Positions 1 to 64,000 of a DNA stretch of 64,000 bases are shown here, piece after piece. Every line of letters starts with the position of its first letter. Positions within the stretch are counted from its first letter, which is position 1. The notes under the pieces are model-generated. The model saw nothing but the letters and a program-made list of their open reading frames with translations, did no database searches and had not been told where the DNA came from. The translations under genes and the position numbers were made by a program. This DNA comes from a phage: sequence record PZ171032.1; one strand, 5' to 3'.

Positions 1-200
1 GGATCGTAAAGGACATTAAGGAGCCTTTTAGGGTAAAAGTTAAGAAGTTTTTTGATTCTAAGATTAACATACTTGCCGTTGTGCTAGGCGTAATTCAACT
101 TCTGTTAATTTTGCACTATCTTGAACTGTTGTTTAAGTAGTGTGCAATAAGGCACAAAGGATGTGCCATAACTAAATAAACTAAGAAAGAGGTAGAGAGA

Positions 201-548
201 ATGCCAAAGATTAAATCGATATTAATGTGGGTAGCTGTTGTAGCTTTTGTAGGATACTGGACTTGGGAAACTGAATTAAAAGATATTGGATATACCAGTC
301 TTGAGAACAAGGCGTGCATTGGCATAACCGATGCATTCAGGCAAAATGCTATGGATCACGAATGTGTCGATGCAGACATAGATGAGAAACTGTCTAAGGA
401 CAAAGACTTCTACCACGGGTATGCTTTGCTTGATAGTGGGGACACTGTAGAGTTCTGGTCGTGGTTCCGTAAAGATGGAACAATAAAAACAGCAGTAAAG
501 ATCTCTAACAAAGAGTTAATGCTGTTGCAGCAGAAGGAGGCTCAATGA
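201..548 (+). CDS. hypothetical small membrane protein (N-terminal TM helix)
   Basis: ORF with upstream AAGAGG RBS; hydrophobic N-terminus WVAVVAFVGYW; first gene of a co-directional array. Confidence 0.6.
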   Translation: MPKIKSILMWVAVVAFVGYWTWETELKDIGYTSLENKACIGITDAFRQNAMDHECVDADIDEKLSKDKDFYHGYALLDSGDTVEFWSWFRKDGTIKTAVKISNKELMLLQQKEAQ

Positions 549-832
549 TCTGGATATCCTATGCTGATGGCACCATGCTGTATACTGCAGGTACCAGATA
601 TGAAGTTCAGGAGAACGATAAAAAATTTATCGTAAGAACATTTGACAAGGACGACAACCTTTTGCTAGAATTAACTTACAAGGTTGGGGATGTATCTAGC
701 ATCCAATTGGATTGTGGTCATAAAGATAACCCCCTCAAAAAACCTGGAATAGGCAAGGCTTCAGAAGAACGTTTGTCTCGTATTGCAGAAAGCGTTTCTA
801 ACCAAAAACCCAAAAAGAGGACCAGAAAATGA
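545..832 (+). CDS. hypothetical protein
   Basis: ATGA stop/start overlap with upstream gene; no recognisable motif. Confidence 0.6.
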   Translation: MIWISYADGTMLYTAGTRYEVQENDKKFIVRTFDKDDNLLLELTYKVGDVSSIQLDCGHKDNPLKKPGIGKASEERLSRIAESVSNQKPKKRTRK

Positions 833-1029
833 GTGACAAAATTCTTAAATTTAATACCTACTACGAGAATGATTTGAACGATCTGTATTATATAGTGCGT
901 AGCGAAAACCCGAATGTAGTGCTGTTTTGCAGAGAACCTTTCAAAAGAGAGGAGATTGAATCTACCATGGATGTGGATCAGATTTCACACCTGCTGCTCC
1001 TTGGATCATTAAAAGAGGCAGTATTCTAA
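829..1029 (+). CDS. hypothetical protein
   Basis: ATGA stop/start coupling; no motif. Confidence 0.55.
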   Translation: MSDKILKFNTYYENDLNDLYYIVRSENPNVVLFCREPFKREEIESTMDVDQISHLLLLGSLKEAVF

Positions 1030-1048
1030 ACCAGGGTGGAGGGTTTTT

Positions 1049-1234
1049 ATGAAGCACTATTGTCTATCTGGTAGAATGGGTGCAGATTGTGATTGGGTTT
1101 TCTTAAAACTTGTCAGCATTCGAGAGTTCATCCCGGAGGAAGAGCAAGAAAGCGAGCTGATGTCATGGATCAACCATTACGGTAACACTTTTCGGCATGT
1201 TAAGGTGGAAGAGTTGCCAAGCGAGGCTGATTGA
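1049..1234 (+). CDS. hypothetical protein
   Basis: GGAGGG RBS upstream of ATG. Confidence 0.55.
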   Translation: MKHYCLSGRMGADCDWVFLKLVSIREFIPEEEQESELMSWINHYGNTFRHVKVEELPSEAD

Positions 1235-1236
1235 CT

Positions 1237-1326
1237 ATGATTGCATCAATATTAACGTTTATGGGCGGCGTGGCATTCGGATTCATTGTTTGCCTGTTTA
1301 TAGTGATTATGTCTATGCGAGGCTGA
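1237..1326 (+). CDS. tiny hydrophobic peptide (29 aa, MIASILTFMGGVAFGFIVCLFIVIMSMRG)
   Basis: short ORF exactly filling the gap between two genes; single predicted TM helix; below the track size cutoff. Confidence 0.3.
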   Translation: MIASILTFMGGVAFGFIVCLFIVIMSMRG

Positions 1327-1329
1327 ATT

Positions 1330-1626
1330 ATGAAACTTTTTGAGTGGTTTAAAAAGTTTAAATATAAAGCTGTAGCCATCGTGCCATGGTCCATTCAATG
1401 GGTGGACGATGAGGGATTACCAATTCCAGGTGATAAAGACACGGGATACTGGATCATGCTTGAAAACGGGTTTGGAAAGCGAAAATATACGTGCACAAAC
1501 TCTACTCGATCTGCACTTAATAGAGTGCCTGGTTACAAACTTATGGTTGTGTGGAAAATGTCAGGCGTGCCTCCAGCTAACGCTCAATTTCTTACTGACA
1601 ATCCAACCACGGTGGAGGGAGATTGA
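1330..1626 (+). CDS. hypothetical protein
   Basis: ORF in packed array. Confidence 0.6.
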   Translation: MKLFEWFKKFKYKAVAIVPWSIQWVDDEGLPIPGDKDTGYWIMLENGFGKRKYTCTNSTRSALNRVPGYKLMVVWKMSGVPPANAQFLTDNPTTVEGD

Positions 1627-1628
1627 CA

Positions 1629-1910
1629 ATGAAAAAGATTAACAGTGGTGAAGTTGAGTTTAAACTTGTCGGGAAAGGCACTTACTGGGAAGTTCGTCAA
1701 AAGGTATATTTGTTCGGTCTTATTCCCTATTGGTCTAAATTCTACTGGGGAGCTAACGAGTTGGGAAGATACGCCACCAAATCAATGGTACTTATTGGTA
1801 TAGCAGAGTACATTGCAGCCAGAGATAGGGTTGGAGACACTTATTACTATACTGCGGACGATATTCGTAACAGTGTTTACGTCCCACAACCACCTGATGG
1901 AGACCGTTGA
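1629..1910 (+). CDS. hypothetical protein
   Basis: track ORF starts at TTG 1623; in-frame ATG at 1629 preceded by GGAGGGAG. Confidence 0.6.
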   Translation: MKKINSGEVEFKLVGKGTYWEVRQKVYLFGLIPYWSKFYWGANELGRYATKSMVLIGIAEYIAARDRVGDTYYYTADDIRNSVYVPQPPDGDR

Positions 1911-2134
1911 TGAAAGTTAAAGTTTTAGATTCAAGCTTCTATATTGGTCAGGAGCCTTTAGTAGGAAAAGTGTTTACTGCTATCCCTAACGAAGATTACC
2001 CTGACCTTTTAAAAATAAAAGGAGCAGATCTTATTGCCGCTGGTGCATCTCAGGACTGCTTTGACAGTCAGTGGACCTACAACTTTGCCCTAGGCGAGGA
2101 TGTAGAGGTAGTGGAGGACGATCATGAAGGTTAA
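1910..2134 (+). CDS. hypothetical protein, small-gene paralogue family A
   Basis: N-terminus MKVKVLDSSFYIGQ is near-identical to the next gene (MKVKILDSNVYLGQ); C-terminal hydrophobic-V-V-E-D motif. Confidence 0.6.
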   Translation: MKVKVLDSSFYIGQEPLVGKVFTAIPNEDYPDLLKIKGADLIAAGASQDCFDSQWTYNFALGEDVEVVEDDHEG

Positions 2135-2378
2135 AATTCTTGATTCTAACGTCTACTTGGGACAATCCTTCCTGAAGGGAAAGGTCGTTCCTGCGGTATA
2201 CTTTGAAGGGTTGCCGTGGGATGATCCTGTGCGGCAACATCACAGTTATGTAGGCCACAACGTGGTGTTTATCTTGGGATCAGACCTGATCACCGCTGGT
2301 GCACCTGAATATTATTTCGGGGAAGAGTCCTATTATGCCTTTGGGGTAGGGTCAGATGCGGATATTGTAGAGCTGTGA
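2124..2378 (+). CDS. hypothetical protein, small-gene paralogue family A
   Basis: paralogue of 1910-2134; C-terminus YAFGVGSDADIVEL resembles FAFVVGSDVEVIEE of 4268-4600. Confidence 0.6.
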   Translation: MKVKILDSNVYLGQSFLKGKVVPAVYFEGLPWDDPVRQHHSYVGHNVVFILGSDLITAGAPEYYFGEESYYAFGVGSDADIVEL

Positions 2379-2390
2379 TGGGTAACCGTT

Positions 2391-2789
2391 GTGAAAAATA
2401 AACTGTTTAAAGTTACAATGAAAATTCGCGGAGCTTGGAGCGTAAAGCAAGGGCGTATTCCGGAATTTGAGAAAGACTTCTACGTAGTCTCCACCTCGGA
2501 GGAGGCTGCATGCTGGCAGGCTGGCTATGCCTATGCAAGAACCTGGTACGAAGGATACCAGACTGGGGGCTATGACGGAGAAATTATCAGCAAGGGTGTA
2601 GAAGAAATTAATGTGTTGACAAGTGAAAAAGTTTTTGTTATAGTGCATCCAGATTCCAGAGTGAAGCATTACTGGAATGCCAGAACAAAAACTTGGACAC
2701 CGTTTGCAGATTCTGCTACACCACTTTTAAACCAAAAAGCTCTTGACTCTGCCCCAAGCTATGGGGTTGTTGAAGAAAAGCTAAACTGA
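2391..2789 (+). CDS. hypothetical protein, paralogue family B
   Basis: shares VHPDSRVKHYWNARTKTWTP-type segment with 4600-4995 (RHPHSNIAYYWDVLNNEWTP); GTG start, uncertain. Confidence 0.6.
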   Translation: MKNKLFKVTMKIRGAWSVKQGRIPEFEKDFYVVSTSEEAACWQAGYAYARTWYEGYQTGGYDGEIISKGVEEINVLTSEKVFVIVHPDSRVKHYWNARTKTWTPFADSATPLLNQKALDSAPSYGVVEEKLN

Positions 2790-2806
2790 AACAGTGAGGT
2801 GTCACT

Positions 2807-3097
2807 ATGATGGATTTAGTTCTGAATATTGATAACGCAGGAGAGGTTAAAGACGATGGTGTAACAAGCATGGACCAACCATGCCCTGCCAAGATTGACT
2901 CAAAATGGACATATAAGTTTGACGGAGAGATCTTTGCAAATGATGAAAAGGTTGTAGATGCTGCAGCCATTTTGAACGCTCTAGGGTACGACCCTGTGAA
3001 TTCTTTGATCAAGGATCCTGTTGAGTTTGCAGAGTATGTTCGAAAAATGGCAGATCTTGCTGTAGATATTTTAGATACTATCGATAATAAGCTGTAA
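2807..3097 (+). CDS. hypothetical protein
   Basis: GAGGTG RBS upstream of ATG. Confidence 0.6.
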   Translation: MMDLVLNIDNAGEVKDDGVTSMDQPCPAKIDSKWTYKFDGEIFANDEKVVDAAAILNALGYDPVNSLIKDPVEFAEYVRKMADLAVDILDTIDNKL

Positions 3098-3103
3098 AAA
3101 CTG

Positions 3104-3132
3104 TTGACACAACGCTTCAGCTATAGTATTAT
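3104..3132 (+). promoter_or_regulatory. sigma70-type promoter (TTGACA-N17-TATTAT) followed by 5'UTR hairpin
   Basis: TTGACA and TATTAT with 17-nt spacer; inverted repeat AGAGAGA/TCTCTCT at about 3142-3167 before the AAGGAG RBS of the HPF-like gene. Confidence 0.6.
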
Positions 3133-3184
3133 TGTTTTCAAAGAGAGATGGTTGTTATTCTCTCTTCCTTAAAAGGAGCACGTT

Positions 3185-3502
3185 ATGCAAATTGAAATCA
3201 CTGGCAACGTAGAAATCACTGAAGGTATGGTGTCTTTCATTTCCCACAAAATGTCTAAGCTGGAGCGTTTGCACCCCTCTGCCAACTATGCACGTGTTAG
3301 TGTAAAAGTTGAAAATGATCACCAGGAAGTTATGGCGTTCATTTTTGACAATTCTGGAAAAGAAGTTATTGCCAAAGCTAAAGGCAGTGATGCTTACGAG
3401 GCAACTGACCGTATGGTAGATGTTGCAGCACGTCAGCTGGCTAAATGCGGTGGAAAGAAAGGTAAGGGGAAAGGCAAAGTAAAGATTGACTTTGGAGAAT
3501 GA
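3185..3502 (+). CDS. ribosome hibernation promoting factor / RaiA (YfiA) family homologue
   Basis: MQIEITGNVEITEGM...KLERL...ARVSVKVEN...GSDAYEATDRMVDVAARQLAK aligns along its length with bacterial HPF (MQLNITGNNVEITEAL...KLEQY...VYVVLKVEK...GQDMYAAIDGLIDKLARQLTK); lysine-rich C-terminal tail. Confidence 0.8.
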   Translation: MQIEITGNVEITEGMVSFISHKMSKLERLHPSANYARVSVKVENDHQEVMAFIFDNSGKEVIAKAKGSDAYEATDRMVDVAARQLAKCGGKKGKGKGKVKIDFGE

Positions 3503-3511
3503 GGTGCTACA

Positions 3512-3613
3512 ATGGGCGTGATTAAGAAATTAGTCCCAAATGTAGAGATTGCATGCTTTGAAATTATGTTTGCAATCGCAGTTGTAGTTAATGTGTTAGG
3601 TTACGGCTATTAA
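3512..3613 (+). CDS. tiny hydrophobic peptide (33 aa)
   Basis: GAGGTG RBS 6 nt upstream of ATG; fills intergenic gap; hydrophobic core FEIMFAIAVVVNVLGY. Confidence 0.3.
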   Translation: MGVIKKLVPNVEIACFEIMFAIAVVVNVLGYGY

Positions 3614-3639
3614 TATCAAATAATTGAGGAGACCTCTAA

Positions 3640-3909
3640 ATGAAAATTAAATTATTCAAAACTGAGCTGGCAGACAAAAATTGTGGTCTGGTTGAAGGCA
3701 TGATTGTTGAAGCACAACCAGTGGACTATATGAAGGTGGTTCGTGATGCCCTGGGTGAAGGTTTTGATCTGATGGAGCCAGCTCTGCGGGAAGATGTTAT
3801 CGAGATGGCTAAAAAGCACACACCTGAAGGTTTGGTGGTGTTTATTGCACCGGGTAACGGAGAAGAGTTGATTGTAACTCCTGATGTGTATGAGATTGTA
3901 GAGGAATAA
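3640..3909 (+). CDS. hypothetical protein (family A-like C-terminus)
   Basis: GAGGAGA RBS; C-terminus VTPDVYEIVEE resembles the family A C-terminal motif. Confidence 0.6.
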   Translation: MKIKLFKTELADKNCGLVEGMIVEAQPVDYMKVVRDALGEGFDLMEPALREDVIEMAKKHTPEGLVVFIAPGNGEELIVTPDVYEIVEE

Positions 3910-3999
3910 TCCTGCTTGTATTAGCATACTTCCTCGATAAGGAAGGTTTGTAATTATTTGTGGGAAAGGAATCCCATCTCTTACCAGAGGTGATACTAT

Positions 4000-4263
4000 A
4001 TGATTGTTTATTTTAAAACTTCAGGTGGATACCCTGATTCTCAAAGCTTGATCGGAAAAACGTGCACAGCATACTCACCTCTTGATGAGGAGGTAAGCGA
4101 TATTCTACGAAATATGTATCGGATTGATCCCCAAGAAGCTTTTGATCAAAACCTTGTATTTGTCAAAGGCTCAGACATGAAGTCTTTGGGAGCATTCCCT
4201 GAAGCAGATGATGATGCCGTTTATTCGTTCATGACCCCTTTTGAAGCTATGGTTGTTGGGTGA
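4000..4263 (+). CDS. hypothetical protein
   Basis: GAGGTG RBS. Confidence 0.6.
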   Translation: MIVYFKTSGGYPDSQSLIGKTCTAYSPLDEEVSDILRNMYRIDPQEAFDQNLVFVKGSDMKSLGAFPEADDDAVYSFMTPFEAMVVG

Positions 4264-4267
4264 TAAT

Positions 4268-4600
4268 ATGAAAGTACGCTTTATTGGTGAAACAATTCCT
4301 GTGCATCTCCGGTCGCCTGAAGATTCTGCGGATCTTGCATCTCAGAAGGCGAGAGGTTATGATAAGAAAGTAATCTCAACCGATGTAGAACTTGAGGCTA
4401 CTAGTCTACCTGACCCTGCTGCATTCTTTAATCATTATGGATACTATTTCAGCAATCTGATGAATATCGGTGAGCTTGTGTTTATTAGTGGTGGAGAAAT
4501 TGTTAGCAAGCTTGGCGGAGATCCGGATGTCTTTCATGAAACCTGTCCTTTTGCATTTGTGGTGGGTTCGGATGTGGAAGTTATTGAGGAGGTGCAGTAA
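4268..4600 (+). CDS. hypothetical protein, paralogue family A
   Basis: track ORF starts at TTG 4241 overlapping upstream gene; ATG at 4268 follows upstream stop; C-terminus FAFVVGSDVEVIEEVQ. Confidence 0.6.
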   Translation: MKVRFIGETIPVHLRSPEDSADLASQKARGYDKKVISTDVELEATSLPDPAAFFNHYGYYFSNLMNIGELVFISGGEIVSKLGGDPDVFHETCPFAFVVGSDVEVIEEVQ

Positions 4601-4995
4601 TGGTAAGCCTATACCGTGTTGAGTATAGCTCAGATACTGTATACAACGTAAGAAGCAAAGATCGCAGCGACAGAGTGCAAGAAATGTATGTTCTTGCCGA
4701 CAGTCCGTTATCTGCAGCGTTCAAGGCAGGGGCTCTTGCATCTCGTTGGAAATTTGAAGGCGGATCTTTCTATGAAGAAACCCTTGAAGATTCTGTTGTT
4801 ATTTCTTCTGTAGAGGTTTCAGATGACTACGAAGGGAAAAAGTTCGTAATGCGGCACCCACACAGCAACATTGCGTACTACTGGGATGTTCTGAACAACG
4901 AGTGGACCCCAGATCTTCAGAAGGCCACTGTGCTAACACCGTTTTTGGCAGATAAGTTCCCACCAGAAGGTAATTTATCCGCACTGTTTCAGTAA
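4600..4995 (+). CDS. hypothetical protein, paralogue family B
   Basis: paralogue of 2391-2789; start overlaps upstream stop. Confidence 0.6.
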   Translation: MVSLYRVEYSSDTVYNVRSKDRSDRVQEMYVLADSPLSAAFKAGALASRWKFEGGSFYEETLEDSVVISSVEVSDDYEGKKFVMRHPHSNIAYYWDVLNNEWTPDLQKATVLTPFLADKFPPEGNLSALFQ

Positions 4996-5013
4996 TTTTC
5001 TTGCACACAGGTG

Positions 5014-5042
5014 TTGACAACACCAACCCTGTGTGAAATAAT
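5014..5042 (+). promoter_or_regulatory. sigma70-type promoter (TTGACA-N17-AATAAT) nested in an inverted repeat
   Basis: TTGACA and AATAAT with 17-nt spacer; flanked by 8-bp inverted repeat CACACAGG / CCTGTGTG (about 5004-5035), operator-like. Confidence 0.55.
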
Positions 5043-5074
5043 ACCTTCATCTTAACAAGACGGGAGACTGATTG

Positions 5075-5332
5075 ATGAAGATTAAACTGAAAAACCTTGA
5101 AATGGCAGAGATTCAGAATGGTGTTGATTTCCGCTCTAAAGATGGTGACATCTTAGAGGTAAATCTTCCAACCTACGAGCTGATTAAAGGTTTTGGCAAC
5201 GTTCAGGAAGAGGATATTCCAGAAATTCTTATGATGTTGATTCTTGACGGAACTGTGTTTGTAGGTGAAGGTGAGAACGCTATTGCAATCCCAGGCCATT
5301 TTTATGAAGTAGTTGACGAAGAGGTGCTGTAA
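5075..5332 (+). CDS. hypothetical protein (family A-like C-terminus)
   Basis: ATG at 5075 preceded by GGGAGA; C-terminus FYEVVDEEVL. Confidence 0.6.
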   Translation: MKIKLKNLEMAEIQNGVDFRSKDGDILEVNLPTYELIKGFGNVQEEDIPEILMMLILDGTVFVGEGENAIAIPGHFYEVVDEEVL

Positions 5333-5683
5333 ATGAAAGTAGAAATTACTGGTTTTGATGTTAGTGTGGTTCCGGAAGATATTTTAGCTAAACTCCCGGA
5401 AGGTTTTGGTAACGGTGTTGTGGTGGATGCTGTTCCTCCTACTAAAGACATTCTGCTGCAGTATGGTGTAGCAGAGGAAGATGTCGATAAAGTTCTTACA
5501 ATGATGGCAATCGATCGTGTTGTCGTTGTTAAAGGTCTCGATAATTTTGAGAGTGATCCTCTGATTATTCGCGGGGATGACTATAAAATCATCGATAATG
5601 AAGGCCAAGAGTTCTATGAGCCTTGTGCAGAAGATATTCTTAACTTATTACTGGAAGCAGGCACCGAAGAGGAGGACGAATAA
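5333..5683 (+). CDS. hypothetical acidic protein
   Basis: start immediately after upstream stop; acidic C-terminus. Confidence 0.6.
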   Translation: MKVEITGFDVSVVPEDILAKLPEGFGNGVVVDAVPPTKDILLQYGVAEEDVDKVLTMMAIDRVVVVKGLDNFESDPLIIRGDDYKIIDNEGQEFYEPCAEDILNLLLEAGTEEEDE

Positions 5684-6012
5684 TGAAGATTGACCCGTTA
5701 CTGAAGGCTCGTGCAGAAAAAGCGTACACCATTAAGCTGACCAACCTGGTTCCTACTTGTCATCCAGATGTAGGTTGGCCTGAAGGTCTGGTAGAGGGGA
5801 CTGTAACAGCTGCATACCTTCCTAACATCAAATACCTTATGGAAATCTTAGAGATGGATGAGGAAACTGCAGAACAGTTCCAGTTGGATATGAAACAGAG
5901 TGGGACTCTGGTTATTCACGGGTGGTATAATACTAAAGATGCAGAAGACCCTCTGGTAACTTCTAATCTGGCATATGAAATCTTAGGGCCTTTGAACCTG
6001 GAGGAAGACTAA
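5683..6012 (+). CDS. hypothetical protein
   Basis: ATGA overlap with upstream gene. Confidence 0.6.
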   Translation: MKIDPLLKARAEKAYTIKLTNLVPTCHPDVGWPEGLVEGTVTAAYLPNIKYLMEILEMDEETAEQFQLDMKQSGTLVIHGWYNTKDAEDPLVTSNLAYEILGPLNLEED

Positions 6013-6299
6013 TGAAAGATCTGGTTAAGATTAAGATTAAAGATACCAATGGGGAGCTCAGCCATTTTGGAATTAATGATGGTGACGAGCTGATCGCACA
6101 CCTGCCTACCAAGGAGGTTGTAAGCAAAGCAGTTGCCGGAGAAGAAGCTGCAATGCAGGCTGCAGGTGTGGATGAAAACTATGTAGCTATGTGCATGTGC
6201 CGAGATCAGGTTGTTCTGTATAAAGCGTATCGACCAAACGGAGCCACGGAGTGGCTTGTATTCCGACCCGAAGGATATGAAATCTTAGAGGCACTATGA
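6012..6299 (+). CDS. hypothetical protein
   Basis: ATGA overlap. Confidence 0.6.
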   Translation: MKDLVKIKIKDTNGELSHFGINDGDELIAHLPTKEVVSKAVAGEEAAMQAAGVDENYVAMCMCRDQVVLYKAYRPNGATEWLVFRPEGYEILEAL

Positions 6300-6379
6300 T
6301 AAATCTTGCCAAGGTTGCAACGGCACTGTTAATTATTTGCTGGTCAGTAACCTTAACACTGTGTCTTGTATTTCAGTGA
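6296..6379 (+). CDS. tiny hydrophobic peptide (27 aa)
   Basis: ATGA overlap with upstream stop; predicted single TM segment LLIICWSVTLTLCLV. Confidence 0.25.
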   Translation: MINLAKVATALLIICWSVTLTLCLVFQ

Positions 6380-6388
6380 GGTGCTTGT

Positions 6389-6652
6389 ATGAACATCCTG
6401 ATGTGGGTTATAGCAGTGGCGTTTGTTGCATGTTTTTGCTGCTGGGTTGTGGTGAGGATTTCTGTAGCTACCCTTCGGAAGTTGGGGTTCTCAGAATGGG
6501 ATATTAATATCCTTTCTTTTCGCAATGAAACAATCTCAGCCGCCCTGCTTTGTAAGAAATTTAAGTGGGAACCTTGTGAGGTCATGAGCTATCTAAGAAC
6601 AGGCGATATCCCTGAAAGATTTAAAAAAGTTCTTGACGGCAAGGATAAATGA
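6389..6652 (+). CDS. hypothetical membrane protein
   Basis: GTGAGGTG RBS; N-terminal TM helix WVIAVAFVACFCCWVVV. Confidence 0.6.
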   Translation: MNILMWVIAVAFVACFCCWVVVRISVATLRKLGFSEWDINILSFRNETISAALLCKKFKWEPCEVMSYLRTGDIPERFKKVLDGKDK

Positions 6653-6680
6653 CAGTATAGTGACTAACAAGAGGTGAGGG

Positions 6681-6821
6681 GTGACTGATTTTACTGAAGC
6701 TTTAATGATGGCCTTGTCTGTTTTAGCGCTATCGGTGTGTTTTGGGGCGTTATTCACATCTCTGGTTAAAGTTTTACATACAGTATTATTACCCAAGGGG
6801 CGCAGTAATGACGAAGATTGA
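6681..6821 (+). CDS. small hydrophobic protein (about 46 aa; GTG start, may start at internal ATG)
   Basis: GAGGTGAGGG RBS then GTG; TM-like LMMALSVLALSVCFGALF; overlaps next gene start. Confidence 0.3.
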   Translation: MTDFTEALMMALSVLALSVCFGALFTSLVKVLHTVLLPKGRSNDED

Positions 6822-7059
6822 CTTGAATGCTGGCGATCATGTTGTTGTCAAATGCATTGGAGATTATCTTGGATTCACAATCGGCAATACTTACGAGGCG
6901 ATAGTGGCGAAGGTTTATCATGATAAAGTCCTCAGTCTTGTATTTGACTGCGATGATGATGGGGATGACCGATACGTCTGTGAGGTGCTGGCACGAGACG
7001 ATAGTGAAGACCAGAAATTTCTGGTTATTGAACTGAACGGTATTTTTGTAGAACGTTAA
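6808..7059 (+). CDS. hypothetical acidic protein
   Basis: track ORF starts at 6742 (non-ATG); first ATG at 6808 (MTKIDLNAG). Confidence 0.6.
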   Translation: MTKIDLNAGDHVVVKCIGDYLGFTIGNTYEAIVAKVYHDKVLSLVFDCDDDGDDRYVCEVLARDDSEDQKFLVIELNGIFVER

Positions 7060-7087
7060 TTTAAAACAACATAAGGAGACTCTTACT

Positions 7088-7393
7088 ATGGCTAAATCTA
7101 AAGTTGAACTGTTCACCTCTCTTCCTTCTGACACTGCAGAGCGTGATCGCCTTCGCAAAACAATCGAAGAACTGGTGGAACTCCAACTTCAGATTAAAGA
7201 TCTGAAAGATGCCATTAAGGATATCATTCTCGTTGAGAAGCAGGATCATCTGTATTCTCCTAAATTCATCAAATCTTTGGTGGCTACAGAGTTTGATATC
7301 CGCTACGAAGCTGAAAAACGTCGCGCTAAGATTGAAGAAGAGGTTGAGCACATGTCTGAGGCAGACATTCTGTTCAAACGCTCTGTAGAATAA
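7088..7393 (+). CDS. hypothetical protein (charged, helical-looking)
   Basis: AAGGAGA RBS; charged helical composition. Confidence 0.6.
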   Translation: MAKSKVELFTSLPSDTAERDRLRKTIEELVELQLQIKDLKDAIKDIILVEKQDHLYSPKFIKSLVATEFDIRYEAEKRRAKIEEEVEHMSEADILFKRSVE

Positions 7394-7398
7394 TATGG

Positions 7399-7428
7399 CA
7401 GAGGGGCTACGGCCCCTCTTTCACTATT
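7399..7428 (+). terminator. rho-independent terminator-like hairpin
   Basis: GAGGGGC-TACG-GCCCCTC stem-loop followed by a T-rich tract, directly after the stop of 7088-7393. Confidence 0.5.
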
Positions 7429-7445
7429 TGCAAAAGGAACCAGCT

Positions 7446-7772
7446 ATGAGAATGCCAATCACTGTGAAAGAGCTAAATGAACGTGATGCAGGTGGTCTAT
7501 GGCCTGCACGAAAAATCCGCTGCGTCTATATGAAAGAGAATCTTGAACACCTTGATCAACAGATCAAGGTCGGTGATATTTTCGAGGTCTTCTATTCCAA
7601 TCGTCGCAACTGGGAAACCATTCAGCCTTCTGGTTTTGTTCTTGCCAAACTTGACACTGGAGAAGTGATTATCCCTGGGTTGGATATTGTCTTCGAAATT
7701 ATCCAGGAGTGGGATCCGGATAAGATTAGATACGAAGAATTATTCGGTAAAGGTATTATCAAACCTGTGTGA
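7446..7772 (+). CDS. hypothetical protein
   Basis: track ORF starts inside the hairpin at 7395; in-frame ATG at 7446 (MRMPITVKE) lies after the hairpin. Confidence 0.6.
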   Translation: MRMPITVKELNERDAGGLWPARKIRCVYMKENLEHLDQQIKVGDIFEVFYSNRRNWETIQPSGFVLAKLDTGEVIIPGLDIVFEIIQEWDPDKIRYEELFGKGIIKPV

Positions 7773-7780
7773 GGTGGATT

Positions 7781-8080
7781 ATGTCTACAAAGGCAGCTAA
7801 ATACTCTTATATGCCATCAACCTCTGCAGAGGTAGACTTTAGTTTCGATGTATTTCCACTGTTTGAGGTGGTTCTGGCATACCCTACAATACTATCTACA
7901 CCTGAATCACTTGTGCCTGTTAAGTTGCAGAACGCTATGCATTCCATGCACTACAACAATAAATGTAGGCACAGATGGTGTCAGGACGAGGAAAAAGATT
8001 TGGATAGTTTGAGGGATTTTGACAGTCACCTTTTGACACCTTTTAGCTACTCCAATCTTGATAAGCCCTCTTGGGTATAG
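7781..8080 (+). CDS. hypothetical protein
   Basis: track start GTG 7769; ATG at 7781 preceded by GTGAGGTG. Confidence 0.55.
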   Translation: MSTKAAKYSYMPSTSAEVDFSFDVFPLFEVVLAYPTILSTPESLVPVKLQNAMHSMHYNNKCRHRWCQDEEKDLDSLRDFDSHLLTPFSYSNLDKPSWV

Positions 8081-8293
8081 CAAAATATCAAATTTAAGAC
8101 ACCTAGGACGCTCTGTGGCGTCCTTTTCTTTATCTGGTGCACGATTGCATACCTTTGACAGATAATCTCATTACAGAGCGTTTAAGAGCTTCCTACAAAC
8201 AAATCTCTCTTTCGAGCGTAGCGAGAACGCACGTCCGTTTTGACCCAAATCACCATACGCTCGGATTTTAACCAAACCCTCGCGGCGTTTCTG

Positions 8294-8322
8294 TTGACAC
8301 ATTACCGCTTCAGTGATAGTAT
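8294..8322 (+). promoter_or_regulatory. sigma70-type promoter (TTGACA-N17-TAGTAT)
   Basis: CTGTTGACACA...CTTCAG...ATAGTAT closely matches the promoter at 3104. Confidence 0.55.
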
Positions 8323-8342
8323 CCACACATAGTTTGGAGAAT

Positions 8343-8444
8343 ATGGAATACACAATGAAAACACTGTCAGAGGTTTTAGTGGTGATCCTGATGATCATTA
8401 CGTCCATAGCAGCTGTTGCCGGAATACTCACGGGTGGAACATGA
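8343..8444 (+). CDS. tiny hydrophobic peptide (33 aa)
   Basis: just downstream of promoter; TM-like VLVVILMIITSIAAVAGIL; ATGA overlap with next gene. Confidence 0.35.
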   Translation: MEYTMKTLSEVLVVILMIITSIAAVAGILTGGT

Positions 8445-8653
8445 TCAACACACATGCATCTGAAGAGATATCCGAAGGAGTGACCATATGTCCCTTGGCT
8501 GAGCTAGGGAAAGAGGAAAACTTCGATTCTGAAGATTCTCCATCTCCGTCCCAGGGAGACCCTGAGGCTGATGACCTAACGTGGGAGGATATCATAGCCA
8601 TCTGGTTCTCTATTATGCCTGAGCACGAAGAGTTCAGAGGTGGGAGACTATGA
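8441..8653 (+). CDS. hypothetical acidic protein
   Basis: ATGA coupling to upstream peptide; acidic. Confidence 0.5.
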   Translation: MINTHASEEISEGVTICPLAELGKEENFDSEDSPSPSQGDPEADDLTWEDIIAIWFSIMPEHEEFRGGRL

Positions 8654-8774
8654 AGCACCGAGCCCACACAGGTTCCTCATGCTTTAGCATGGCCTGAAGA
8701 GGCAAACGTGCATAATTCCTGTGCATTGGAACGTATAAAACCCTGTTCACACTCTCATTTCCAGAGGAGATTTC

Positions 8775-8990
8775 ATGAAAATAGAAATATTTGGTGGGGC
8801 TGACAACACTCGTGGCCTGATTTACCTTGAATTCGATGAATCATACCTGCCAGAGGTGTTAAATATGGACTCTGTTGCTGAGGCTTTGGGGGTAAGTCCT
8901 AAAGAACTCCACTCTTGTGCTGAGATCGATGGTTGGGAAGAGACCATGAACATTGATTTCAGTGAAGTAGGTGATGAACCGCTGGACTGA
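8775..8990 (+). CDS. hypothetical protein
   Basis: GAGGAG RBS upstream of ATG. Confidence 0.55.
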   Translation: MKIEIFGGADNTRGLIYLEFDESYLPEVLNMDSVAEALGVSPKELHSCAEIDGWEETMNIDFSEVGDEPLD

Positions 8991-10489
8991 CACACAATAT
9001 TAGATGTCCGGCTAAAGTGCTGGAAGCACCTATAGCATATCTTTCAACTAAATTTCCTACCACCACAATCACTTACCTCCCACACATGACTGTTTGCTTG
9101 TTTAGTGAGCAGTCATGCCTTGACATTCTTGCCTATCCTGATAAAATTAAGTTCTTCTCTTTTCTTTTACCGAGTAATTCGGGTTTTCTGTTCTCTTCGG
9201 TTTGAAGGGGTATGGAGATACACCTGAGTGAACAGGGTGAACAACCGAACATTCGGCTATGGCATTAGCATGGCGAAGCGAACGGGTGACGAAAGAGGGG
9301 CCGGAGGACACCAGTCACTGCCATATGATATATGGGTGATAACCTGAAGAGTCTGAATAAGTGTTTAAGTACCAGTCAGAGGAAAAGGTGAATGGTAGCC
9401 GAAGGGGGAGGGGGGGTTTCTTGTATCTTTAATTTGTATATTATGTATACACTTGTAAACCAATTTCATCTGAATCTGTTTACCATACAAAGTGGATTGA
9501 GACAAATATTACCTATTAAACTTGAATTATTTATAGAAAATACCACAACACACCTTAAGTCTTTGATTTTACACATAAATCCTACAGATATTCAACCTCC
9601 ATATTTAACATACTTGTAACATATCCTATACCACACCTGCCTGATCAATTTCCCCAACTACATCCTCTATATTTTACCTGCCTGTACTACCCCTGCCCCG
9701 CCGGGAGTCCCGTCATATCTGGCTTTCCAGCAAATATCCCACCAACAAATATCATTGCCTGAAGAGGGTTTCATCCCATAATACATGCCTTATCTGAAGA
9801 GCGCTTCATACACCACGTAAATTTTTTAATTGACCCCTCCCCGCCGCCGGAGAGGTTGGCTTTTCCCACACAGACCTGAAGAGTCAGCCAGAAATATCTG
9901 AATAGGCCCAATTCTACCACGATTTTGACCTGACCTACAGGGAGGCCCGAAGGGTCTAGCTTTCAGCTAGAGTCCTTGCAGGACCTACAGGAGTGCTGCC
10001 AGGCGGACGGAATGGGAATACTTCTCATTTTTATAATAATTCTCAAATATCGAGGCAGTGAGGCAAATTAATAGGTGAGGCCGTTCACACAGTGGCACAA
10101 CATTTGCAACCTATCTTGTGTGGGGGAATGATAATACCTATCATTGTGAGAACCATTATCATTACGGGCAATTTAACATAATACCCATTATGCGCACCAC
10201 TGGCGATACATACAGGGATTGATAACATGAGTTACAGTTTACGCATATAACAATTATATTTCTTATCATTTGTGTGGGATATAGTTAGCAGCCAATAGAT
10301 TAGATATTGACCTGCATACTTCCAACCGTCTAGACGTCTAAACGCCCACACACCAAGGATTATACATACACTCCTGAATGTAAACAGGGCCGCAAAAATG
10401 CTACCATACAAGCTTGTAAATTTTTCATGCAGCACTTGACAAAGAGGAGAAAAACTTGTCTGACATAATGTGACCTAACTGACACAACA

Positions 10490-10590
10490 TGACACTTTTA
10501 CACACCTATTAGTTTACACACTGGATTGTTTACATTCCTGATTGTTCACATGCTAACCATTTACATGATTGACTGTTTACACACCGATAA
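10490..10590. repeat. iteron-like array of short direct repeats (TTTACACAC / TTTACAT, about 15-bp period)
   Basis: at least six copies of TTTACA(C/T) words spaced about 14-16 bp apart within 100 bp of ORF-free DNA. Confidence 0.5.
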
Positions 10591-10593
10591 TCA

Positions 10594-10613
10594 GCCATGC
10601 CATTCGTTTGCAT
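10594..10613. repeat. 20-bp direct repeat GCCATGCCATTCGTTTGCAT, copy 1
   Basis: exact 20-mer repeated at about 10825-10844. Confidence 0.6.
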
Positions 10614-10656
10614 GACAATAATTATACATGACAATAATCGCACTGATTATAATTAG

Positions 10657-10722
10657 CATGACATAATATAAAAGCAGGGCAACTATTAGCAGATCTATAG
10701 TTGCCCTGCTTGTTATGTCATG
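10657..10722. repeat. long imperfect palindrome (perfect 15-bp arms AAGCAGGGCAACTAT / ATAGTTGCCCTGCTT, extended by CATGACATAA arms)
   Basis: reverse-complementary arms around a 9-nt centre, seen directly in the sequence. Confidence 0.6.
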
Positions 10723-10824
10723 ATTAACTAAATACAAGGCAACTATGATCTGATTAATAGTTTGCAGACAAACTATCACGGGGGTGATGGTTACTGCTTT
10801 TATATTATGTCGCGACTCCGTCGC

Positions 10825-10844
10825 GCCATGCCATTCGTTTGCAT
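10825..10844. repeat. 20-bp direct repeat GCCATGCCATTCGTTTGCAT, copy 2
   Basis: exact copy of 10594-10613; preceded by palindromic GTCGCGAC. Confidence 0.6.
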
Positions 10845-11461
10845 AGTTGCCTTATTGTTACAGGTAAAATAATTACATTATTAATTATTTCTTATCTTTC
10901 TCTTAGTCATCTAATGATTCCAGTCAGTATAGTAATGTACAGTAAACATTAGACGACTAAATATTTCTATGCTTATGATAACTTGCCGTGACAATTTCGG
11001 ACTGTTTACGAAAAATGTTGACACCTGGGCGGGTTTATGTTATGCAGTTTACACGAATAATTATTTCATACAGGTATTGACTATTCCGTTATTCTGTGGT
11101 TGGAATAAATACTTTGCAGGCTATAGAATGGTGTGCGTACGTGAATTCTAAGATCTGGCGGCTATAGTTACACCCGATTTTTCACGTAGAACACGCTTTT
11201 TGGTTTGTGTAAGTGTATGACTTATAAAGATTTTTAGTTGTTGACAGGATATTGAAGATGTGCATCAGGTTAAATTTTGTGCAATAGCTGCAGTACGTGC
11301 ATTTTTGGAAGGAAAAACGTGTAAAAATGGTCCTGCTACCACATAATGAAAGATTATGCAATAGCTATTTTATATGTATATTTGTACAGTGTGTGGGATT
11401 GATGGCTCGTCAATTATTCCACTTGCTGGGTGGGGCCGTTTGTGGTAGGAGGAGAGCAGAC

Positions 11462-11486
11462 AAAAAGAAAGGGGCCTAAGCCCCTT
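11462..11486 (-). terminator. rho-independent terminator (minus strand)
   Basis: minus-strand hairpin AGGGGC-TTAG-GCCCCT followed by a T-run, just past the stop of gene ending at 11506. Confidence 0.5.
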
Positions 11487-11505
11487 GATAATGTAAATTG
11501 TTGTA

Positions 11506-11770
11506 TTATTTGTTACTCATCCAGTTTTCCCAAGCTGCCTGATAATCTGCCTCACTGCGGCGGATCTCTTCTTGTTCTTCAAGCCGGATCTCTTCTTCCA
11601 GGTACCCCAAGATATCGGCTTTTTTTGGTCTGGCGTAACATCCAATCATCTTTTTTACGGGTAAAGATCTTATATGCTTTCTCGCAAACCTCTTTTTTGC
11701 TACCTTTTTGGACTTCAAGAACTTTGTAGGCCATGTACTGAACTAGTTTGAGCTGATCAAGACGTTTCAT
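11506..11770 (-). CDS. hypothetical protein, apparently interrupted by a frameshift at a homopolymeric A tract
   Basis: two overlapping track ORFs (11579-11770 and 11506-11718) in different frames; frame switch coincides with an A7 run; fused product would be about 88 aa. Confidence 0.4.
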
Positions 11771-11833
11771 GATGTTTACCTCTTTATGGGGTTCTGGTTT
11801 GGTGTGGGCCTTTTGGCCCGTGTCATTATCTTA

Positions 11834-12106
11834 TTACTTACGGCGGCAAAATTCAAGTGTTTTTAATTGATAATCTTCCTCAGCTTGGAGTACAACCGCC
11901 TCGATCATTTCGTTGGCATTGGTGAAGCCATACCCTTGAGCGAACTCATCCGCGCCACCTTCGTGATCATGTTCTGCGTTCATCGCTTCCACAAAATGGA
12001 ATTCAAGATTGTTGAGGTAAGGGCTTGATGTTCCGTCCTCTTTTTCGATGAGATCCCAGATAGCATTAAAACGTGATTCGACTTCTTGATTAATCCAGCT
12101 TGACAT
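11834..12106 (-). CDS. hypothetical acidic protein
   Basis: ORF with compact spacing; no motif. Confidence 0.6.
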   Translation of the reverse strand: MSSWINQEVESRFNAIWDLIEKEDGTSSPYLNNLEFHFVEAMNAEHDHEGGADEFAQGYGFTNANEMIEAVVLQAEEDYQLKTLEFCRRK

Positions 12107-12318
12107 AATGTTTTCCTCTCTTCTGGTTGTTGTGTGGGCACTTTTGCCCCTTCAAGATAAATGATACCCCCACCACCTGGCAGATGTCAACGGTTTTTAT
12201 AGTTTTTTATATAACAGGCACCCACGGTGATTGTCTCCCCCCGTCGCCAAGTGCCACCCGTGAGACAAGTATACCAAAAAACAGGACCATTGCAAGCCCT
12301 GTTTATAGTCTATAAGGA

Positions 12319-12510
12319 TTATATTTTTTCGCCTATGTAGTCCGGCCTATTCTTTTCGGTCATACGCTTAAGCATTTTTTGCATATGGCTTATAGCTTGT
12401 AATGTATCCTCTTCCAGGGATGAATCTAGATAATCAGGATCATTCTTCACCTTGCAATGATTATGATAACGCAGTACCGCCAGTACTTTTTTAACTTCTT
12501 CCGCTGTCAT
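12319..12510 (-). CDS. hypothetical protein
   Basis: ORF; no motif. Confidence 0.55.
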   Translation of the reverse strand: MTAEEVKKVLAVLRYHNHCKVKNDPDYLDSSLEEDTLQAISHMQKMLKRMTEKNRPDYIGEKI

Positions 12511-12518
12511 TATCGCGC

Positions 12519-12653
12519 CTAAAACAATGAGTTAATATATAACACCAGATCGCTGACTACCAGGACAACATTAATCAGCACATACCTAACCATAAAGGGA
12601 AAGATCGCCAACATTGCCGCCACGATCCCCATGGTAATAATTATCTTTCTCAT
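12519..12653 (-). CDS. tiny hydrophobic peptide (44 aa)
   Basis: ORF filling the gap before 12319-12510; TM-like IIITMGIVAAMLAIFPF and VLINVVLVV. Confidence 0.3.
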   Translation of the reverse strand: MRKIIITMGIVAAMLAIFPFMVRYVLINVVLVVSDLVLYINSLF

Positions 12654-12921
12654 GGTTAACGGTTCACGTAAGTTTTCCCGTTTACGGTTATCGGCAGATC
12701 CTCCAGGTCTGGATCTTCTTTAAGGTCGCGAGCAAGTTCACCGCACCGAACGCCCTCGAATCCGTAGTACTCTGTCGTGCCATCCTGGAAAGTTTTAGCG
12801 GCAAGGCATAGGCGATAAGTAACACCGATTTGATTGACGGCATGGATATCAGTTAGATCTACCTCTTTTGCCAGCTTTTTGGCGCTTACAGGGCCAACCA
12901 GGGGCGCTATTCGTAGGATAG

Positions 12922-12950
12922 AAATAAAAAGCCCCGCACAATGGCGGGGC
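12922..12950 (-). terminator. rho-independent terminator (minus strand)
   Basis: hairpin GCCCCGC-loop-GCGGGGC followed on the minus strand by TTTTTATTT; directly downstream of stop at 12959. Confidence 0.55.
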
Positions 12951-12958
12951 GTTGGTTG

Positions 12959-13156
12959 TTATTTGTCTTTATGGCGGTATCGTTCTGCCTGTCGTTCACG
13001 TTCCAAAAGTAGGCCGGGCAATTTACGATCATAATGGTTACGCCAGATCTTCCCAAACCTTTTTGGCTTATTCAGTTTATTGTTACGCTGGCGGCGTTCT
13101 GGCAGCTCTTCGGAATCATGAGGGCGCTTTACAATTTTCTCGAAATTAATTTTCAT
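12959..13156 (-). CDS. hypothetical highly basic small protein
   Basis: ATG at 13156 preceded by AAGGGGGG RBS (track start 13180 is upstream non-ATG); Arg/Lys-rich. Confidence 0.55.
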   Translation of the reverse strand: MKINFEKIVKRPHDSEELPERRQRNNKLNKPKRFGKIWRNHYDRKLPGLLLERERQAERYRHKDK

Positions 13157-13517
13157 ATATTCCCCCCTTACTGATCTCAATATTTGCCTGAATCGCCCGG
13201 ATACGGCGCTTTATAACTTCCTGATCTGTGTGGTCGTATCCCCAAAAGTCCACAATTTTTGCGCCCCCCGCCTCCAGGCGGTATAGTGTTTCCTGCATTT
13301 TGTAAGCCGGGATCGGTCGCGGTGTTACTTGGTCACCTTCTTTATTTTTATACTTTATAATATAATCTTCGTTATCGTTGAATGTCCAAAATGGATATTC
13401 TGCAAGGGCGGCACTTCCTCTTTCCTTTTTGTCCTGGATCTTATTTACAATTAAAGCCGTAGCAATAGCGCCAATAATAAAACTTGCCCCGCTGATCATG
13501 TTACTTTCTCCTTTCAT
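13146..13517 (-). CDS. hypothetical membrane-anchored protein
   Basis: N-terminal TM helix ISGASFIIGAIATALIV; AAGGAGA RBS. Confidence 0.6.
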   Translation of the reverse strand: MKGESNMISGASFIIGAIATALIVNKIQDKKERGSAALAEYPFWTFNDNEDYIIKYKNKEGDQVTPRPIPAYKMQETLYRLEAGGAKIVDFWGYDHTDQEVIKRRIRAIQANIEISKGGIYEN

Positions 13518-13575
13518 TGTGTTGATAAACTATCTTTATAGATGGCCCTGCTACCAGGACCACCGAAAAAACAGT

Positions 13576-13821
13576 TTATTTGACGATACCGACAAAACAG
13601 ATCCCGCCTTCCCCTATATAGGCAATATCGGTAATTTTATAATTTGTCAAGATCCGCGTGTTCAGCTCATTAATAAAATCGGTCATCGCGTTGGTGTAGT
13701 TGTCTTCCGTATCTAAGGCATAATCCCAGGTGTAAACCTTTTTACGTCCGAAGCCTTTTACCATGATACGGGCGCTTTTGGTGTTAGTAGGGGCATAATA
13801 CTTGGTGATTAGTGCTGCCAT
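13576..13821 (-). CDS. hypothetical protein
   Basis: AAGGAG RBS; downstream of conserved promoter element. Confidence 0.6.
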   Translation of the reverse strand: MAALITKYYAPTNTKSARIMVKGFGRKKVYTWDYALDTEDNYTNAMTDFINELNTRILTNYKITDIAYIGEGGICFVGIVK

Positions 13822-13862
13822 GGTTTTAACTCCTTTGCATTAGTTCAGTGTTAACAGTATAA

Positions 13863-13892
13863 AGTTTACTTTATTGATGGCCCTGGAGTCAA
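13863..13892 (-). promoter_or_regulatory. sigma70-type promoter within conserved repeat (TTGACT-N18-TAAACT), minus strand
   Basis: repeat element GATGGCC...GGCCATC-AATAAAG-TAAACT shared with the copy at 14484-14513; -35 sits in the loop of the inverted repeat. Confidence 0.5.
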
Positions 13893-13911
13893 GGCCATCT
13901 AAAAATAAATT

Positions 13912-14253
13912 TTACTCGTTTTCTTCCAGCTCTGAAAGCTCTTCTTTCACTTCTTCCAGCTCTGTCTGCAATTCCCGGTATTCTTCATCGTCCTCAATAT
14001 CCAGGCTGTCGATGTAGTCGCTAAATCCGCAGCGGTAAGCGATAGGATCTAACTCCTTGAGGATACGCGACGGAAGAAAAGAAATGTTTCCGATCATAAT
14101 TTCGCCGTAGATCTCGTCTAACCATTCATCATAGTTTTCGTCGTACTTGTCCTCGTCGATTTCAAAGTTATCGATCTTGTTCTCAAGGTCTGCGATCTGT
14201 TTTTTCAGCGCGGCGATCTGCATAGCTTTTTCTGCGGCGGTCATAGTAGTCAT
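13912..14253 (-). CDS. hypothetical acidic protein (coiled-coil-like composition)
   Basis: AAGGAGA RBS; highly charged composition. Confidence 0.6.
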   Translation of the reverse strand: MTTMTAAEKAMQIAALKKQIADLENKIDNFEIDEDKYDENYDEWLDEIYGEIMIGNISFLPSRILKELDPIAYRCGFSDYIDSLDIEDDEEYRELQTELEEVKEELSELEENE

Positions 14254-14304
14254 GGTGTTTTCTCCTTTTGTGTGTTCTGGGAAGTTTTCCCGTTTACGTG
14301 TCTA

Positions 14305-14332
14305 AGTATACCGATTTGGGTTAGCTTGTCAA
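14305..14332 (-). promoter_or_regulatory. sigma70-type promoter (TTGACA-N16-TATACT), minus strand
   Basis: hexamers read on minus strand upstream of gene starting at 14253; followed by short hairpin GGGAA-AAC-TTCCC in the leader. Confidence 0.45.
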
Positions 14333-14452
14333 TTAAAAATTTAAGAAAAATTTTGCGACACCGTTGGCGCTACCCATCAACATTTGCGCCAGGATGTACC
14401 CAATGATGCAAACGATGATGGTTACCTTTGTGTGCTGGCGTGTAGTGCTCAT
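14333..14452 (-). CDS. tiny hydrophobic peptide (39 aa)
   Basis: AAAGGAGG RBS then ATG; TM-like VTIIVCIIGYILAQMLM. Confidence 0.3.
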   Translation of the reverse strand: MSTTRQHTKVTIIVCIIGYILAQMLMGSANGVAKFFLNF

Positions 14453-14483
14453 CTTCAAGCCTCCTTTTAGCCTAACTGAGATT

Positions 14484-14513
14484 AGTTTACTTTATTGATG
14501 GCCCTGGTGTCAA
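14484..14513 (-). promoter_or_regulatory. sigma70-type promoter within conserved repeat (TTGACA-N18-TAAACT), minus strand
   Basis: second copy of the about 45-bp element seen at 13863-13892. Confidence 0.5.
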
Positions 14514-14531
14514 GGCCATCTAAAAATAAAC

Positions 14532-14927
14532 TCAATAAGTTTTTAGTACTTTCCCGTCCAATCTGTCAAGCTGGATCTCGATAGCTGCAGAAAACCTATT
14601 GTAAACCACATCACCCAGGGAGTCCAGCCAATCTATGACGTTATATACCTGCTCTTTATTCTTGCAAGTCCGGATCCGTTTCATTACGTAAGACGGATCA
14701 ATATTAGCGCTCTCGTTGTTGTGGTCCTGCGCATGGCCTGCTGCGCTAGTTATAGATTTTACAACCACCTGAAAGGGCTTTAAGGTGCCTTTTGCGTTCA
14801 TCTCACGCGCTTTTGCTGCGCGGTTGTTATATGTTACACAACGGCGGCAAATGTTGACCAAATGCATATCAATAATTTTTTCATCGTTTGCCAGTTCGTT
14901 CATGATGCGGCGTACGTTCTTATTCAT
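14532..14927 (-). CDS. hypothetical protein
   Basis: ORF downstream of promoter 14976-15003; no motif. Confidence 0.6.
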   Translation of the reverse strand: MNKNVRRIMNELANDEKIIDMHLVNICRRCVTYNNRAAKAREMNAKGTLKPFQVVVKSITSAAGHAQDHNNESANIDPSYVMKRIRTCKNKEQVYNVIDWLDSLGDVVYNRFSAAIEIQLDRLDGKVLKTY

Positions 14928-14975
14928 GATCTTTTTCCTTTGTGCTGGCGGGAAACATTCCCGCCTTTTGTGTCT

Positions 14976-15003
14976 AGTTTACTTAAATTTTGCAGCGTGT
15001 CAA
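14976..15003 (-). promoter_or_regulatory. sigma70-type promoter (TTGACA-N16-TAAACT) with leader hairpin, minus strand
   Basis: hexamers on minus strand; hairpin GGCGGGA-loop-TCCCGCC at about 14948-14966 lies in the leader. Confidence 0.45.
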
Positions 15004-15009
15004 TGATTT

Positions 15010-15408
15010 TTATTCGTGGGCGCATGTTACAATGTGTTTTTTATAGCCCAGGTGGTCAGCAAGTGCCGACAAAAACTCTTCTTCGTAGATCCAGCCGTCG
15101 GCAGTGATCCCCATAGCATTTAATGCGCTCTCAAGTGCTGCGTTAGCTTTATCGTAACCGTGACCGCTCGCCTTGCCGCCAGTATAACCGTACTTATTGT
15201 TCTTGTTGTCGTGAATCCAAAACACGCAGTAGTGAGTGTTCCCGCTGGCGGCGGCATAATACCGGATCTCAGCTACTTCGTGCAAATTATTGCCATCGTC
15301 CAGGCCAACCAGATTATAAGCCTTGTAGAATCCACGATCACGGCGGCAGTTCTTGACATCAGAAAAAGAAAAGTCCGCATTATCAAAATTAAAGGTAGTG
15401 GTTTTCAT
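15010..15408 (-). CDS. hypothetical protein
   Basis: ORF; no motif. Confidence 0.6.
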   Translation of the reverse strand: MKTTTFNFDNADFSFSDVKNCRRDRGFYKAYNLVGLDDGNNLHEVAEIRYYAAASGNTHYCVFWIHDNKNNKYGYTGGKASGHGYDKANAALESALNAMGITADGWIYEEEFLSALADHLGYKKHIVTCAHE

Positions 15409-15472
15409 GATTTTATCCTCTTAGTGTCTTTTGTGCTTTTAGTGTATTTGGTGTCGGACTATATGTCAATAC

Positions 15473-15670
15473 TTATTTTTTATTAAACCAGTGGTTGATC
15501 TGGCCTTTTGTCAGGGCGCAACGATTAAGCTGTTGCCGGGTATAGCTCTGACCGCGACGGAATTTATAAAGGCCTTGCCCGTTGTTGATGGTTACGTCCA
15601 CCTGGCAAACCATTTGATCGGTGACGGCCTGGCGAGTGTTGCGACGTACTTTAATTCCGTAGGCGTTCAT
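15473..15670 (-). CDS. hypothetical protein
   Basis: ORF; no motif. Confidence 0.5.
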   Translation of the reverse strand: MNAYGIKVRRNTRQAVTDQMVCQVDVTINNGQGLYKFRRGQSYTRQQLNRCALTKGQINHWFNKK

Positions 15671-15687
15671 GATTTTTATCCTCTCTG

Positions 15688-15930
15688 TTAATTAGTGTGG
15701 TGTTGTTCACCTTGCGAGGATAAGAATAACAGAACTATCCGAGCTGTCAACCATTGGTTAGAATTATTTTTTGGGCAGAATTCTCCAGCCGCCGCCCCTG
15801 CCAGGTTAACCATCATTTTTTCGTACTCTTCTTTATGTTCCAACGCTCCCGCCATAGCCTTTTCAACCAGGGTGATAGCCTCAGCGTCATTAATCGCTAC
15901 ATTTCCCAGGTGAGTAGCATTACCTTTCAT
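15688..15930 (-). CDS. hypothetical protein
   Basis: ORF; no motif. Confidence 0.55.
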   Translation of the reverse strand: MKGNATHLGNVAINDAEAITLVEKAMAGALEHKEEYEKMMVNLAGAAAGEFCPKNNSNQWLTARIVLLFLSSQGEQHHTN

Positions 15931-16087
15931 TTTTGCACCTCCTCTTCAATTGTTTACCCTACAGCATGGGCCTACCAGGTTTGCAAGATTTCACCCTCTC
16001 CCACCTGGTCAGTTAGGTCCTGCCAGGCTGGCCCCGCCAGGTTGCAACGGTTAGCGCATCAGGTTAGAAAAATTTTTTGAAAAGGTG

Positions 16088-16116
16088 TTGACAGCGGCCC
16101 CGCCAGGTGGCACAAT
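16088..16116 (+). promoter_or_regulatory. promoter-like element (TTGACA-N17-CACAAT) of tandem unit 1
   Basis: perfect -35 hexamer, weak -10 with upstream TG; heads the first of two homologous about 80-nt units. Confidence 0.35.
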
Positions 16117-16129
16117 ATACCTATCGAAA

Positions 16130-16350
16130 GGACGGCAGGCACCGGTGACGGGGGAGACAACCACCGGGGATGGGCGCTGCATAAAATGAGAACGGTTATC
16201 ATTATCATTTAAAAATTTATGCAAAAAATCCTTGCCTTCTTTGTCCTGTGTGATACTATAATAACAAGCCGGGGCAACAGGGGCCGGGAGACAATCACCG
16301 GGCCTGCCCGTTATTCTGCAAACGAGAATGATTATCATTCAAAATTCTAA
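16130..16350 (+). ncRNA. candidate pair of tandem small-RNA or regulatory units (no family assigned)
   Basis: two homologous segments (GGGAGACAAYCACCGGG ... GAGAAYGRTTATCATT) each preceded by its own promoter-like element; no convincing ORF. Confidence 0.3.
16232..16259 (+). promoter_or_regulatory. promoter-like element (TTGCCT-N16-TGaTACTAT, extended -10) of tandem unit 2
   Basis: hexamers with extended -10 TG. Confidence 0.4.
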
Positions 16351-16458
16351 ATGAGAACTCCTCGCATTTAATAAATTTAATTAGCACGCTAATTACCCTC
16401 CGTAACAATTTCCTATAAAATAGTATCCACTAAAATATTCCCATATAGAAATTTTAAA

Positions 16459-16633
16459 AATCCATTTCTGAAAACGAAAAATCGATTTCGTCCCCAAAAA
16501 TTTCAGGTCGAGAGCCGGAACGATTTCCAGAAAATCCGATTCAGAAAACGAAAAACAGATCGAGTACTGAGAAATTTATCGAGAAAAATTTTCAGAAAAT
16601 TCAATCTTTGAAACGAAAAACAGATCGAGTACT
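16459..16633. repeat. direct repeats GAAAACGAAAAA(C/T)(A)GATCGAGTACT (three copies, about 70-85 bp apart)
   Basis: 25-mer repeated almost exactly at about 16544 and 16610, partial copy at about 16459; additional AAATCCATTTT words nearby. Confidence 0.5.
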
Positions 16634-16943
16634 TGGAAAGCTGCGCCACAACTTCAAGGTAGTGGTTGGATTATTACTATAAAAGGTCAAGGGTAAGTGG
16701 GGGAAGTTCTAGTAGAAGGGTGTGAGCATGTGCGGGAAATCTGTAATGGTGGTCTGGAATATGGTGCAGACGATAGGATGAGTGGTTCATCTCGTCGTGC
16801 CTGCTCTGAAAAATCCATTTTAGTTTTCGATCCATTTTCTGATTTTCTAAGGATTTTAAAATATCCTGGTAGGTAAAATATCAAAAGGAGGAAATCCATT
16901 TTAGAAATCCTCCTGATCTCTGGCAACCTGATAACTTAAAATA

Positions 16944-17276
16944 TCAGGCTCCCAGTGTGTTCTTTCCTTTATACAACCGTAAGGGTATAGTTTTTGTAAC
17001 AGTCCATCTCCCCAGCCCTTCCCAGTTCCAGTTGTAGGCATGGTACCCGGTTACGCATGCACTGCTGGAGTGATCATAGGCATAAGAGAACGCTATACGC
17101 ACCAAATGAAACCAGTCTTTCCACGGTTGTGGTCCGTAAGCTTTTCTCCAACACCGACACAAGCTAAATGTCTCAAGAATAGGCAGGATAACAAATCCAT
17201 ACACCGCCACCAGAATAGCCAACGCAATGATTGTCAGGAATACATACCCTGCAGTTGAAACGATGATCTCTGTCAT
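16944..17276 (-). CDS. hypothetical membrane protein
   Basis: two predicted TM helices (VFLTIIALAILVAVYGFVILPIL). Confidence 0.55.
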   Translation of the reverse strand: MTEIIVSTAGYVFLTIIALAILVAVYGFVILPILETFSLCRCWRKAYGPQPWKDWFHLVRIAFSYAYDHSSSACVTGYHAYNWNWEGLGRWTVTKTIPLRLYKGKNTLGA

Positions 17277-17476
17277 TTGTCGTCCCCTTTCTTATGGATA
17301 TAGATATGAGAGCCTGCCTGTATATAAATTTCTCGACCATCTTCTGCAAAGATATGAAATACACGATCACCTTCATACTCGATACGAGATATCTTCATAA
17401 TGGTCTTTCCACCTGGGATACGGATCTCGTCCCCCACAGCGATGTTCCATGCAGATTTAAGCTTAAACATCTGCAC
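17273..17476 (-). CDS. hypothetical protein
   Basis: stop/start overlap with neighbour. Confidence 0.5.
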   Translation of the reverse strand: MQMFKLKSAWNIAVGDEIRIPGGKTIMKISRIEYEGDRVFHIFAEDGREIYIQAGSHIYIHKKGDDK

Positions 17477-17708
17477 CCTCCTTTGGGAACTTGAACTCTG
17501 GCATAGCCATATACGCTACAACAGGGTTGTGATCAAAGTAGAACTGACCGTTAATTATCCCGGTTTTACTCACATAGTTACCAGATCCTGCAAGAGCAAC
17601 CTCGCAAGCTCCGAAATCTACATTGCCATCCTCATCAGCCATGGCTACGATATACTTTCCTAGAGGCATGTTTTTAACGCCGTCTACAAATGTCCACCCT
17701 TTGTTCAT
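17463..17708 (-). CDS. hypothetical protein
   Basis: ORF in packed array. Confidence 0.55.
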   Translation of the reverse strand: MNKGWTFVDGVKNMPLGKYIVAMADEDGNVDFGACEVALAGSGNYVSKTGIINGQFYFDHNPVVAYMAMPEFKFPKEGADV

Positions 17709-17728
17709 ACTTTATCTCCTGCACTTTC

Positions 17729-18061
17729 TTAAGGTAACCAGTAAACAATCTCGCCTTTCAGCTTCATGTCGTTTCCAACATAAATTTCCCAGCCATCCAT
17801 CTTAGCAACTGTAGGCCCAAAGTCATCCGCACCCCTTACCTCTTTCCAGGCTCCGTAGTCAGGTTGCCAGATATAGAATCCACCTTCTTTGTCCCATGCT
17901 CCGTACACTACGTTTAACAGGTTTCCCATTGCAACAATGGTGGGCCGTGGGAATAATACATCTACAGATGCGCCACAATTTCGGGTATCTTTTAAGTTGC
18001 AATCCCAAAAGATGTCTGCCAGTGTGGCGGCGATAGCTTTACGTCTTTCCAATGTTACCAT
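17729..18061 (-). CDS. hypothetical protein
   Basis: ORF in packed array. Confidence 0.55.
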   Translation of the reverse strand: MVTLERRKAIAATLADIFWDCNLKDTRNCGASVDVLFPRPTIVAMGNLLNVVYGAWDKEGGFYIWQPDYGAWKEVRGADDFGPTVAKMDGWEIYVGNDMKLKGEIVYWLP

Positions 18062-18071
18062 GGCACGATAC

Positions 18072-18263
18072 TCACTTGTTGTTAATAAGTTCTAAAACTT
18101 TCTGTCTTACTTTGTCAAGGTCTGTTGATTCAAAAACTGTGCGATATCCCCAACTTTGCCCATAGGAGTGACTGCAATCTCCGTAGCACCATTGCTCAAT
18201 TTGATAGTATTCAAGGAAGGGGTGCTGTCTAACTATGATGCCATCCCGGTTAAAAATTACCAT
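18072..18263 (-). CDS. hypothetical protein
   Basis: ORF in packed array. Confidence 0.5.
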   Translation of the reverse strand: MVIFNRDGIIVRQHPFLEYYQIEQWCYGDCSHSYGQSWGYRTVFESTDLDKVRQKVLELINNK

Positions 18264-18326
18264 AATACGTCGCTCTCTGTTAGTCTGTGCGTATATTATA
18301 CACTGTAGTTTTCAGATGTCAATCTT

Positions 18327-18521
18327 TTACAGGTTACTCCAGTATACTCGGCATTTACATTTCGGGCAATGAGGCTCTTTTATGTAATAACCATCAGTCT
18401 TTGGAACACTTTTTGGTGCAGTTTTAAGATTGTACCGAGTAAAACACCGGAAGCAGGTTACCTCTCCAACCTGTTGATCGTTTATCCACTCGCCAGAGTA
18501 AAGCTCTCTCTTGTTTCTCAT
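18327..18521 (-). CDS. hypothetical Cys-rich small protein (CxxC...CxxC)
   Basis: ATG at 18521 preceded by GGGAGAG RBS (track start 18578 is upstream GTG); paired CxxC motifs. Confidence 0.5.
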   Translation of the reverse strand: MRNKRELYSGEWINDQQVGEVTCFRCFTRYNLKTAPKSVPKTDGYYIKEPHCPKCKCRVYWSNL

Positions 18522-18547
18522 AATTCTCTCCCAAATCCTCTGCAATC

Positions 18548-18718
18548 TTATACCAAAATCTCCAGCCAGAAAGCACACGGGAACACTTTGATGATTGAAT
18601 CTTTACCTGGTTCAGCAGTTCTTTTTCCGTAGGGTAGGTAGAAATACCCTCCTGCAGATTCGAACACAGCCCCTTCGGTTGTATCTATCACAGCCAGAAT
18701 TAAGATTTTAGTCTCCAT
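18548..18718 (-). CDS. hypothetical small protein (56 aa)
   Basis: ATG with GAGGGAG RBS in an otherwise unexplained 190-bp gap; below track size cutoff. Confidence 0.4.
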   Translation of the reverse strand: METKILILAVIDTTEGAVFESAGGYFYLPYGKRTAEPGKDSIIKVFPCAFWLEILV

Positions 18719-18771
18719 AGTGCTCCCTCTCTCAATCGTTGTGGTGACTATACCATCTCAAAAACCCGCTG

Positions 18772-19230
18772 TCAACACTTTTTGTACTCCACCACGATAA
18801 TATTCATATCAAAAGTGGCAAGGTTAATAACGTCCTCTACGTGCTCCCACTTCAAACCGCCTATGCCGCACCCGATCTTAGGGATGTAGAATGGTAAAGT
18901 CGATCCACTGAATACCTCATTGACTAGCTCAAAGCCTTTCAGGATTGAGAAATATTCAGCATTAGGTCCTGGGTAGAACTGAGTATACAGATTGATTCCG
19001 TAGACAATACCTCTCGGAGATAAGTGCTCCCATCGGGAGAACGCACCCAGTTTACTTAGGCAACCGTGTCTGGTCTCTTTGTCAGCTGCCAATGCTTGAG
19101 GGAACTCACGGGCAATCTGTTTTGCTATCCCCTTGCCCATTGTGTGGAAGCAGTTACAACCGTGGATCAGGTGACCAGCACCGCTCTTAAAAAGGGAGAT
19201 TAAATCTCCCTCTACAGTATCAATAATCAC
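18772..19230 (-). CDS. macro-domain (ADP-ribose binding / processing) protein
   Basis: HLIHGCNCFHTMGKGIAKQI and IPKIGCGIGGL resemble the macro-domain N-terminal (NAAN...GGGV) and C-terminal (G-x-G-x-x-G) signatures; start moved to GTG at 19230. Confidence 0.5.
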   Translation of the reverse strand: MIIDTVEGDLISLFKSGAGHLIHGCNCFHTMGKGIAKQIAREFPQALAADKETRHGCLSKLGAFSRWEHLSPRGIVYGINLYTQFYPGPNAEYFSILKGFELVNEVFSGSTLPFYIPKIGCGIGGLKWEHVEDVINLATFDMNIIVVEYKKC

Positions 19231-19645
19231 GGTATGCCAGCTCCTCTTCCGCAATTTCAAAAAACTCAGTCCAGCACTGTGGCATATTGGAGTTACCGAA
19301 GTGGCTTTCATAGTAAAGGTTCTCACCACTTGGAAGATAGAAATCTGTTACCTCATAGAATCCACAATCGTCGCACTCGCCTTCTTCAAACTTAGCCTCA
19401 ACCTTAATACCGAGGAAGGTGAAAAGTTTATGGATATCTTCAGTTTCGAACTCCCAGTGAATGTTGTTTTCCGCATCGGTGTAGAACTGGATCAGCAGAC
19501 CATTGTCCAGTTTACCAAAATACTCTGTGAAGTAACTTCCTTCCCAGAAATCTTTATGACAAATAATATCCATGCGTTTGCCCATAATAATGGTGTGAGC
19601 GTTTTGGGCATCGTCACGAATCAGTTTTGGCATTTCATAGATCAT
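19220..19645 (-). CDS. hypothetical protein
   Basis: ORF; no motif. Confidence 0.6.
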   Translation of the reverse strand: MIYEMPKLIRDDAQNAHTIIMGKRMDIICHKDFWEGSYFTEYFGKLDNGLLIQFYTDAENNIHWEFETEDIHKLFTFLGIKVEAKFEEGECDDCGFYEVTDFYLPSGENLYYESHFGNSNMPQCWTEFFEIAEEELAYRDY

Positions 19646-19713
19646 CTTAGTTCTCCGGGTTCAACAGGTGGTGGTGCTACAGGAAGATCATAAAACATGG
19701 CTATCACAGTCTC

Positions 19714-19911
19714 TTACACAGGAATTGCTTCAAACAGGCCGTTATCTATACCATCCTTCAGATAAAGATTATACTCTATGTCGGTATCTGTATAAAGGGC
19801 AGCATCCAGCATTCTATCTGTGAGTCCATCCATTGGGTGGAGAAACCACCACCCACGCCAGTCAAAGTAACAACCTGGTGCATCTTCTCTTACACGGATT
19901 CGATAAATCAT
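19714..19911 (-). CDS. hypothetical protein
   Basis: ORF; no motif. Confidence 0.5.
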   Translation of the reverse strand: MIYRIRVREDAPGCYFDWRGWWFLHPMDGLTDRMLDAALYTDTDIEYNLYLKDGIDNGLFEAIPV

Positions 19912-20007
19912 GGGCAGTGGCCTCCTGTTAGTTATACATCCCAGTTTTCTTCGTTCATCACGTCCTCCCGTTTTATGAAGTTATAATTGCACACCTTTCA
20001 ACCTGTG

Positions 20008-20424
20008 TCAACAGAAAACTTCAACAAATTCTTCCACAGTTTTAATGTCGTGGGAAAAAGGTTTACGGCTATAACGGGCAATAGCACTATCAACCACCGC
20101 CCGGTACTCAAGATCTTCAGAGTATTTCATGAAGCATTGCAGTGTTTCTGGACAGATAGCCAGATAGCTCCACCACCCTTCATCAGATTGATAGTCAAAG
20201 CCCATGCTCTCCAACCATGAAGCATATACTCCAGCACCCTCAAGCCAGTGAGTATTTTCATCCAGAAACTTGTTAACAGACATGTGAGCTTCTAAGCACT
20301 TGTCCAGCTCTTTTCCGTTAACCAGCCACGCACTGACCGTGGCGCATCCAAGGTCTACAGATTGAGTTGACAGGTTGTATTGGTCATAGTTCTCAGGTTT
20401 AACAATGATATCTTCTAATGTCAT
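20008..20424 (-). CDS. hypothetical protein
   Basis: AAGGAG RBS immediately after terminator; no motif. Confidence 0.6.
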   Translation of the reverse strand: MTLEDIIVKPENYDQYNLSTQSVDLGCATVSAWLVNGKELDKCLEAHMSVNKFLDENTHWLEGAGVYASWLESMGFDYQSDEGWWSYLAICPETLQCFMKYSEDLEYRAVVDSAIARYSRKPFSHDIKTVEEFVEVFC

Positions 20425-20443
20425 TTTTCAGATCTCCTTATAC

Positions 20444-20471
20444 AAAAATGCCCCACCCTTTCGGGCAGGGC
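20444..20471 (-). terminator. rho-independent terminator (GNRA-looped hairpin plus U-run), minus strand
   Basis: minus strand GCCCTGCCC-GAAA-GGGTGGGGC followed by ATTTTT; same element recurs at 32073-32100. Confidence 0.6.
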
Positions 20472-20486
20472 TATGTCAGTTAGGTG

Positions 20487-21110
20487 CTAAAAGTATTCAT
20501 AGAGGTATCCATCGGGAGCTGGAATTTTTTCATGAATGTAGTAATCAACACATATTCCGGTTTCTCTTCTACAAGAGTTGTGGGATACCCATTCTTTAAG
20601 AATGTTGCCATTCATGTCCAGCCTCCTTACATTTTTACACCGTCTACCGCTGGTGCTTCTATGCAACAGAATATCCTCCGTCTGCTTGTCTTTATTTTCT
20701 CCCCAGGTCGTTAAACGGATATTATCAAAAGAGTACCCTTTGAAATCATCTATCCTGTCACAAGAAGGCTTTTTCCTTTTGTCGTATCCGCTGGCTACCC
20801 ACTGATCATACAACTCTTTGTAACCGTTTAGGTATAGCCACTCCTTAAACTCTTTTTTGGTGTAAGTCGGAGGAGGGTGACCTCTTTGCTTGCTGTTGCA
20901 CTTTTGAGACTTGTACAGCACGCGTATTACACCTTTTTCTGAAGAGTCGTGGGAAAACTGGTCAGCCTCTCTGCTGGCCTTCTTACAGCACTCTTTGCAC
21001 TTATTAAGATGACCGTCAGCCATCTTTGGATGTTTGTAAAACTCGGAGAGGTTTTTCACCTCTCCGCACTTGATGCACCTCTTACAATGCGTAGATTCTA
21101 CTTTTACCAT
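20487..21110 (-). CDS. Cys-rich zinc-finger protein (CxxC...H...CxxC; possible HNH-like nuclease or DNA-binding regulator)
   Basis: [36 protein letters not shown] treble-clef-like motif at N-terminus. Confidence 0.55.
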
Positions 21111-22353
21111 ATTGCAGACCTACCGGAGCGAAAGGTATGTCATCACAGAAGTCATACTGCGCCGGATTCTGACCCATCGGGTCATCTTCCGCATCATTTA
21201 CAGGAGGAGCGTCTACAGTGTTTTGCTGTGGAGCTGCTTCCTGTTTGGCAGCCTGAGGTTCTTGATGGTCGGTTGACCCAGCACCGTTCTTGATCCAATC
21301 GTACAACGGTTCAGCCAGATTAGTCAAGACATCTTTTGCTTCTGCAGTAATTGCCGCTGCAAAATCATCAACTTTCGTTTTCTTGTCAATACGGCGACAA
21401 GCGTTCAACACCGCATTACCGACACTGGCACCTACTTCATCTTCAGTTCGGTTGGTGGCTTGAGCATACTCTTTCTTAAGCTCAATAGTGACTACGTGTA
21501 GTGTTTTAGCCACTCCTAGTGGGTCGTCTACCTTAAACCCGCGATCCAGGATGATTTGCAACGCATTGATGCTATGCCCCGTTTCCACACCGATAGGGTC
21601 GTAAGAGGATTTACGCTTGCCACCAGAGCCTTGAGTACCGTTCTCTGCCTTAGGAGGATAGGCCTTGAAACCACTGATAATGTTTCCGGTGTCTTTGTCA
21701 ACAATGGCTGCAACACGACCACCTACCACCAGGTCTTTAAGCTGCTCATCAGTTACAACCATAGCACCTTCGCCAATCTTGTGGTCATTAACAGTAACCA
21801 CGTTGCCAACAATCTGAGTCACATCACCATAGATGCGTAAAACGTCCTGATTGGCATTCTGCTGAGGTTTCTGCTTCTGGCCTTGTGATTGTGCACCTTG
21901 TTGCTGTTTTTGCTGCTGAGTCGCTGCTGGAGCCTCTCCTGCACCCAGCTTAACCATCTTAGCCAGTGAGCCTTTGTAGTAGGTCTTACCGTTATGCTCG
22001 TTTGCCTTCAAAGGGATATTTACGATCCATCCTGGCGTTACGGTTTCCCACTTGTCATCAATTTTAACAGAGACAGAGTCTTGATGACCCGGTTTAAGCA
22101 GCTTATCGCCCATACTGATCCAAACTTCTTCACCACCTTGAAGTAGGTTATCAGAGGAATCCAGTTCAGAAATCAGTAAAGAGATGGTGTGGCTGGATTC
22201 AATTTTCTTACCTTGCCACACAGTGGTTTTAATACCTGTTGTAGGATCAGCACCTTTGATAGGCTTGATGCTGACACGTTTAATCATGCCGTGAGCTAGT
22301 AAAACAGTTTCACGCGGATTCATCGGGTTAGCGAATTGTTGAATAACGCTCAT
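21082..22353 (-). CDS. single-stranded DNA-binding protein-like (acidic C-terminal tail DDIPF)
   Basis: C-terminus ...YDFCDDIPF matches the conserved SSB acidic tail; Gln/Lys-rich flexible linker; position in replication module. Confidence 0.6.
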
Positions 22354-22718
22354 TATTTGTCTCCTTGTTCTTCGTTAGTGTTTGCCGTGTGTGCAAACCC
22401 TGCTTGAATTAATTTGTCCTGAACTTGAGCCAACAGGCCCATTGCAAAACTTGTGGTCCCAGAGAGGGCCATCAACATATCTCGTTGTTGAGCTACCCAA
22501 CCTAAGGCATAGTCCAAACGACGATATTTTTCTTCTTCACGCAGAGCCTGAAATAATTGTTCAGCCTCCGGTTGTTGTGTGAGCTCCTGAAGTCTTCCCA
22601 TGAAAGAAGAAAGCACTAGCAAAAGAGACACTTGATCTTTACTTAACCCTAAGAAAAATTCTTGAGGTTGTTCTTGCTCGTTCATCGCAACCGACTCTTG
22701 ATCGTTCATTTGTTCCAT
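22353..22718 (-). CDS. hypothetical protein
   Basis: stop/start overlap with SSB-like gene. Confidence 0.55.
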   Translation of the reverse strand: MEQMNDQESVAMNEQEQPQEFFLGLSKDQVSLLLVLSSFMGRLQELTQQPEAEQLFQALREEEKYRRLDYALGWVAQQRDMLMALSGTTSFAMGLLAQVQDKLIQAGFAHTANTNEEQGDK

Positions 22719-22801
22719 TATGGAATCTCCGATTTTATTTGAACAACATAGAAGGAGACACTATTTTAGCATCCCCTTCTGTAAATTACAATAGGTATTT
22801 G

Positions 22802-23047
22802 TTAGCCAATCACTTCGAAAGTTCCCCAATTCCCGTCCAGCAGGCAGGTGATCGGATCCCCATCGTCGTCAAAGATTTCAAAGTTTTCAGCATCCAGGAT
22901 GTGGCCCTCAAACACAATACTTTCGTCGCCACCACCAGAGATAACAGCGTATTCCTTACCTTGAGTCAAGTTTTGACACCCTTTGCCACCAAAACCTACT
23001 TCAACACAACGTACTTTCTGTCCTGCGCGAGCAACTACTCCAGTCAT
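22802..23047 (-). CDS. hypothetical protein
   Basis: ORF; Gly-rich. Confidence 0.5.
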   Translation of the reverse strand: MTGVVARAGQKVRCVEVGFGGKGCQNLTQGKEYAVISGGGDESIVFEGHILDAENFEIFDDDGDPITCLLDGNWGTFEVIG

Positions 23048-23064
23048 CTTAAGGTCTCCTGATA

Positions 23065-23385
23065 TTAATCGTCAAGTTCAAAATAGATTTTAACAGCTTC
23101 ATCGAAGATTGGAATCCCGATGTTGTTGATAAGCTGCCAAACTACCATATCTTTACCTGGATCTGGGAGAATGTCAACCTTTCTCCATGCGCTGTATACC
23201 CAGTTCGGACCGCCTTCTGCACTAACTGGCAGATTTTCACCAGCCTCCTGTAGATACTTATACAGCAAAAGATATTCTGGATACTCCAGAACACTGTCCT
23301 CTGTAGTATATAGCAGTTCACGGTATACTTTTAAGAACCCTGCTGGGGTGATGTTTTCAGTCTTCATTTGCTGCTTCTCCTGCAT
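23065..23385 (-). CDS. hypothetical protein
   Basis: ORF. Confidence 0.55.
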   Translation of the reverse strand: MQEKQQMKTENITPAGFLKVYRELLYTTEDSVLEYPEYLLLYKYLQEAGENLPVSAEGGPNWVYSAWRKVDILPDPGKDMVVWQLINNIGIPIFDEAVKIYFELDD

Positions 23386-23746
23386 TCATCAGATCTGCCA
23401 TAGCGTCACCCACGAAGAGAACAACCACATCGTTTACCGCGTCAGCATCATCTTTGTTGACGTTGCTGAATTTAGGACACACAGCAATAATCATATAGAC
23501 ACCGTTACCCACCTGAACTGTCCGTGTGGTGCACATCATGGCGGTATTTGTGCCTTCTTTGAAGGCGAAGCCTTGAAGACGCTCCTCTAGAGTGTTACCG
23601 GTAGACTTCAGAAGCGCCAGCTCGTCCAAGGCATAGATGATATCTCCGGAAGTTAGTGTTGCCTTGCCATCAGACACCATAATCACTCCATCAGCACCGT
23701 CAAGCTTAGAGGCTTCAAAGATATCAATATCCCAAATATTTTTCAT
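23357..23746 (-). CDS. hypothetical protein
   Basis: ORF. Confidence 0.55.
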   Translation of the reverse strand: MKNIWDIDIFEASKLDGADGVIMVSDGKATLTSGDIIYALDELALLKSTGNTLEERLQGFAFKEGTNTAMMCTTRTVQVGNGVYMIIAVCPKFSNVNKDDADAVNDVVVLFVGDAMADLMNAGEAANED

Positions 23747-24018
23747 TACGCTTCCTCGTCGTCTAAGTAATCATCAAGAGAGGTGAAGATTTCACCGAAG
23801 TATTCTAAGATTTCTAGCTCACGTGTGGTGCAGCAAACATAATCGCCCTGGTCGTCCTTAATAGTGGCCTCTTTACCCAGAATATCTACTTCAAGTTCAT
23901 CGTTCAACAGGACTGTCCCTGTGTAAACTTTGTCAGCTGTGCAGTCCCGAAAAGCAGAGTCCTTCTCCAGATAGTCTGGCTTAACCTTGGCTTTAATTCG
24001 TTGGTATTGTTTGGTCAT
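23746..24018 (-). CDS. hypothetical protein, paralogue pair C
   Basis: start moved to ATG with AAAGGGGA RBS; shares AF(R/K)DCT motif and length with 24082-24336. Confidence 0.55.
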   Translation of the reverse strand: MTKQYQRIKAKVKPDYLEKDSAFRDCTADKVYTGTVLLNDELEVDILGKEATIKDDQGDYVCCTTRELEILEYFGEIFTSLDDYLDDEEA

Positions 24019-24081
24019 TGTTGTGGTCCCCTTTCGTTTTGATAGGACCATTGTATTAGGTCCTATCGCTGTTGTCAAGTA

Positions 24082-24336
24082 TTAATGTTCAGGTTTTACA
24101 AAAACGACTTCATTAACAGTGCACCAGACAGAGTCTCCTTCATCATCTTTAAAGGTAAGGCACTGTGCTGAGTTTTCCAGCTCATCGATCTCTTCTTGTG
24201 ATAAAGGGGCCCCTTCTTCCAGAAGGGCTTTTACCAGAGGGTTCTCACAAAACTCTGCTTCATAAATTGCACCGACTGTGCAATCTTTAAAAGCTCGGTC
24301 ATTTGCAACGCATTCTGGCTTCAAAGTAATTTTCAT
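24082..24336 (-). CDS. hypothetical protein, paralogue pair C
   Basis: paralogue of 23746-24018 (ERAFKDCTVGAIYEAEF vs DSAFRDCTADKVYTGTV). Confidence 0.55.
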   Translation of the reverse strand: MKITLKPECVANDRAFKDCTVGAIYEAEFCENPLVKALLEEGAPLSQEEIDELENSAQCLTFKDDEGDSVWCTVNEVVFVKPEH

Positions 24337-24412
24337 CTTGGCAGTCTCCTTAGTTATTTAAAAATCACCGATCTGTTTGTGTGAAGCATCTTATATCTAA
24401 TCTTACTTCTTG

Positions 24413-24784
24413 TCAATGGCTATTTTCAATCAGCCACACAGGGTCGAGGTAAATTTGTTGGCGTGTTGCCCAATGACAAACTTCATTGTACATCTGAATC
24501 TCTTTGTCCGTCAGTTCACGAATAGGCTCATCTATACCCTCATTTTTGTGGTAATCCCAGTCGGCATCGATTTCCCACAGCCATGACTTGTTGTCACCAC
24601 GCTTACGCACACAGAAGTCACCGGGACGGCCTGCCAATGCATTTAAGAACTCGTTCTCCGCTCGCTCTTGGAGAATACTAAGGAGCAAAACGTTAGAACA
24701 TGACCGTAGAATATGCTTCAGCTCACAATCATCAATCTCAACTTCAATACGTTGTTTGACTGTGTGGGTACCTTTTACTAACAT
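24413..24784 (-). CDS. hypothetical protein
   Basis: ATG at 24784 with AGAGGAGG RBS (track start 24811 overlaps upstream gene). Confidence 0.55.
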   Translation of the reverse strand: MLVKGTHTVKQRIEVEIDDCELKHILRSCSNVLLLSILQERAENEFLNALAGRPGDFCVRKRGDNKSWLWEIDADWDYHKNEGIDEPIRELTDKEIQMYNEVCHWATRQQIYLDPVWLIENSH

Positions 24785-24794
24785 CCTACCTCCT

Positions 24795-24989
24795 CTAAAC
24801 GAACTCTGCAAGGGTTGTGTTGTTCACTGCACCGCAGTAAATGGAGTATCCCAGCCCATTAGAGTGCAGAAACCACGGCGTGCCGAAATTATCTTTCACG
24901 TAGACATCGCCGTTGCTTGTAAAGGGCCAATATTCTTCACCAAGGGTGAAATACCTACTCATACCCTCAGCCAGATACTTTACTTTCAT
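24795..24989 (-). CDS. hypothetical protein
   Basis: ORF. Confidence 0.5.
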   Translation of the reverse strand: MKVKYLAEGMSRYFTLGEEYWPFTSNGDVYVKDNFGTPWFLHSNGLGYSIYCGAVNNTTLAEFV

Positions 24990-25213
24990 AGGCCCTCTTC
25001 AACAGCTACAAACTTGGCAAGCAGGGTGGTTCCGTAGATATGATACTCACCGTTTGCCAGATGGGAGATAAACCAGGCAATCCCTTCCTCGTCTTTAATC
25101 ATCTTGTTTGCACGATTTTTATCGTAATAAACCTCGTAGGTCTTTCCTTCTTTAAAGAATGACAGGTCTGTCATCTTTTCTTCTACAAAAGTAGCTTTAA
25201 CCAAAGTTGTCAT
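24986..25213 (-). CDS. hypothetical protein
   Basis: stop/start overlap. Confidence 0.5.
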   Translation of the reverse strand: MTTLVKATFVEEKMTDLSFFKEGKTYEVYYDKNRANKMIKDEEGIAWFISHLANGEYHIYGTTLLAKFVAVEEGL

Positions 25214-25494
25214 TGATCGGTCTCCTTCTTGTTAAGTCTGAATACTGCAATAATAGCATTCCCAAGGTGCAGTGTCAAATCATTTCCAAGATACCACAGC
25301 ATTCCACGGTCATCTTTGATGAAAGGGTGACAATCTGGTGCCTTCCAGACATTGTACACTTTCCCAACCTGAAAGAAATCAGGCCCTGTTGGGATTTTAG
25401 TGCCTGGCCACACTTGAGATACCTGAACACACTCCACCTGCATAATAACAGGGATAGTCATGGATGTAAATGTTTTTGTTGGTTCTACTACCAT
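25210..25494 (-). CDS. hypothetical protein
   Basis: ATG at 25494 preceded by AGAGGAGA RBS located just after the polymerase stop (track start 25584 is GTG inside polymerase exon 2). Confidence 0.5.
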   Translation of the reverse strand: MVVEPTKTFTSMTIPVIMQVECVQVSQVWPGTKIPTGPDFFQVGKVYNVWKAPDCHPFIKDDRGMLWYLGNDLTLHLGNAIIAVFRLNKKETDQ

Positions 25495-25543
25495 AAAAGT
25501 CTCCTCTTTGCTCAACAACACTTCCATGTGTTGATAGTTTACA

Positions 25544-25897
25544 TTAGTGACAATCACCCCAATTACGACCACACAGGTATTCACCTGTGATCTGGAACGG
25601 GACGCCCATCATTTTAGAAGCTTGCCAGAAGCAATGCACCACCATTTCACCCACAGGGCTCCAGATAAGTTCAAGCTTTCCGTCATCGTTCAGGATAGGA
25701 TCGTACACCGTGTTTCCGTCTCTGTCAACCACTTCGTTTCCGTCCTCATCCTTGCGTGCCTTTTTGTACTTATGACCGTCGAACACATGAAGTTTGGCCT
25801 CCTGCTCTGCCTTAAATGCTTCCAGTTCTTCAATTGTGTCGAAGGTGTACACAGTCTTATACTTCGGTGTGTCAGGCACTTGAAGTTGGTACTCATC
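25544..25897 (-). CDS. family A DNA polymerase, C-terminal exon (exon 2)
   Basis: reading frame opens with DEYQLQV, supplying the DE of motif C (HDE), and ends ...GRNWGDCH like T7 gp5 (...GPNWAICH) and Klenow (...GENWDQAH); no ATG of its own. Confidence 0.65.
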   Translation of the reverse strand, partial: DEYQLQVPDTPKYKTVYTFDTIEELEAFKAEQEAKLHVFDGHKYKKARKDEDGNEVVDRDGNTVYDPILNDDGKLELIWSPVGEMVVHCFWQASKMMGVPFQITGEYLCGRNWGDCH

Positions 25898-26739
25898 CAA
25901 TAGTTCAGGTAGGTCGTTAAGCTACCCCGCACCATTACGTGCACAGCCATACAGTTTCCTGTATGGATCGGACTATCTCACTACCTTGTTACCAAGGCAC
26001 CTCCCATTTCGACCGCACTTGCTGGCCTACTCTACTCGCTTCTTCGCACCAATTTATGTTGGCGCTATGCTTTCGATAGTCTCTGAACGTTACTACCAGG
26101 TGTAGTTTTTAGAGATATGTTTCCACTGTCTTCTTTGCTTTATGGCTCTGACCGTCTCATAAGGATACCCAAGATCCCTAATCTCGCATTGTCGTAAACC
26201 ACTTTGTAACAGTTCGCAAATCTCCGTTACCTCATCCTCGGTCAGTACAGCGTTGGCATTATACTCACCGACTGGCCTTACTCTGAGGTCATTATCATAA
26301 GCGTGTTTGATATTTCCACCAGGGGTGGTCCATTCAAGGTTCCAGTATGCATTGTTGTATTTGTTTCCGTCCTTATGGTTCACCCATGTGAGCCTTTCAG
26401 GATCAGGGTTTGATACAAAGCATTCAGCAACCAAGTGGTGGACACCTTTTGTGCACTGCTTCCCCTCGATGAACATGGTTACGCAAAGGTAACCTCGACC
26501 ATTATCAAAACAGAACATTGTTGTATGATCACGTTTCGATAAAGGTATTGTTCCATCATCAAACACGGTATATCCGTGATAATCAACTGATCTAGCCATT
26601 TTAACTACACCCCTTTAGTCTTCGCTGCGGATTAGCATATTGAGCTTTTACCATGTTTAGGTGTAAAAGTCAACTTAGCCTTCCCGTCAATTAAAGAGGT
26701 TTTCGACGTGCATCACTGCACGAAGCCACAATGTTATTT
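25898..26739 (-). mobile_element. putative group I intron (842 nt) carrying an HNH homing endonuclease ORF, inserted in motif C of the DNA polymerase gene
   Basis: exon 1 ends CAU (U at -1), intron ends with G, joining restores Y-Y-H-D-E; GNRA-capped hairpin CCATACAG-GAAA-CTGTATGG at about 25947-25966; HNH ORF in separate frame. Confidence 0.6.
26093..26599 (-). CDS. HNH homing endonuclease
   Basis: HHLVAECFVSNPDPERLTWVNHKDGNKYNNAYWNLEW matches the phage HNH_3-type motif (H-x-V-x-E ... VNH-x-DGNK-x-NN ... NLEW). Confidence 0.8.
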   Translation of the reverse strand: MARSVDYHGYTVFDDGTIPLSKRDHTTMFCFDNGRGYLCVTMFIEGKQCTKGVHHLVAECFVSNPDPERLTWVNHKDGNKYNNAYWNLEWTTPGGNIKHAYDNDLRVRPVGEYNANAVLTEDEVTEICELLQSGLRQCEIRDLGYPYETVRAIKQRRQWKHISKNYTW

Positions 26740-29163
26740 ATGGTAATAGATAATACGACGAACACCTTCATCGTACCACCCACGCTTCACCATTTGGTGG
26801 TGCATAAGTATCCCAACTAAGTCACACAGCGATGCACCACCATTCTGTTGGTATGCATTAAGTAAAGAGTGTTTAGATCGGGTCCAGATGGCATGACCAT
26901 CAAAAGAGTAGATAAACTTCTTACCCGTTGCTTCCCAGAATTTCTCCAGATCCTCTTTACGCCCCTTAAGACCAGGGTTGGCATCCCAAAGTGCATCGAT
27001 CACCCTTTGTCCCAACTCTGGAGAGATGTCCAGCATATCTGCAACTTTATCTTTTTGTGCCCCGTACATAACCCCATACGTGATAGGTTTACCGTCGTTA
27101 CGAGACACCTCTCTGCCTGCTACTTTTGTATATGCCTCAGCATTGTTTTGGTGTGCGTCCCCGTTACTTACAACATCATAATACAAGCCGTTGTCGAACT
27201 CAAAGGCACCCCAAGCCCCGATAAGCTGCTCTAAGTTGGACCCGTCAATACCGATCTCAAAGTATCCTGGAGGAACACCCCACAGACTACGCATCTCTTT
27301 ACCCATAACCACTTTAGGAGATGGTTTAGGCATGTTTGCACAAATACTGTGTTTCTGTCTGGAAGTGTTTGTTAATCCAGAGCTTTTAGCAGGAAGCTTA
27401 TGGTCAATCTTCAAACGTGGGTGATTAAGAAGACCAGTATCAACCTTATCCTCCTTAATTGGATCAAGGACCGATCTGCGGTTTCGCAATGATAACCACA
27501 AGACGATATCTTTAGCCATCTCTCCGTTCAATTTTTCAAGATTCGGACATAGGTGTCCAAACGTATCTTTCAGTTGCGGAGAAGTAATAAGTGCTCTGGC
27601 TTTTCTACGTATTTTCCCGAATACTTCCTTTTTAATCCTTTCGGAGTTAGGAAAGCTTCGGAACTTGTGCACGGTTGTCTGGAACTTAGCATCAGTTTTG
27701 TTCCAGAAGTTGATAATCAGGTCACAATACTCTGACTCTAAAAGCTCGTCCATATATGCATATACTCGTGCATCAACATCTGCATCAGGTAGAGCTTTCT
27801 TCTTGCTGTCTTTAGTTACATCCTTAGTTCTCCACATTGTCGGAAGCCAACCAGCACTGATCAGGTATCGCTTAATATCGTCCTGATTGCTGATTTTCAT
27901 AGGTATCTTGCAGTCAGGCATTCGCTTCTGCTGCAGATCGCTTATTGCCTGATCCATCAGCTCTTTAGGTAAAGGTTGTGGTGTGGAGGTGCCCTTAATA
28001 TAACCTCTCAAGAAATCAGCCATCTTGTCTGGGTCTTTGCAGCCCATCTCTTCACACCATTTTATCCCCATTTTACTGACATCTCCTGTGGAGGTAAATG
28101 CTCGCTTAGGTGGGGCTTTGAACTCTAAAGCGCTCATGTCTACAGGATAGCCAAGCTTATCTTTTAACCATTTCCAACCATTATTGGAGATTGTCCCATC
28201 TTGGTTAAACGGCTTTTCAGGGAACTTGGGCCGCTGAGACATTGACAGCTCTTTTAAAGGTAGTTGTGGTTCAACACGATCAGCTATTTCTTTCATCCAC
28301 GCATCGCAACGGTCACGTAAAGCAATAGCCCCGTCTATGTCGAAATACACACCCTGACGGGCCTGCAGCTCCATCAGGAAGTGCTGCAGCATGCCTCGGC
28401 GTAATGCGTTCTTCCAGGTGATCTTCTTGAACCCTTTTGGCTTCTCTTTGGCAGGATCGTACATAAAGTTCTGCATGTCAGATTTGCCGTAGAATACACC
28501 TTTTGATTCCGCTACCAGCTCTTTCCAGAGCAGCTCCTGGATGATAACGTCCTCGAATACACGATCCACATACTTCCACAGCGGAAGATCGCGCCAGTCA
28601 TCAATTTGAACTTTCTGGTTACCAAGAGCGTAGCCCCATGCCATAAGGCCGTGAGGACCAACAGGCTGCATTTTCTTAGTAACCGGGTTGAATACAGAGT
28701 CCGGACAACCTTTTGGTAAAGGGCGATCAGGCCACAAGATTCGGCTCATCGCCAACGTATCGAACAGGTTAACCTGGTGGTCGTTGATAGTCCCCATACA
28801 TTTAGGATCACGGAACATATCAAAATGAATACCGGATAATCTCTCCATCAGCATAAAGTCATAACTGTAGCAGTTATGGCAGTTCAAAGCTGTTGGTGAC
28901 CAGTCGGAATTTCCTGTAAGCCAACCTTCCAACTCCGAAAAATCTGCTATGCGAACTTCAAAATCTTTATAAAGAGTTTTCTTTGCCAGAATAAAGTTCT
29001 TAGCCTTCTCTATATCCTCCTCGGAGTAGTGTGTGCGGTCATTTAGAGGAAGGAACAGCATAAAACGGTTCTTATTCAGCTCTTTAAACAGGCCGCAATG
29101 ATAATAAAGATCTGGGTCTTCCAGCAAACCGGATGACTCAAAATCGAACGACCACATGCTCAT
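26740..29163 (-). CDS. family A DNA polymerase (T7 gp5 / Pol I-like), exon 1 with 3'-5' exonuclease and polymerase motifs A and B
   Basis: Exo I FDFESSG; motif A IGIDGSNLEQL; motif B RNDGKPITYGVMYGAQ; ORF stops at ...IIYYH-K* exactly where motif C HDE is expected. Confidence 0.85.
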
Positions 29164-29221
29164 ATACAGTTCTCCTTAAAGGGGAGGCGGTTGTACTACC
29201 CCTCCCACTCTTTGTTAAACA

Positions 29222-31300
29222 TTAAAAAGGTGTTTCATCATCCTCAAAACCAGGAACATGGTCAGAGGACGGATCATCGTACTGGAGGTCTTCCTGCGTG
29301 TCAACAGGCTTAACAGTAGGAGTTACAACCTTATCAGCCACAACCTTACCCATAGGTGTTTCTACAACTGCATGCTCCTGATCCTCAAACATAGCCTGAG
29401 GTCTCCAAACAACCTCCCCACCTTCTCCATCTGTAAACATTTGCATTTCTTTGTCCCAGTACCAATTACTGGCATCATGGAACTTACCTGTATGTGGGTC
29501 CATAACCAAAGTGTCTGCAATACCTAAAGTTTTTGCTGGACGGTTTTTAAGACCTACCAGTCGGACACGCCCACGAGAACGATCCACCATTTCTTCGGCC
29601 TCGACACCTATGACTACCCAACTCAACTGTTCAAGCCCAGCCGATCCTCGCAAATTCTCTTTTCGCACAGGATACCAGAAAGGTAACGGGTTACCATCCT
29701 TGTCCTTAGGAGGCACAATCTCTGTACGTTTGAGGTGAGCGATCACCAAGATAAACACATTGAACTGCTTACAAAACGCAGCCAGCTGGGTCATAGCCAT
29801 GTCCAGTTCTTTTCGCTCATCCTTAACATTAAGCCCCGAAATTACCATAGACAGGTGATCCAGCACAATATAACGGCAATGGTACAGGCAAACCATTTGC
29901 TTAAGCTTGGTAATCAACTCGTCCACCGGAATAGACCCGAAATGTTTGAACACTTTGATTTTTCCAGCTTTTGCCCATGATTGGTGAATCTCTGCGTGTT
30001 CTTGATCAGTTAAAAACTGGCTAGGATCTTCAACAAACTCTTTAACATCAAACCCTAGCTGGTTTGCATACAAGGAGTTAATTGCTTCCTCTGGGTCCTC
30101 CTCAAGATGGATCATGCATAGACGATCATCCTCTTCATAGTCATCGGCCTTCGGGCATGTCGGGTCCATCAAGTATCTTGCAATACAATGTTCCAGTTTT
30201 TTAGCTACAGTTGTTTTACCGCCCCCTGATGGCCCTGTAAGCATTACGAGTGTCCCTTTGTGCAAGCCTTTTAGCATTTTTTGCAGTTTTGGAAACTCTG
30301 CGCTGATATCTACCCCGTTGGAAGTCTTTTTCCGCAAAGATTCGATAGAGAAGTCTTCTAAATCCGACACAGCATCAGGCACATACTTAACAGGATGCCG
30401 GAACATGTTTACAATATCTTCCAGCTTTTTAGCCTTTAGCATGTCACGGATATCTTTTACACCGTCAGGATCGTTTACCTCACCGGGGTATTCTACGTGG
30501 TAAACGTTATCAGCCATCAAAAATGCTGCGATATTGTGCGTGGCCTCAACACCTTTAATGACGTGTTTTTGCTTCTCTACCTCGTTAGCTGCATCGTTAT
30601 CCATTGCCAGCACAACTGTTCCATAGCTACGGATAAACTTCTCATTGTTTGCAAAAGTATCTACTGCGTTTGCACATCCACAGTTAATTCCAACAAAAGG
30701 CAGGCATGGTTTTCCTGCCAGATCGCCACCGTTGATAACTGCATCGATCCCGTCCTGGACCTCTTTAGCCCACTGTTTCACCTTTGCCGGGGCTTTAGCG
30801 TTGGTGAGAATCCCTTTTACTTGTATCTGATATGCAGCCTGCCATGCTGCAATAACATCACCTTCTCCCTCACAAACGTTAATCTGCTTACGGTTGTTGG
30901 AAGATGCACACAGCTTTTGACCAAACATCTGAGAGTTAGCCTTTACTATGCCAACAACGGAGAAATGGCCTCTTTGCTCTTTAGGAATCGTCCAGTCACG
31001 CTTTTTGAAACCGGACAGATTTCCGTAGCGGTCGTAATATGGGAAATATGTTGCAGTGACTGTCACACCATCTTCTTGGGATAATGCTGATCGCACACCA
31101 AAATATTGTGCAGCCATCAGACCGATATTTTGTTGTGGGACAGGGACAATTTTAGTATTTTCTAAAACAGTCTCTACAGTTTCAACTTCTTTTTCATCAC
31201 GATAGTCTCGTTTCACACTTCCCCCACTTTTATACTTAGTTGCTTTCGGGTTTGGCTCACCGAAACGGTTGTATGCAGATGCCATAAATTTACTTCCCAT
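29222..31300 (-). CDS. primase-helicase (T7 gp4-like: TOPRIM primase plus DnaB-family helicase)
   Basis: TOPRIM-like CEGEGD; Walker A GPSGGGKTT; Walker B-like FILVIAH; 692 aa; adjacent to DNA polymerase. Confidence 0.85.
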   Translation of the reverse strand: MGSKFMASAYNRFGEPNPKATKYKSGGSVKRDYRDEKEVETVETVLENTKIVPVPQQNIGLMAAQYFGVRSALSQEDGVTVTATYFPYYDRYGNLSGFKKRDWTIPKEQRGHFSVVGIVKANSQMFGQKLCASSNNRKQINVCEGEGDVIAAWQAAYQIQVKGILTNAKAPAKVKQWAKEVQDGIDAVINGGDLAGKPCLPFVGINCGCANAVDTFANNEKFIRSYGTVVLAMDNDAANEVEKQKHVIKGVEATHNIAAFLMADNVYHVEYPGEVNDPDGVKDIRDMLKAKKLEDIVNMFRHPVKYVPDAVSDLEDFSIESLRKKTSNGVDISAEFPKLQKMLKGLHKGTLVMLTGPSGGGKTTVAKKLEHCIARYLMDPTCPKADDYEEDDRLCMIHLEEDPEEAINSLYANQLGFDVKEFVEDPSQFLTDQEHAEIHQSWAKAGKIKVFKHFGSIPVDELITKLKQMVCLYHCRYIVLDHLSMVISGLNVKDERKELDMAMTQLAAFCKQFNVFILVIAHLKRTEIVPPKDKDGNPLPFWYPVRKENLRGSAGLEQLSWVVIGVEAEEMVDRSRGRVRLVGLKNRPAKTLGIADTLVMDPHTGKFHDASNWYWDKEMQMFTDGEGGEVVWRPQAMFEDQEHAVVETPMGKVVADKVVTPTVKPVDTQEDLQYDDPSSDHVPGFEDDETPF

Positions 31301-32054
31301 TAATTCTGCTCCTTACTACAGGCTCGTTTGCTAAGAATACGGCTTTTGCCCAGCCACGTGGTGTGAGGCTTCGAATCATCTTCGTTCTTGCACTCTTTCC
31401 ACCCAGCTTGGCGTGTTGCATGGAATACCCGCTAACCACGTCAACTATTTGCGGGACAGGTTTTGTGGCCGGGATTATAAATCCATTACCTATCCAGCCG
31501 CAAGTTATTTTTGGATAGGCATCACGTGGAGCTATAAATTCAGGAAACCATGGGTTTACATCATCTTCCGGTAAATACCCGCCATAGTCAGAAGGATGAA
31601 AACGGTAATCAGGTTTGCGCCACAGTGTGGACATAACACCTACAGGATTCTCTACATGCCACGGGCAATCGTAAATCTCTCCCAGCTCTTCCGCAACCCG
31701 AGCATCCCTTACAGCATTAATTTGGATCATGGGATCCTTAGCCAGCTTTTTCTTAAAATGTGCAGCACCTGATACCGCTAAATGCGTGCACGGAGGAAAT
31801 GCAAGAATAAAGTCTGGAGCTGGGTACATGCAAAAAGTTTCCTGAGGGAACCATGGGTCAATCCAATAATCCACATAGTGAATGTTGGGATGATCGGTTA
31901 TCACCTCTGCATAACTGCCGTGATCAGCACCTTCTGCATTAAAGCACAGGCACAGATACCCAGCTTTTGCCCAGTCAATGACTGCACCACCAGATCCGTC
32001 AAATAGGCTCCACACAACACCTTTGTGGTAGTGTTCTTTGTAGATAAATTTCAA
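31290..32054 (-). CDS. DNA (cytosine-5)-methyltransferase-like protein
   Basis: motif I SLFDGSGG (F-x-G-x-G-G), motif IV FPPC (PC), motif VI HVENPVGV (ENV); start moved to TTG at 32054 with AGGAGA RBS because the track start lies inside a terminator hairpin. Confidence 0.55.
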   Translation of the reverse strand: MKFIYKEHYHKGVVWSLFDGSGGAVIDWAKAGYLCLCFNAEGADHGSYAEVITDHPNIHYVDYWIDPWFPQETFCMYPAPDFILAFPPCTHLAVSGAAHFKKKLAKDPMIQINAVRDARVAEELGEIYDCPWHVENPVGVMSTLWRKPDYRFHPSDYGGYLPEDDVNPWFPEFIAPRDAYPKITCGWIGNGFIIPATKPVPQIVDVVSGYSMQHAKLGGKSARTKMIRSLTPRGWAKAVFLANEPVVRSRINGK

Positions 32055-32072
32055 TTTGCTGTCTCCTAATGC

Positions 32073-32100
32073 AAAAAGCCCCACCCTTTCGGGCAGGGCC
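32073..32100 (-). terminator. rho-independent terminator (second copy of GNRA-looped element), minus strand
   Basis: minus strand GGCCCTGCCC-GAAA-GGGTGGGGC followed by TTTTT; near-identical to 20444-20471. Confidence 0.6.
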
Positions 32101-32105
32101 TAGTG

Positions 32106-32588
32106 TTAAACCCGGATACCTATTGTATACTCGGTGGATACCAATGTCAAATCTAAATTTAAAATTTCTTGCATCTCATAATATGCGTCCAGGGTGAGAT
32201 ACATTTCCCCATCCTTTTCTACATACTTGTCCAAGTGCTTGAGGCATTTCGGATAACTATCGAGTGCAGCTTTCAGACACTCAAACTCTGTGCTGTTGAT
32301 GAGTCCTTCCATCTTGGCTACCCGTTCTGGGGTAACGATAGCACTGTAGTGAGATTTAGCTTCCTGAATGCAATGGGTCCAAGCATCAACTTTCTCTTCG
32401 AAAAGCCCGAAGAATTTCTTTTTGGTGAGCTTCAGATTCTTTAAGTGCTTAAGCACTCGGTTGCCGATCACAGCCACATCACGAAACTTAAGGATCACTT
32501 TGTCGATATCCTCGCGGCCTATTTTCACAAAGCAAGCCTCACACATTTCAGGAGCTGCGTAACCTACTTTCCACATAAAATCTGACAT
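32106..32588 (-). CDS. hypothetical protein
   Basis: ORF; no motif. Confidence 0.55.
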   Translation of the reverse strand: MSDFMWKVGYAAPEMCEACFVKIGREDIDKVILKFRDVAVIGNRVLKHLKNLKLTKKKFFGLFEEKVDAWTHCIQEAKSHYSAIVTPERVAKMEGLINSTEFECLKAALDSYPKCLKHLDKYVEKDGEMYLTLDAYYEMQEILNLDLTLVSTEYTIGIRV

Positions 32589-32600
32589 AACACTATCTCC

Positions 32601-32999
32601 TTATTCTTCCTGAAAAGCAACGATATCATATGAACTTGCAGACGATCCTGGTGAAGAATGACTCCAGTCTAGGTCATCAGAGTAGTCAGCGTACTGTGCA
32701 CCACTACGTAGTTTATATTTTACCCACTTACCTGGTGCAGGGTTTTCACCACCTTCCCATACTTCCCAGCCTTCTGGCAGGCCGTCCTGGGAATAGTCAT
32801 CCACCTCACTAATAATCTTAGGGTTTGGCACCAAGATCCCTGCAGGCTCTTCCTTCCGGATAAGTGTCCACACAACATAGGTGTCTGAGCAGGCGCATGA
32901 TAGCAAAGTATATCCACTATTCAGAACTTCTGCAAGCTCTTTTTCAGCATCTTCCAATTTGGTTAAGTGGTATTGGAGAATCTTCACACCTGTAATCAT
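32601..32999 (-). CDS. hypothetical protein
   Basis: ORF; no motif. Confidence 0.55.
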   Translation of the reverse strand: MITGVKILQYHLTKLEDAEKELAEVLNSGYTLLSCACSDTYVVWTLIRKEEPAGILVPNPKIISEVDDYSQDGLPEGWEVWEGGENPAPGKWVKYKLRSGAQYADYSDDLDWSHSSPGSSASSYDIVAFQEE

Positions 33000-33343
33000 C
33001 AGAAACCTCCCACTTCTTCGGCAAATGCAGCTGCTGTCGTCGCTGCATCCAGATAGGACTCTAGTTCACGGGCTGCACGTTTGTAAATTGAGTGGCGAAT
33101 ATCGTTTGGCAGTTGGTAGAAGTCCACCTCTTCACCGTTGTGGTAAACATGCACATCAGTGATCTGTCTAAATCCGTAATAGTCAACATCAGAATCACGG
33201 CACTCCGGGTCTGGCAACTGGACAACTGCCTGAGCTTCTACAGTGAACATATCGTCAAGTTCGAAATCGATTTCAAAAGTGTATGGTTTATAACGTTTCA
33301 TCATTTGATTGTACTCTTTATTGATCAGACTTATCTTTCGCAA
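32999..33343 (-). CDS. hypothetical protein
   Basis: ORF; start may be at internal ATG (MMKRY). Confidence 0.55.
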   Translation of the reverse strand: MRKISLINKEYNQMMKRYKPYTFEIDFELDDMFTVEAQAVVQLPDPECRDSDVDYYGFRQITDVHVYHNGEEVDFYQLPNDIRHSIYKRAARELESYLDAATTAAAFAEEVGGF

Positions 33344-34643
33344 TTAAGGTCGGGGCAAGTTTGTAATAACGGAAGCCACCACCACCTTGCCAGTTTACAG
33401 ACTTAGAAATACCACCTTGATCTTCCCCATCGATCACTTTTTCCAAGCGCGGAATAATATGGGTATGGCAATGATCACCAATCTCGATGGAGATCCAACG
33501 TCTTTTCATCTTGTGAGCTACAGCGGCAGTAGTTCCCGAACCACCGAATGAATCCAATACCAAATCACCTTCTCGCGTACACATTTCGAAAATCCGCTTC
33601 AAAAGCGCTTCTGGTTTTTTCCCATTTTTGAAACTAACGCCGCCTTCATTTGCTATTCCATTCCAACTAATGTCTGTCCAAACATCAGTTATTAGTTCCG
33701 CAGGTTGCATATCACCGTCAATTTCCAAAAGCCTGTTGGAGTAAAAGACCATTTGCCTACCATTTGCGATATAAAATCCTTCAACATCCTCATTTGGATG
33801 TACATAAACCTTATCCCTATCTTTCTTTGACTTCTCTATAGTTTCTTTTCTCTTTATTTTAGCACCACCACCAATTGCAACAGATTGAAATACACGTTCT
33901 GCATTATCAATTGCAAATTGTGCTAATTCATCATCGAATGTGTCAGGCAGTTTTTTCTTGGCTTCTTTTGCATCTTTATAGCCATTGGCCTTTGCAAACG
34001 CATCGGCAATACCGCACCACGTCCAATTTTTATAATGATCATCCGGGTTTAATAGGTATTTGTTATATCCGGTATCATAACCTTTAGGTATATAGATTTT
34101 GTTAAGCGGTTTCTGGGTGCGATCTTTTGCATATACAAGCAAAAAGTTTGCTGTGGAGAAAACTGTGGCTCCTGTTGCCTTAAATCCCGAAGGGGAATTT
34201 GTGGTCATCGATATGGTATTTAACTGATTTGCACGACCAAAAATCTCGTCCATCAAAACTTTTAAATACGCCATTTCGCAATCATCTAAGTGAACGAATA
34301 TTACCCCGTCATCACTTAGAAGATTACGAATTATTTCTAACCTATCCCTCATTAAGCCCAGCCAAATGGAATGCTCCAGACTATCATCGTAGTGCTCAAA
34401 AGCCCTCCCGGTGTTGAATGGTGGGTCTATGTAAACACACTTCACTTTGCCTGCGTACTCTTGCTCTAGCGCCTTCAATGCTAATAAGTTATCTCCAAAA
34501 ATCAGCTTATTATCAAAAATATCGTTTTCGGTAACTCTCTGGCTGTGGTAAGACTTACTCGAATCTTCTAACAAAATGTGCGGCTCTAATTTTTTGCGCT
34601 CGTTTTTACCTATCCAGGTAAGTTCTAATTTGGTTTTGCTCAT
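33318..34643 (-). CDS. DNA N6-adenine / N4-cytosine methyltransferase (beta-class amino-methyltransferase)
   Basis: catalytic motif IV VYIDPPFNTG (DPPF) in N-terminal part and AdoMet motif I SFGGSGTT near the C-terminus (beta-class order). Confidence 0.75.
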   Translation of the reverse strand: MSKTKLELTWIGKNERKKLEPHILLEDSSKSYHSQRVTENDIFDNKLIFGDNLLALKALEQEYAGKVKCVYIDPPFNTGRAFEHYDDSLEHSIWLGLMRDRLEIIRNLLSDDGVIFVHLDDCEMAYLKVLMDEIFGRANQLNTISMTTNSPSGFKATGATVFSTANFLLVYAKDRTQKPLNKIYIPKGYDTGYNKYLLNPDDHYKNWTWCGIADAFAKANGYKDAKEAKKKLPDTFDDELAQFAIDNAERVFQSVAIGGGAKIKRKETIEKSKKDRDKVYVHPNEDVEGFYIANGRQMVFYSNRLLEIDGDMQPAELITDVWTDISWNGIANEGGVSFKNGKKPEALLKRIFEMCTREGDLVLDSFGGSGTTAAVAHKMKRRWISIEIGDHCHTHIIPRLEKVIDGEDQGGISKSVNWQGGGGFRYYKLAPTLIAKDKSDQ

Positions 34644-34704
34644 CGTTTGGTGCTCTCCTTAGTTTTTTGTGGGGAGGAGGCCTCCCCTTTATACTCACAT
34701 CTTA

Positions 34705-35046
34705 CTACTCAAGGTCTTCAGAGTCAAGCTCAAAAAGAATCAAACTGTGCATGCCTGCAGAGAGATCAACACACCCTGCAACAATAAGGGTCTGATAGTA
34801 AGGTTCAGCACCCTCGATGTCTTCGTTAAAATCCACAACAAGGTAGTCACCTTTGTTAAAGGTGTATTTGTCCGATGTGAATGCAAAACCTGCCCAGTCC
34901 CCTACTGCAGGATCTTTATCAGTCACCTTTGTTAGCAGTAGATCTTTTTCACGAGATCTTTTAGTAAAATCGTGAATCACAACATCCTTCTCTTCAGGAG
35001 TTGGATTGCCACACACGTAGTTAACGATATTTCTCCACAAACTCAT
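34705..35046 (-). CDS. hypothetical protein
   Basis: stop/start overlap with helicase gene. Confidence 0.55.
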   Translation of the reverse strand: MSLWRNIVNYVCGNPTPEEKDVVIHDFTKRSREKDLLLTKVTDKDPAVGDWAGFAFTSDKYTFNKGDYLVVDFNEDIEGAEPYYQTLIVAGCVDLSAGMHSLILFELDSEDLE

Positions 35047-36413
35047 ACGTCCCCCTCTTCGGCTCTGGTTTCAAAATCTTTCCTGACAATTTTGTCTAAG
35101 TCAGGGAATGTTGTATTGTAAAACTCTACGACTCGCGGGTCAACAATAATGTCAACTTCTCTTAGTGGACGCAACAAGTTTATTCCTTGTATTGTCTTAA
35201 CTCTGCTCAAAGCGACATACGTCATCCCAGGAGAGAAAGCTCCGTTCTTTCCAAGGTCTAGGTTGTAACAATCTAGCGTAAGTCCTTGACTTTTATGAGA
35301 TGTTACGGCGTACCCAGATTTCAGAGGAAGTTGCTTGTATGACCCAATCACTACCCTCTCTATAAACTTCTCCATCTTCCTTTCTGCAATGTTGTATCTC
35401 TGAGATGGCTTATACTCGTTATTCTCCCACAACCTCTGCTCTATGTCAACCTGTGTTCCATCTTCAAGCTCTACCACCACCGCCTTGTTCTTAAATTTAA
35501 CAATTGTGGCACGTGTTCCGTTAACATAATAAGGTACTTTGTGCGTCGGGTCAACATCGTTGGCGGTTATCATAACTTTCATGCCAATTTTCAACTTCAT
35601 CTCCTGCTCAACTGGCAGGGTGGAGGGAAACTTACCCTTCATTTCCCCAGTGTATACCTTCTCCGGGGCGTTGATGGCATCATAGAACCTTCTGTTCACT
35701 TCCTCTGCTTGTTTGTTGGTGGCGCAAATTGTGAGAGCGTCTGTTGGTACACCGCCTTTGTAACAGCGAGCATTAAGTTCTGCTACAACCTCTTTTATGC
35801 GACGACCCTCACGAACACAGTTGAGCATTGTGGCAAATCGAATAGACTCCTGTCGGAACTGATCTATTAGGGCTATGTTGTGGAGGTCAAGCTCTTTCCA
35901 AGATTCGGTATAGCAACACAGGTCTGTATGGTAGAAGTTGAAGTAGGCTTCCTTCTCCATAGAAGAGACAACAGGAGGTGCCTGGTAAAAATCGCCAAAC
36001 AATATGACCTGTATGCCTCCGAAAGGTTTGTCATTTTTTCGAAGGAAGCGAAGTTTCCTATCCATCTCTATAAACTTATCAGCACGGATCATAGAGATTT
36101 CATCGATAATCAGGATGGTAAATGCCTTGCTTTTCAAAGGCTTTGCTGTTTTTGCCCTTATTGCGGTCCAGTCTGACTCCATGCTCACACCTGCTGCAAG
36201 ATCGAAGGTTCGGTGTGCTGTTGCTCCATTAACGTTTAAAGCGGCTACCCCTGTCGGGGCAACCGTTATGCAAGAGTCTCCATACATTGACTGGATCATG
36301 TTGATGAGGTACGTCTTCCCACAACCTGCGGGTCCTGAAACGAAGACATTCTCACCGCTCATGATTGCAACGAGGGCAGCATCTGTGCCTACATCATACT
36401 GCCCTTTTTCCAT
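35043..36413 (-). CDS. Dda / RecD-like SF1 DNA helicase
   Basis: Walker A GPAGCGKTY; motif II IIDEISM; FGDFYQAPPV; motif VSHKSQGLTLD near C-terminus. Confidence 0.85.
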   Translation of the reverse strand: MEKGQYDVGTDAALVAIMSGENVFVSGPAGCGKTYLINMIQSMYGDSCITVAPTGVAALNVNGATAHRTFDLAAGVSMESDWTAIRAKTAKPLKSKAFTILIIDEISMIRADKFIEMDRKLRFLRKNDKPFGGIQVILFGDFYQAPPVVSSMEKEAYFNFYHTDLCCYTESWKELDLHNIALIDQFRQESIRFATMLNCVREGRRIKEVVAELNARCYKGGVPTDALTICATNKQAEEVNRRFYDAINAPEKVYTGEMKGKFPSTLPVEQEMKLKIGMKVMITANDVDPTHKVPYYVNGTRATIVKFKNKAVVVELEDGTQVDIEQRLWENNEYKPSQRYNIAERKMEKFIERVVIGSYKQLPLKSGYAVTSHKSQGLTLDCYNLDLGKNGAFSPGMTYVALSRVKTIQGINLLRPLREVDIIVDPRVVEFYNTTFPDLDKIVRKDFETRAEEGDV

Positions 36414-36691
36414 TACGCCTCCTCGTAAAGAATGTCGATAGTGTTACCGTCTCGGTCAACCACGTATTCAATCGGGTCTCCGTCCTTGCGTGCTTCCGGA
36501 GCTACCACAATCTCATAGCGGCATGCACGGCACTTAGCGCTATTGTGTTGGTATGGCACACTAACCACATCTGCAGGGTCAACCATGACAGTCATTACAG
36601 TGCCGTAGCTCTTCGCATACTCTTTGCTGGCGCAGTGTAAGCCATAGGAGCACGCAGCTTCAGGATCATCCTCTACAAAGTTACGAGGCAT
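36413..36691 (-). CDS. hypothetical protein (start uncertain; frame overlaps 3' end of upstream gene)
   Basis: track ORF starts at TTG 36778 overlapping upstream gene by about 100 nt in another frame; first in-frame ATG at 36691. Confidence 0.4.
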   Translation of the reverse strand: MPRNFVEDDPEAACSYGLHCASKEYAKSYGTVMTVMVDPADVVSVPYQHNSAKCRACRYEIVVAPEARKDGDPIEYVVDRDGNTIDILYEEA

Positions 36692-37617
36692 GGATACAAA
36701 AGCACCTTGGTATTGTGGGACTTTACCACTGTGCCAATCCACCCACTTGCTACCGTTAAACTGAACCCTTTGTAGCAAATGATTCGACCATCTTCTGCAA
36801 TCTGAATATCATTGGCCTGCATAAAATCGTAGAGCATGTTTACAGATTTTGCAGAAGGATTGCGTAGCAGGCGAACGAGGAATTTCACATAGCGGTCATC
36901 CAGCGTTCCGTCTGCATAATCTTTCTCAATTTTCTTTGCAATGGTGGATCGCATCTCTACACCGTAGTAGTAGAGCTTACCATCTTTCATGATCAGGTTG
37001 TCTGCAAGTGTGGTGAACTCATTCTTGCGTTCCAGCCAGACAAGGATTTCACCAATTGCCTCGTCATATTCCTGAACAGAGATATGGTCGAAGACTTTCT
37101 GGTAAACTTCCTCACTTTCGCTGCGGCGAATTTCAAAAATGCCTTCGTTGCAGGTGATCTGGAGGAGTTCCCCACAAATAACTACCAAAGGCTCGATGCT
37201 TCGAGTTTGTTGCTGAGACACACTGCTCACCACCTCCAGCACCGGATCTTTGACTTCTACTAAAGGTTCTTCTGACTTGATTGCCACCCCAGTGAACCCC
37301 ACACCGTGAACAACACACAGTGGGTATACCACGCCCCAACGTTTAACGGAACCTTCGCCTAAGTCTAAGATCATGGCGTACTTACCATTATCTTCCAATC
37401 CATAGCGGAATAAACGGGCCTCTTCGCGGGTTTCAAAATCCTCACGGGTGTAGCAGACGCTGTCACGGTCAGGATCGAACAACTCTGGGGCACCCACTGC
37501 CAGTGTCCAGGTTGTGTCGCCTTTCTCAATGGCACATGTGAAACCCTTCTTCTCAAGTTCTGCACGGCGGTCTCGTGCTTCTTTACGGGTTTTGAAATGT
37601 TCGTAGATGAAAATCAT
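36673..37617 (-). CDS. hypothetical protein with two N-terminal about 40-aa repeats
   Basis: repeated module (YEHFKTRKEARDRRAELEKKGF... / YTREDFETREEARLFRYGLEDNGKY...). Confidence 0.55.
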   Translation of the reverse strand: MIFIYEHFKTRKEARDRRAELEKKGFTCAIEKGDTTWTLAVGAPELFDPDRDSVCYTREDFETREEARLFRYGLEDNGKYAMILDLGEGSVKRWGVVYPLCVVHGVGFTGVAIKSEEPLVEVKDPVLEVVSSVSQQQTRSIEPLVVICGELLQITCNEGIFEIRRSESEEVYQKVFDHISVQEYDEAIGEILVWLERKNEFTTLADNLIMKDGKLYYYGVEMRSTIAKKIEKDYADGTLDDRYVKFLVRLLRNPSAKSVNMLYDFMQANDIQIAEDGRIICYKGFSLTVASGWIGTVVKSHNTKVLLYPCLVTL

Positions 37618-37627
37618 CTTGGTCTCC

Positions 37628-39610
37628 TTATTTGATGTTATTCTTTGTATCGATCAGTTCACGGTATTCAATCATAGCAGGAGTGTCCCAATATTTCAAG
37701 CCCACATGCTTCAAAAGTGGATATTTCTTTTCCAATCTTGCAATATAGGCCTTTCCGCACTTAACCCGGTTGGCGATTAAGATTTTGGCACGATGATTTA
37801 GCTCACTGTGCTTCCACGCGGTGTTACCTTCCCACTTGTGGAAATGTGGCCGATAATTTCCAAAATCCTGCATGGGGATAATTTTCCCTAATTGTCTATA
37901 CAGGCTGTCATATGAAGTTTCATTTGCTGCGCGAGTCAGTAAGAATTTCCAGGCGTCCTCTTTCAACAAATGTTCCACATTTTTCTCTGTAACATACTGG
38001 CAATCAGGATCAGTCCAAAGCAGACGGGATTCTGATACCAGGTACAGGTCTTCCCCTTCAGGAATCTGGAGTGCCGCACGCACACGGTCATAATTTTGCT
38101 GGTAGATGTTACTCAGCTGTCCCAGCCAACAACTTCCACGTTGGATATCGCCCTCATAAGGAATGCAGTGCTTAATCTTCTTGAACTCTGCCTTAGTAAT
38201 ACGTTCACGACGGAAGTAACCATCCTTCTCAAGCTTTTTAACCCAATAACCTGGCTCGTAATGAGTTTTTGTTTCACCTTTCTTCGCAGGTCGGCGAGGG
38301 AGCTCTGATAACAATTTGACCGTATCTGCAAAGAACGGGTGGTGTGCCGCTTCTTTAAACTCTTCCACCAAATCCGTGTTACGGCAATAGAAAACGTTGC
38401 GTCCGGTGATCTCGCTTAAGTAGTTACACTTATTTCGGTTATATTTGCCGTCTCCGTCGTTAAACACTAAGTAGACCCCTCGTAAGAACTCCGACTTTCC
38501 GTAGCAGGCGTAACCTATGCGGCCTTTATTTAAGCCGCCAGCGAAGATCTCACAATCTCCCAAACTTCCTAGTCCTGTCTCTTCCCATCGGTCCCACATA
38601 AAATTCTTACCGAAGATGTGCCCGAACACTCCACTGTTCTTCATCATCTCACGTGCTTCTGAGGATGTTTTTGCTGTCTCCAATTCCGCAACAACTTCTG
38701 CCCCACGAAGACGGATACCCTCTTTGACAAAAGCCTCCAACCGCTCTTGGAATCCACCATCGTCGTGCCCCTCTATGGTCCATTCGCGCCCAGGGTTAAT
38801 ATTGCAATCCCCAATAGGGATCTCTACACAGATTGCAGGGTAGTCTGTCAATGTTTCCAGAAACTTAGAGCGGTAAGGTTGGTGTCCCATCACCACACGG
38901 CTCTCATCAGAGCTGGTATAACCTTTCAGGATAGTCATTTTCCAACCATCTTTCTCGTAGCGATACTGCGCCTCAACCTTGTCACCTTCCAGCATCTTAC
39001 TGGTCATAGGGTCGGTAACGGTAAACGGAAACTTTGCATAGCGTAGGCATGACGCAATAGCAGTGCGATATTTCAGAATATGCTCTTTCTTAACATGGAA
39101 CTGAACTTTTACCCCGTTGTGCTCTTCAGTCTTTCGCTCGCGGATCTTGGTAACGTTTGGGATACCCTGATCCAAGAACAATAGATATGTGCTTTCAACA
39201 CCATTGTGTACACTGATCACATCGAAAGTGTCCACCATGCTGAACGGGGCCTTTGAACCAACACCTTTATTACCCACCAGAGCGTTGCTGTTGCGCTTGG
39301 TTGACTCTCCGAGGTTCATGAAAGTGTTGCGGACCATCTCTTCTGACATGCCTAATCCAACGTCCTGCACAAAGAAGTATGGTTCAAGGTCTGTAGGAGA
39401 GTGAATGATGATCGGTACATCGCCCCGTCCAGACTCAACATGAGAGTCCACAGCATTGAAGATTGGTTCACGGCAGCTTGCCAGCACCTTATCTTCGTAA
39501 ATCCCTTTAATGATTAGCCCAAAAGTCTCTTTGTTCAGAGAAATTGAGCCCCTGGTGACCTCCATATTTCCAGTTAGCACTGCTTTAGTTTCATTACTGT
39601 TTACAATCAT
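37628..39610 (-). CDS. GHKL-superfamily ATPase (Bergerat fold; Hsp90/MORC-like N-terminal domain) with about 450-aa C-terminal region of unknown function
   Basis: N-box EPIFNAVDSH, G1-box VQDVGLGM, G2-box GNKGVGSKAPF in correct order and spacing within the first about 130 aa. Confidence 0.6.
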   Translation of the reverse strand: MIVNSNETKAVLTGNMEVTRGSISLNKETFGLIIKGIYEDKVLASCREPIFNAVDSHVESGRGDVPIIIHSPTDLEPYFFVQDVGLGMSEEMVRNTFMNLGESTKRNSNALVGNKGVGSKAPFSMVDTFDVISVHNGVESTYLLFLDQGIPNVTKIRERKTEEHNGVKVQFHVKKEHILKYRTAIASCLRYAKFPFTVTDPMTSKMLEGDKVEAQYRYEKDGWKMTILKGYTSSDESRVVMGHQPYRSKFLETLTDYPAICVEIPIGDCNINPGREWTIEGHDDGGFQERLEAFVKEGIRLRGAEVVAELETAKTSSEAREMMKNSGVFGHIFGKNFMWDRWEETGLGSLGDCEIFAGGLNKGRIGYACYGKSEFLRGVYLVFNDGDGKYNRNKCNYLSEITGRNVFYCRNTDLVEEFKEAAHHPFFADTVKLLSELPRRPAKKGETKTHYEPGYWVKKLEKDGYFRRERITKAEFKKIKHCIPYEGDIQRGSCWLGQLSNIYQQNYDRVRAALQIPEGEDLYLVSESRLLWTDPDCQYVTEKNVEHLLKEDAWKFLLTRAANETSYDSLYRQLGKIIPMQDFGNYRPHFHKWEGNTAWKHSELNHRAKILIANRVKCGKAYIARLEKKYPLLKHVGLKYWDTPAMIEYRELIDTKNNIK

Positions 39611-40107
39611 TTATTGCGCTCCTTGTAGTAGATATGACTCCCGAATTGAGCTGTCCTCTGCATCTTTTTTGCCCATTTCGGTCGTACTTTGGTCGTATGG
39701 TAGTGTGTTGCTCCACCTGTTATATCCATAGCCATGTATGCAACATGGTTGTTATTATAGACCTTTAGAAGCATCTTTGCAAGACTTTTAGCGTGATCCC
39801 ATGAATCTTTTTCTGTCACCTTAAAAGTTTTGCCGTAGTTTGTCCACGAAAACTGATTAGGTTGGTAGACAATCTTTCTTATAGTGTCCGGGTATTTGGG
39901 ATGAGATTTCCTGTTTAGGGTGGCAAACCCAGATGCCAGCATACCCATCGTGCCATCCCCTCTAGCTTCCCTGTAGATATTGCATGCTAGAATGTTTTCC
40001 TTAGTATCTGATGGCTTGCAAGTATGGTATACTTTTTGTTTTGGTGCTGCAACAACAGGCAGCGATAAAAATGCGCTCAAAATAATAGCAAAGATCTTAA
40101 TTTTCAC
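39607..40107 (-). CDS. SleB-like cell wall hydrolase with cleavable signal peptide (endolysin candidate)
   Basis: N-terminal signal peptide MKIKIFAIILSAFLSLPVVA; hydrolase_2 motifs NIYREARGD and VYQPNQFSWTN. Confidence 0.7.
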   Translation of the reverse strand: MKIKIFAIILSAFLSLPVVAAPKQKVYHTCKPSDTKENILACNIYREARGDGTMGMLASGFATLNRKSHPKYPDTIRKIVYQPNQFSWTNYGKTFKVTEKDSWDHAKSLAKMLLKVYNNNHVAYMAMDITGGATHYHTTKVRPKWAKKMQRTAQFGSHIYYKERNK

Positions 40108-40156
40108 AATGACTCCAAATAGAAAATCCCCGCCGAAGCGGGGGAGGTCTTAGAAA

Positions 40157-40537
40157 TTAATCGTAGTGTGCCAAAATCTCTCCATCGTTGCAAGTTCCCT
40201 CTACAAAGTTATGAAGATTCATGCACTCATCTTGATAGAAGAATTTACCGCTTTTCAGCCGTAGGCCAAACAACTCCGCATCTCCACGATGGCAAGCCTC
40301 TACAAGTTCATAGATTTCATACGGCAACTCTCCGTCGTCATGGAAGAATCCAGCCTTATCGTTGACATAAATGAAGAAATAATCACTGCTATCGCAAGCG
40401 TCCAATATTTTAAACCAGATTTCATCTACATCTTTTTCTCGGATATCGATCACGCAAGTGGAGCTGCATTCGTACTCCTTCTCCGGCTCCTCGGTCAATA
40501 CCACCAGGTAGTTTCCCCGCTTACCTACTTTAGCCAT
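40157..40537 (-). CDS. hypothetical protein
   Basis: ORF; no motif. Confidence 0.55.
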   Translation of the reverse strand: MAKVGKRGNYLVVLTEEPEKEYECSSTCVIDIREKDVDEIWFKILDACDSSDYFFIYVNDKAGFFHDDGELPYEIYELVEACHRGDAELFGLRLKSGKFFYQDECMNLHNFVEGTCNDGEILAHYD

Positions 40538-40546
40538 ACAACCCCC

Positions 40547-41731
40547 TTAAGCTTTAGCCAAAATGGCGCTAAACTCTTCACCAAACTCTTTTACAATCTT
40601 CATCAGGTTTGGGTATGCTTTGATCAACTGAGCAACAATCTTGTCACGCCCTTTACCGATAAGCAAGGCATTTCCTAAGGCGTTAGGTTTCATCATCGCC
40701 ATAAAGACTGAGAATACAAAATCTCGGTTCTCGTCCTTGAAATTTTCCCAAAGGAAATCGAGGAAGTTTGCCACACAGCTAACAAGATCTTCGTCGGAGA
40801 TACTTGCATTTTCCATCATATTGCGAATAGCGATACAACCTTCAGATCCAAGAATCCACAAAATGTCTGGCTGCTTAGGACCTACGTATTCTTTGCAGCC
40901 ACCTGCCATAATCCGACCGATTTCCGGTAAATTACGTTTCTTGGTGTGGTAAGTCCAGATCTCTACCGCTGCAGTGTGACCAATAGCACCTTGTAGAAGA
41001 ACACGGGCCATAGCGTCAGAAATAATACCGCTGTCAAAATCGTGCAAGATGTCAGATGCAGCAACCCAAGATCGCGGTGTGGCAAAAGATGGACAATTAA
41101 TCTCAGCCATAGCCTCATAATTATCAATAGCTGAGGGAACTCTTTTCAAATATCCAATTACAGAGGAATGCACCCCATTAAGGAATGCGTAGTCCTCAAT
41201 AAACACCTCTGCATTGCTTGTAACCTCTACAATGATAAAACGGTTAGCCAGAGGGGCTTCGAGCGCCGAAAGAACCGCACCATCTGTAGAACGGTTACCC
41301 GCAGCCACAAAAACAGAACCCTTAGGGAATGCATAGGTGCCGCACTTGTGGTCAAGCATAATTTGCATTGCAACCTTTTGCAGGTAGTTATCTGCATGAG
41401 TGAGCTCATCCAGAAAGATAATTCCGCTCCAGTCAGGATCCGCAGGCCAAAATTCTGGAATTGCAAACACTGTACGTGTAGTTCCATCCGCTTCTACAGG
41501 GATAGGTAGCCCAGATAAGTCGGCAGGATCTTTATCTGACAGTCGCACGTCAACAAGGTTGTCATCTCGCTCACCGAACATATTATCAGCGATCTGCTTC
41601 ATCACCTGGCTTTTACCCACACCCATTGGTCCCAAAATTAGGACAGATCGGCTATGACGTTGGGCAAACTGAATAATAGCTGGCAACTCACGGACAGTGA
41701 TTTGACCACTTTCGAATACGTTTCTTGACAT
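40547..41731 (-). CDS. MoxR/CbbQ-like AAA+ ATPase
   Basis: Walker A LILGPMGVGKS; Walker B IIFLDELTHAD; sensor-1-like VFVAAGN. Confidence 0.75.
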   Translation of the reverse strand: MSRNVFESGQITVRELPAIIQFAQRHSRSVLILGPMGVGKSQVMKQIADNMFGERDDNLVDVRLSDKDPADLSGLPIPVEADGTTRTVFAIPEFWPADPDWSGIIFLDELTHADNYLQKVAMQIMLDHKCGTYAFPKGSVFVAAGNRSTDGAVLSALEAPLANRFIIVEVTSNAEVFIEDYAFLNGVHSSVIGYLKRVPSAIDNYEAMAEINCPSFATPRSWVAASDILHDFDSGIISDAMARVLLQGAIGHTAAVEIWTYHTKKRNLPEIGRIMAGGCKEYVGPKQPDILWILGSEGCIAIRNMMENASISDEDLVSCVANFLDFLWENFKDENRDFVFSVFMAMMKPNALGNALLIGKGRDKIVAQLIKAYPNLMKIVKEFGEEFSAILAKA

Positions 41732-42000
41732 TAGTAAAAGTCCTCTACTTGTGTGTAAGTGTTTTCAAAGTTTTCCAAAACAGATATCACATCGAATCTG
41801 TCAATATCATACGTGACTCTCCAGTTGTACGCAACCCTTTCTGCTGTTGCCTCTTCTGGCGCTAGTCGTCTGCTGGCATAAAAGAGTGTTGGAGTACACT
41901 TTCTTGCTTGCCCTCTAACTTTCCCATAATAATATCTGTGAATATCTTTGTCAAAATTTAACTCTTTTTCTGCACGAAGTTCATATTGCTGGTATAACAT
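41731..42000 (-). CDS. hypothetical protein
   Basis: stop/start overlap. Confidence 0.5.
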   Translation of the reverse strand: MLYQQYELRAEKELNFDKDIHRYYYGKVRGQARKCTPTLFYASRRLAPEEATAERVAYNWRVTYDIDRFDVISVLENFENTYTQVEDFY

Positions 42001-42044
42001 CTCTACTACTCCTTAAGCAGCATCCTTGCCGCCATTCCTGCCCA

Positions 42045-42425
42045 CTAAAATGCAGTCCGAATCCAGACAAGGTTCTTATCTGCCCAATCATAGAGGCAAG
42101 TCATTGCACTATTGAATTGCTCACACGGAGGATAATCTTCTTCCATCTGGCGCATAGCAGAGCCTTGTGGGTAAAGCTCCCGTGCTGCAAACCACGCGTC
42201 GTAGTCATCAACGGTGTCGAAGTAGTATACAACATCCTCTAACTCAGGATCGAACTTTGAACTATCAGGATCCAGTTGTTCAGGGAACTTGGAGCGTAAC
42301 TTGCCAGCTACAATACTTGCCAACTCGCTAACATGCTTATTGTCCCACTCCACTAGCTTCCCGTCTTCAGTGATGCGTCCTAACCACTGATCATGAAGGT
42401 CAACTGTTGTCTTCCACTGGGCCAT
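42045..42425 (-). CDS. hypothetical protein
   Basis: ORF. Confidence 0.55.
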   Translation of the reverse strand: MAQWKTTVDLHDQWLGRITEDGKLVEWDNKHVSELASIVAGKLRSKFPEQLDPDSSKFDPELEDVVYYFDTVDDYDAWFAARELYPQGSAMRQMEEDYPPCEQFNSAMTCLYDWADKNLVWIRTAF

Positions 42426-42427
42426 TA

Positions 42428-42685
42428 TCAGTCCACCTCTTCTTCTCGTTGTAGTTCAAGATACCCGTAGGTCTGGACATCTTCAAGGGTGTGGAACTCC
42501 CCATCTGCCGCTAATGCACGAACAACTTGGCACAAAACCTTATGAGGAACTTCATCCAGACCAAGATTCAGTGCAGGGAACACCTTATCTAAGTCAACAA
42601 AATAAATGAACTGTAGCTCACCAGCTTCAAAAGGTGTATCTTCAATAAACATCTTCTCGGCATTAGTCAAGATCTGCACTTTCAT
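42428..42685 (-). CDS. hypothetical protein
   Basis: ORF. Confidence 0.5.
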   Translation of the reverse strand: MKVQILTNAEKMFIEDTPFEAGELQFIYFVDLDKVFPALNLGLDEVPHKVLCQVVRALAADGEFHTLEDVQTYGYLELQREEEVD

Positions 42686-43041
42686 TATTCTACCTCCTCT
42701 TCTTTTTCTTCGGCATTAGTTTCATGGCTACCCCACTCCGGAGTTTCCACCTCGATAGTAAACTCACGCACTACACGGTAATTGCCCATGAAGCGCTCTA
42801 CTTCGTCAAGGCTTATGGAGAGGCCATTGGCAACCAGGTCTGCAGCACCCTCTTCTACCAGGTAGTCCAGATTGGCTTCCAGAGCCTCAGGTTCAAACCC
42901 TGTCAATGCAATCAGATAACCTTCCCCTTCATCAGGGAGGACAATACAGCCCAATTGATTTTCTTTAAAAAGGCAGTGACCATCATTATTGATTGGGTGT
43001 TCATTGCAGTAAATAGCTGCACGATAAGTAACTTTAGACAT
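42685..43041 (-). CDS. hypothetical acidic protein beginning MSKVTYRA
   Basis: ATG at 43041 preceded by TAAGGAGA RBS; RBS plus first 8 codons lie in a 30-bp repeat shared with 44880-44908. Confidence 0.55.
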   Translation of the reverse strand: MSKVTYRAAIYCNEHPINNDGHCLFKENQLGCIVLPDEGEGYLIALTGFEPEALEANLDYLVEEGAADLVANGLSISLDEVERFMGNYRVVREFTIEVETPEWGSHETNAEEKEEEVE

Positions 43042-43054
43042 CGGTAAGGTCTCC

Positions 43055-43333
43055 TTAGGCAATTGTCATTTTACATTCTTGAAATTTTAACACAAGACGG
43101 TGATTGTGTCTAGTGTCTAAAAAGATTTTTTCAACCATCAGGCACACGGTATAACCGTCCATCTTGTTGACAACAAAATCTCCAGGATGAGGGAGGATGT
43201 CTCCCGGATTGGGGAAACATAGTCCACTCAGAAAGGCATCGTCAGTGGTGGACTTAATAGATTTCCACACACTGTCTGCCTGAACATGTTCACCGACGTA
43301 ATATACATTACCACATGCCTTCATCATAGTCAA
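43055..43333 (-). CDS. hypothetical protein
   Basis: ORF. Confidence 0.5.
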   Translation of the reverse strand: MTMMKACGNVYYVGEHVQADSVWKSIKSTTDDAFLSGLCFPNPGDILPHPGDFVVNKMDGYTVCLMVEKIFLDTRHNHRLVLKFQECKMTIA

Positions 43334-44229
43334 ACCCTCGCATAAATTAAACTTGTATCAGTATACTTCTTTAATGGGTAAATATCCTGTCCATAGATGC
43401 AATCATTAAACACCTCATCTACCCAAAGGCTACACTTATATCCCATCATTTCTAAAACACCCATCTCTTCTTCGGTAAACTTATCACCGCTCTTGCAAGA
43501 TGTCAATACCTCATTCTGAACTCTTGCTACCTCGAAGCGGTTATTGGCAATATCGCTATTGGCGATCAAATACTCACCTAGAGGGTGTGCGGCATTAAAG
43601 ATGCACAGTGGACGGCTGACGTAATAGTCTCCGGGTGTATAAAAATTGTTGAGGTCTTTCACTAGAACATTCTTATCAGTCACTTCATTTATAACATCAT
43701 GCATATCGCACATCTTTATATGTTTGAGGATTCCATCCCCCATCACAAAATAAAAACTTGCTGAGACACTTTCGGCATAGATCTTACTAGATCCGTTGTA
43801 GTTGTATTTTACTCGGATGCTAACGGGGGTTTTTCCTGTCGCGTTAGCCATCATCCAAAGAAATGGCAGCTCATACTTCTCCTCTGAGGAAACAAAAGGT
43901 GAGGTAGCCAGAGATCGAAAACCTCCAGAGAAGTTGAAAGTTACAGAACCGCTCCGGCGGTATGATACCGCGTATTCTACTTTTATATCGACATACCCAT
44001 TGGAATAGGTGTGTCCTTCATTATCTAAATATGTCCACTTATCAGACCCAGATACCAATCTACGCTCAATAACCTTCATCACTATAGGAATTAATGGGTT
44101 GGTACAAACCGCTTTTGAAGTAGCTTTATCATCTAAAGCCTCGTAAATTGCAGAAAGGATGTCCCCAGCTGAAAGATTGGTTGTTATGTCCTGTTTCCAC
44201 CGCGTACTAAAACTGTTAAGATTTGCCAT
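43330..44229 (-). CDS. hypothetical protein
   Basis: first gene of minus-strand array, downstream of divergent promoter. Confidence 0.6.
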   Translation of the reverse strand: MANLNSFSTRWKQDITTNLSAGDILSAIYEALDDKATSKAVCTNPLIPIVMKVIERRLVSGSDKWTYLDNEGHTYSNGYVDIKVEYAVSYRRSGSVTFNFSGGFRSLATSPFVSSEEKYELPFLWMMANATGKTPVSIRVKYNYNGSSKIYAESVSASFYFVMGDGILKHIKMCDMHDVINEVTDKNVLVKDLNNFYTPGDYYVSRPLCIFNAAHPLGEYLIANSDIANNRFEVARVQNEVLTSCKSGDKFTEEEMGVLEMMGYKCSLWVDEVFNDCIYGQDIYPLKKYTDTSLIYARV

Positions 44230-44269
44230 AAGTAAGTGCTCCTATGTTAGTTTTCTTTCGAATGGGTGC

Positions 44270-44298
44270 ACTATATTGTGGAGTTAGAGTAAAGTCAA
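44270..44298 (-). promoter_or_regulatory. sigma70-type promoter (TTGACT-N17-TATAGT), minus strand, divergent
   Basis: hexamers on minus strand about 40 nt upstream of ATG at 44229 with AGGAG RBS. Confidence 0.5.
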
Positions 44299-44311
44299 CA
44301 CGTTTTTGATG

Positions 44312-44340
44312 TTGACATCTGTTGAGACAATTGATACGAT
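44312..44340 (+). promoter_or_regulatory. sigma70-type promoter (TTGACA-N17-TACGAT), plus strand, divergent
   Basis: hexamers; inverted repeat GTCAACA...TGTTGAC spans the two -35 regions. Confidence 0.5.
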
Positions 44341-44371
44341 TTCTTCACTTACAGAGCACGAGAGACGACTC

Positions 44372-45349
44372 ATGAATCTTGAAAAATATTATACACCAGA
44401 AGAGTTAGAGCGCTTGCTCAAAAAATATAGACGCAAACAGAATAACGCACGGAAACGAGATATAGAGTTCGACCTGTCATGGGAAGAATACCTCCTATTT
44501 GGTAAAAAACTTTTAGGAGATGGAGTATGCGACTATACCCTTATACCTTTTGACATGCACACAGATGAAAACGGGCTGGGGAATCCTTTCTACCCATCTC
44601 TGGAGCGGATAGATGATGAAGGTCCTTATGCGGTTGATAACTGTTGTGTGGTGGGATTGAGATGCAACTCTCTAAAGGACTGTCTGGTAGATAAAAAGAC
44701 TGCAGTCTTGATTAAAGACGAAACTGATCGAAAAATTGTCCAGCAGATGATGCTCCACCTGAGCGAAGAGCGTATGGAGAAATTGAAAGGTGATTATACT
44801 TTTGAAGATTTCATCTTGCAATATGGAACGGAAGAGGATAAACTAGCACTCTTTGACGAAGAAGAGGAGGAAGATATGCTACCGATGTCTAAAGTTACTT
44901 ATCGTGCACCCAAGAAGCACATTTCCGACATTGTAAACGAGCCTATCACAGAAGAGATTGAAGAAATGACGCAACAGGTGCATGAAGAGGAAAAAGAGAC
45001 TCAGGAGGTCGAAGAGGAGATTACAGAAGAGGTTCCTGCACTACCTGATGATGTTGAGATTGCCAAAGCTTACACTTTCTATTGTCAAACGTTCTACGAT
45101 GTAGGTATGAAAGTTGATCTGTCGTTCAGCCAATTTAAGAGTTCGTATATTCGCAAATGCTGTGCTTTAACTGGTGAACGTCTTGGAGCTGGACTTAAAC
45201 CCCTGTTGGTGACCGACTGGAATAAAGGTTTCACTAAAGGAAACTTTATGGTAGTATCTCCAATTATGGAGAAAGCTATGACAGATCTTATGAAGACCAC
45301 CCGCATGACAATGACCGAGTTGGCAGGTATTTTCAAACACGTTAAATAA
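44372..45349 (+). CDS. hypothetical acidic two-part protein (internal MSKVTYRA segment)
   Basis: track ORF starts at TTG 44306 inside the promoter; first ATG at 44372; contains internal copy of the 30-bp repeat. Confidence 0.6.
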   Translation: MNLEKYYTPEELERLLKKYRRKQNNARKRDIEFDLSWEEYLLFGKKLLGDGVCDYTLIPFDMHTDENGLGNPFYPSLERIDDEGPYAVDNCCVVGLRCNSLKDCLVDKKTAVLIKDETDRKIVQQMMLHLSEERMEKLKGDYTFEDFILQYGTEEDKLALFDEEEEEDMLPMSKVTYRAPKKHISDIVNEPITEEIEEMTQQVHEEEKETQEVEEEITEEVPALPDDVEIAKAYTFYCQTFYDVGMKVDLSFSQFKSSYIRKCCALTGERLGAGLKPLLVTDWNKGFTKGNFMVVSPIMEKAMTDLMKTTRMTMTELAGIFKHVK

Positions 45350-45382
45350 TGACAGGGGCCAATGGCCCCTTCTGGAGTTTTA

Positions 45383-46843
45383 ATGGATAGCAGAAGTTCA
45401 GAAATCATTGCCTCGCAGAAAGATGATGCCCTGAGAATGTTGCAGGCTGCACGTATGTATCTCCTTGAAAAGCTGCCGTTTTATGGCACACTACTGTCAG
45501 GGTTGCAGTTCGTAGAAAACCACACATGGTGCTCCACCATGGCAACCGACCATAAACGCATCTATTACAGTCCTGAGTTCATTATGGGATTGGCTGATGA
45601 GCGCAAGGCTATTCTTAAGGCTTCTCTAACTGACGAGCAGTTTGAGATGGCTGAAGTTTTCTATTCCCCAAAATCTGTGAAAGAGGTGGCCTTCCTTCTG
45701 TCACATGAGGTGGGGCATATTATCTGTGATCATCTAGTCCGTGGTAAAAGCTTTGAGCCGGAACTGTTCAATATTGCTTGTGATCACGTTATCAACACAG
45801 GCCTTGTGGTTGACTTTAGCAAACCTCCTTGTGTTTTCTTCCCGAAGGGGAAAAGCACTACGTTCATGAAAGGTAAGCCTTTTGGCTTCTTAGCCAGCTG
45901 CTACTGTGACATGAGGTTTCATGGATGGATTGCTGAGAACGTTTATGCAGTTCTTGATAAGCAAAGAGATCAGAATAACGGTAAAAGTAAGAACGGTAAA
46001 GGTGAGAACTCTCAAAGTGATAAGCGACAAACCGATGATCACATGAGTGGGAACGGTGGCACCAGTGATAATCTTGGAAAGGCTATGGGGTATGATCAGC
46101 CACAACCTGTAATCAGCCAATCTGATAAAGATCAGGCCATGCAGGACTCTGGTGATATGCTGGAGGCAGCAATGCAAGCTTCCGGAGGTCGTTGCCCTGA
46201 GGCGGTGCGTGAGTTTGTCAAGAACAGGGGTAAGCCTGTAATCAACTATATAGACATCATTAAGCAACGCATGTTGTCTAAACGAAAGGCTGAACTGACC
46301 TACAGAAAACCTGGTCGCCGATCTGGGTCTTTGACCAGCACAATGCGAAAAGTTGGGGCTATAAACAAGAACCAGCACGTTATTGTTCCCGGTCGTAATC
46401 CGGAAAACACCATAGATATTGTTGTAGCTTTAGACGTTTCTGGCTCGATCTCTCAAAGAACTTTAAAGAAAATGTTCAATGAAATCACCGGATTGTGCAA
46501 TCTGTATAAAGAGTTTAAGGTTACAATGTTCTGTTGGTCAACTGAGGTTGGAGAGGTTAAAGTATACACTCGCGGTAACATAGATGAGATGATCAACTAT
46601 GAGGTCCACTCAACATGGGGCACAACAGCTGCTTGCGTGTTCGAGTATCTAGATGCCAACATACCAAATGCAAAAGATGTCATCGTATTGACCGACCTAT
46701 ACTTTGAGCATAACTTTGAACAAAAGGCTGTTGACAACAAGTGGAAAAAGTACGATACTTTATGGGTTCTCACCGAAGGGTATAATAAAAATTATATCCC
46801 TAGCTTTGGGAAAACTGTGGAATTAATCGAGTACGCTAAGTAA
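45383..46843 (+). CDS. vWA-domain protein with N-terminal putative metallopeptidase-like domain (HExxH)
   Basis: HEVGH motif in N-terminal half; MIDAS-like D-x-S-G-S (VVALDVSGSIS) in C-terminal half; start moved to ATG 45383 with GGAG RBS, alternative ATG at 45362. Confidence 0.7.
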   Translation: MDSRSSEIIASQKDDALRMLQAARMYLLEKLPFYGTLLSGLQFVENHTWCSTMATDHKRIYYSPEFIMGLADERKAILKASLTDEQFEMAEVFYSPKSVKEVAFLLSHEVGHIICDHLVRGKSFEPELFNIACDHVINTGLVVDFSKPPCVFFPKGKSTTFMKGKPFGFLASCYCDMRFHGWIAENVYAVLDKQRDQNNGKSKNGKGENSQSDKRQTDDHMSGNGGTSDNLGKAMGYDQPQPVISQSDKDQAMQDSGDMLEAAMQASGGRCPEAVREFVKNRGKPVINYIDIIKQRMLSKRKAELTYRKPGRRSGSLTSTMRKVGAINKNQHVIVPGRNPENTIDIVVALDVSGSISQRTLKKMFNEITGLCNLYKEFKVTMFCWSTEVGEVKVYTRGNIDEMINYEVHSTWGTTAACVFEYLDANIPNAKDVIVLTDLYFEHNFEQKAVDNKWKKYDTLWVLTEGYNKNYIPSFGKTVELIEYAK

Positions 46844-46858
46844 GAGAGGAGGTTATTT

Positions 46859-47122
46859 ATGGCAACAGAGTTAAAATTTGCATCAAACCGTAAAACTAAG
46901 AAGTATCTGTCCTCAGTAGCTCCAGGCACTGTGGTGATGTTTGTTGATGAACTTGGGGATGTGAATACAGCACTTGTTGTAAAATCACATCCTGCAAACA
47001 TATATGTTGGGGTATTTGACCTGTTCAGAAAGGTGTTTGTAGAACTGCCTCACAGTTTGGTTGTTACAGAAATGGATGCCTGCATAGAAATTCTTGGCGA
47101 AGTTATGGTGGAGGAACAATAA
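46859..47122 (+). CDS. hypothetical protein, tandem paralogue 1 of 4
   Basis: four consecutive about 87-aa ORFs with shared pattern (K..GTVV...D.......V...ELD..I.ILGE). Confidence 0.6.
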   Translation: MATELKFASNRKTKKYLSSVAPGTVVMFVDELGDVNTALVVKSHPANIYVGVFDLFRKVFVELPHSLVVTEMDACIEILGEVMVEEQ

Positions 47123-47385
47123 TGGCTACCAGCATTGTATTCAATTCTAAGGTGAAGAACAAAAAGCGTGCAGACAGTTTTCCGTGTGGGACCGTGGTAA
47201 GTTGCGACGGAGACGGCATTCAAAACATAGTTATGATTGTCAAAACAGGAGAACATTGTGTGTGGGGGTTCGATTTAGAAAATAATGAGTTGTACGATCT
47301 GCCGCCAAACATGAAAGTTACAGAGCTTGACACCAAAATTACCATCCTTGGAGAGACAAGCTATTCAAAAGAAGGAGGAGAATAA
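47122..47385 (+). CDS. hypothetical protein, tandem paralogue 2 of 4
   Basis: paralogue; ATGA overlap. Confidence 0.6.
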   Translation: MATSIVFNSKVKNKKRADSFPCGTVVSCDGDGIQNIVMIVKTGEHCVWGFDLENNELYDLPPNMKVTELDTKITILGETSYSKEGGE

Positions 47386-47648
47386 TGACCACAAAAATCA
47401 CTATCGCAGAACCGAAAGCTAACACTCAGCCTATCGAAAAGTTTAAGTGCGGTGAGGTGGTAACATTCACACCAGATAATGAAGATGCTAAGATTTTCGC
47501 AATGGTCACAGCTGAGTGGATGTGTGACAACACCACACAGGTTCTGCGTTTTGACACCTATCTTACCGATGAAATCAGGAACGACAAGATTGTGACTGGT
47601 GTGGATACTGAGATTGTTTTCTACAAGAGCTTTTTAGAGGGTTTCTGA
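47385..47648 (+). CDS. hypothetical protein, tandem paralogue 3 of 4
   Basis: paralogue; ATGA overlap. Confidence 0.6.
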   Translation: MTTKITIAEPKANTQPIEKFKCGEVVTFTPDNEDAKIFAMVTAEWMCDNTTQVLRFDTYLTDEIRNDKIVTGVDTEIVFYKSFLEGF

Positions 47649-47649
47649 T

Positions 47650-47883
47650 ATGGCAAAAATTAGAAAATTATCTAGCAATCAGGTTGTGAAAGACTTCGAA
47701 TCTGGAGAGATTCTTTATGTTCGTGATGCAGATGACGAAGGTGAAGATCTCGTTATGTTGGTGGGGCACGCTGAGGACGGATGCATCCAAGCTGTTTTTC
47801 TTGAAACAGCTATGGTGCACTGGATAGAGCTGGACCTGAAAGCACGAAAACCTAAAGCAGAAATCCTGATTTACGAAGATTAA
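47650..47883 (+). CDS. hypothetical protein, tandem paralogue 4 of 4
   Basis: paralogue, more divergent. Confidence 0.55.
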   Translation: MAKIRKLSSNQVVKDFESGEILYVRDADDEGEDLVMLVGHAEDGCIQAVFLETAMVHWIELDLKARKPKAEILIYED

Positions 47884-47899
47884 CAAAAAGGAGATAGCC

Positions 47900-48349
47900 G
47901 TGTTGAGCAAACGTGAATGCGACAGCATTAGCCTGAATTCTTATAAGAAACAATGGTTTGGGGTGGAAGTTTGCCGACTGCGGCTAGGCTCCTACCTGAA
48001 CTTCGTTTATTATGAGAGTGACAGTCGTATCGTTTCTTATGAAGTGTTCTACACTAAGAACACATTCGAACTGCGCCGTAAAGTAGATGGCGGGAGAACT
48101 ACCCCCCAGAATAATTGGGAAACTATTCTGCCTCCAGATGTTATAGGAAGTCCCCTGAATGTATCTGAAGATGAAAATCTTATGGTTCATGCTATGATGG
48201 GACTTGACAGCTTAGAGCTGGCAATCTATGATATGTCCATCGAAGCAGTTAAGCTGGACTACATCGAAAACACTTTAGAGGAAGGTATCAAGAAGTTTCT
48301 CAGTGAGAAATTAAAAGACCACTTTCATAAGGAGCTATATCTGTTATGA
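47900..48349 (+). CDS. hypothetical protein
   Basis: AAGGAGA RBS then GTG start. Confidence 0.55.
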   Translation: MLSKRECDSISLNSYKKQWFGVEVCRLRLGSYLNFVYYESDSRIVSYEVFYTKNTFELRRKVDGGRTTPQNNWETILPPDVIGSPLNVSEDENLMVHAMMGLDSLELAIYDMSIEAVKLDYIENTLEEGIKKFLSEKLKDHFHKELYLL

Positions 48350-48591
48350 AGACCCGTAAAGAACGTAACAAAATTTTACCTGGAGCTCTCGAACACCTGA
48401 TGAAGTGCAGATCTATTTGGCACTCTGCCAAGGAAGGGCAGAAGGTGGTTGTGGTTAGTGACAATACCAACCCGTTTGGAGATTATACCACCATGATGGC
48501 CCCATATGTCCGTGATGGCGTTGTAGAAGTGGTCCCTTACAACGGTTTGCATGAACGGCACTTTGAAAGCACTTTGCTAGTGGAGCTATAG
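48346..48591 (+). CDS. hypothetical protein
   Basis: ATGA overlap. Confidence 0.5.
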   Translation: MKTRKERNKILPGALEHLMKCRSIWHSAKEGQKVVVVSDNTNPFGDYTTMMAPYVRDGVVEVVPYNGLHERHFESTLLVEL

Positions 48592-48593
48592 TC

Positions 48594-49160
48594 ATGGCGG
48601 TCAATGTGGCTTACAACACAGGAAAGCTTGACAGAGACATTGGGTGTCTTGTCCTTTCAGATACAGAAGAGTATTGGGGTTATGGGTTGCTGTCAGACCC
48701 ACACCCGAGCAACCTTGTATCAACAGTGCTATACCGCTACGACCCTGTGCCAACGGTACACGACAAAGACATTCACGACCTTCGGATCAAGTGTCTGGAA
48801 GATCTGCTGAACAATGGTTGCAACGATCTGCGGGTAGCCAAGGAGAAGCTTACAAACATTCACAAAGAGGAAGTGATGAGTACCCTCAGTAAAAGATCAG
48901 TGCACAAAAAGATGATGCTGAACTTTGCAATGGGTATCTACATGGATGGGTATAAGGGAGGGGATCCGATCCTCAAGCTTCGCTGCCCGACACTGTGGGA
49001 AAGAGTGGTTGACAGTAAGGACGGTACTGCCCTGCTCGAACTCCACACTGCAGGTTGGATTTGGCGGTATGTAGACGGATACCCTCTGTGGGCATGTGGA
49101 CCTGGGGAATTTGTTGACAGACCTAGCGCGGTGGTGGACTTACTATTGCAGTTTGAATAA
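48594..49160 (+). CDS. hypothetical protein
   Basis: ORF. Confidence 0.55.
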   Translation: MAVNVAYNTGKLDRDIGCLVLSDTEEYWGYGLLSDPHPSNLVSTVLYRYDPVPTVHDKDIHDLRIKCLEDLLNNGCNDLRVAKEKLTNIHKEEVMSTLSKRSVHKKMMLNFAMGIYMDGYKGGDPILKLRCPTLWERVVDSKDGTALLELHTAGWIWRYVDGYPLWACGPGEFVDRPSAVVDLLLQFE

Positions 49161-49217
49161 AAAGGTGAGTTATAAGGTATTCATACACCTACCAACAATA
49201 CAACAGGAGAGACTAAG

Positions 49218-49493
49218 ATGACGAAAGAAGAGGCCGACGTATTAGATTTTGCACTAGAGGCTACGCAGGAGGCTTTGGTGTTAGCTTGGAAAATGAACCA
49301 GCGTGCTGCAGAATGCAACCGCCGCATCAATGAGATCTTGGGCATGTCTATGTATGATTTCACCATGCATGCCGGAGAGATTCCTGAATTAACTGCCGAG
49401 ATGAATGATCTTGACGATAAAATTAATATCATTCTGAAGACAGCAGAAACAACTCACCAAACCGCCCGTAAATTTATCAACGAGAAGGTGTGA
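49218..49493 (+). CDS. hypothetical protein
   Basis: AGGAGAGA RBS. Confidence 0.5.
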   Translation: MTKEEADVLDFALEATQEALVLAWKMNQRAAECNRRINEILGMSMYDFTMHAGEIPELTAEMNDLDDKINIILKTAETTHQTARKFINEKV

Positions 49494-49960
49494 ATATGGA
49501 CTACAGCTACTGCGGGGAAGAAGTCCCTTTTAATTACAGCAATCTTACCACGAGCAATCCATATGAGACTCGCCACGGCACGCACATCATTGCCATCGAC
49601 TTTGATGGAACGTTTAATGCGAGCCCTTTCATCTTCTCCCGCCTGATCAGGGATCTGAAGAAGGAGGGGTGGACAGTCTACCTTGTGACTTTCCGATTCA
49701 TTACTCAAGACAATGTAGACATTGAGTATTGGCGCAAGGAGCTCGATGTTGGTGTGTTCTACACAGGTGGTGTTCAGAAGGCAGCCTACCTGGCGCAGTT
49801 TGATATCTACCCAGATATCTGGATTGATGATTCTCCGGCATGTATTCCGGCTAAGAATCAGTTAGAGTTTGCAATGAAGGAGATTGAGTATAAGTCTGAG
49901 GCTAAGCGGAACGGATGGCCCTTTATTATTGAAGATTACCCAGATCCTGAACCGGAGTAA
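49490..49960 (+). CDS. HAD-superfamily phosphatase-like protein (possible nucleotidase)
   Basis: HAD motif I IAIDFDGT (DxDG[T/V]) and later WIDDS acidic motif. Confidence 0.45.
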   Translation: MNMDYSYCGEEVPFNYSNLTTSNPYETRHGTHIIAIDFDGTFNASPFIFSRLIRDLKKEGWTVYLVTFRFITQDNVDIEYWRKELDVGVFYTGGVQKAAYLAQFDIYPDIWIDDSPACIPAKNQLEFAMKEIEYKSEAKRNGWPFIIEDYPDPEPE

Positions 49961-49965
49961 GAGCC

Positions 49966-50136
49966 ATGAGGCGAAGATATCATTACCTGATGTGGAAGTT
50001 ATATCAAAATGCTGCCAAAGCCTATCATACCATGTTTGGCAATGACGATCACTACATCATGTTACATCTCACCGCTATTGAGCATCACAATGAGTGGATT
50101 CATGCAATCGTGGCAGGTGATAAAGACTTTAAGTAA
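49966..50136 (+). CDS. hypothetical small protein (56 aa, His-rich)
   Basis: ATG with GGAG RBS directly after upstream stop; below track size cutoff. Confidence 0.35.
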   Translation: MRRRYHYLMWKLYQNAAKAYHTMFGNDDHYIMLHLTAIEHHNEWIHAIVAGDKDFK

Positions 50137-50186
50137 AGTATACCTCAAAAACGTATAGTGCGGCTTTCTAGACGGAGACTGATTAA

Positions 50187-50567
50187 ATGTGCAAGTGTAA
50201 ATCCTATAATTGGAAAGTGAAAGGTGCCAATCATCCAAATGTTATCGTTGATGTGCCTAAAAATCTTCGTGACGGCAAAAAACGTGTGTGCCTTGATAAG
50301 TGTATGGCTAAGCCTATCATGAGTTTGTGGGCAGCAGGTTTGAAAACGCTAAACTGCTGCTGTGGTCATAACAAAGATATTCCAAGCATCATTATCCCAG
50401 AAGATGCAGATCCTAAAGCTTATGCCAAAATACTGACCCGCTATCCCAGCACCTTCCTGATCGGAAAATGGTGTCACGATGAACTCCAATGGTGGATAGC
50501 CTATGGTAGTATAGGCACTACTTTTGGCTTCCCAGCTTTGTCAGAGCGCTATGTCAAAGTGTCATAA
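50187..50567 (+). CDS. hypothetical Cys-rich protein
   Basis: CKCK...CLDKC...NCCCGH cysteine cluster. Confidence 0.55.
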   Translation: MCKCKSYNWKVKGANHPNVIVDVPKNLRDGKKRVCLDKCMAKPIMSLWAAGLKTLNCCCGHNKDIPSIIIPEDADPKAYAKILTRYPSTFLIGKWCHDELQWWIAYGSIGTTFGFPALSERYVKVS

Positions 50568-50671
50568 TAGAATTTAAGGCCTCAAACGAGGCCTGTGCCT
50601 TCATAAATTTCCCCACCCTGTGCGATTGCCTTCCTGAATAAAATACCCTCTCAGATCTCTTAAAATTAAGC

Positions 50672-50700
50672 TTGACACCACCACCAGATCTATATATAAT
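50672..50700 (+). promoter_or_regulatory. consensus sigma70 promoter (TTGACA-N17-TATAAT)
   Basis: perfect -35 and -10 hexamers with 17-nt spacer, about 30 nt upstream of GAGGAG RBS of 50733. Confidence 0.65.
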
Positions 50701-50732
50701 TCTCACCAACCAACCAAACAGAGGAGATCGTC

Positions 50733-51140
50733 ATGGATAATCTTGCAGATGTAAATGTCGAAATTGTTAAACTAAAGTTCTTGGGCTTTCGGGACCCTTA
50801 TTCTTTAACAGCCATACTAATGGATACTCACTTCACACCAGGTAAAGAGTACACTGCCTTCCGTTATATTTGCGGAGATCACGAATCAGCTTACAGTGTG
50901 AATACAAACCTCGGCGAGGGATATTTCATCAGAGATATCACAGATCACTTGTGGGGCATGTGGGAGTTGGTGGAGGAAGAGAATAAATCCCTTCCTAAAG
51001 AGATTTGGGTGCACACCTTCCACACAGGTAAGTTTGGAGGTACGGAACATAAGTCTATCCACTATGATGAAGAAAGTGCCATCAAACAACAAGCTGTGCT
51101 TGGTGGATCTATAGAAAAATTTGTTAAATGCGAGGACTGA
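50733..51140 (+). CDS. hypothetical protein
   Basis: GAGGAG RBS. Confidence 0.55.
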   Translation: MDNLADVNVEIVKLKFLGFRDPYSLTAILMDTHFTPGKEYTAFRYICGDHESAYSVNTNLGEGYFIRDITDHLWGMWELVEEENKSLPKEIWVHTFHTGKFGGTEHKSIHYDEESAIKQQAVLGGSIEKFVKCED

Positions 51141-51143
51141 GAA

Positions 51144-51344
51144 ATGGCTGATTTTTGTAAAGATTGCTCTGAAGAGTTGTTTGGCTTTGACTGCAAAGAT
51201 TTGGAAGGTCTGATCACTGAGGATCAGTGGAAGGAAGGCTATGCAGCACCTGTTATTTGTGAAGGTTGTGGCTATACCTATGTTGACCATAAAGGTAAGC
51301 GCGTCAAGCCGTCTGAAGATGGGGCATGTTGGGAGTATTACTAA
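51144..51344 (+). CDS. hypothetical zinc-ribbon-like protein
   Basis: CKDC...CEGCG paired CxxC motifs. Confidence 0.5.
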   Translation: MADFCKDCSEELFGFDCKDLEGLITEDQWKEGYAAPVICEGCGYTYVDHKGKRVKPSEDGACWEYY

Positions 51345-51353
51345 CTATAAAAA

Positions 51354-51382
51354 GAAAGGGGCCGTTTGGCCCCTTTTTATTT
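51354..51382. terminator. bidirectional rho-independent terminator between convergent transcription units
   Basis: hairpin AGGGGCC-GTTT-GGCCCCT flanked by A-run upstream and T-run downstream, so a U-tract follows the hairpin on either strand. Confidence 0.6.
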
Positions 51383-51391
51383 ACCCCCTTG

Positions 51392-54300
51392 TTAACGAGA
51401 AAAGGTTGCGTAGGCTTCTAGACGATACTGCTGGTCACCAGGGAACATAACACCTATAGAGGCTGTCCCTAGAATCCTGCCTTCCTTTCCAGACTCCATT
51501 CTGAACCCTACCCATCCTGAACTCCTTGCAGCCTCGATGTTGTCGCTATACCCGAAAGTGGCAAGATCGTCAACACCAGCCCCAAACAGCAACTGAAGCT
51601 GACTTCTCGGAAGCCCTATAATTTCAGGAATATACGCACCAAAGTACACCATCTGCCCTACCTTAGGACCGCTGCCGTACTCCATCGGTTTGCTTGTAGA
51701 GAAAGTCTTCATACCAGAAGTACCTGCCGGATTAGGGTATGCCCCGTTTGTTGCTGTACCTATCCACATTCTCCACTGTGGTGCCATCTGTTTGACAGTA
51801 AAAGATGTTGAAGACGTTTTGCGCCCTGCATCATCTGTAACTACAAACTTTATGGTGACATTCCCAGTAGCTTTAAATGTTACCAGTCCTGTGGTGGCAT
51901 CCACTGTTGCAATGTTGGTATTACTACTTTCCCAAGTCTTTCTAATCCCGGATACGTTGGAAGGGGTAATAGAAGGTTCCTGCATCTGCAGTTTACCGCC
52001 CACAATCCCTATGCCGTTGCCAGGATTATACAGTGCACCAACCTCGTCTATAATGTTCCCTGCTTTGAGACTATACTTCCTTGAGAAATTGTAGGTTCCG
52101 TTATAAGTGTGTGTCCCTGAGAAGGTGACATCTGCCTTCCCGTAAGAGATGCAAACCAACGCATACTTCCTGTCAGGCAACGTTTCTCCAGTCTCTGGGT
52201 GAGTTTTACCTACCTGGAACACACTCGGGTCAGTAGAGTCGTGACTATCACTAACGGAGCTTGGACCGCCCATCAACTGTGACAAACAATTCCTTACCCA
52301 TGTCCAGTTATTATCGCTGGAGAAGTCCACAGTCAAATCAAACACAACCCACTCATTTGGCTTCCACACAGGTGTTGTAATGGACTTGCCTACACCACCT
52401 CCTTGGAGTGTTGCCGACTGTTCAGTGATCAGGGCCGCATAGGCCAGAGTTCCTAAACTCAGAGTCTGGCTTGCTGTCCTCACTACCTTAGAATCAGCAT
52501 CTGTGAAGTTGTTGATGATTTGGAATGTGCCATAAGTGTTTTTACAGGTAATTCTGGCGTTCAGTGTGTCAATCTTCCTCACATCTGCCATAGCAGTGTT
52601 AGACACAGAGAAGTCAGAAGCTTTAGCTGAGTTTGCCGCAACAGCAGGATCAACGTTAAGAGTTGCGTTGAACTGACAAGCAGGAGTAACCAGTAGCTTG
52701 TTATCACCTATTTGCTTCCATGAAACACTTTGAACAGGGAGATTCCATTTAATACCTGAGAAAACCTTAGCAACCCTTGGCCCCAAAGCTCCAGTCCTGT
52801 TGTCTTTACAGCACATAGACATGGTGATCGTTGACGGAGTGGCCTGACCAAATAATTGCTGTGCTTTTGCAGAGGACATAGTGTAGAAATTGTCCTTAAC
52901 AAACTCATCAGCAGCTAAAGATCCATCAGCTCTCCACCACTGAACCTGATACCCTGTTTTGTCCCAACCACCGACCTGCTTCAAGTCCTCCCAGGAGATT
53001 TCCAGATCCCCGGTGGTAGGATTGATTGCAGCAGTTCCTGGTGTTCCAGATGACCATATTGGAATATCGAACCACGCTGGTTTAACCGACTGCACTGCGC
53101 TGGGACCTATTGCGGCAGCAAGTTGCTGGCCCATCAATACGCGAGCATCTTTCACCAGACCCCACTCAATCATAGACCCAGAGTAACCTTCTTTCTTGTA
53201 GGCTGAGGATCCGTTCAAATGGATGAGTCGGCTTGTGCCAAAGTTATGTGCTCCACCACCGTTGTCGTCTGCAAAATTGGTTATGATTCTGTCCCTGATA
53301 TTTTTCCATGCCCTGCCTCCAATCTCGTAGTCATGGTCATAACATCTTTGCAGTGTTGTCCAGCAAATGATCGCCATCCTTCTACCATTGCTGAAGCCAA
53401 AGGCCTGATCGTTAAGCTCTCTCCACAAGTAGCAGTTGGTGGTCCACATGGCCCTATGAATGTTAAACCAGTTTATAGATTTGGCTGAGTTGTTCCACTG
53501 AGTCCCAGGTAATTCAGGCCATACTGCATTAACCAGCATGTCTTCTGTTCCTGCATCAACCAGGAACCCTCTCACCTTCTTACCCATGCCTACCCTATCT
53601 TTTGCAATCCAACTGCCAAACAATCTCAGTTTTGGACCGTAGACAACATCTTCCGGATGCTCAAAAGAAATATATTTTAGGTATATTGTAGGGTCACCAT
53701 AGGTGCCATCACAAACAGCTTTGTGCATGTTCTCACCAAGGTCTAGACGAAGTCCTGTTACAACTCTAGACGTGTCGGTGAATTTGTCTGTTAAATCAAA
53801 CTCATACCACCACCAACCTGCACCCAACAATACTTTCTTACAACGCTGTGCATCTGTATCAGATATTCTCTTATCGCCTGCAAAAGGTGAGTCAGCAAAC
53901 TGATAGTGCAGAGCAACCTCAAAAGGATGTGTGGATGTCCCGTTTTCTGCAAGAACTTGTTTACCTATCAGGTCGCACTTAATGATCATCACAACACGTT
54001 TGTATCCGTTTGTTACCGGAATTTGCATGGACATGGATGTCCCATCCATGTTTGATCTCAGTGCAGTCATGATGATATAAGGGTCAACGGCATTGCCCAA
54101 AGTCTCAGGACCGGGGATTATCTTATACTTCTTGACCTGCCCCATGATGTAGTCACTTGCGTAAGTTGCCTCATTCAAGCAAGATCCTCCACCAGGTAAC
54201 TCACCAGGTCCCCAGAAAAATGCGCCGTAACAGTTGTAGAACCACTTGTTAGGATCGTATTTATTCTTGAAGGTCTGAACCTCGTTGGCCTGTTTTGTCA

Positions 54301-57028
54301 AGAAAACCTGCGTGTCTGTGAAGATTGCAGGGTTTACTCTCGCCTGTCTTGGAGGGTAACCTGTAGTTTGGTTAAACCACAAATTACAAGAGTAATCCCT
54401 CATATAGTCATAATCAGAGTATTTGTTTACATCTTCGTTCCAACACATGTTTAGGTTGGTACCGCCCATGCATACAATATATTCTGCGACATACTTATCA
54501 CTTCTGGTAGGAATACCTATGAACCATCTGTTAACAGGCTCATCCCAAGCTGTGCGCTCATCTTTAACGCAGATAGCAATCCAGTCATGTGTTCCTGTTT
54601 TCTTGCACACATCTCGCTTCATACCATAGTAGAACTCTTTAGTATTCGGCTCAGGTGCATTTATCAGGTAACTCCATGCCTGATTTGCATAAGTTCCATT
54701 GGTGCGTGGATCATGATCAAAGGCATACATGATGATCCTTTCCCCACCAAGATGTTCGCCAAGAGTAACTTTGACATTCACATCGCCGTAACCATTGCGA
54801 ACAACATCCATATTGTCAATAGAGATGCCTCTGGGAGTGTAGGCAATCTTCAGCGAGTTATCCTCACTAGTGCCACCAAGTGTAATCCCTATGTTGTTTG
54901 TTGTCCCGTCGGCATATCTTACTGTGGCTTCCCAGCGTATTCCGAAATATCCTGCATCATGGCTAACAATTTTCAGTGTACGAGCACCAGAGTTAGGTTT
55001 TCCAGGATCAGGCCAAGGATTTGGATGTTCATGGACAGTCAACGATGTCCCGTTTTGCTCGTTGACCTGCAACATTTTACCGCCTCTGCCGTTAGGGTTG
55101 AACTCCCACAAGGCTTGTGTTTTCACAATATTGTCATACGTGGTACGTCTCTGATCGTAGATCTCCTGAGTCACATCGTAGGTTACAGACCCGGCATCCA
55201 TTCTATGGAGTCGTACTATATACGATGTATCGCCTTCTACAGCAGGTTGAGCTGCGTTAAGCCCGAAGTATACAGTATCGTTGACATGGAACTGTTTGTT
55301 TCTACCGACAGTATGCCACTTGCCGTTGGACGGGTACGCTGGGACGATAGTGTTCCAGTTCAAAGTCCTTGTTGTGTGGGTTCTGCCTGTGCCATGTTTG
55401 TCATGATAGGTTATTTTTACAGAGTACAGTCCACGTCTGTTAACATTTCTGTTATATTGGGTAACAACAACTTCGTTGGCCCCGCCGTGGTTCCAGTTGG
55501 TGGAGAATTGGTAATTTGCATCTGTAACAACCGTGCCTGCAGCATTTACCAGTTCAATCTTGTCAATAATGAACGTAGCCCCCTCTGGCTGAGGCTTCAA
55601 TTTCATCTTGACCGTGTCACCAATGTAAATATTGCTAACGCTGCTAACACCGTTAACTTCGAAAATATAATCAACACCCCAACTGTCTACTGGGACATTT
55701 TTATACCAATTCTCAGGAACCTCTGTGAACCCCTGGCTATTAAGTCTGCCGCCAAACAGGTTGTTAGATCCTGCAAAACTTCCCCTTGGGATGCCTGACC
55801 ACCAAAGTTTACCATTAACAACAGTAAAGGTTCCTAAGAAACCTTCTCTGTGGATGCCTTGGAAATAAACACTCTCTGTCCAGCTAACTGGCAGGCGTTG
55901 CTCAACATATTTAGCTGTAGCAAGAGCTTGATAGTGGATAAAATTAGCCCTAGGGCTATTGTTTGCAGATTGTGCACCAATATCATTACACAAGTTGCGA
56001 GAGAATCCACGATACTGTTTAGTGCCATTATTGAAGAAAATGCCACTTGTGCCATATCCACGAGCCATTATCACCTCATGGGTGTAGGTGATATTTAAGG
56101 AACGCCATGTGTCATCTCCCCAGACGTCTTGCCCGTAGAATACGTTAACAAGCTGCTGGTCATTGGGTTTGTGCATCCTCTGTGTGGCAATTATTGCCCC
56201 GTTAGGGCCACACATAAACCCTTTCCACTCCTCATCTGCAGGAATGCCCCTCAAATCGTTACGAGTAATCTGCACAGGGGGCCAAACAAGGTCGTTTCTA
56301 CTGTTATTTCTCAGAAAGTCGTATCCAGCAATCCAGAAACCCCTAGGACCACCGAAAATAACAGAGTTGTCATGCACCTCACAGTTGATGCTTGGGTTTT
56401 TCCAAGGGCCTGTTTCAGGATTTTCCGATGTCTCACCAATCTTTACAGGGGTTGCATGCTGATTTTTATCTACATGCAAAGATCCGTAGGTGTTGTTACC
56501 AGATCCATACAGGTTAAGTATGCCAGTACCTTCTGCCTCTGCAATAACCCAGACAGTGTTGTTAATACCGCCCATCACCTCAATAAGGCGTTCTGGGTGG
56601 GTGTCAAGGTGCAATCCTTTAACAATCTGCTCTGGGAGTGGTGTCCACTCGTTTACGCAAACATCATTACCGCCTGCCGCAGTGGATCCGATAAGACCTG
56701 CAGTGCAGCCGATGTAGAAAAACTGGTTATCAAAAGTCCGGATCACAAACGCGCGGTCTGCTCTCCACACATGATCAACATTCCAGGCTGTTTCGCTCGG
56801 ATAGTTTATAGGGCTACGATCCCCAGTGCGGCACTCTCCGAACTTGTTATAGCCAGTAATATTAAGCTGACCATCATCAAAAAGTATAGCTAAGCTATTT
56901 ACATAGGATACTGTGTTGCTTGTACCATCACTGTTGTCTATTGGGTATGACAGAACAGCAAGTTCCTTAATTCCACCCCTCTTATCGAGGAAATGACGAC
57001 CAAGTTTTAGCAAAGGGATTGGAAGCAT
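51392..57028 (-). CDS. giant tail fibre / host-recognition protein (1878 aa) with Big_2 Ig-like domain
   Basis: size and position in tail-fibre module; Big_2-like segment WESSNTNIATVDATTGLVTFKATGNVTIKFVVTDDAGRKTSSTSFTV; GGAG RBS. Confidence 0.7.
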   Translation of the reverse strand: MLPIPLLKLGRHFLDKRGGIKELAVLSYPIDNSDGTSNTVSYVNSLAILFDDGQLNITGYNKFGECRTGDRSPINYPSETAWNVDHVWRADRAFVIRTFDNQFFYIGCTAGLIGSTAAGGNDVCVNEWTPLPEQIVKGLHLDTHPERLIEVMGGINNTVWVIAEAEGTGILNLYGSGNNTYGSLHVDKNQHATPVKIGETSENPETGPWKNPSINCEVHDNSVIFGGPRGFWIAGYDFLRNNSRNDLVWPPVQITRNDLRGIPADEEWKGFMCGPNGAIIATQRMHKPNDQQLVNVFYGQDVWGDDTWRSLNITYTHEVIMARGYGTSGIFFNNGTKQYRGFSRNLCNDIGAQSANNSPRANFIHYQALATAKYVEQRLPVSWTESVYFQGIHREGFLGTFTVVNGKLWWSGIPRGSFAGSNNLFGGRLNSQGFTEVPENWYKNVPVDSWGVDYIFEVNGVSSVSNIYIGDTVKMKLKPQPEGATFIIDKIELVNAAGTVVTDANYQFSTNWNHGGANEVVVTQYNRNVNRRGLYSVKITYHDKHGTGRTHTTRTLNWNTIVPAYPSNGKWHTVGRNKQFHVNDTVYFGLNAAQPAVEGDTSYIVRLHRMDAGSVTYDVTQEIYDQRRTTYDNIVKTQALWEFNPNGRGGKMLQVNEQNGTSLTVHEHPNPWPDPGKPNSGARTLKIVSHDAGYFGIRWEATVRYADGTTNNIGITLGGTSEDNSLKIAYTPRGISIDNMDVVRNGYGDVNVKVTLGEHLGGERIIMYAFDHDPRTNGTYANQAWSYLINAPEPNTKEFYYGMKRDVCKKTGTHDWIAICVKDERTAWDEPVNRWFIGIPTRSDKYVAEYIVCMGGTNLNMCWNEDVNKYSDYDYMRDYSCNLWFNQTTGYPPRQARVNPAIFTDTQVFLTKQANEVQTFKNKYDPNKWFYNCYGAFFWGPGELPGGGSCLNEATYASDYIMGQVKKYKIIPGPETLGNAVDPYIIMTALRSNMDGTSMSMQIPVTNGYKRVVMIIKCDLIGKQVLAENGTSTHPFEVALHYQFADSPFAGDKRISDTDAQRCKKVLLGAGWWWYEFDLTDKFTDTSRVVTGLRLDLGENMHKAVCDGTYGDPTIYLKYISFEHPEDVVYGPKLRLFGSWIAKDRVGMGKKVRGFLVDAGTEDMLVNAVWPELPGTQWNNSAKSINWFNIHRAMWTTNCYLWRELNDQAFGFSNGRRMAIICWTTLQRCYDHDYEIGGRAWKNIRDRIITNFADDNGGGAHNFGTSRLIHLNGSSAYKKEGYSGSMIEWGLVKDARVLMGQQLAAAIGPSAVQSVKPAWFDIPIWSSGTPGTAAINPTTGDLEISWEDLKQVGGWDKTGYQVQWWRADGSLAADEFVKDNFYTMSSAKAQQLFGQATPSTITMSMCCKDNRTGALGPRVAKVFSGIKWNLPVQSVSWKQIGDNKLLVTPACQFNATLNVDPAVAANSAKASDFSVSNTAMADVRKIDTLNARITCKNTYGTFQIINNFTDADSKVVRTASQTLSLGTLAYAALITEQSATLQGGGVGKSITTPVWKPNEWVVFDLTVDFSSDNNWTWVRNCLSQLMGGPSSVSDSHDSTDPSVFQVGKTHPETGETLPDRKYALVCISYGKADVTFSGTHTYNGTYNFSRKYSLKAGNIIDEVGALYNPGNGIGIVGGKLQMQEPSITPSNVSGIRKTWESSNTNIATVDATTGLVTFKATGNVTIKFVVTDDAGRKTSSTSFTVKQMAPQWRMWIGTATNGAYPNPAGTSGMKTFSTSKPMEYGSGPKVGQMVYFGAYIPEIIGLPRSQLQLLFGAGVDDLATFGYSDNIEAARSSGWVGFRMESGKEGRILGTASIGVMFPGDQQYRLEAYATFSR

Positions 57029-57040
57029 TGTGTTCTCCAG

Positions 57041-57070
57041 ATAAGAAAACCGCCCCGTCAGGAGCGGTTA
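57041..57070 (-). terminator. terminator-like hairpin (minus strand)
   Basis: minus strand CCGCTCC-TGAC-GGGGCGG followed by TTTTCTT. Confidence 0.45.
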
Positions 57071-57076
57071 GATATA

Positions 57077-58822
57077 TTAACGTTGTGCAATTACTACGTC
57101 TACAATATCACCAACACCACAATATGTTAATTGCAGCAGGGTAACACTGTTAGCCTTGTTGTTAATAACAGGTGTTGCCGACAGGATAGCATACTTATCG
57201 TGCAAAGTCACGTTGTGACCTACAGCATCCTGAATGACATAGATAACTGCAGTGAATGGATAAGGTTTATCTTCCGCTGATGTCCCAGGCCACTGCCCTA
57301 TTGTAAAATCCCCTTTAGCGTGGACAACATACATACTGGCCTGCCCGTTAGGTGTCCATGTCCCACTAGATGCGTCAACCTCCTCTAAGTCAAAGTCTAC
57401 TTTTCCTGCATGGAAAGAAGGGGCGGTGATAGTTTTACCTGCCTCGATCTCTTGTGAGGTGGTTATCTTGCCACTAGAGTTGATACCATTACAGACAAAG
57501 TTAACATTAGAGAAATCTGGCAACCACCCTGTCACTGTGCCAGAAATCTCAAGGTTATGCAGGCGTGTTGTTCCTGTGCCGTTGTCATTTAAGCTAACAT
57601 CACCATTTACCTGCAAGTTTCTGGTAACGTTGCAGTTTTCAGAGTTTGCAGTTGTTGCAGTTAAAGTGGTTGTTGTCAGCTCGGTAATTATGCCTTTGTT
57701 GGCTGTAAGACCTTCCCCTTCAAAAGTTGCACGCTCATTGACTCTCAGGGTATTCAGAGCTATGTTTTGGATAGAGGCTGTACCTCGAATAACTACAGAC
57801 CCGCCAACCTCTAAATCGCCATTTACCAATGCATCGCCCGTGCTTTCAATGTAGCTAGGGTAGATCATGGTGCCATCGACAGAGTAGGTTATCCCTGTAA
57901 CGGTGCCTGTCACCTCAAGGTTCTTAACCCTAGCGGTCCCATCGACCTGCAATGTCGGTTCGGTTGCTGCCTTCATGGCATTGCCACGAATGTACACGTA
58001 GTCAAAAAAGTTATTACCCAGACCATCAAAATGCACATCGTTATTATTAGCCACTGGTTTCCCAGAAGTTATAGTGTCAGCTATAATCCTGTGGGTGGAC
58101 ACTTCATGAGGTTGCAGCTCTGTGCTTCTCCAGTCTGCATGCTTAGGATCGCTCCACGCAAAAGTAAGTGTAGAAGTATTTGCCGTGAGGATCAGGTTCC
58201 TGAAGCGTGCATTGGAATCTGCTCCATTAACAGGCCCATGTAAGGTAAGTGTGCCCCCAACTATGGTGTTGGCAAGTTCTGTAAGACCTTTTACCACCAA
58301 AGACCCTACAGTAACTTTCATCCCCTCCATGGCTTTAAATATACTATCTACATAGTCAACAACAAACTCTGTGTTTGCTATAGACTCAGACTTATCGTCC
58401 ATTGGAGGAGTAGGTACTCGCGGGTCACCTTCGAACCTTGGGCTGTTAAGTTTTGCGTAGTATTTTGCCATTACTGCAGAGTCGGTGTATAATCTCCAGT
58501 TTGGAGATTGTGAAGGATCTGCTGGCATTCTAACCGGGTTAGATTTTGATGCTGCGGGAGCGTACCACCACTGAGGGCCTGTGTCCCCTTTAAACTCATA
58601 CAACTGGTTAAAAACTGTTGTGGATGCACCATACGCCCAAGGGATTGGTGGCGTTTTAAAATAAAGGGTGTCAAGCATGGCTTTTCGTACCGTAGGGATA
58701 GTGGTCCCATCCTCTACGACAACTTCATCCACAGCGTTACCGTTGACAATCAAGTGCAAACGTTCAGAATCAACAATTACTTGATCTACCGCCTGCTCGA
58801 AGCTTGTCATGTCTTGCGCCAT
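57077..58822 (-). CDS. tail fibre / tailspike protein (581 aa, repetitive beta-rich central region)
   Basis: repeated G-T-x-T-G / N-L-E-(I/V)-(S/T)-G-T-V-T-G segments typical of beta-helical or fibrous tail proteins; location. Confidence 0.6.
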   Translation of the reverse strand: MAQDMTSFEQAVDQVIVDSERLHLIVNGNAVDEVVVEDGTTIPTVRKAMLDTLYFKTPPIPWAYGASTTVFNQLYEFKGDTGPQWWYAPAASKSNPVRMPADPSQSPNWRLYTDSAVMAKYYAKLNSPRFEGDPRVPTPPMDDKSESIANTEFVVDYVDSIFKAMEGMKVTVGSLVVKGLTELANTIVGGTLTLHGPVNGADSNARFRNLILTANTSTLTFAWSDPKHADWRSTELQPHEVSTHRIIADTITSGKPVANNNDVHFDGLGNNFFDYVYIRGNAMKAATEPTLQVDGTARVKNLEVTGTVTGITYSVDGTMIYPSYIESTGDALVNGDLEVGGSVVIRGTASIQNIALNTLRVNERATFEGEGLTANKGIITELTTTTLTATTANSENCNVTRNLQVNGDVSLNDNGTGTTRLHNLEISGTVTGWLPDFSNVNFVCNGINSSGKITTSQEIEAGKTITAPSFHAGKVDFDLEEVDASSGTWTPNGQASMYVVHAKGDFTIGQWPGTSAEDKPYPFTAVIYVIQDAVGHNVTLHDKYAILSATPVINNKANSVTLLQLTYCGVGDIVDVVIAQR

Positions 58823-58831
58823 GATTTCTCC

Positions 58832-59098
58832 TTAAGCTTTTTGCTCTTCGTTTTTAACGTGGTCAGGGTGCTGGCAACCCCACCGGAGCGAGATGAATTT
58901 GCTAATAAGCTGGGGGCAGGCTACTGAAGGTGCATATATCCACGCATACCATTCAGGAAGCGTATCATTATACCCCATATGAATAAACACCCCAGTCATC
59001 ACCGCCATGCCTATGTTCGACCATAGCTTAGATTGGGATACTTTCGTAGGGTCATCAGATGCCGCAACCAGTCCCCATAAAAACTGAGTTAGTTTCAT
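58832..59098 (-). CDS. small membrane protein (two predicted TM segments; holin-like or fibre-associated)
   Basis: hydrophobic stretches FLWGLVAA / IGMAVMTGVFIHMG and charged C-terminus. Confidence 0.5.
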   Translation of the reverse strand: MKLTQFLWGLVAASDDPTKVSQSKLWSNIGMAVMTGVFIHMGYNDTLPEWYAWIYAPSVACPQLISKFISLRWGCQHPDHVKNEEQKA

Positions 59099-59109
59099 TT
59101 ACCCTCTTT

Positions 59110-60156
59110 TTAAGCATAAGATATAGTGATCCATTGACCGTTTACAAGTTTTTGGATAGCACCTGTCCAGTAATCACCTTGATAAGGGTGTTTATAAGCG
59201 TAGTTACCAGAGCACATCACATGTCCAGGGTAGACTCTTGACTCTCTGTAGGTGGTTTTGAAACGGTTCGCTATCCTTACATCGTCAACCCCTCTACTGG
59301 GCATAGGGACAGTAAGGTTACCACTACCGTCTGCGCTGTTACCGTTTACCCTGCGGACCACGTTTCTTCCACCAACGGTTGCATATTGGCCTCTAACGGT
59401 TTCATCGTTACAATCAACTCTTCCACCTATTTGAGCGCTTCCGCAGGATTGTTGTCCGTTAACAGTGGCTCTTGGTATCGTGACCGCATTGGCATTTGCA
59501 GAGGAACTTTTTGCATCGTTGCATTCAAGATTTCCTTGGATAGCCAGTCTTGCACGGTTGGCAGTTATAGCATTGAGCTTCATAGCCGAAAACACAGTCT
59601 GCCCACCAGAAGGTTGAAATCTCCAACGGAACCCGTCTATTTGGTGAGAAGGATCATCAAGGTCTGTGCCGTCAGCACCACCGATGTTGTCCATAATCCA
59701 GAAGTCCATCGTCGTCTTGTCTGGAGTTATGGTGGTATATATTGCCGCATTGTCTGTTGACGCAGATGCAAACTCGATTCTTTGAAGGCCTAAAGTTTGA
59801 GTCTGAGTCATTATGTCTCCAGACTTGTCAACATACAGATCGTCCATTTCTTCAGGCGAGTATACATTGAGAACTTGACGTGCAGCAGCTTTGTCTGGAA
59901 CGTCTGCTAGATTATTAGTGACCCTTAAGAATCTATTATCCCATCCTGGGACAACATCTTCTGTTAAATGCTTTAACCACGCAGAAAGCATGTGAAGTTC
60001 AAAGTTAACAACTTCACATGCCACTCTTTGTGTCATATCCCAACCTTTCAATCTCTCTTCTTTTTTTGGTTGAGACTTATTCAACTCTCCCGTATTTTCA
60101 AGCACAACATCCTGATTGGCCCAAATATCAAGAGGGATAACTGGTTTAGTCATCAC
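59110..60156 (-). CDS. tail fibre protein, paralogue 1 (348 aa)
   Basis: collinear similarity with 61168-62208 (shared N-terminus P(L)(D/E)IWA, shared C-terminus QKLVNGQWIT(I/V)(S/N)YA). Confidence 0.65.
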   Translation of the reverse strand: MMTKPVIPLDIWANQDVVLENTGELNKSQPKKEERLKGWDMTQRVACEVVNFELHMLSAWLKHLTEDVVPGWDNRFLRVTNNLADVPDKAAARQVLNVYSPEEMDDLYVDKSGDIMTQTQTLGLQRIEFASASTDNAAIYTTITPDKTTMDFWIMDNIGGADGTDLDDPSHQIDGFRWRFQPSGGQTVFSAMKLNAITANRARLAIQGNLECNDAKSSSANANAVTIPRATVNGQQSCGSAQIGGRVDCNDETVRGQYATVGGRNVVRRVNGNSADGSGNLTVPMPSRGVDDVRIANRFKTTYRESRVYPGHVMCSGNYAYKHPYQGDYWTGAIQKLVNGQWITISYA

Positions 60157-60242
60157 GTTCTCCTGAGAAAATTCCTTAGGACTATTTTAACACTTTAGGG
60201 AACAAAATGCAAGAACGGAGTCCTTTCCGTTCTGACCTTTGT

Positions 60243-60557
60243 TTACCTTTTACTATGCTCTACGAGCATGTGCAAAATCTTTTGTACATCGGCTCTGATG
60301 CCGGAGACATCTGTCCTGACATCCTGCTTAAGGTCGTTAATATCGGCCTCTAGCTTGCTTAACCGGGTCTCTATAACGGAATCAAGTTTATCTTTTGTAA
60401 CCATACTGTTTTTCACTAAGATGAGGTCTTTCTCCAGCTCATCCAACCTCTTGGAAATGCCTTTCCATTTGGTGTGCCACTGGTTGAAAGCCCATACACA
60501 GATCGGGACAACGGTACCCATGCAGATACCGTACAATGCCGCCAAATCCAACTCCAC
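60243..60557 (-). CDS. membrane-anchored protein with charged helical ectodomain
   Basis: single N-terminal TM (LYGICMGTVVPICVWAF) followed by charged heptad-like sequence. Confidence 0.5.
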   Translation of the reverse strand: MELDLAALYGICMGTVVPICVWAFNQWHTKWKGISKRLDELEKDLILVKNSMVTKDKLDSVIETRLSKLEADINDLKQDVRTDVSGIRADVQKILHMLVEHSKR

Positions 60558-60568
60558 AACACCTCCTC

Positions 60569-61153
60569 TTAGAGGGTAGGTCGCTCCGGGAAGAAAATGT
60601 CAGGGGCTTTAGATGTATCTATTTCAAGAAGTTTTACCCTGTACATTTTCAAATCTCTGATGTTACGTTTCTGGTCATCAGTAAGATCATATTCAAGGTC
60701 AATCATGTCTTGATAGGCACCAATTCTAGCAGTAGCCCAAGCAAGTTCTGTCTCTATGACACCCTCTGCCTGTTGAACAAAGAATTCATTATCTGTGACA
60801 AATTCATCACCAACTAAACGCAAAGCGTCGTGGTGAAGCATAATGTTTTCTGGTACCTCTTCTTTTTTGGCGATAACCACACGAAGACCTGGAGCAGGCC
60901 ATAAGGCATCAGGTTCTTCTGTAGATGTCTTAAGAATTCCCTTCTCGTCAACAAGTAGGAAGATACAACCCGGATTTTCTTGTCGCAATGTTCGTGACTG
61001 CACATACCAATCGCCATCATCATTACGTAAAAAATACCCAGTGTATGCGGTGTAATCCTCAACCTCTTGAGGGGTCAGCTCCTTGGTTTCCTTGTTGGCG
61101 TGGTATTCGCCAGATCCCGGTTGGTAAAGTTTAAACTCTTTAAGTATTTTCAT
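60569..61153 (-). CDS. tail fibre assembly chaperone (Tfa-like)
   Basis: C-terminal signature ...LKMYRVKLLEIDTSKAPDIFFPERP matches the conserved Tfa motif (W/K-x-YR-x-x-L-x-x-VDTS-x-APDI-x-WP); immediately downstream of a tail fibre gene. Confidence 0.75.
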   Translation of the reverse strand: MKILKEFKLYQPGSGEYHANKETKELTPQEVEDYTAYTGYFLRNDDGDWYVQSRTLRQENPGCIFLLVDEKGILKTSTEEPDALWPAPGLRVVIAKKEEVPENIMLHHDALRLVGDEFVTDNEFFVQQAEGVIETELAWATARIGAYQDMIDLEYDLTDDQKRNIRDLKMYRVKLLEIDTSKAPDIFFPERPTL

Positions 61154-61167
61154 GCTAGTCCTCCGAT

Positions 61168-62208
61168 CTATGCATAATTAACAGTGATCCATTGACCATT
61201 TACAAGTTTTTGTAAAGGTCCTGCCCAGTAAGTTGAACCACGCATCTCTTTTTTGTCACCGAAATGCCAGCCTGTGACAACGTAGCCGTTGCGGATTGGA
61301 GATTCAGAAACGCCGTCCACAAGTCTTGCACCGATTCTGATGTCTTGCACACCCGTCTGCGGGATAGTGATCGTTACATCACCGTTACCGTTAGCCGTCA
61401 CTCCGTTCACAGAGCGAACCACATTTCTGTTACCTACAACACAGTGCTGGCTTCTTACAACCATACTGTCACAACTTGCACCACCATTAACATATACTGA
61501 CCCAGCCGTCAACTGACTAGCCACATTACAGTTGGTGAATGTTGCGGTATTGCTGATAGTAAGGTTATTGCACCTCATGTTATCGACAACTTCAACATTG
61601 CCTACCACTTTCAACAGCGCACGGTTAGCCGTGATCGCGTTAAGGTACATCAAAGTGAACTCTGGATTAATATCCGGCTGAGTTGGCTGGAATCTCCAAC
61701 GAAACGCATCTATTGTAGATGTGCCACCATCATCAAACGACCCAAAATTATCACTTAACCCAAAGTCGAGAGTTGTCTTATCTGGGCCAATAGTTGTCTC
61801 TATCCAAGCCTTATCTGTCTCGGCAGCTTTAAAGTTGATACGTTGCAAACCCAATGGGCCTGTCATTGTATCACCTGTAACTTTTACATACCTAGCGTCT
61901 GCCTCTTCCTTAGTAATAATCCCAAGGTTTCTACGGGCAACAGGAATGTTCAAAAGATCACTCAAGTTATTATCACGTACCAGATAACGGCCTTCTTGAG
62001 CGGGGATCTGCTCGTCAGCAATGTATTTTGCCCAAGTCCCGAGCATATTGAAAATATAGTTAAGCTCTTCGCATGAGGGCTTTTGACCAAGATCCCAACC
62101 TTTTCTCCACAAATCATCAATCGGGCGTAGCCTGTTCTGTCTGTGGGTGTTAGGCAGAACCTGATCCTCCTCTGCCCAAATCTCTAATGGAAAACTAGGT
62201 TTTGACAT
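61168..62208 (-). CDS. tail fibre protein, paralogue 2 (346 aa)
   Basis: paralogue of 59110-60156; followed by Tfa-like chaperone. Confidence 0.65.
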   Translation of the reverse strand: MSKPSFPLEIWAEEDQVLPNTHRQNRLRPIDDLWRKGWDLGQKPSCEELNYIFNMLGTWAKYIADEQIPAQEGRYLVRDNNLSDLLNIPVARRNLGIITKEEADARYVKVTGDTMTGPLGLQRINFKAAETDKAWIETTIGPDKTTLDFGLSDNFGSFDDGGTSTIDAFRWRFQPTQPDINPEFTLMYLNAITANRALLKVVGNVEVVDNMRCNNLTISNTATFTNCNVASQLTAGSVYVNGGASCDSMVVRSQHCVVGNRNVVRSVNGVTANGNGDVTITIPQTGVQDIRIGARLVDGVSESPIRNGYVVTGWHFGDKKEMRGSTYWAGPLQKLVNGQWITVNYA

Positions 62209-62220
62209 TTTATCTCCTGA

Positions 62221-63972
62221 TTATGAGAAGTCTGGCGGGACAACATCTTCTACATACCCTTTCAGAGCAACCTGCCCCATATGAAGCACGGTAGAATCTC
62301 TAGCGGTAACAGTGATGCTGTCAGACATTACTTGCGGGTATGCCCACACATACTGTTTTACCTCAGGGTATCTATACTCTATAGTTGCCATGTTTCCGCA
62401 AATACATCTCCATAAAAATTCTTGGTAATTCCTAGTTGGGTCGTAGCCATATACCGGAGCAAGCTCTTTACTAGGAACGAACCCTGCAAGGTATTGTATT
62501 TCAGACGGTTGCCAACCTAACTTAACGATAGGTATGTTTACAGACTCTTTTGCCTTTTCAATACCTCCCTGCATCACCCAATCGTAGCACTCAGTGCAGA
62601 AGAAATCAAGAGCACCTGCTTCCTTTTTATATTGGTCAGCAAGGTTCAGCTTTTGCGTAAGCTCGGTTTCCATAATGGTTGGGAAAAACAGCAAAGCTGT
62701 CATCTGAGCTGATGCAGCGTGTGCTTTTATTGCCTTTGAAATAGCCGCAATACGAGCGCCAAGCTTACCACGACAAAATGCTACATACTTGTCGTAAACA
62801 CCGCCAGTTTTAGGATCGTCAATAGTCCCAATATCTAATGCATACTCGCCTGTCTCATCATAAAACGCCTGTTTTGTAGGGTAATCATAAATACAAGGTC
62901 TACGAGTATCGGTATTGTACCACCACCACGGTTCACCAACCTGCATAATCACTGGCAGGTTGTTTCTCATAGCGGCTGATGCAAAATTCTTAAATACTGC
63001 AGTAAGGAAATTCATACCCTCTTCAATGGTTGGAGACAGGAGGTAGCTACAAGGTGTATACCCTGTTTTAGCGTAGTTATCGTTCCAGTCTCTTTGGGTC
63101 CATTCCAACGGGCAGGCGTCGCTGAAAAGCTCAAAACTTACAGATTGCATAACGTCGAAGTTATGTCGTTTGGCATTGTACATAAAATCATCATGCCATT
63201 TATAAGCTGCAGCGTTTAGCGCTCCTGTTCTGTTTATAGACCATTGGGTTCCTGACCATGTGTAGTCATAATAATGACTCATACCAACATAATGGTTTAT
63301 GGTTCCGGTATAGCCCAGACGCTTGATATTGTTCAACACCCTTAAAGGAGACACGTTCCACATATCGTCATATGCGGTGCAGATCCCAACATCGTGCTCT
63401 TTAACCTGAATATTGTTAAGTTGCATCATTTTCCAGCCTGTGTCTGGCTGGAGCAGATCTAGGCGCAACTCACACTCTACATTTTCCGTTCTCGGGTCTG
63501 TGCTATTACTTACCCAGTCTTTAGGCATGAGCGGTATTAAAATCCTTCTCACCTGCCGAGGATCAACACCCATCATGTTGTTGTTCTGGTCCATCCCGAC
63601 GCAGTCCTCAAAATCAATATGAATTTCTGCAACATTCTTATCCTCTGAGATGCTGACAGCATATTGAGCTAAAGGAACATAGATGATTGTGCCATCAACA
63701 AGGTCTACAGTCATAATCATCTTTTCAGGAGTGGAGAAGTTGCTGGCGTTGGTTATTGACATTCTGAACCAAAGCTTGGTGTTTCTCATCTCATAGTGAT
63801 CATCAAACCCAATACCGAAATGGTCATACTTGTCAACTGTTTCCCAAATGCACCCAGCCATACCCCCATATGTTCTTGACACTAAACGGTTAATACAACA
63901 GTTGTTATCTGCAACAATACAGGTACTTTCAGTCTGCTGAGTAGTTGTAACCCAATACCTTGGGTGAAACAT
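62221..63972 (-). CDS. hypothetical structural protein (583 aa; possible tail/baseplate component)
   Basis: large ORF at upstream end of tail-fibre module with GAGGAG RBS; no catalytic motif recognised. Confidence 0.5.
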   Translation of the reverse strand: MFHPRYWVTTTQQTESTCIVADNNCCINRLVSRTYGGMAGCIWETVDKYDHFGIGFDDHYEMRNTKLWFRMSITNASNFSTPEKMIMTVDLVDGTIIYVPLAQYAVSISEDKNVAEIHIDFEDCVGMDQNNNMMGVDPRQVRRILIPLMPKDWVSNSTDPRTENVECELRLDLLQPDTGWKMMQLNNIQVKEHDVGICTAYDDMWNVSPLRVLNNIKRLGYTGTINHYVGMSHYYDYTWSGTQWSINRTGALNAAAYKWHDDFMYNAKRHNFDVMQSVSFELFSDACPLEWTQRDWNDNYAKTGYTPCSYLLSPTIEEGMNFLTAVFKNFASAAMRNNLPVIMQVGEPWWWYNTDTRRPCIYDYPTKQAFYDETGEYALDIGTIDDPKTGGVYDKYVAFCRGKLGARIAAISKAIKAHAASAQMTALLFFPTIMETELTQKLNLADQYKKEAGALDFFCTECYDWVMQGGIEKAKESVNIPIVKLGWQPSEIQYLAGFVPSKELAPVYGYDPTRNYQEFLWRCICGNMATIEYRYPEVKQYVWAYPQVMSDSITVTARDSTVLHMGQVALKGYVEDVVPPDFS

Positions 63973-64000
63973 TCTCTCCTCAACAGTATCCCAAGATATC

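Follow-up and report, generated by a model that had tools for sequence, protein, structure and literature searches.

Ancient paralogue families in an accessory-gene cluster of a Vequintavirus and a candidate module for host-specific infection

The 64,000-nucleotide stretch of phage DNA analyzed in this study (record PZ171032.1; hereafter the window) comes from a Vequintavirus, an rV5-like myovirus infecting E. coli, and sequence comparison resolves small genes at positions 1910-6299 into three paralogue families (A, B, and C), with a membership unlike that proposed in an initial annotation of the same DNA. The best explanation of the combined results, given a probability of roughly 0.55, is that these are three ancient families restricted to rV5-like phages and that the second of two A-A-B gene triplets (4000-4268-4600) is a module lifting a strain-specific block to infection. 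Genes are named below by their start positions (Table 1).

Table 1. Family members and other features of the accessory-gene cluster (E, E-value of the leave-one-out HMM search).
Feature	Position	Strand	Description
Family A member 1	1910..2134	+	74 aa, net charge -10; rV5 gp135, bas54_0159; phrog_5009; E=5e-16
Family A member 2	2124..2378	+	84 aa; rV5 gp136, bas54_0158; phrog_5009; E=1e-19
Family A member 3	4000..4263	+	87 aa; bas54_0152, 100% identical; E=1.6e-6
Family A member 4	4268..4600	+	110 aa; bas54_0151; E=3e-6
Family B member 1	2391..2789	+	132 aa; rV5 gp137, bas54_0157; phrog_7379
Family B member 2	4600..4995	+	131 aa; bas54_0150; phrog_7379
Family C member 1	3640..3909	+	89 aa, net charge -10; bas54_0153; E=2.9e-6
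Family C member 2	5075..5332	+	85 aa; bas54_0149; E=9e-9
Family C member 3	5333..5683	+	116 aa, net charge -21, extra acidic tail; bas54_0148; E=1.3e-7
Family C member 4	5683..6012	+	109 aa; bas54_0147; E=7.9e-6
Family C member 5	6012..6299	+	95 aa; bas54_0146; E=1.3e-7
Ribosome hibernation factor (HPF/RaiA) homologue	3185..3502	+	inside cluster; annotated so in rV5 and Bas54
bas54_0140 orthologue	7769..8080	+	99% identical; last cluster gene; outside families A, B, and C
Sigma70-like promoter	3104..3132	+	11/12 consensus match only; position of rV5 annotated promoter P144; upstream of HPF gene
Sigma70-like promoter	5014..5042	+	11/12 match, extended -10; position of rV5 promoter P150; precedes tandem C array
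Intrinsic-terminator-like hairpin	8105..8124	+	ends plus-strand cluster; annotated in rV5 too

All of the open reading frames named in the initial annotation were present at the coordinates given, and the genes at 1910-6299 were found to lie within a dense plus-strand cluster of accessory genes. The order A-A-B occurs twice within it (1910-2124-2391 and 4000-4268-4600), with starts and stops that overlap or nearly abut; the overlap between 1910 and 2124 is 11 nt. The encoded proteins are small and soluble, and most carry a strong negative charge (net -6 to -21), with 2391 as the exception (+1). Early expression of the cluster would follow from the sigma70-like promoter matches only, and the total of promoter-like sites in the window did not exceed that in shuffled sequence (22 vs. 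17.8+/-4.4); a search for a published Vequintavirus transcriptome returned none.

Family membership was evaluated with leave-one-out HMMs, in which the candidate's own orthologue group was removed from the model. Every member of the three families was recovered at E-values of 1e-19 to 8e-6, while the next-best open reading frame scored at least 0.015, and in profile-profile comparison (hhalign) the best 16 of 231 pairs were all within-family. Together with Smith-Waterman alignments, these results bear out the initial suggestion of repeated duplication of small genes. Within family A, the 1910/2124 pair scored far above shuffled sequences (z=21.5, P=6e-13) and remained significant after removal of 7 N-terminal and 12 C-terminal residues (P=3e-7). 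The next-best window open reading frame for this family scored at least 0.11. The family as first proposed also contained 4268, had 3640 and 5075 attached to it by their C-termini, and had missed 4000, which is linked to 1910 and 2124 by hhalign probabilities of 86-88% and to phrog_5009 at E=1e-4. For 4268, the membership holds through the C-terminal ~40 residues only (residues ~66-108): the pairwise signal was lost after a 12-residue trim (P=0.025 and 0.095), and profile comparison gave 95% and 90%. The two remaining genes were rejected as members of family A, with leave-one-out E-values of 1.6-3.7 for 3640 and no entry for 5075, and the family-level comparison of A with C gave a probability of 11% and a score of 21.6, the level of reversed-sequence controls (~22).

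Family B was upheld with its original two members (2391 and 4600), which share an HP-x-S...W...W motif. The pair aligned at P=2e-11 (P=1e-9 after trimming of the ends) and at 98.8% hhalign probability over 123 columns, and leave-one-out searches gave E=3e-13 and 5e-15. Across four sequences, with identities as low as 23%, the core residues H86, P87, S89, W95, and W102 never vary, and the motif is also unchanged in relatives that are ~40% identical. Family C joins 3640 and 5075 to the genes at 5333, 5683, and 6012, with hhalign probabilities of 75-96% in six pairs: 3640 matched 5075 (95.7%) and 6012 (86.2%), 5075 reached 95.9% and aligned with 5333 at a pairwise P=1e-5, and 5333 matched 5683 (80.4%) and 6012 (84%). 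Divergent orthologues supply transitive links, as proteins from L002 and L003 each match two family C paralogues of the window simultaneously, the L003 protein bridging 5333 and 5683. The counterpart of 6012 in the rV5 reference is two separate open reading frames. Elsewhere in the window, the minus-strand pair 23746/24082 was confirmed as paralogous (P=4e-9), while the proposed tandem quartet at 46859-47883 reduced to one solid pair (46859/47122; P=2e-11, same PHROG) and two marginal genes (47385 and 47650; P~1e-3 to 1e-2, separate PHROGs).

The Glu codons (GAG GAG or GAA GAG) in the tails of 1910, 4268, 5075, 5333, and 5683 constitute the ribosome-binding site of the next gene; therefore, the shared acidic V-E-E tails are largely attributable to embedded Shine-Dalgarno sequences of coupled downstream genes rather than to homology, and part of the hydrophobic-V-V-E-E tail arises as a by-product of coding. 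The MK(V/I)K start is generic, as 12 of 24 cluster genes start with MK. With the tails and starts accounted for in this way, and with the link of 3640/5075 to family A collapsing, all of the similarities might be read as chance or compositional artefacts among unrelated ORFans. The loss of signal upon trimming that such a reading entails was seen in the pairwise comparisons of 4268 and was absent for 1910/2124 and 2391/4600, where core similarities persist with both ends trimmed. Combined with the separation of members from all other open reading frames in the leave-one-out searches and the within-family ranking of the best profile pairs, this makes the artefact reading extremely improbable, and it is refuted for the three families in their revised membership.

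The proteins of the three families belong over their full length to PHROGs (E 1e-32 to 1e-76), namely phrog_5009, phrog_7379, and the singletons 13920, 13661, 11868, 12359, 12155, 12457, and 12794, all labeled "unknown function". That resource already groups the closest A pair (1910 and 2124) and the B pair, but it distributes family A across three PHROGs and family C across five, which hides the wider families and the repeated A-A-B order. The rV5 genome paper makes no mention of paralogy in this cluster, and the family proteins are not named among the virion proteins that it lists from mass spectrometry. No match to families A, B, or C was found in Pfam, NCBIfam, or PDB sequences, and none outside rV5-like genomes among 5.8 billion proteins, where all matches were orthologues, mostly on 120-140 kb contigs; the exhaustive HMM search gained only two divergent orthologues, and tblastn against phages matched only ~117 Vequintavirus records.

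The confident structure model for family A (2124; pLDDT 93.5) is a small beta-barrel with weak resemblance to SH3-like folds, as compared with PsaE, KOW/Spt5, OapB, KIN17, and the retroviral integrase C-terminal domain; the model for family B (pLDDT 53) was unusable. The first-ranked BFVD match to the 2124 model was a 73-aa protein of the Vequintavirus SYGMH1 (75% identical, TM 0.73-0.82). The same predicted fold was found over whole proteins of 65-99 aa (TM 0.63-0.74) in RB49 (Q76ZG7), Citrobacter phage Merlin, Shigella phages CM1 and Sf20, Cronobacter phage CS01, and Klebsiella phage ZCKP1, at 16-25% identity and thus undetectable by sequence. These proteins of other phages are uncharacterized, so no function can be transferred to family A.

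The initial annotation regarded the paralogues as diversifying, which would imply an array of early genes that duplicate and diverge rapidly under an arms race and whose sequence and copy number change from one related phage to the next. Several observations are in keeping with this: multiple paralogues are present; at genus-to-genus distance, L003 is missing B1, and L002 is missing HPF, B2, the C member 5683, and four of five A members; and 2124 has undergone mosaic replacement in nomo and YP-6 (80% amino acid identity, dS~1). Additionally, family orthologues are 29-65% identical over long distances compared with 62-85% for core enzymes; however, other small hypothetical genes nearby diverge as fast. 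At the testable scale, the claim was unsupported. Of 121 phage records that matched, 116 keep the whole cluster at ≥90% identity, and the four annotated Vequintavirus genomes examined (rV5, nomo, YP-6, and MaxBurger), which include the most divergent ones found, do not differ in copy number or gene order. Pooled within-genus dN/dS was 0.11-0.15 for A, 0.02-0.12 for B, and 0.06-0.19 for C, at the level of neighboring genes (0.08-0.12), showing purifying selection on every family member. No DNA-level similarity between paralogues was detected beyond one 30-nt patch, and genus-level relatives already carry separate orthologues of the two B genes and of most members of A and C. By these comparisons, the duplications are older than the genus-level splits, and the genes are ancient, individually conserved paralogues rather than a fast-turnover array, which is a very unlikely description of the cluster.

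Evidence for function comes from transposon insertions in phage Bas54 (HIDEN-SEQ Data S2/S7), comparing the clinical (uropathogenic) E. coli CFE311 with K-12 in one preprint and one competitive assay on a related phage, onto whose 94-100% identical orthologues the family genes were mapped (10.1101/2025.11.20.689424). Sheets S6 and S7 of the data carry the same numbers, so that one of the two host comparisons, that with CFE311, is covered here. On K-12, no family gene was essential: of the eleven, eight were classed "Non-essential" and three (bas54_0151, 0152, and 0153) "Intermediate". On CFE311, insertions fell to zero across the second triplet: from 142.2 in bas54_0152 (4000; log2FC -7.16), 71 in bas54_0151 (4268; -6.17), and 108.3 in bas54_0150 (4600; -6.77), all with adjP 0. 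Insertions in bas54_0157 (2391) were about fourfold fewer (log2FC -2.14, adjP 0), the change in bas54_0153 (3640; log2FC -2.78) was not significant, and bas54_0158, 0159, 0146-0149, 0166, and HPF were unchanged (10.1101/2025.11.20.689424). Family genes were over-represented among CFE311-depleted genes (4/12 vs. 17/217, Fisher P=0.016; P=0.054 with a conservative background). The requirement of the four genes on CFE311 is not discussed in the preprint (10.1101/2025.11.20.689424). Of the anti-defence or host-takeover role first suggested for the paralogues as a whole, a host-specific accessory role, plausibly anti-defence, is backed by experiment for the orthologues of 4000, 4268, 4600, and 2391, which are conditionally essential or depleted on CFE311; no such requirement was seen for 1910, 2124, 3640, or 5075-6299.

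The depletion of three adjacent genes could also reflect a need for one of them on CFE311, most likely 4600, with insertions in the upstream A genes acting through disturbed downstream expression, in which case A and B would not have to cooperate. The 4-nt gap between 4000 and 4268 and the TAATG stop/start overlap between 4268 and 4600 make translational coupling across the triplet likely, and the other B gene, 2391, is the only depleted member of the first triplet, suggesting B as the active family. Local polarity inside bas54_0152-0151-0150 may contribute. Against polarity, bas54_0158 (12 nt ahead of 0157) and bas54_0141 (overlapping 0140) showed no loss of insertions although the genes directly downstream of them did, and the authors argue that polar effects are not widespread and report that insertions ahead of essential genes are usually tolerated (10.1101/2025.11.20.689424). 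A requirement for a single gene is considered unlikely.

Alternatively, the families could be general host-takeover factors that reprogramme host translation, transcription, or metabolism and are host-dependent for physiological rather than immunity reasons. The hibernation factor homologue is embedded in the cluster, genus-wide conservation and purifying selection point to an accessory function of a housekeeping kind more than to an arms race, and control insertion counts were lower in bas54_0151, 0152, and 0153, those of the first two lying below their neighbors (10.1101/2025.11.20.689424); with the "Intermediate" classification on K-12, these counts may indicate a general fitness role of the block that is exaggerated in CFE311. 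However, HPF itself shows no host-specific requirement, and a drop from tolerated insertions to none on a single clinical strain is what the HIDEN-SEQ authors saw for validated anti-defence genes, including bas54_0140 of this cluster (10.1101/2025.11.20.689424). Host takeover is a rather unlikely explanation.

In Bas54, bas54_0140 and the MoxR ATPase bas54_0063 are anti-defence genes against DS-28 (10.1101/2025.11.20.689424). The former resembles the genes of the second triplet: it is small, has no recognized domain, is not needed on K-12, and drops out on CFE311 in that same assay, and it lies in the same plus-strand accessory cluster of the same genus. It is unrelated in sequence to the three families, and it has a validated cognate defence system, whereas the A-A-B genes are candidates from insertion data. 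T-even phages encode small anti-defence proteins as well, Arn and IPI among them. The same kind of screen yielded small T-even orphans, T4 nrdC.1 against Septu and bas37_0203 against Druantia III (10.1101/2025.11.20.689424). Like the A and B genes, these orphans are small, without known domains, dispensable on laboratory hosts, and needed only on particular hosts. They have no homology to A, B, or C and are single genes, whereas the phenotype described here is common to three neighboring genes drawn from two paralogue families, each of which has further copies in the genome.

Taken together, the preferred reading is that the family proteins would bind or inhibit host proteins stoichiometrically rather than work as enzymes, and that the second A-A-B triplet would be one co-expressed module, possibly a complex, lifting a strain-specific block to infection that is most likely an immunity system of CFE311. 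Of the CFE311 defence systems, only DS-28 and Gao_Tmn were cloned, and they were tested only with the 0063 and 0140 knock-outs (10.1101/2025.11.20.689424). The first triplet and the C array would then be diverged copies for other targets or hosts. The more specific proposal, that the coupled genes 4000-4268-4600, encoding two family A barrels and one family B protein, form a new multi-protein counter-defence module against CFE311 immunity, lacking homologues beyond rV5-like phages, and that the other triplet and the C genes are diverged modules, is tentative, with odds short of even. If true, the paralogue families of this phage would represent a stored repertoire of specificities. On the insertion data, families A, B, and C are good candidates for host-specific, probably counter-defence, factors.

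The window derives from a Vequintavirus, an rV5-like E. coli myovirus, and its region 1500-6500 is 97-98% identical to DrSchubert, FFH2 and rV5 and is found at 90% identity or more in 116 of the 121 matching phage records. The rV5 counterparts, gp135-gp145, are annotated as hypothetical apart from the homologue of the ribosome hibernation factor HPF/RaiA at 3185-3502 (+). The plus-strand genes of the cluster are tightly packed; the features considered here, with genes named by their start coordinate, are collected in the table.

Features of the gene cluster, with the counterparts in phage Bas54 (MaxBurger) mapped by sequence at 94-100% identity
Feature	Position	Family	Bas54 gene	Last codons with next gene's Shine-Dalgarno sequence	Coincides with
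Gene	1910	A	bas54_0159	GTG GAG GAC	
Gene	2124	A	bas54_0158		
Gene (B1)	2391	B	bas54_0157		
Sigma70-like promoter	3104-3132				rV5 annotated P144
Gene	3640	C	bas54_0153		
Gene	4000	A	bas54_0152		
Gene	4268	A	bas54_0151	GAG GAG GTG	
Gene (B2)	4600	B	bas54_0150		
Sigma70-like promoter	5014-5042				rV5 annotated P150
Four tandem genes	5075-6299	C	bas54_0149-0146	5075: GAA GAG GTG; 5333: GAA GAG GAG GAC; 5683: CTG GAG GAA	
Gene	7769-8080	none of A, B, C	bas54_0140		
Terminator-like hairpin	8105-8124				

The 24 plus-strand genes of 1-8100 were translated and all 276 pairs were compared by Smith-Waterman alignment against shuffles. Five pairs passed Bonferroni correction (1910/2124, P=6e-13; 2391/4600, P=2e-11; 2124/4268, P=3e-6; 5075/5333, P=1e-5; 1910/4268, P=2e-5), and 3640/5075, 5333/6012, 2124/4000 and 5075/6012 narrowly missed it. 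With 7 N-terminal and 12 C-terminal residues cut off, the masking by which the initial annotation had proposed to refute its own families, the paralogy it had claimed held for 1910/2124 (3e-7) and 2391/4600 (1e-9), and 5075/5333 were still similar (P=1e-4). The likeness of 4268 to family A dropped to P=0.03-0.1 in these masked pairwise comparisons, whereas profile tests support its membership over the C-terminal ~40 residues only. For these tests, profiles were enriched with orthologues from database matches and from two genus-level relatives, the contigs L002 and L003. The best 16 of 231 profile pairs in hhalign all fell inside one of three groups, and a sharp gap separated them from the rest. 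Each orthologue group was then left out in turn and the resulting HMM was run against the 446 ORFs of the window; the best non-training match was in every case the member held out (family A, E=1e-19, 5e-16, 1.6e-6 and 3e-6; family B, 3e-13 and 5e-15; family C, 9e-9 to 8e-6), with the next-best ORF never below E=0.015.

By these sequence comparisons, family A comprises 1910, 2124, 4000 and 4268, family B comprises 2391 and 4600, and family C comprises 3640, 5075, 5333, 5683 and 6012. Gene 4000 had been overlooked initially, and Vequintavirus genomes have a fifth family A member (nomo_120 / bas54_0166) a short way upstream of where the window starts. Genes 3640 and 5075, initially described as relatives of family A, are reassigned to family C (hhalign score of A vs. 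C, 21.6; reversed-sequence controls, ~22). A superfamily joining A and C was likewise rejected, as per-gene and family-level hhalign did no better than these controls and homology is not demonstrable from sequence. Profile searches returned no further A, B or C members elsewhere in the window; 24082-24336 (-) matched family C only marginally (E=0.015) and was left out of it. That gene and 23746 do form the genuine paralogue pair originally proposed, on the minus strand (phrog_11936 / phrog_12544, cross-match ~1e-5). The paralogue quartet reported at 46859-47883 is reduced to 46859/47122 (P=2e-11, same PHROG), with 47385 and 47650 only marginally similar; phrog_10698 occurs twice within 46859-47385 (+).

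Two shorter likenesses were seen within the cluster region. The plus-strand genes 201-548 and 6389-6652 have a common hydrophobic N-terminal segment (ILMWVAVVAFV / ILMWVIAVAFV; 9/13 identical, hhalign 54% over 15 columns), and both products are likely to be small proteins held in the membrane by related anchors. Additionally, 1910-2134 and 2807-3097 (+) have a common motif, DSQWTYNF / DSKWTYKF (6/9 identical, hhalign 31-35% over 11 columns), which is too short for homology to be called.

Some of the features by which the families had first been recognized do not mark kinship. At the coupled junctions at 2124, 4600, 5333, 5683 and 6012, the last ~5 codons of the upstream gene (1910, 4268, 5075, 5333 and 5683) hold the downstream Shine-Dalgarno sequence in the GAG frame. 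The hydrophobic-V-V-E-E tails are therefore largely a coding by-product: as read from the nucleotide sequence, the GAG/GAA constraint from overlapping or abutting genes would largely account for what looks like a shared E-E or E-D protein motif. This explanation covers the five upstream genes and leaves the tails of 3640, 2124 and 6012 aside. The MK(V/I)K start taken as a mark of family A is generic, since MK opens 12 of the 24 genes. Chance or compositional similarity, to which such tails and starts lend some color, is refuted for the redefined families and is given a negligible probability.

The families are restricted in distribution. In 5.8 billion proteins, three profile searches found nothing but orthologues, which apart from fragments are at least 56% identical to their window gene and for the most part lie on 120-140 kb contigs and so in rV5-like genomes, and tblastn against a phage collection found ~117 Vequintavirus records and no others. 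With family B as the query, an HMM search run exhaustively over 1.84 billion representatives brought in two divergent proteins, on the metagenome contig L002 (139 kb) and on L003 (124 kb), whose core enzymes are 62-85% identical; no homologue beyond rV5-like orthologues was accepted from either collection, and three long repeat proteins in the family B search (P0088-P0090) were dismissed as repeat-sequence noise. L003 carries separate orthologues of all A and C members and of B2, without B1; L002 carries B1, four C members and the upstream A member, the HPF gene and the other A genes being absent. Therefore, the duplications are older than these splits. The near absence of DNA similarity among paralogues (one 30-nt patch) is consistent with old duplications.

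The A-A-B order occurs twice (1910-2124-2391 and 4000-4268-4600), which is suggestive of a duplicated three-gene block and is kept as a hypothesis; however, 1910 is closest to 2124, and 4000 and 4268 show no detectable likeness, a pattern unlike that of a simple block copy. Every family member is under purifying selection, with pooled dN/dS within the genus of 0.11-0.15 (A), 0.02-0.12 (B) and 0.06-0.19 (C) compared to 0.08-0.12 for neighbors. At greater evolutionary distance, identities are 29-65% among family orthologues, 62-85% among core enzymes and 45-59% among other small hypothetical genes nearby; the families thus diverge faster than enzymes, at a rate similar to that of nearby small hypothetical genes. 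The rapidly diversifying arms-race array initially proposed could draw on this faster divergence, but it is contradicted by the dN/dS values (0.02-0.19), by a gene order that is the same in rV5, nomo, YP-6 and MaxBurger and by duplications that predate genus-level splits; we regard it as improbable.

Several local rearrangements were observed alongside. Insertions and replacements have reshaped the cluster in L003 (8068-8358, 10467-10763) and L002 (13532-14644): an unrelated 96-aa ORF occupies the expected B1 position in the genus-level relatives, L003 has a PF27050 (Phage_P22_Y8K6) gene between B2 and the C array, and L002 has a TnpB/IS605 OrfB-like gene (PF01385, PF07282) within the cluster. 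In a protein from a 120.6 kb contig (P0083), the C-terminal part of B1 runs into the C-terminus of the gene that follows it (2807), the join falling in a brief stretch over which the two are alike (WTPFAD[SA]A...), and the match in EduardKellenberger (MZ501061) covers only 25% of 2391; some members of the genus thus have a truncated B1 or have lost it. In nomo and YP-6, 2124-2378 is only 80% identical (dS~1-1.4) between flanking genes at 92-100%, and 829-1029 is 67-68% identical there and 97% identical in the far more distant L003; these mosaic alleles point to recombinational allele exchange. The orthologue of 6012-6299 is annotated in rV5 as two overlapping short ORFs, gp148 and gp149 (7509-7721, 7645-7779), and is unbroken (95 aa) in the window, nomo, YP-6 and MaxBurger; the split is a frameshift or sequencing error in rV5. 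Further along the window, ~9000-11500 holds few ORFs between divergently oriented gene blocks and includes part of the G+C minimum (0.389 at 10001-12000); searches for tRNA, Rfam families and tandem repeats there found none, and the stretch may be an origin or regulatory locus.

Functional evidence comes from transposon-insertion sequencing of Bas54 (HIDEN-SEQ, 2025 preprint, doi 10.1101/2025.11.20.689424), i.e., from one preprint and one assay on an orthologous phage with one host comparison. On K-12, every family gene is classed as 'Non-essential' or 'Intermediate' (Data S2), with insertion tolerance already mildly lower for 0151 and 0152. On the clinical UPEC strain CFE311 vs. K-12, no insertions are left in 0152, 0151 and 0150 (log2FC -7.16, -6.17 and -6.77; adjusted P 0) and those in 0157 drop about fourfold (-2.14; adjusted P 0), 0153 changes non-significantly (-2.78), and 0158, 0159, 0166, the four tandem C genes and HPF do not change (Data S7). 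Family genes are overrepresented among the genes depleted on CFE311 (4/12 vs. 17/217; Fisher P=0.016; 0.054 with a conservative background). They are absent from the preprint text, its follow-up being limited to the MoxR ATPase bas54_0063 and bas54_0140, both required to overcome DS-28, a defence system of CFE311. The bas54_0140 orthologue (99% identical; phrog_12072, no known domains) is the last gene of the family cluster on the plus strand but is unrelated to the three families. Bas54_0123, 0126, 0127 and 0132-0134, small hypothetical runs past the ORF-poor region, are also significantly depleted on CFE311; therefore, the A-A-B block is not the sole undiscussed host-specific locus in Bas54. 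The 'resampling_K-12_vs_CFE303' data (Extended Data Table 8, Data S6) name the 311 library in the command line and carry the numbers of the CFE311 sheet (S7), so that the supplement as stored seems to lack the CFE303 comparison.

Combined, these results favor, at a probability of roughly 0.55, ancient, individually conserved accessory proteins that would act by binding host components, with the coupled 4000-4268-4600 triplet as a putative host-specific infection module, most likely for counter-defence, to which B1 may contribute. A binder or inhibitor mechanism, possibly as a complex, is proposed on the grounds of size, charge, coupling and fold. Net charge is -6 to -21 in 10 of 11 members (B1, +1). 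The AlphaFold model of 2124 (24 aligned sequences) is confident (pLDDT 93.5, pTM 0.84), predicting five strands and short helices that resemble predicted structures of small uncharacterised proteins of RB49, Merlin, Sf20, CS01 and others (TM 0.63-0.74). The AF2 model of family B is unreliable (pLDDT 53). The H-P-x-S...W...W core of this family does not vary among four sequences that are as little as 23% identical. Searched against Pfam, NCBIfam and PDB sequences, the families gave no meaningful match, and the virion proteins listed by mass spectrometry in the rV5 paper include none of them. General takeover factors, needed to a varying degree according to the physiology of the host, could produce the same K-12 vs. 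CFE311 difference and are an unlikely reading, though the leading one among the alternatives. Somewhat less likely still is that the B gene alone matters and that the A genes look required through local polarity: insertions in 0158 and 0141 persist while 0157 and 0140, directly downstream, are depleted (Data S7), so polarity seems limited, and the HIDEN-SEQ authors likewise argue against it.

In PHROGs, 1910 and 2124 already stand together, as do 2391 and 4600, and in kind the family genes are small orphan phage accessory or anti-defence genes. In the literature, no description was found of the families beyond these pairs, of family C, of the A-A-B order occurring twice, of ribosome-binding sites as the explanation of the tails or of the link to conditional essentiality, and searches on rV5 paralogues, transcriptomes and SH3-like small early proteins returned nothing relevant. 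Paralogy itself is ordinary; the value of this analysis lies in a concrete, testable lead to a new host-range or counter-defence determinant in the Vequintavirinae, which are therapeutic candidates with broad host range and ~two thirds of genes without known function. Eleven anonymous ORFs become three defined families, old and individually constrained; a misleading motif is removed, the acidic tails being largely ribosome-binding sites; and the families are tied to an existing, undiscussed signal, one A-A-B block being required on a clinical UPEC strain but not on K-12. This would be a case of same-family paralogues differing in host-specific requirement, and possibly also a lead to the bacterial system that the A-A-B block targets.

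Follow-up and report, generated by a model that had tools for sequence, protein, structure and literature searches.

A short HPF/RaiA family protein encoded by rV5-like coliphages and its possible role at the host ribosome

Do rV5-like coliphages carry a homologue of the bacterial ribosome hibernation factors, and what might such a protein do to the ribosomes of the host? This question is raised by a small gene in the stretch of phage DNA analysed here (sequence record PZ171032.1; 64,000 nucleotides, referred to as the window), which belongs to the genus Vequintavirus, i.e. to the rV5-like coliphages. According to the list of open reading frames, the gene, designated hpf, occupies positions 3185–3502 on the + strand, starts with ATG, and encodes 105 amino acids followed by a stop codon. 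A Shine-Dalgarno sequence, AAGGAG, was read from the sequence at 3173–3178 (+), with the ATG located 6 nt downstream. The predicted protein is 100% identical to gp139/ORF144 of phage rV5 (ABI79209, YP_002003641), and the two orthologous genes share the same neighbours, the same promoter, and the same genus.

The earlier note on this DNA had proposed an unusual form of translational takeover by the gene product. The hpf gene of rV5-like coliphages has, however, already been described, and its identification here is a re-discovery: it is contained in the rV5 record (DQ832317) and in many further genomes, and it is treated in two Nature Communications papers. In the rV5 reference record, the annotation reads RaiA or "sigma 54 modulation factor"; one of these two names, or HPF, is also attached to the gene in many of the 119 phage records that matched. 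ABI79209 appears in the list of ribosome-associated proteins encoded by viruses that was given by Mizuno et al. 2019 (PMC6375957), whose phylogeny groups it with the gammaproteobacterial HPFs. Mathieu et al. 2020 (PMC6969025) noted hpf, "as already described", in another five rV5-like phages of the gut. Our literature search returned no functional study of rV5 HPF later than these two papers and no transcriptome or expression-timing data for Vequintavirus; in a host-factor screen for the rV5-like phage LL12, hpf, rmf, raiA, and ribosomes are unmentioned. New in the present analysis are the dN/dS values, an orthologue in a sister lineage that has the promoter and lacks the leader hairpin, the retention of this hairpin within the genus, the variation of the C-terminal tail, and the conservation of five out of six listed basic rRNA contacts.

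Profile searches and structure prediction, both of which had been called for by the earlier note, placed the protein in the HPF family. Residues 3–88 matched Pfam PF02482 (Ribosomal_S30AE) with an E-value of 1.8e-12 and a score of 48.3 bits (curated gathering score, 23.7 bits), covering positions 1–83 of the 88 positions of the model. This was the sole Pfam match within the 105 residues. The score obtained with NCBIfam TIGR00741 (HPF/YfiA family) was 45.9 bits and thus above the curated cut-off of 40.9 bits. In a phmmer search against the PDB, the best sequence match was E. coli HPF (2rql; E = 5.4e-12), to which residues 1–89 aligned end to end with residues 1–89, in agreement with the initial claim that the protein is collinear with bacterial HPF/YfiA. 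AlphaFold2, supplied with an alignment of 21 sequences, returned a model with a mean pLDDT of 85.9, in which each block of ten residues within residues 1–80 averaged above 90. The predicted elements (beta1, residues 2–7; alpha1, 13–29; beta2, 33–43; beta3, 46–55; beta4, 60–67; alpha2, 70–89) form the beta-alpha-beta-beta-beta-alpha topology of the HPF-type fold, and AlphaFold2 together with Foldseek delimited a folded HPF/YfiA domain of residues 1–89, encoded at 3185–3451 (+). When the model was compared with the PDB by Foldseek, the first 37 matches were exclusively HPF, YfiA, protein Y, or plastid pY. The leading match was HPF of V. cholerae (4hei_A; TM 0.93, rmsd 1.0 Å), and E. coli HPF bound in the 100S ribosome (6h4n_x) matched with a TM of 0.90. 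Long HPFs of the Firmicutes, Thermus, and plastid type, with a total of about 180–190 aa, carry a C-terminal dimerisation domain behind a linker; this domain was not found in the 105-aa product, which holds PF02482 only and ends in a tail predicted to be disordered. Neither of the two outcomes that the earlier note had named as refuting the assignment, a missing profile hit or an incompatible fold, was observed. We concluded that the hpf product is a true HPF/RaiA homologue, a single-domain member of the short HPF/YfiA type (Ribosomal_S30AE), and that it is nearer to gammaproteobacterial HPF than to RaiA.

Residues by which E. coli HPF contacts the ribosome were transferred to the phage protein via a HMMER alignment. 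According to a cryo-EM preprint (10.1101/2025.10.07.680626), only Lys80, Arg83, Lys87, and Lys91 touch the ribosome among the residues that are identical in E. coli HPF and YfiA. The same study names Lys26 and Gln29 near m3U1498 (Lys23 is not listed), Thr53 and residue 62 at m2G966, and His55 together with Glu60 at the C-terminus of uS9. Five of the six listed basic contacts are kept in the phage protein. E. coli K26 corresponds to K25 and Q29 to R28, which is basic, while R83, K87, and K91 occur at the same positions; K80 alone is replaced, by V80, and the sister lineage has Thr here. The unlisted K23 is present as well, as K22, a position with at least 90% conservation across the aligned family. 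E60 is kept, the sister lineage having Val. Changed are T53 (F52), H55 (F54), and H62 (I62), the last being Val in the protein of P. aeruginosa. In the orthologue of the sister lineage, which is 64% identical, K22, K25, R28, R83, and K87 are all identical. Furthermore, the hpf product retains all positions with a conservation of at least 90% in the family alignment of 21 sequences, and in 19 aligned cellular family members the changed positions vary as well: position 80 can be Val or Thr, and position 54 can be Phe. The sequence therefore offers no argument for a loss of ribosome binding, and binding itself would be predicted.

The reading that we favour, and regard as moderately probable, is that the hpf product binds vacant ribosomes, thereby preserving an idle pool, and competes with HPF, RaiA, and RMF of the host. 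To judge from the promoter type and the gene neighbourhood, hpf would be transcribed by host RNA polymerase early in infection. The protein would then, like its cellular relatives, occupy the tRNA/mRNA channel of the small subunit in vacant host ribosomes. Binding would occur via the basic residues that are kept in alpha1 and alpha2, and the basic tail may add contacts to rRNA. Ribosomes that become free as host mRNA disappears would be kept as protected, quickly reactivated 70S particles, with the phage protein competing for them with the host factors. Since the phage depends on translation as well, a global shut-off is less likely. Speaking against the favoured reading are the loss of Lys80, the difference of the beta-sheet contacts from those of E. 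coli HPF, and the tolerance of the distal tail to truncation and frameshift, and also the negative outcome of the sole published experiment (500 mM NH4Cl, OD600 = 1).

In that experiment, rV5 HPF was expressed from pBAD24 in E. coli NM522 and was present in the crude extract, while no peptides were detected in 70S or 100S ribosomes, and the abundance of 100S particles was unchanged (PMC6375957). Cells had been harvested at an OD600 of 1, and ribosomes had been pelleted through a cushion containing 500 mM NH4Cl. As possible reasons, the authors named the growth phase, stripping by salt, and a genuine loss of binding (PMC6375957). The takeover of translation by ribosome silencing that had initially been claimed for this locus has no direct support; the published expression, with its 500 mM NH4Cl wash, yielded neither 70S/100S peptides nor a change in 100S. 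The same data might suggest that the HPF fold was exapted, i.e. that stable ribosome binding was lost and the protein now serves in another role, for example at another RNA or as a decoy. The loss of Lys80 and the changed beta-sheet contact residues would be in line with such a shift, as would the large distance from all cellular relatives (22 proteins at E ≤ 1e-3, the best cellular one 45% identical), and the strong purifying selection described below implies some function. However, most basic contacts and every position that is near-invariant throughout the family are kept, and the positions that did change also vary in bona fide family members. In addition, the salt wash may remove loosely bound factors, as listed by the authors themselves (PMC6375957), and RMF, HPF, and RaiA are detected in crude ribosomes according to a review from the Wada laboratory (PMC13152769). 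No defence or anti-defence profile matched the hpf product. We consider exaptation very unlikely and retain ribosome binding with competition as the favoured reading.

Downstream of the folded domain, AlphaFold2 and the charge distribution indicated a disordered, basic Lys/Gly tail of residues 90–105 (GKKGKGKGKVKIDFGE), encoded at 3452–3499 (+). Model confidence drops past residue 89, with pLDDT values below 50 for residues 93–100. The lysine-rich tail that had been noticed at the outset was thus confirmed: seven of the 19 residues at positions 87–105 (KCGGKKGKGKGKVKIDFGE) are Lys, AlphaFold2 renders the tail disordered, and the net charge of residues 89–105 is +4. The tail is encoded by a repetitive GGN/AAR sequence, and its length and frame differ between isolates. 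The protein of phage Murica has 99 aa and ends in GKGKAK, that of APCEc02 has 101 aa and is frameshifted to GRKKGKGERQSKD, and that of ECP32 has 105 aa with DFLD at the C-terminus. An IMG/VR contig (L008) encodes 104 aa with an extra Gly-Lys repeat (GKGKGKGKIDFE). In the sister lineage, the protein of 103 aa carries the tail KYSKSKGIDKRTAKWDY, which is different but also basic. Across these sequences, the basic character of the tail is conserved while its exact sequence is not; the variation arises by slippage or frameshift.

The position of the tail bears on a further interpretation. In RaiA, a flexible tail runs toward the RMF site and prevents RMF binding and 100S dimerisation (PMC13152769; 10.1101/2025.10.07.680626). 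The phage tail begins at the position where the RaiA tail starts, a likeness that is positional only; no sequence similarity was found between the phage tail and the RaiA tail. By analogy, the phage protein could sit in the HPF/RaiA site and cover the RMF site with its tail, such that 100S dimers are prevented or dissolved. Mizuno et al. put forward essentially this idea, proposing that phage HPF might compete with host factors and prevent dimers (PMC6375957). The phage would then still be able to use the ribosomes of hosts that grow slowly or are stationary. The C-terminal extension beyond the length of HPF fits this proposal, as does the basic nature of the tail in both phage lineages despite their differing sequences, and rV5-like phages figure prominently among gut phages (PMC6969025). 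Hosts in the gut are often nutrient-limited. On the other hand, similarity to the RaiA tail is lacking, the score with the RaiA profile is only 17.6 bits, and viable isolates with a truncated or frameshifted distal tail exist (Murica, APCEc02). Against the proposal also stands the small 100S fraction, which was unchanged in the expression test (PMC6375957). We therefore treat RaiA-like action against hibernation as a tentative and rather unlikely interpretation. Equally doubtful in our view is its extension to the genus, according to which Vequintavirus HPF is an anti-hibernation factor whose tail blocks RMF, so that 100S particles are dissolved or prevented and idle 70S ribosomes are shielded from RNases. 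If it were true, the ribosomes of starved or stationary gut E. coli would be captured by the phage, which might contribute to its unusually broad infectivity. Binding of vacant ribosomes in competition with the host factors remains the reading that we prefer.

How widely hpf occurs was addressed in a phage collection and in larger sequence sets. DNA of the hpf locus is 95–99% identical to that of 91 phage records and 90–95% identical to that of 26 further ones, all of the records in both groups being rV5-like Vequintavirus, and the gene is present in all 118 matched Vequintavirus records of the collection. The phage collection was searched by tblastn, once with the phage protein and once with E. 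coli HPF, and almost only Vequintavirus was returned; the exceptions were one Xanthomonas jumbo phage and a few fragments. A word-indexed protein search yielded only near-identical proteins and one 64% identical orthologue, and phmmer was used for distant relatives. An exhaustive phmmer search of 1.8 billion cluster representatives produced 22 proteins at E ≤ 1e-3, of which the closest cellular relative is 45% identical and resembles enterobacterial HPF. Because only these 22 proteins were obtained and the nearest cellular one is 45% identical, phage hpf is taken to be an old, diverged capture.

Two other candidates for HPF-related genes were rejected. A protein of 1160 aa (P0006) with eight matched stretches gave the appearance of a multi-HPF-domain protein; Pfam identified it as a repetitive PPC-domain protein, and the match was considered spurious. 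Within the window, the open reading frame at 3640–3909 was evaluated as a second HPF gene and has neither a Pfam match nor similarity to hpf. Several records label it "sigma 54 modulation factor", a label that originated from APCEc02_082 and spread by best-hit naming.

The 64% identical orthologue (P0004; 103 aa) is located on contigs of up to 137 kb and lies in the same order of small genes. Of its 7.9-kb region, about 30% aligns to any deposited phage, at 73–80% identity; these contigs represent a sister lineage that is absent from the phage collection. Within Vequintavirus, dN/dS of hpf is 0.045–0.055 (about 0.05). The comparison of the window with phage Aya, for example, gave 26 synonymous and six non-synonymous changes, corresponding to a dN/dS of 0.045. 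Between the window and the sister lineage, pS is 0.80, which is saturated, and pN is 0.22. The substitution pattern shows strong purifying selection on hpf in two diverged phage lineages, and the gene predates their split.

These values are difficult to reconcile with a neutral passenger that was captured from a host and has no role in infection. In favour of such a passenger, hpf is located among many small accessory open reading frames and no phenotype has been reported. However, a dN/dS of about 0.05, saturated synonymous sites relative to the sister lineage in the face of 64% protein identity and a retained gene order, the occurrence of the gene in every matched Vequintavirus record, and a conserved promoter of its own all argue against it. 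A neutral passenger is strongly disfavoured and, in our estimation, most improbable, and the favoured reading of a ribosome-binding competitor of the host factors is carried on here.

The intergenic gap upstream of hpf spans 87 bp and is the largest within a run of tightly packed small open reading frames on the + strand. It contains a sigma70-type promoter at 3104–3132 (+), with the -35 hexamer TTGACA at 3104–3109, a spacer of 17 nt, and the -10 hexamer TATTAT at 3127–3132. The sequence matches the sigma70 consensus at 11 of 12 positions, and AAACTG, located before the -35 hexamer, is conserved. In ten Vequintavirus sequences, the -35 hexamer and its flanking sequence AAACTGTTGACA are invariant, and the -10 hexamer is TATTAT or TATCAT. 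The sister lineage retains AAACTGTTGACA and the 17-nt spacer, followed by TGcAATTAT, an extended -10. At this site, the rV5 reference record NC_011041 annotates "Sigma70-type promoter; P144". The near-consensus promoter proposed at the outset was thus found to be conserved and had already been annotated. As a class, promoter-like sites at positions 1–10000 are not above chance (27 observed versus 21.7 ± 4.1 expected); all nine of the sites in the first 10 kb that match at least 10 of 12 positions are on the coding strand. Because it is conserved, the predicted hpf promoter is well supported as a real one.

The leader that would be transcribed from this promoter contains a stem-loop at 3141–3166 (+), consisting of an 8-bp stem of AAGAGAGA (3141–3148) with TCTCTCTT (3159–3166) and a loop of 10 nt, with a predicted energy of -8.7 kcal/mol. 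With the -10 hexamer ending at 3132, the predicted transcript start is near 3139–3141, and the stem would therefore lie 1–2 nt from the 5' end of the transcript. In the minimum-energy fold, part of the Shine-Dalgarno sequence pairs with CCUU in a weak 4-bp hairpin. The leader taken as a whole folded no better than shuffled sequences, with a z of -1.3 and 20 of 200 shuffles folding equally well. An IMG/VR scan returned two loci, which is too few for an analysis of covariation, and deposited phage records were used instead. In nine distinct Vequintavirus sequences, 96.8% of the cells over the seven counted stem pairs are paired. One pair is compensatory, being A-U in three and G-C in five of the sequences; a stem mismatch occurs in two of the nine, and loop length is variable. 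The covariation score of the stem was equalled by 29 of 500 column shuffles. In rV5, the stem takes a 7-bp GGG/CCC form with a shorter loop, whereas that of the window is an A-U-rich 8-bp form with the 10-nt loop. No stem is present in the sister lineage, where the leader measures about 23 nt. The structured leader claimed in the earlier note amounts to a stem kept across Vequintavirus, with weak folding statistics (z and column shuffles), and is absent from the nearest diverged orthologue.

An Rfam search with the leader as a known RNA element returned no match at E ≤ 1. The other eight strong promoter-like sites are without a comparable 5'-terminal stem, and the hairpin was therefore rejected as a general feature of early transcripts. 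The inverted repeat might alternatively serve as a protein operator; the co-variation of the stem, with a loop that changes in length and sequence, makes this reading less likely. During mRNA decay in E. coli, transcripts that begin with a stem-loop are protected from 5'-end-dependent attack by RNase E. The 5'-terminal geometry suggests that the stem-loop is probably a genus-specific stabiliser of the mRNA, and we infer that it does not act as a switch.

A homologue of hibernation factors is thus kept in every matched member of a widespread, broadly infective coliphage genus. If binding to host ribosomes during infection were true, the system would offer a clean and tractable example of how a virus manipulates ribosome dormancy. 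The diverged orthologue, the retention of all listed basic contacts except Lys80, and the natural isolates with a truncated tail should aid the design of experiments.

Among known systems, the short HPF of E. coli and other enterobacteria (YhbH; PDB 2rql, 6h4n, 4v8h) has the same fold as the hpf product, with TM values of 0.85–0.90. The identity to E. coli HPF amounts to 41–44% (41% over residues 1–89), and the equivalents of K22, K25, R83, K87, and K91 are shared. Both proteins have an acidic core, with a net charge of -2 in the phage protein and -3 in E. coli HPF. Most phage isolates differ from E. coli HPF by a one-residue deletion after G7, and the phage Lys/Gly tail is 10 residues longer than the C-terminus of E. 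coli HPF, extending from the same point. With the enterobacterial HPF equivalog PRK10470, the score of 55.8 bits does not reach the cut-off of 125. By these scores and identities, the hpf product is a divergent relative of gammaproteobacterial short HPF and not an orthologue-grade match. The expression signals differ as well, since host hpf is under stationary-phase control while the promoter of phage hpf is of the sigma70 type and constitutive-looking.

The likeness to HPF would be most simply extended to classical HPF action, in which host ribosomes are silenced and driven, together with host RMF, into inactive 100S dimers. The core does score far higher with the HPF model than with the RaiA model (55.8 versus 17.6 bits), the identity to E. 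coli HPF is considerable at the values given above, and short HPFs, among them a copy bound in the 100S ribosome, give the best fold matches. However, 100S formation was not discernibly altered when the protein was expressed in E. coli (PMC6375957). A lytic phage also depends on active ribosomes for the whole of the infection. Moreover, the tail is longer than that of HPF and starts where the dimer-blocking tail of RaiA starts, and the score remains far under the enterobacterial equivalog cut-off. Classical HPF action is quite unlikely in our judgement, and vacant-ribosome binding in competition with the host factors remains the favoured reading.

RaiA of E. coli (YfiA, protein Y; PDB 1n3g, 4v8i) has the same fold and belongs to the same binding-site family, and both proteins have a flexible C-terminal extension past the folded domain. 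The identity to RaiA is 25%, and the score with the RaiA equivalog PRK10324 (17.6 bits) does not reach the cut-off of 158. The extensions themselves differ, that of the phage protein being a basic Lys/Gly tail of 16 residues and that of RaiA comprising about 24 residues with an acidic run at the end. In large lytic phages, members of the same Pfam family occur in Cronobacter phage GAP32, in Xanthomonas jumbo phage XaC1, and in PHROG 8990. Phage hpf is assigned to phrog_12469 (7.5e-71), which PHROGs labels "unknown function", versus 1.5e-6 for phrog_8990 (S30EA family). In the phylogeny of Mizuno et al., the rV5 group and the GAP32 protein fall into separate clusters (PMC6375957), which argues for an independent acquisition of the rV5-group and GAP32 genes.

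A 103-aa orthologue of hpf, the HPF/YfiA-family gene at window 3185-3502 (plus strand), is encoded in a sister lineage at 64% identity and in the same gene order as in the window. This Vequintavirus-like lineage comprises the contigs L003 and L004-L006 and has no representative in the phage collection. Of region 1-7900 of the 125.8-kb contig L003 (Logan ERR6997038), no more than about 30% could be aligned to that collection, at 73-80% identity. The NCBI source organism given for the sister-lineage hpf protein is 'Escherichia coli'.

On both sides of hpf, window 1907-6299 contains nine small ORFs of 74-116 aa. N-termini of the MK[IV]K type are common to them, and their C-termini take the form ..YE[IV][IV]EE or ..G.D.E[IV]VE. 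Compared one by one with the first ORF, the others are 11-46% identical to it, and a Pfam search with four of the nine returned no match for any of the four. Judged by their sequences, the nine ORFs look like two loose paralogue groups.

The 3' end of hpf itself harbors a promoter-like site (TTGACT and TACAAT separated by 16 nt, with TG upstream; within window 3486-3613). Directly after this site lies a conserved ORF for a hydrophobic 33-aa protein (3512-3613), which is gp140 of the reference phage rV5; the annotation of phage I29 lists its counterpart as 'putative membrane protein'.

At 3640-3909 follows an ORF of 89 aa. Several deposited genomes, among them APCEc02, nomo, naswa, navn, ECP32, and JLBYU08, give its counterpart the name 'sigma 54 modulation factor'. 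As a Pfam search yielded no match for this ORF and its sequence is not similar to that of the genuine hpf gene, we rejected this designation, which appears to have originated from a mis-assigned name in APCEc02 and then spread. Counterparts of hpf are named 'ATP-dependent protease La Type I' in OR062525, OR062530, and MT884008 to MT884010, and 'hypothetical protein' in many other records. The locus at window 2800-3900 also occurs in 18 MG0656xx records that are titled 'Campylobacter phage' and state Campylobacter, mostly C. jejuni, as the host. Their DNA identity to this part of the window exceeds 90% and is mostly 95-99%; the 18 records are probably coliphage assemblies that were mislabelled or arose from contamination.

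Window 9000-11700 includes about 2.6 kb without any ORF of at least 100 aa, and an Rfam search of this stretch gave no match. A strong promoter-like site is located at 9120-9147, and repeats cluster at 10594-10860, among them an exact direct repeat of 20 nt (copies at 10594 and 10825) and a perfect inverted repeat of 18 nt (arms at 10660 and 10794). The stretch may serve as a replication origin or encode a non-coding RNA; its counterpart in rV5, region 104013-106618, was described as 'non-coding' in the rV5 paper.

Follow-up and report, generated by a model that had tools for sequence, protein, structure and literature searches.

Packaging of phage T7 DNA takes place from concatemers and involves duplication of the terminal repeat, and this is the model borrowed here. 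Terminase sites made of phased short repeats are known from other phages, for example, the R-sites of lambda cosB, the hexamers of P1 pac, where Dam (GATC) sites are also clustered, and pacL/pacR of SPP1. For the rV5-like phages (Vequintavirus), terminal redundancies of 458 bp have been reported for HdK5 and EdH4 in a PacBio-based study, in which genomes were linearised at the positions where the majority of reads broke off (Korf et al., 2019; PMC6563267). In addition, the record of Gotham (MT682716) carries identical 459-bp repeat_regions annotated at both ends. It should be noted that the HdK5/EdH4 paper and the records give only the length or the coordinates of the repeat, and that in the rV5 paper (2013), which took the genome to be circularly permuted, the region appears as a 'non-coding' box with no explanation. 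The searchable literature yielded no account of the flanking arrays, edge motifs or conserved blocks, nor any transcriptome, origin mapping or packaging-site study of an rV5-like phage. In Mydovirus, KPP-1 possesses a 514-bp, T7-type repeat identified from coverage and with PhageTerm; this repeat is also annotated in phage DP, and the KP12 record begins at its left edge.

Here, we analyzed a gap between genes in a stretch of 64 000 nucleotides (PZ171032.1; the window) from a Vequintavirus, that is, an rV5-like E. coli phage and myovirus. It is highly probable that the gap is the Vequintavirus chromosome-end region in joined (concatemer or assembly) form, in the order right arm, 459-bp direct terminal repeat (DTR), left arm. 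Such a region is an ordinary, little-described packaging or end region and not a new kind of element: the terminal redundancy of HdK5/EdH4 and the repeat of Gotham are the same, already known element, 95% identical and with the same ORF-free flanks and the same arrays. The features of the region are collected in Table 1.

Table 1. Features of the chromosome-end region, in window coordinates (a caret marks a chromosome end)
Feature	Position	Strand	Basis
Unique DNA of right chromosome arm, ORF-free	8991-10001		No ORF passes conservation/codon-position test
Near-invariant non-coding block	9050-9420	+	96-99% identity in all 118 records holding the block
Sigma-70-like promoter (TTGACA, 16-nt spacer, TAAAAT, TG upstream), towards right chromosome end	9120-9147	+	Scan
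Four CTGAAGAG words, at 9344, 9759, 9794 and 9876	9344-9883	+	Word count
G5AG7 run ending the conserved block	9404-9416	+	Read from sequence
AT-rich, G-poor stretch (GC 28%, G 8%)	9421-9650		Composition
C-rich unit CCCCTGCCCCGCCGGGAG, copy 1	9690-9707	+	Conserved in 13 genomes
C-rich unit CCCCTCCCCGCCGCCGGAG, copy 2	9834-9852	+	Partly variable; adjacent insertions in some relatives
Hypervariable indel zone directly outside left repeat edge, bounded by GACCTACAGG direct repeats	9900-9985		Conservation 0.43-0.58
Left-end motif GCTGCCA^GGCGGACGG; chromosome start, G 10002	9995-10010		Aligned with Mydovirus left end
DTR, 459 bp, one copy here (concatemer-junction form)	10002-10460		Mapped ends of relatives
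27-bp box ATTTAACATAATACCCATTATGCGCAC inside repeat; core palindrome CATAAT-N4-ATTATG	10171-10197		Cross-genus conservation
Right-end motif CTTGACAAAGAGGAGAAAAACTTGTC^; chromosome end, C 10460	10435-10460		Aligned with KPP-1 and DP
Unique DNA of left chromosome arm, ORF-free	10461-11468		End-opened records and ORF test
Four TGAC(A/C)Y words, about one helical turn (~10 bp) apart, at 10461, 10471, 10480 and 10490	10461-10495	+	Shuffle test
Six (T/A)GTT(T/C)ACA-like units, 15-16 bp spacing	10497-10582	+	Pattern and shuffle test
20-bp exact direct repeat, copy 1	10594-10613	+	Sequence comparison
66-bp palindrome; perfect 15-nt inner arms (10672-10686/10697-10711), 10-nt outer arms	10657-10722		Repeat search and folding
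Third arm, pairing with 10660-10677 (18 nt, perfect)	10794-10811		Inverted-repeat search
20-bp exact direct repeat, copy 2	10825-10844	+	Sequence comparison
Intrinsic-terminator-like hairpin closing the minus-strand gene array	11469-11486	-	Scan and folding

Gene content and terminal repeat of the gap

The last plus-strand gene upstream of the gap ends at 8990 and the first gene of the minus-strand array stops at 11506; the genes flanking the gap are small. A preliminary description, made from the letters of the window, had seen no convincing ORF in between, and this was borne out by comparison with 12 relatives, which no gene within 8991-11468 withstood. For the coding test, 26 ORFs of 30-75 aa inside the gap were followed on a 13-genome alignment, with a third-codon-position excess of variable columns taken as the signal. 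None of the 26 had such an excess (for example, 12/10/13 and 23/20/22), and for 16 of them the frame was open in at most 8 of the 12 relatives; the ORFs left unbroken in most or all relatives belong to near-invariant stretches, in which the codon-position test has little power. The control gene at 8775-8990, intact in all 12 genomes and with codon-position counts of 2/2/19, behaved as coding. Hidden genes were rejected on the basis of the missing excess and the breakage of most ORFs in several relatives. Some pipelines have annotated many small ORFs in the homologous region, as in Mangalyan, PMBT16 and NHEP1. Real genes at this position, together with loss of the repeats, were looked for in relatives, which proved to have no such genes and a conserved architecture. 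A search of Rfam with a limit of E <= 1 returned nothing for 8500-12000, and over the whole window no family passed the gathering threshold; neither tRNAs nor host-derived DNA were found. The records of Gotham, HdK5, Alma and Murica mark the hairpin closing the minus-strand array as a terminator. The lack of genes would be explained by cis-acting signals filling the region, together with the stop signals of the two gene arrays, which are transcribed towards the ends.

The region is common to about 100 Vequintavirus genomes, in which it is present at full length with 87-95% identity. Both ends of HdK5 are identical over 459 bp, and the repeats of Gotham and HdK5 correspond to window 10002-10460, with 95.4-95.5% identity. 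The edges of this repeat are where seven records begin or finish. Gotham, HdK5, bov11CS3 and bov25_3 start at the position of window 10002, and ECP2309 and EcoIv14a_Aya stop at 10460. The segment is found twice in each of the latter two, in ECP2309 at both ends. In records with mapped ends, the sequence runs from 8990 to 10460 and then stops, so that in the virion the right-arm DNA adjoins the inner side of the right-hand repeat copy. The arm order of the window, with a single repeat copy between right and left arm, matches the arm sequences of the end-opened records. The ends of the window phage were assigned by homology, at 95% identity, to the records of relatives; through Gotham, HdK5 and ECP2309 as proxies, the same sequence is predicted at both ends of the packaged molecule. 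Conservation shifted at both repeat edges, with scores of 0.89-0.97 in the repeat vs 0.43-0.78 in the flanks. In the indel zone outside the left edge, ~50 bp are missing in 7 of the 12 relatives and shorter deletions occur in another 3. The terminase genes fall outside the window.

Three functions had been proposed at first for the region, namely a replication origin, a packaging site or a cluster of regulator-binding sites. The packaging site gained support: in close relatives the physical chromosome ends correspond to 10002 and 10460, both within the region, and a periodic array begins at the first base past the right edge of the repeat. The 459-bp repeat in the middle of the region had not been noticed at that stage.

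Knowledge of the ends has practical consequences. Among the ~120 public Vequintavirus genomes, most were deposited arbitrarily opened as "circularly permuted", and the gap was sometimes filled with a dozen spurious small genes; with true ends at 10002 and 10460, genomes could be oriented consistently and false gene calls removed. Against pathogenic E. coli, O157 included, rV5-like phages are frequent candidates, and in engineered or therapeutic members the cis-acting end signals must stay intact.

Conservation of the end motifs in other genera

No nucleotide homology of the region was detected by blastn outside the genus, where only motif-level, collinear matches appeared at sensitive settings. 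The left end of Mydovirus, which was mapped independently (TGCTA^GACGGACAG), falls in the same alignment column as the left end in the window, and the left-end motif is also present at fixed spacing in Seunavirus and other contigs. At the other edge, the counterpart of the right-end motif in KPP-1 and DP is CTTGACAAGGAGAGAGAATTGTGTT^, which lies at their mapped right end and aligns with it. Between them lies the 27-bp box, which is conserved in Vequintavirus, Mydovirus, Seunavirus and an Av-05-sized contig, and which also occurs in two unrelated viral contigs (L025 and L033) whose proteins gave no informative family and whose region had no relative in the phage collection. The distance from this box to the right-end motif is 265-277 bp in all genera. 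Left motif, box and right motif keep a fixed spacing in at least five lineages; in Mydovirus, both end positions and their motifs occupy the same alignment columns, and Seunavirus has the same motifs and spacing. The general forms are YAG^RCGGAC on the left and CTTGACA-purines-TTGTC^ on the right.

The genomic setting is shared as well. In Mydovirus (KPP-1, DP and KP12), too, convergent gene arrays leave a gap with few ORFs that contains the repeat; in KPP-1 this gap is 1.8 kb long with only two small annotated ORFs, and PVP-SE1 (Seunavirus) has the same convergent gap, of 2.3 kb; left motif, 27-bp box and right motif are homologous to those of the window in both genera. On the other hand, the Mydovirus repeat measures 514 bp vs 459 bp, its left arm has TGATAA-N4-TTATCA palindromes in place of the arrays of the window, and its right-arm gap is much shorter (only 335 bp) and has no counterpart of the conserved block. 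The conserved edge motifs are most likely the recognition and cleavage sites of terminase, a prediction that yields candidate sites to be tested throughout the subfamily. A direct or inverted repeat common to both DTR edges, such that one site could serve both cuts, was looked for and none was seen.

Left-arm arrays, palindrome and end formation

Two arrays follow one another inside the left end. The first, of TGAC(A/C)Y words, has four copies in 40 bp, the highest count in the window and one that none of 200 shuffles attained; a comparable run is present in all aligned Vequintavirus genomes despite sequence divergence. This array was missing from the preliminary description, which had recorded the second one, of TTTACA(C/T) words, with a periodicity of about 15 bp. 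The latter is real: five exact plus-strand copies (10497, 10513, 10529, 10560 and 10576) and TTCACAT at 10545 are spaced by 16, 16, 16, 15 and 16 bp, and the six TYYACR in 100 bp are the maximum in 64 kb, with no shuffle of 200 reaching six. One inverted unit of this type lies inside the repeat (10378-10384). As counted with one search pattern, the number of TGTTYACA units varies from one to eight among aligned relatives, even between near-identical phages, and conservation in the region is lowest in this array (0.63-0.78). Both arrays are absent from Mydovirus and Seunavirus; being absent there and most variable within Vequintavirus, they therefore cannot be a universal terminase site. By analogy, they would be the counterpart of the CCTAAAG arrays beside the T7 repeat and would most likely provide an accessory platform for protein binding or DNA bending in end formation.

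Further into the left arm, the 20-bp direct repeat and the palindrome with perfect 15-nt arms described before were both confirmed, the former as exact and the latter as stably folding. As RNA, the palindrome reaches -37 to -38.5 kcal/mol (z = -7 to -8). The Alma and Murica records label it a minus-strand terminator, and its core (10658-10824) is at least 95% identical in most of the 118 records holding it. In minus-strand orientation, UUUUAUAUUAU comes after the inner stem, but its bases can also pair in the outer stem. The terminator consensus scan did not call the palindrome, because its loop exceeds the limit of the scan and its U-tract is interrupted. It is most likely a strong terminator that would keep leftward transcription out of the end. 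The palindrome also holds a pair of GGCAACTAT half-sites, which as an inverted pair are possible regulator-binding sites, the third function proposed at first. In FV3, which is viable, everything from copy 1 of the 20-bp repeat up to copy 2 is lost, including the palindrome module.

If end formation followed the T7 type, replication would yield head-to-tail concatemers, with a single repeat copy common to each two adjoining genomes. The sequences at the repeat edges would then be recognised by terminase, which would cut at 10001/10002 and 10460/10461, and DNA synthesis would duplicate the repeat so that both ends of each packaged molecule carry a copy. The cutting and duplication steps, the pairing of proteins with sites and the roles given to arrays and palindrome are drawn by analogy. 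In the T7 sequence we found the repeat at 1-160 and a CCTAAAG array at 175-340 with 13-bp spacing, with more copies left of the right repeat. Both phages thus have a short exact terminal repeat followed by a regular array of ~7-bp words inside the left arm, and promoters without coding purpose near the ends. However, there is no sequence similarity, the repeats differ in length (160 vs 459 bp), and T7 has arrays on both sides and words inside the repeat, whereas the window has arrays on one side and one inverted unit inside. T7 is transcribed one way by its own polymerase, whereas in the window two arrays transcribed by host polymerase converge on the ends; the window also differs in being gene-free over 2.5 kb. 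RNA polymerase pausing at the T7 concatemer junction is cited in PMC3276506. The TGACAY words (four copies, 9-10 bp apart) would resemble lambda cosB, P1 pac and SPP1 in that copies of a short word are placed to one side of the cut, roughly one helical turn apart, but those phages have cohesive ends or headful packaging and not exact terminal repeats. Only four GATC sites were counted by eye in the region.

Alternative readings of the conserved block and the arrays

The right arm contains a second element of high conservation. Identity in 9050-9420 (96-99%) compares with 87-95% for the whole region and is also above that of adjacent coding DNA; this near-invariance was overlooked at first reading. 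The promoter within the block is the best consensus match in the scan (11/12) and is unchanged in 11 of the 12 aligned relatives, and the ORF conservation test revealed no gene downstream of it. It might drive a G-rich RNA through 9150-9420, which could have a regulatory function or serve replication or end processing by forming a primer or R-loop. Such a protein-less transcription unit, compatible with the terminal-repeat explanation, would be comparable to T7 phiOR near the right end, and T7 indeed has phiOL at 405 and phiOR at 39229, close to its ends and with no requirement for a downstream gene. Composition is in line with this idea, since the non-template strand is rich in G (35% G and 16% C in 9190-9420) and runs through the G5AG7 tract into 230 bp of 28% GC; the tract is conserved with length variation of 1-2 G in either direction (G5AG6 in 9 of 12 aligned relatives). 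Nevertheless, we regard the transcript as rather unlikely: folding of the block showed no excess stability (z = -0.7, both strands), it had no match in Rfam or in E. coli, no clear terminator follows it, Mydovirus lacks a counterpart, and its conservation may alternatively reflect a DNA-level site or a recent sweep. Substitutions in the block are too few for a covariation test.

A related possibility is that the block is a transcription-driven element that could couple host RNA polymerase to replication initiation or to nearby end processing. By analogy with T7 phiOR/phiOL, it could then be an R-loop or primer-type origin; other comparisons of this kind are the T4 origins oriF and oriG and the mitochondrial G-run primer site. 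Along the same lines, the 27-bp box, which in the two unrelated contigs has TTTTACACA arrays and perfect DnaA boxes beside it, could be the mark of an origin that depends on a host factor and is common to several phage groups. This combined reading, of the block as a polymerase-coupled element and of the box as a shared origin mark, appears unlikely; still, the promoter and G-run offer a concrete place to look for the replication origin of these phages.

The left-arm arrays might also be initiator sites, bound by a phage-encoded protein or by host DnaA and opening nearby AT-rich DNA, with the palindrome and 20-bp repeats as auxiliary origin elements. They are regularly spaced direct repeats on the same strand, and one unit (TTTTACACA, 10496-10504) fits the DnaA-box consensus TTWTNCACA. 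Moreover, the rV5 paper saw a skew change in the region, and in the L025 and L033 contigs an ORF-free gap holds the 27-bp box together with TTTTACACA/TTATACACA arrays and perfect DnaA boxes. We nevertheless consider an iteron-type origin decidedly improbable. The array is where the region is least conserved, its unit number differs among relatives, it begins on the exact edge of the terminal repeat, and FV3 does without the palindrome module; the conserved core of the array, TGTTYAC, stops short of the CACA that defines a DnaA box, and its 7-8 bp core at 15-16 bp spacing is unlike iterons of 17-22 bp phased at 11 or 22 bp. The skew change was ascribed by the rV5 authors to the reversal of transcription direction. 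Among the large window ORFs scanned against PHROGs none was initiator-like; a T7-gp4-like primase-helicase and a PolA-type polymerase are present. In T7, a replisome of this type starts from promoters and not from iterons. The array region has 37% GC and is not notably AT-rich, the AT-rich stretch lying ~850 bp away across the repeat.

A cluster of DnaA boxes was considered separately and is not supported, with six strict consensus matches in the window vs 8.3 expected and two in the region. Neither does the array present at least three conserved, helix-phased direct repeats of ~17-22 bp. As for the origin proposed in the preliminary description, there was no positive evidence, given the variable array, the lack of DnaA-box enrichment and the viability of FV3.

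It is very improbable that the genome is circularly permuted and packaged by headful, the gap being a convergent-transcription buffer of terminators and decayed genes and the 459-bp repeat an assembly convention: the rV5 paper (2013) calls the genome circularly permuted, PhageTerm gave 'circular permutated' for four bov vequintaviruses (2021), the BpE1AUH paper (2026) reports headful packaging and small ORFs are annotated in the gap of Mangalyan, PMBT16 and NHEP1, but independent submitters put ends on the same bases, the current bov11CS3 record version begins exactly at the repeat edge, reads ended abruptly in the PacBio-based study (Korf et al., 2019), the independently found ends of another genus lie on homologous columns with conserved motifs, conservation breaks exactly at both repeat edges, the small ORFs fail the conservation test that the neighbouring gene passes, and blocks of 96-99% identity are not decaying DNA.

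The smaller repeats of the right arm reported earlier, that is, repeated CTGAAGAG words, two C-rich units and a G-run, could all be identified, the last as the G5AG7 tract; like the other repeats listed at first, they are non-random. The word CTGAAGAG has 10 copies in the window (2.5 +/- 1.4 expected), six of them on the plus strand within 8460-9883. Two of the four copies listed in Table 1 make a 12-nt repeat, ACCTGAAGAGTC, and a related word, GACCTGAAGTGTCAGCC, occurs in KPP-1 at the same relative place.

Gene content and chromosome ends

About 120 phage records matched the 2.5-kb region (8991-11468), nearly all from Escherichia phages of the genus Vequintavirus (rV5-like myoviruses), and around 100 of them spanned its full length with 87-95% identity. 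Its left neighbours are small plus-strand genes of unknown function, the last of which ends at 8990; on the right, the minus-strand array, whose first gene has its stop at 11506, runs on into replication genes (a PolA-type polymerase, a T7-gp4-like primase-helicase and a Dda-like helicase). In an alignment of the region across 13 genomes, we examined 26 ORFs of 30-75 aa, none of which had an excess of variation at the third codon position; 16 were broken in at least 4 of 12 relatives, and the others sit in near-invariant DNA. The neighbouring 71-codon gene (8775-8990), used as a control, passed: it is unbroken in 12 of 12 genomes, and its variable columns number 2, 2 and 19 by codon position. 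Thus, the earlier statement that no convincing gene lies between 8990 and 11506 was upheld. The gap is empty or almost empty in the curated records of rV5, LL12, FV3, naswa and HdK5, and some automated annotations put up to 16 small "hypothetical proteins" into it.

It should be noted that the first minus-strand gene (11506-11770), which Gotham and FV3 carry as an unbroken CDS of 264 bp, is frameshifted in the window by one additional A in an A-run (A7 versus A6); Alma has two compensating indels within this gene. At 9404-9416, the G-run exceeds that of 9 of 12 aligned relatives by one G. Since both runs are longer than those of relatives, homopolymer errors in the window assembly are possible.

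Chromosome ends of relatives map inside the gap. Four records (Gotham, HdK5, bov11CS3 and bov25_3) start at window 10002 and two (ECP2309 and EcoIv14a_Aya) stop at 10460, each carrying the repeat segment twice. Gotham has a 459-bp repeat_region annotated at each end, the first 459 bp of HdK5 are identical to its last 459 bp, and the end repeats of both align to 10002-10460 with 95.4-95.5% identity. Korf et al. (2019), who linearised genomes at points where most reads stopped abruptly, gave the terminal redundancies of HdK5 and EdH4 as 458 bp. Because the relatives' ends map here, the window shows the joined form, consisting of right arm, one repeat copy and left arm. On the basis of sequence comparison, the stretch is identified as a Vequintavirus terminal-repeat region (packaging and ends), and the end positions of this phage are assigned through homology to its relatives.

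The original rV5 paper drew the region as a "non-coding" box, remarked only on its skew change and handled the genome as circularly permuted. Permuted or headful genomes have been reported for vequintaviruses in three papers (rV5; bov phages; BpE1AUH); the current record version of bov11CS3, from one of these, opens at the repeat edge. The core fact, a terminal repeat in this region, is already in GenBank and one paper, so novelty is low. The fine anatomy, the end motifs' conservation between genera and an invariant promoter/G-run block are apparently undescribed in the searchable literature, and each of them is testable. In phage I29, a 584-bp tandem duplication matching 9635-10218 lies across the left edge of the repeat, and could be either an assembly artefact from chromosome ends or a real duplication.

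Features of the terminal-repeat region (window positions; a slash marks the end)
Feature	Position	Strand	Description
Right arm	8991-10001		unique DNA
Terminal repeat	10002-10460		459 bp
Left arm	10461-11468		unique DNA
Left-end motif			window GCTGCCA/GGCGGACGG vs KPP-1 GGTGCTA/GACGGACAG; cross-genus alignment
27-bp box	10171-10197		ATTTAACATAATACCCATTATGCGCAC; inside repeat; cross-genus alignment
Right-end motif			window CTTGACAAAGAGGAGAAAAACTTGTC/ vs CTTGACAAGGAGAGAGAATTGTGTT/; cross-genus alignment
Four TGAC(A/C)Y words	10461, 10471, 10480, 10490		begin at first base past repeat
Six TGTTYACA-like units	10497-10582		15-16 bp spacing; downstream of TGAC(A/C)Y words
Palindrome	10657-10722		66 bp
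Third arm	10794-10811		pairing possible with left arm of palindrome
Terminator-like hairpin	11486-11469	minus	after stop of first minus-strand gene

Repeat edges and conserved end motifs

Conservation is 0.89-0.97 in the repeat and shifts at both edges, with 0.43-0.58 in the 100 bp outside the left edge, where indels are bounded by GACCTACAGG repeats, and 0.63-0.78 in the 200 bp outside the right edge. The "iterons" of the preliminary description correspond to the variable zone on the right side of the repeat. All aligned vequintaviruses have the TGACAY-type run here, followed by one to eight TGTTYACA units (by our own pattern) with differing spacers. Both arrays are absent from Mydovirus and Seunavirus, whose left arms carry TGATAA-N4-TTATCA palindromes instead. 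The layout is clearly like that of T7, in which a 160-bp repeat is followed at 175-340 by roughly twelve copies of CCTAAAG, spaced 13 bp apart (checked in the T7 sequence), with further copies left of the right-hand repeat and promoters phiOL and phiOR near the two ends; there is no sequence similarity.

In the Klebsiella phage KPP-1 (Mydovirus), coverage and PhageTerm identified a repeat of 514 bp. It lies where two gene arrays converge, in a gap of 1.8 kb whose only annotated ORFs are two small ones. The phage DP record is annotated with this repeat at its end, and KP12 opens at its left edge; PVP-SE1 (Seunavirus) has a homologous convergent gap of 2.3 kb. No blastn similarity was observed between the window and the Mydovirus or Seunavirus gaps. 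A sensitive comparison gave three short collinear matches, which alignment identified as the two end motifs and the 27-bp box. The independently mapped ends of Vequintavirus and Mydovirus share alignment columns. A pattern scan found the box in 13 viral contigs; in Vequintavirinae-type contigs it is preceded by the left motif at a distance of 171-172 or 215-217 bp, and in all of these except L026 the right motif follows it at 265-266 or 277 bp. We regard the edge motifs as the strongest candidates for the sites that terminase recognises and cuts; the proteins that would bind them and the arrays are wholly inferred.

An overlapping palindrome, CGTCTAGACGTCTAAACG, containing AGACGTCT, is present inside the repeat at 10327-10344, and a similar sequence, TAGACGTCTAGACGTTTAG, occurs near the box in contig L027. 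In addition, a 101-aa protein of the PHROG 'transcriptional regulator' family (7088-7393, plus strand), named double-stranded DNA-binding protein in some relatives' annotation, is 98-100% identical throughout Vequintavirus, with homologues in Mydovirus, Seunavirus and Certrevirus (42-60% identity). Its place beside the end region is not conserved: in KPP-1, 35 kb separate its gene from the terminal repeat.

Near-invariant block, palindrome module and the origin question

The preliminary description had called the architecture of the gap typical of a replication origin, a packaging site or a cluster of regulator-binding sites. The packaging reading is supported by the relatives' ends mapping inside it; for a replication origin in the region, sequence comparison gave no positive evidence. 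The block at 9050-9420, which all 118 records containing it share at 96-99% identity and which is more conserved than neighbouring coding DNA, is a possible promoter-driven origin or end-processing element. It holds the region's best sigma-70-like promoter (TTGACA-16-TAAAAT, 11/12, TG upstream), oriented towards the right end and followed by a 35% G/16% C stretch up to G5AG7, beyond which lie 230 bp of 28% GC. The ORF test on the 13-genome alignment found no gene downstream of this promoter, and the block showed no excess RNA folding stability, Rfam family, similarity to E. coli or, by sensitive comparison, counterpart in Mydovirus.

Strict DnaA boxes are not enriched (two in the region), and the change in skew falls where transcription switches direction. 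The remaining origin lead, a weak one, comes from two viral contigs unrelated to Vequintavirinae (L025; L033, 3459-3860), where an ORF-free gap of 1.3 kb has the 27-bp box in three copies next to perfect DnaA boxes (GTTATCCACAGCTTATCCACA) and TTTTACACA/TTATACACA arrays. Searching the phage collection with this box region gave no match, and the proteins encoded beside it belong to no informative family. The "iteron" array does not qualify as iterons by the usual criteria, and an iteron-type origin is unlikely.

The TTTACAY array, 20-bp direct repeat, 66-bp palindrome, CTGAAGAG words, two C-rich units and G-run were all located as described earlier, and these repeat features, where tested, were far above chance. 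The two 20-bp repeats bracket 231 bp comprising the palindrome, its third arm and four exact GGCAACTAT half-sites arranged as inverted pairs. The palindrome forms an extremely stable hairpin (-37 to -38.5 kcal/mol, z = -7 to -8), has a U-rich run after its inner stem on the minus strand and is annotated as a terminator in the Alma and Murica records. The module is kept in 118 of 122 records, its core mostly at 95% identity or higher, yet FV3 has lost all of it by a clean 231-bp deletion (10594-10824, first 20-mer up to the second). Thus, the module is conserved yet dispensable, which counts against its being the sole origin or packaging site.

Just ahead of the palindrome, at about 10651, 6 of 12 aligned relatives (rV5, LL12, Murica, C9, PMBT16 and A51.2) have a 28-30 bp insertion (CCAGGTGACCTTTGGTCACCCCTTCGGGTG) composed of two small GC-rich hairpins. 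Two more plus-strand CTGAAGAG words lie upstream of the gap (8460-8467 and 8694-8701), one inside a predicted ORF and one intergenic in the plus-strand gene array; with six same-strand copies within 1.4 kb, CTGAAGAG is possibly a signal that belongs to the plus-strand transcription unit and not to the end region.
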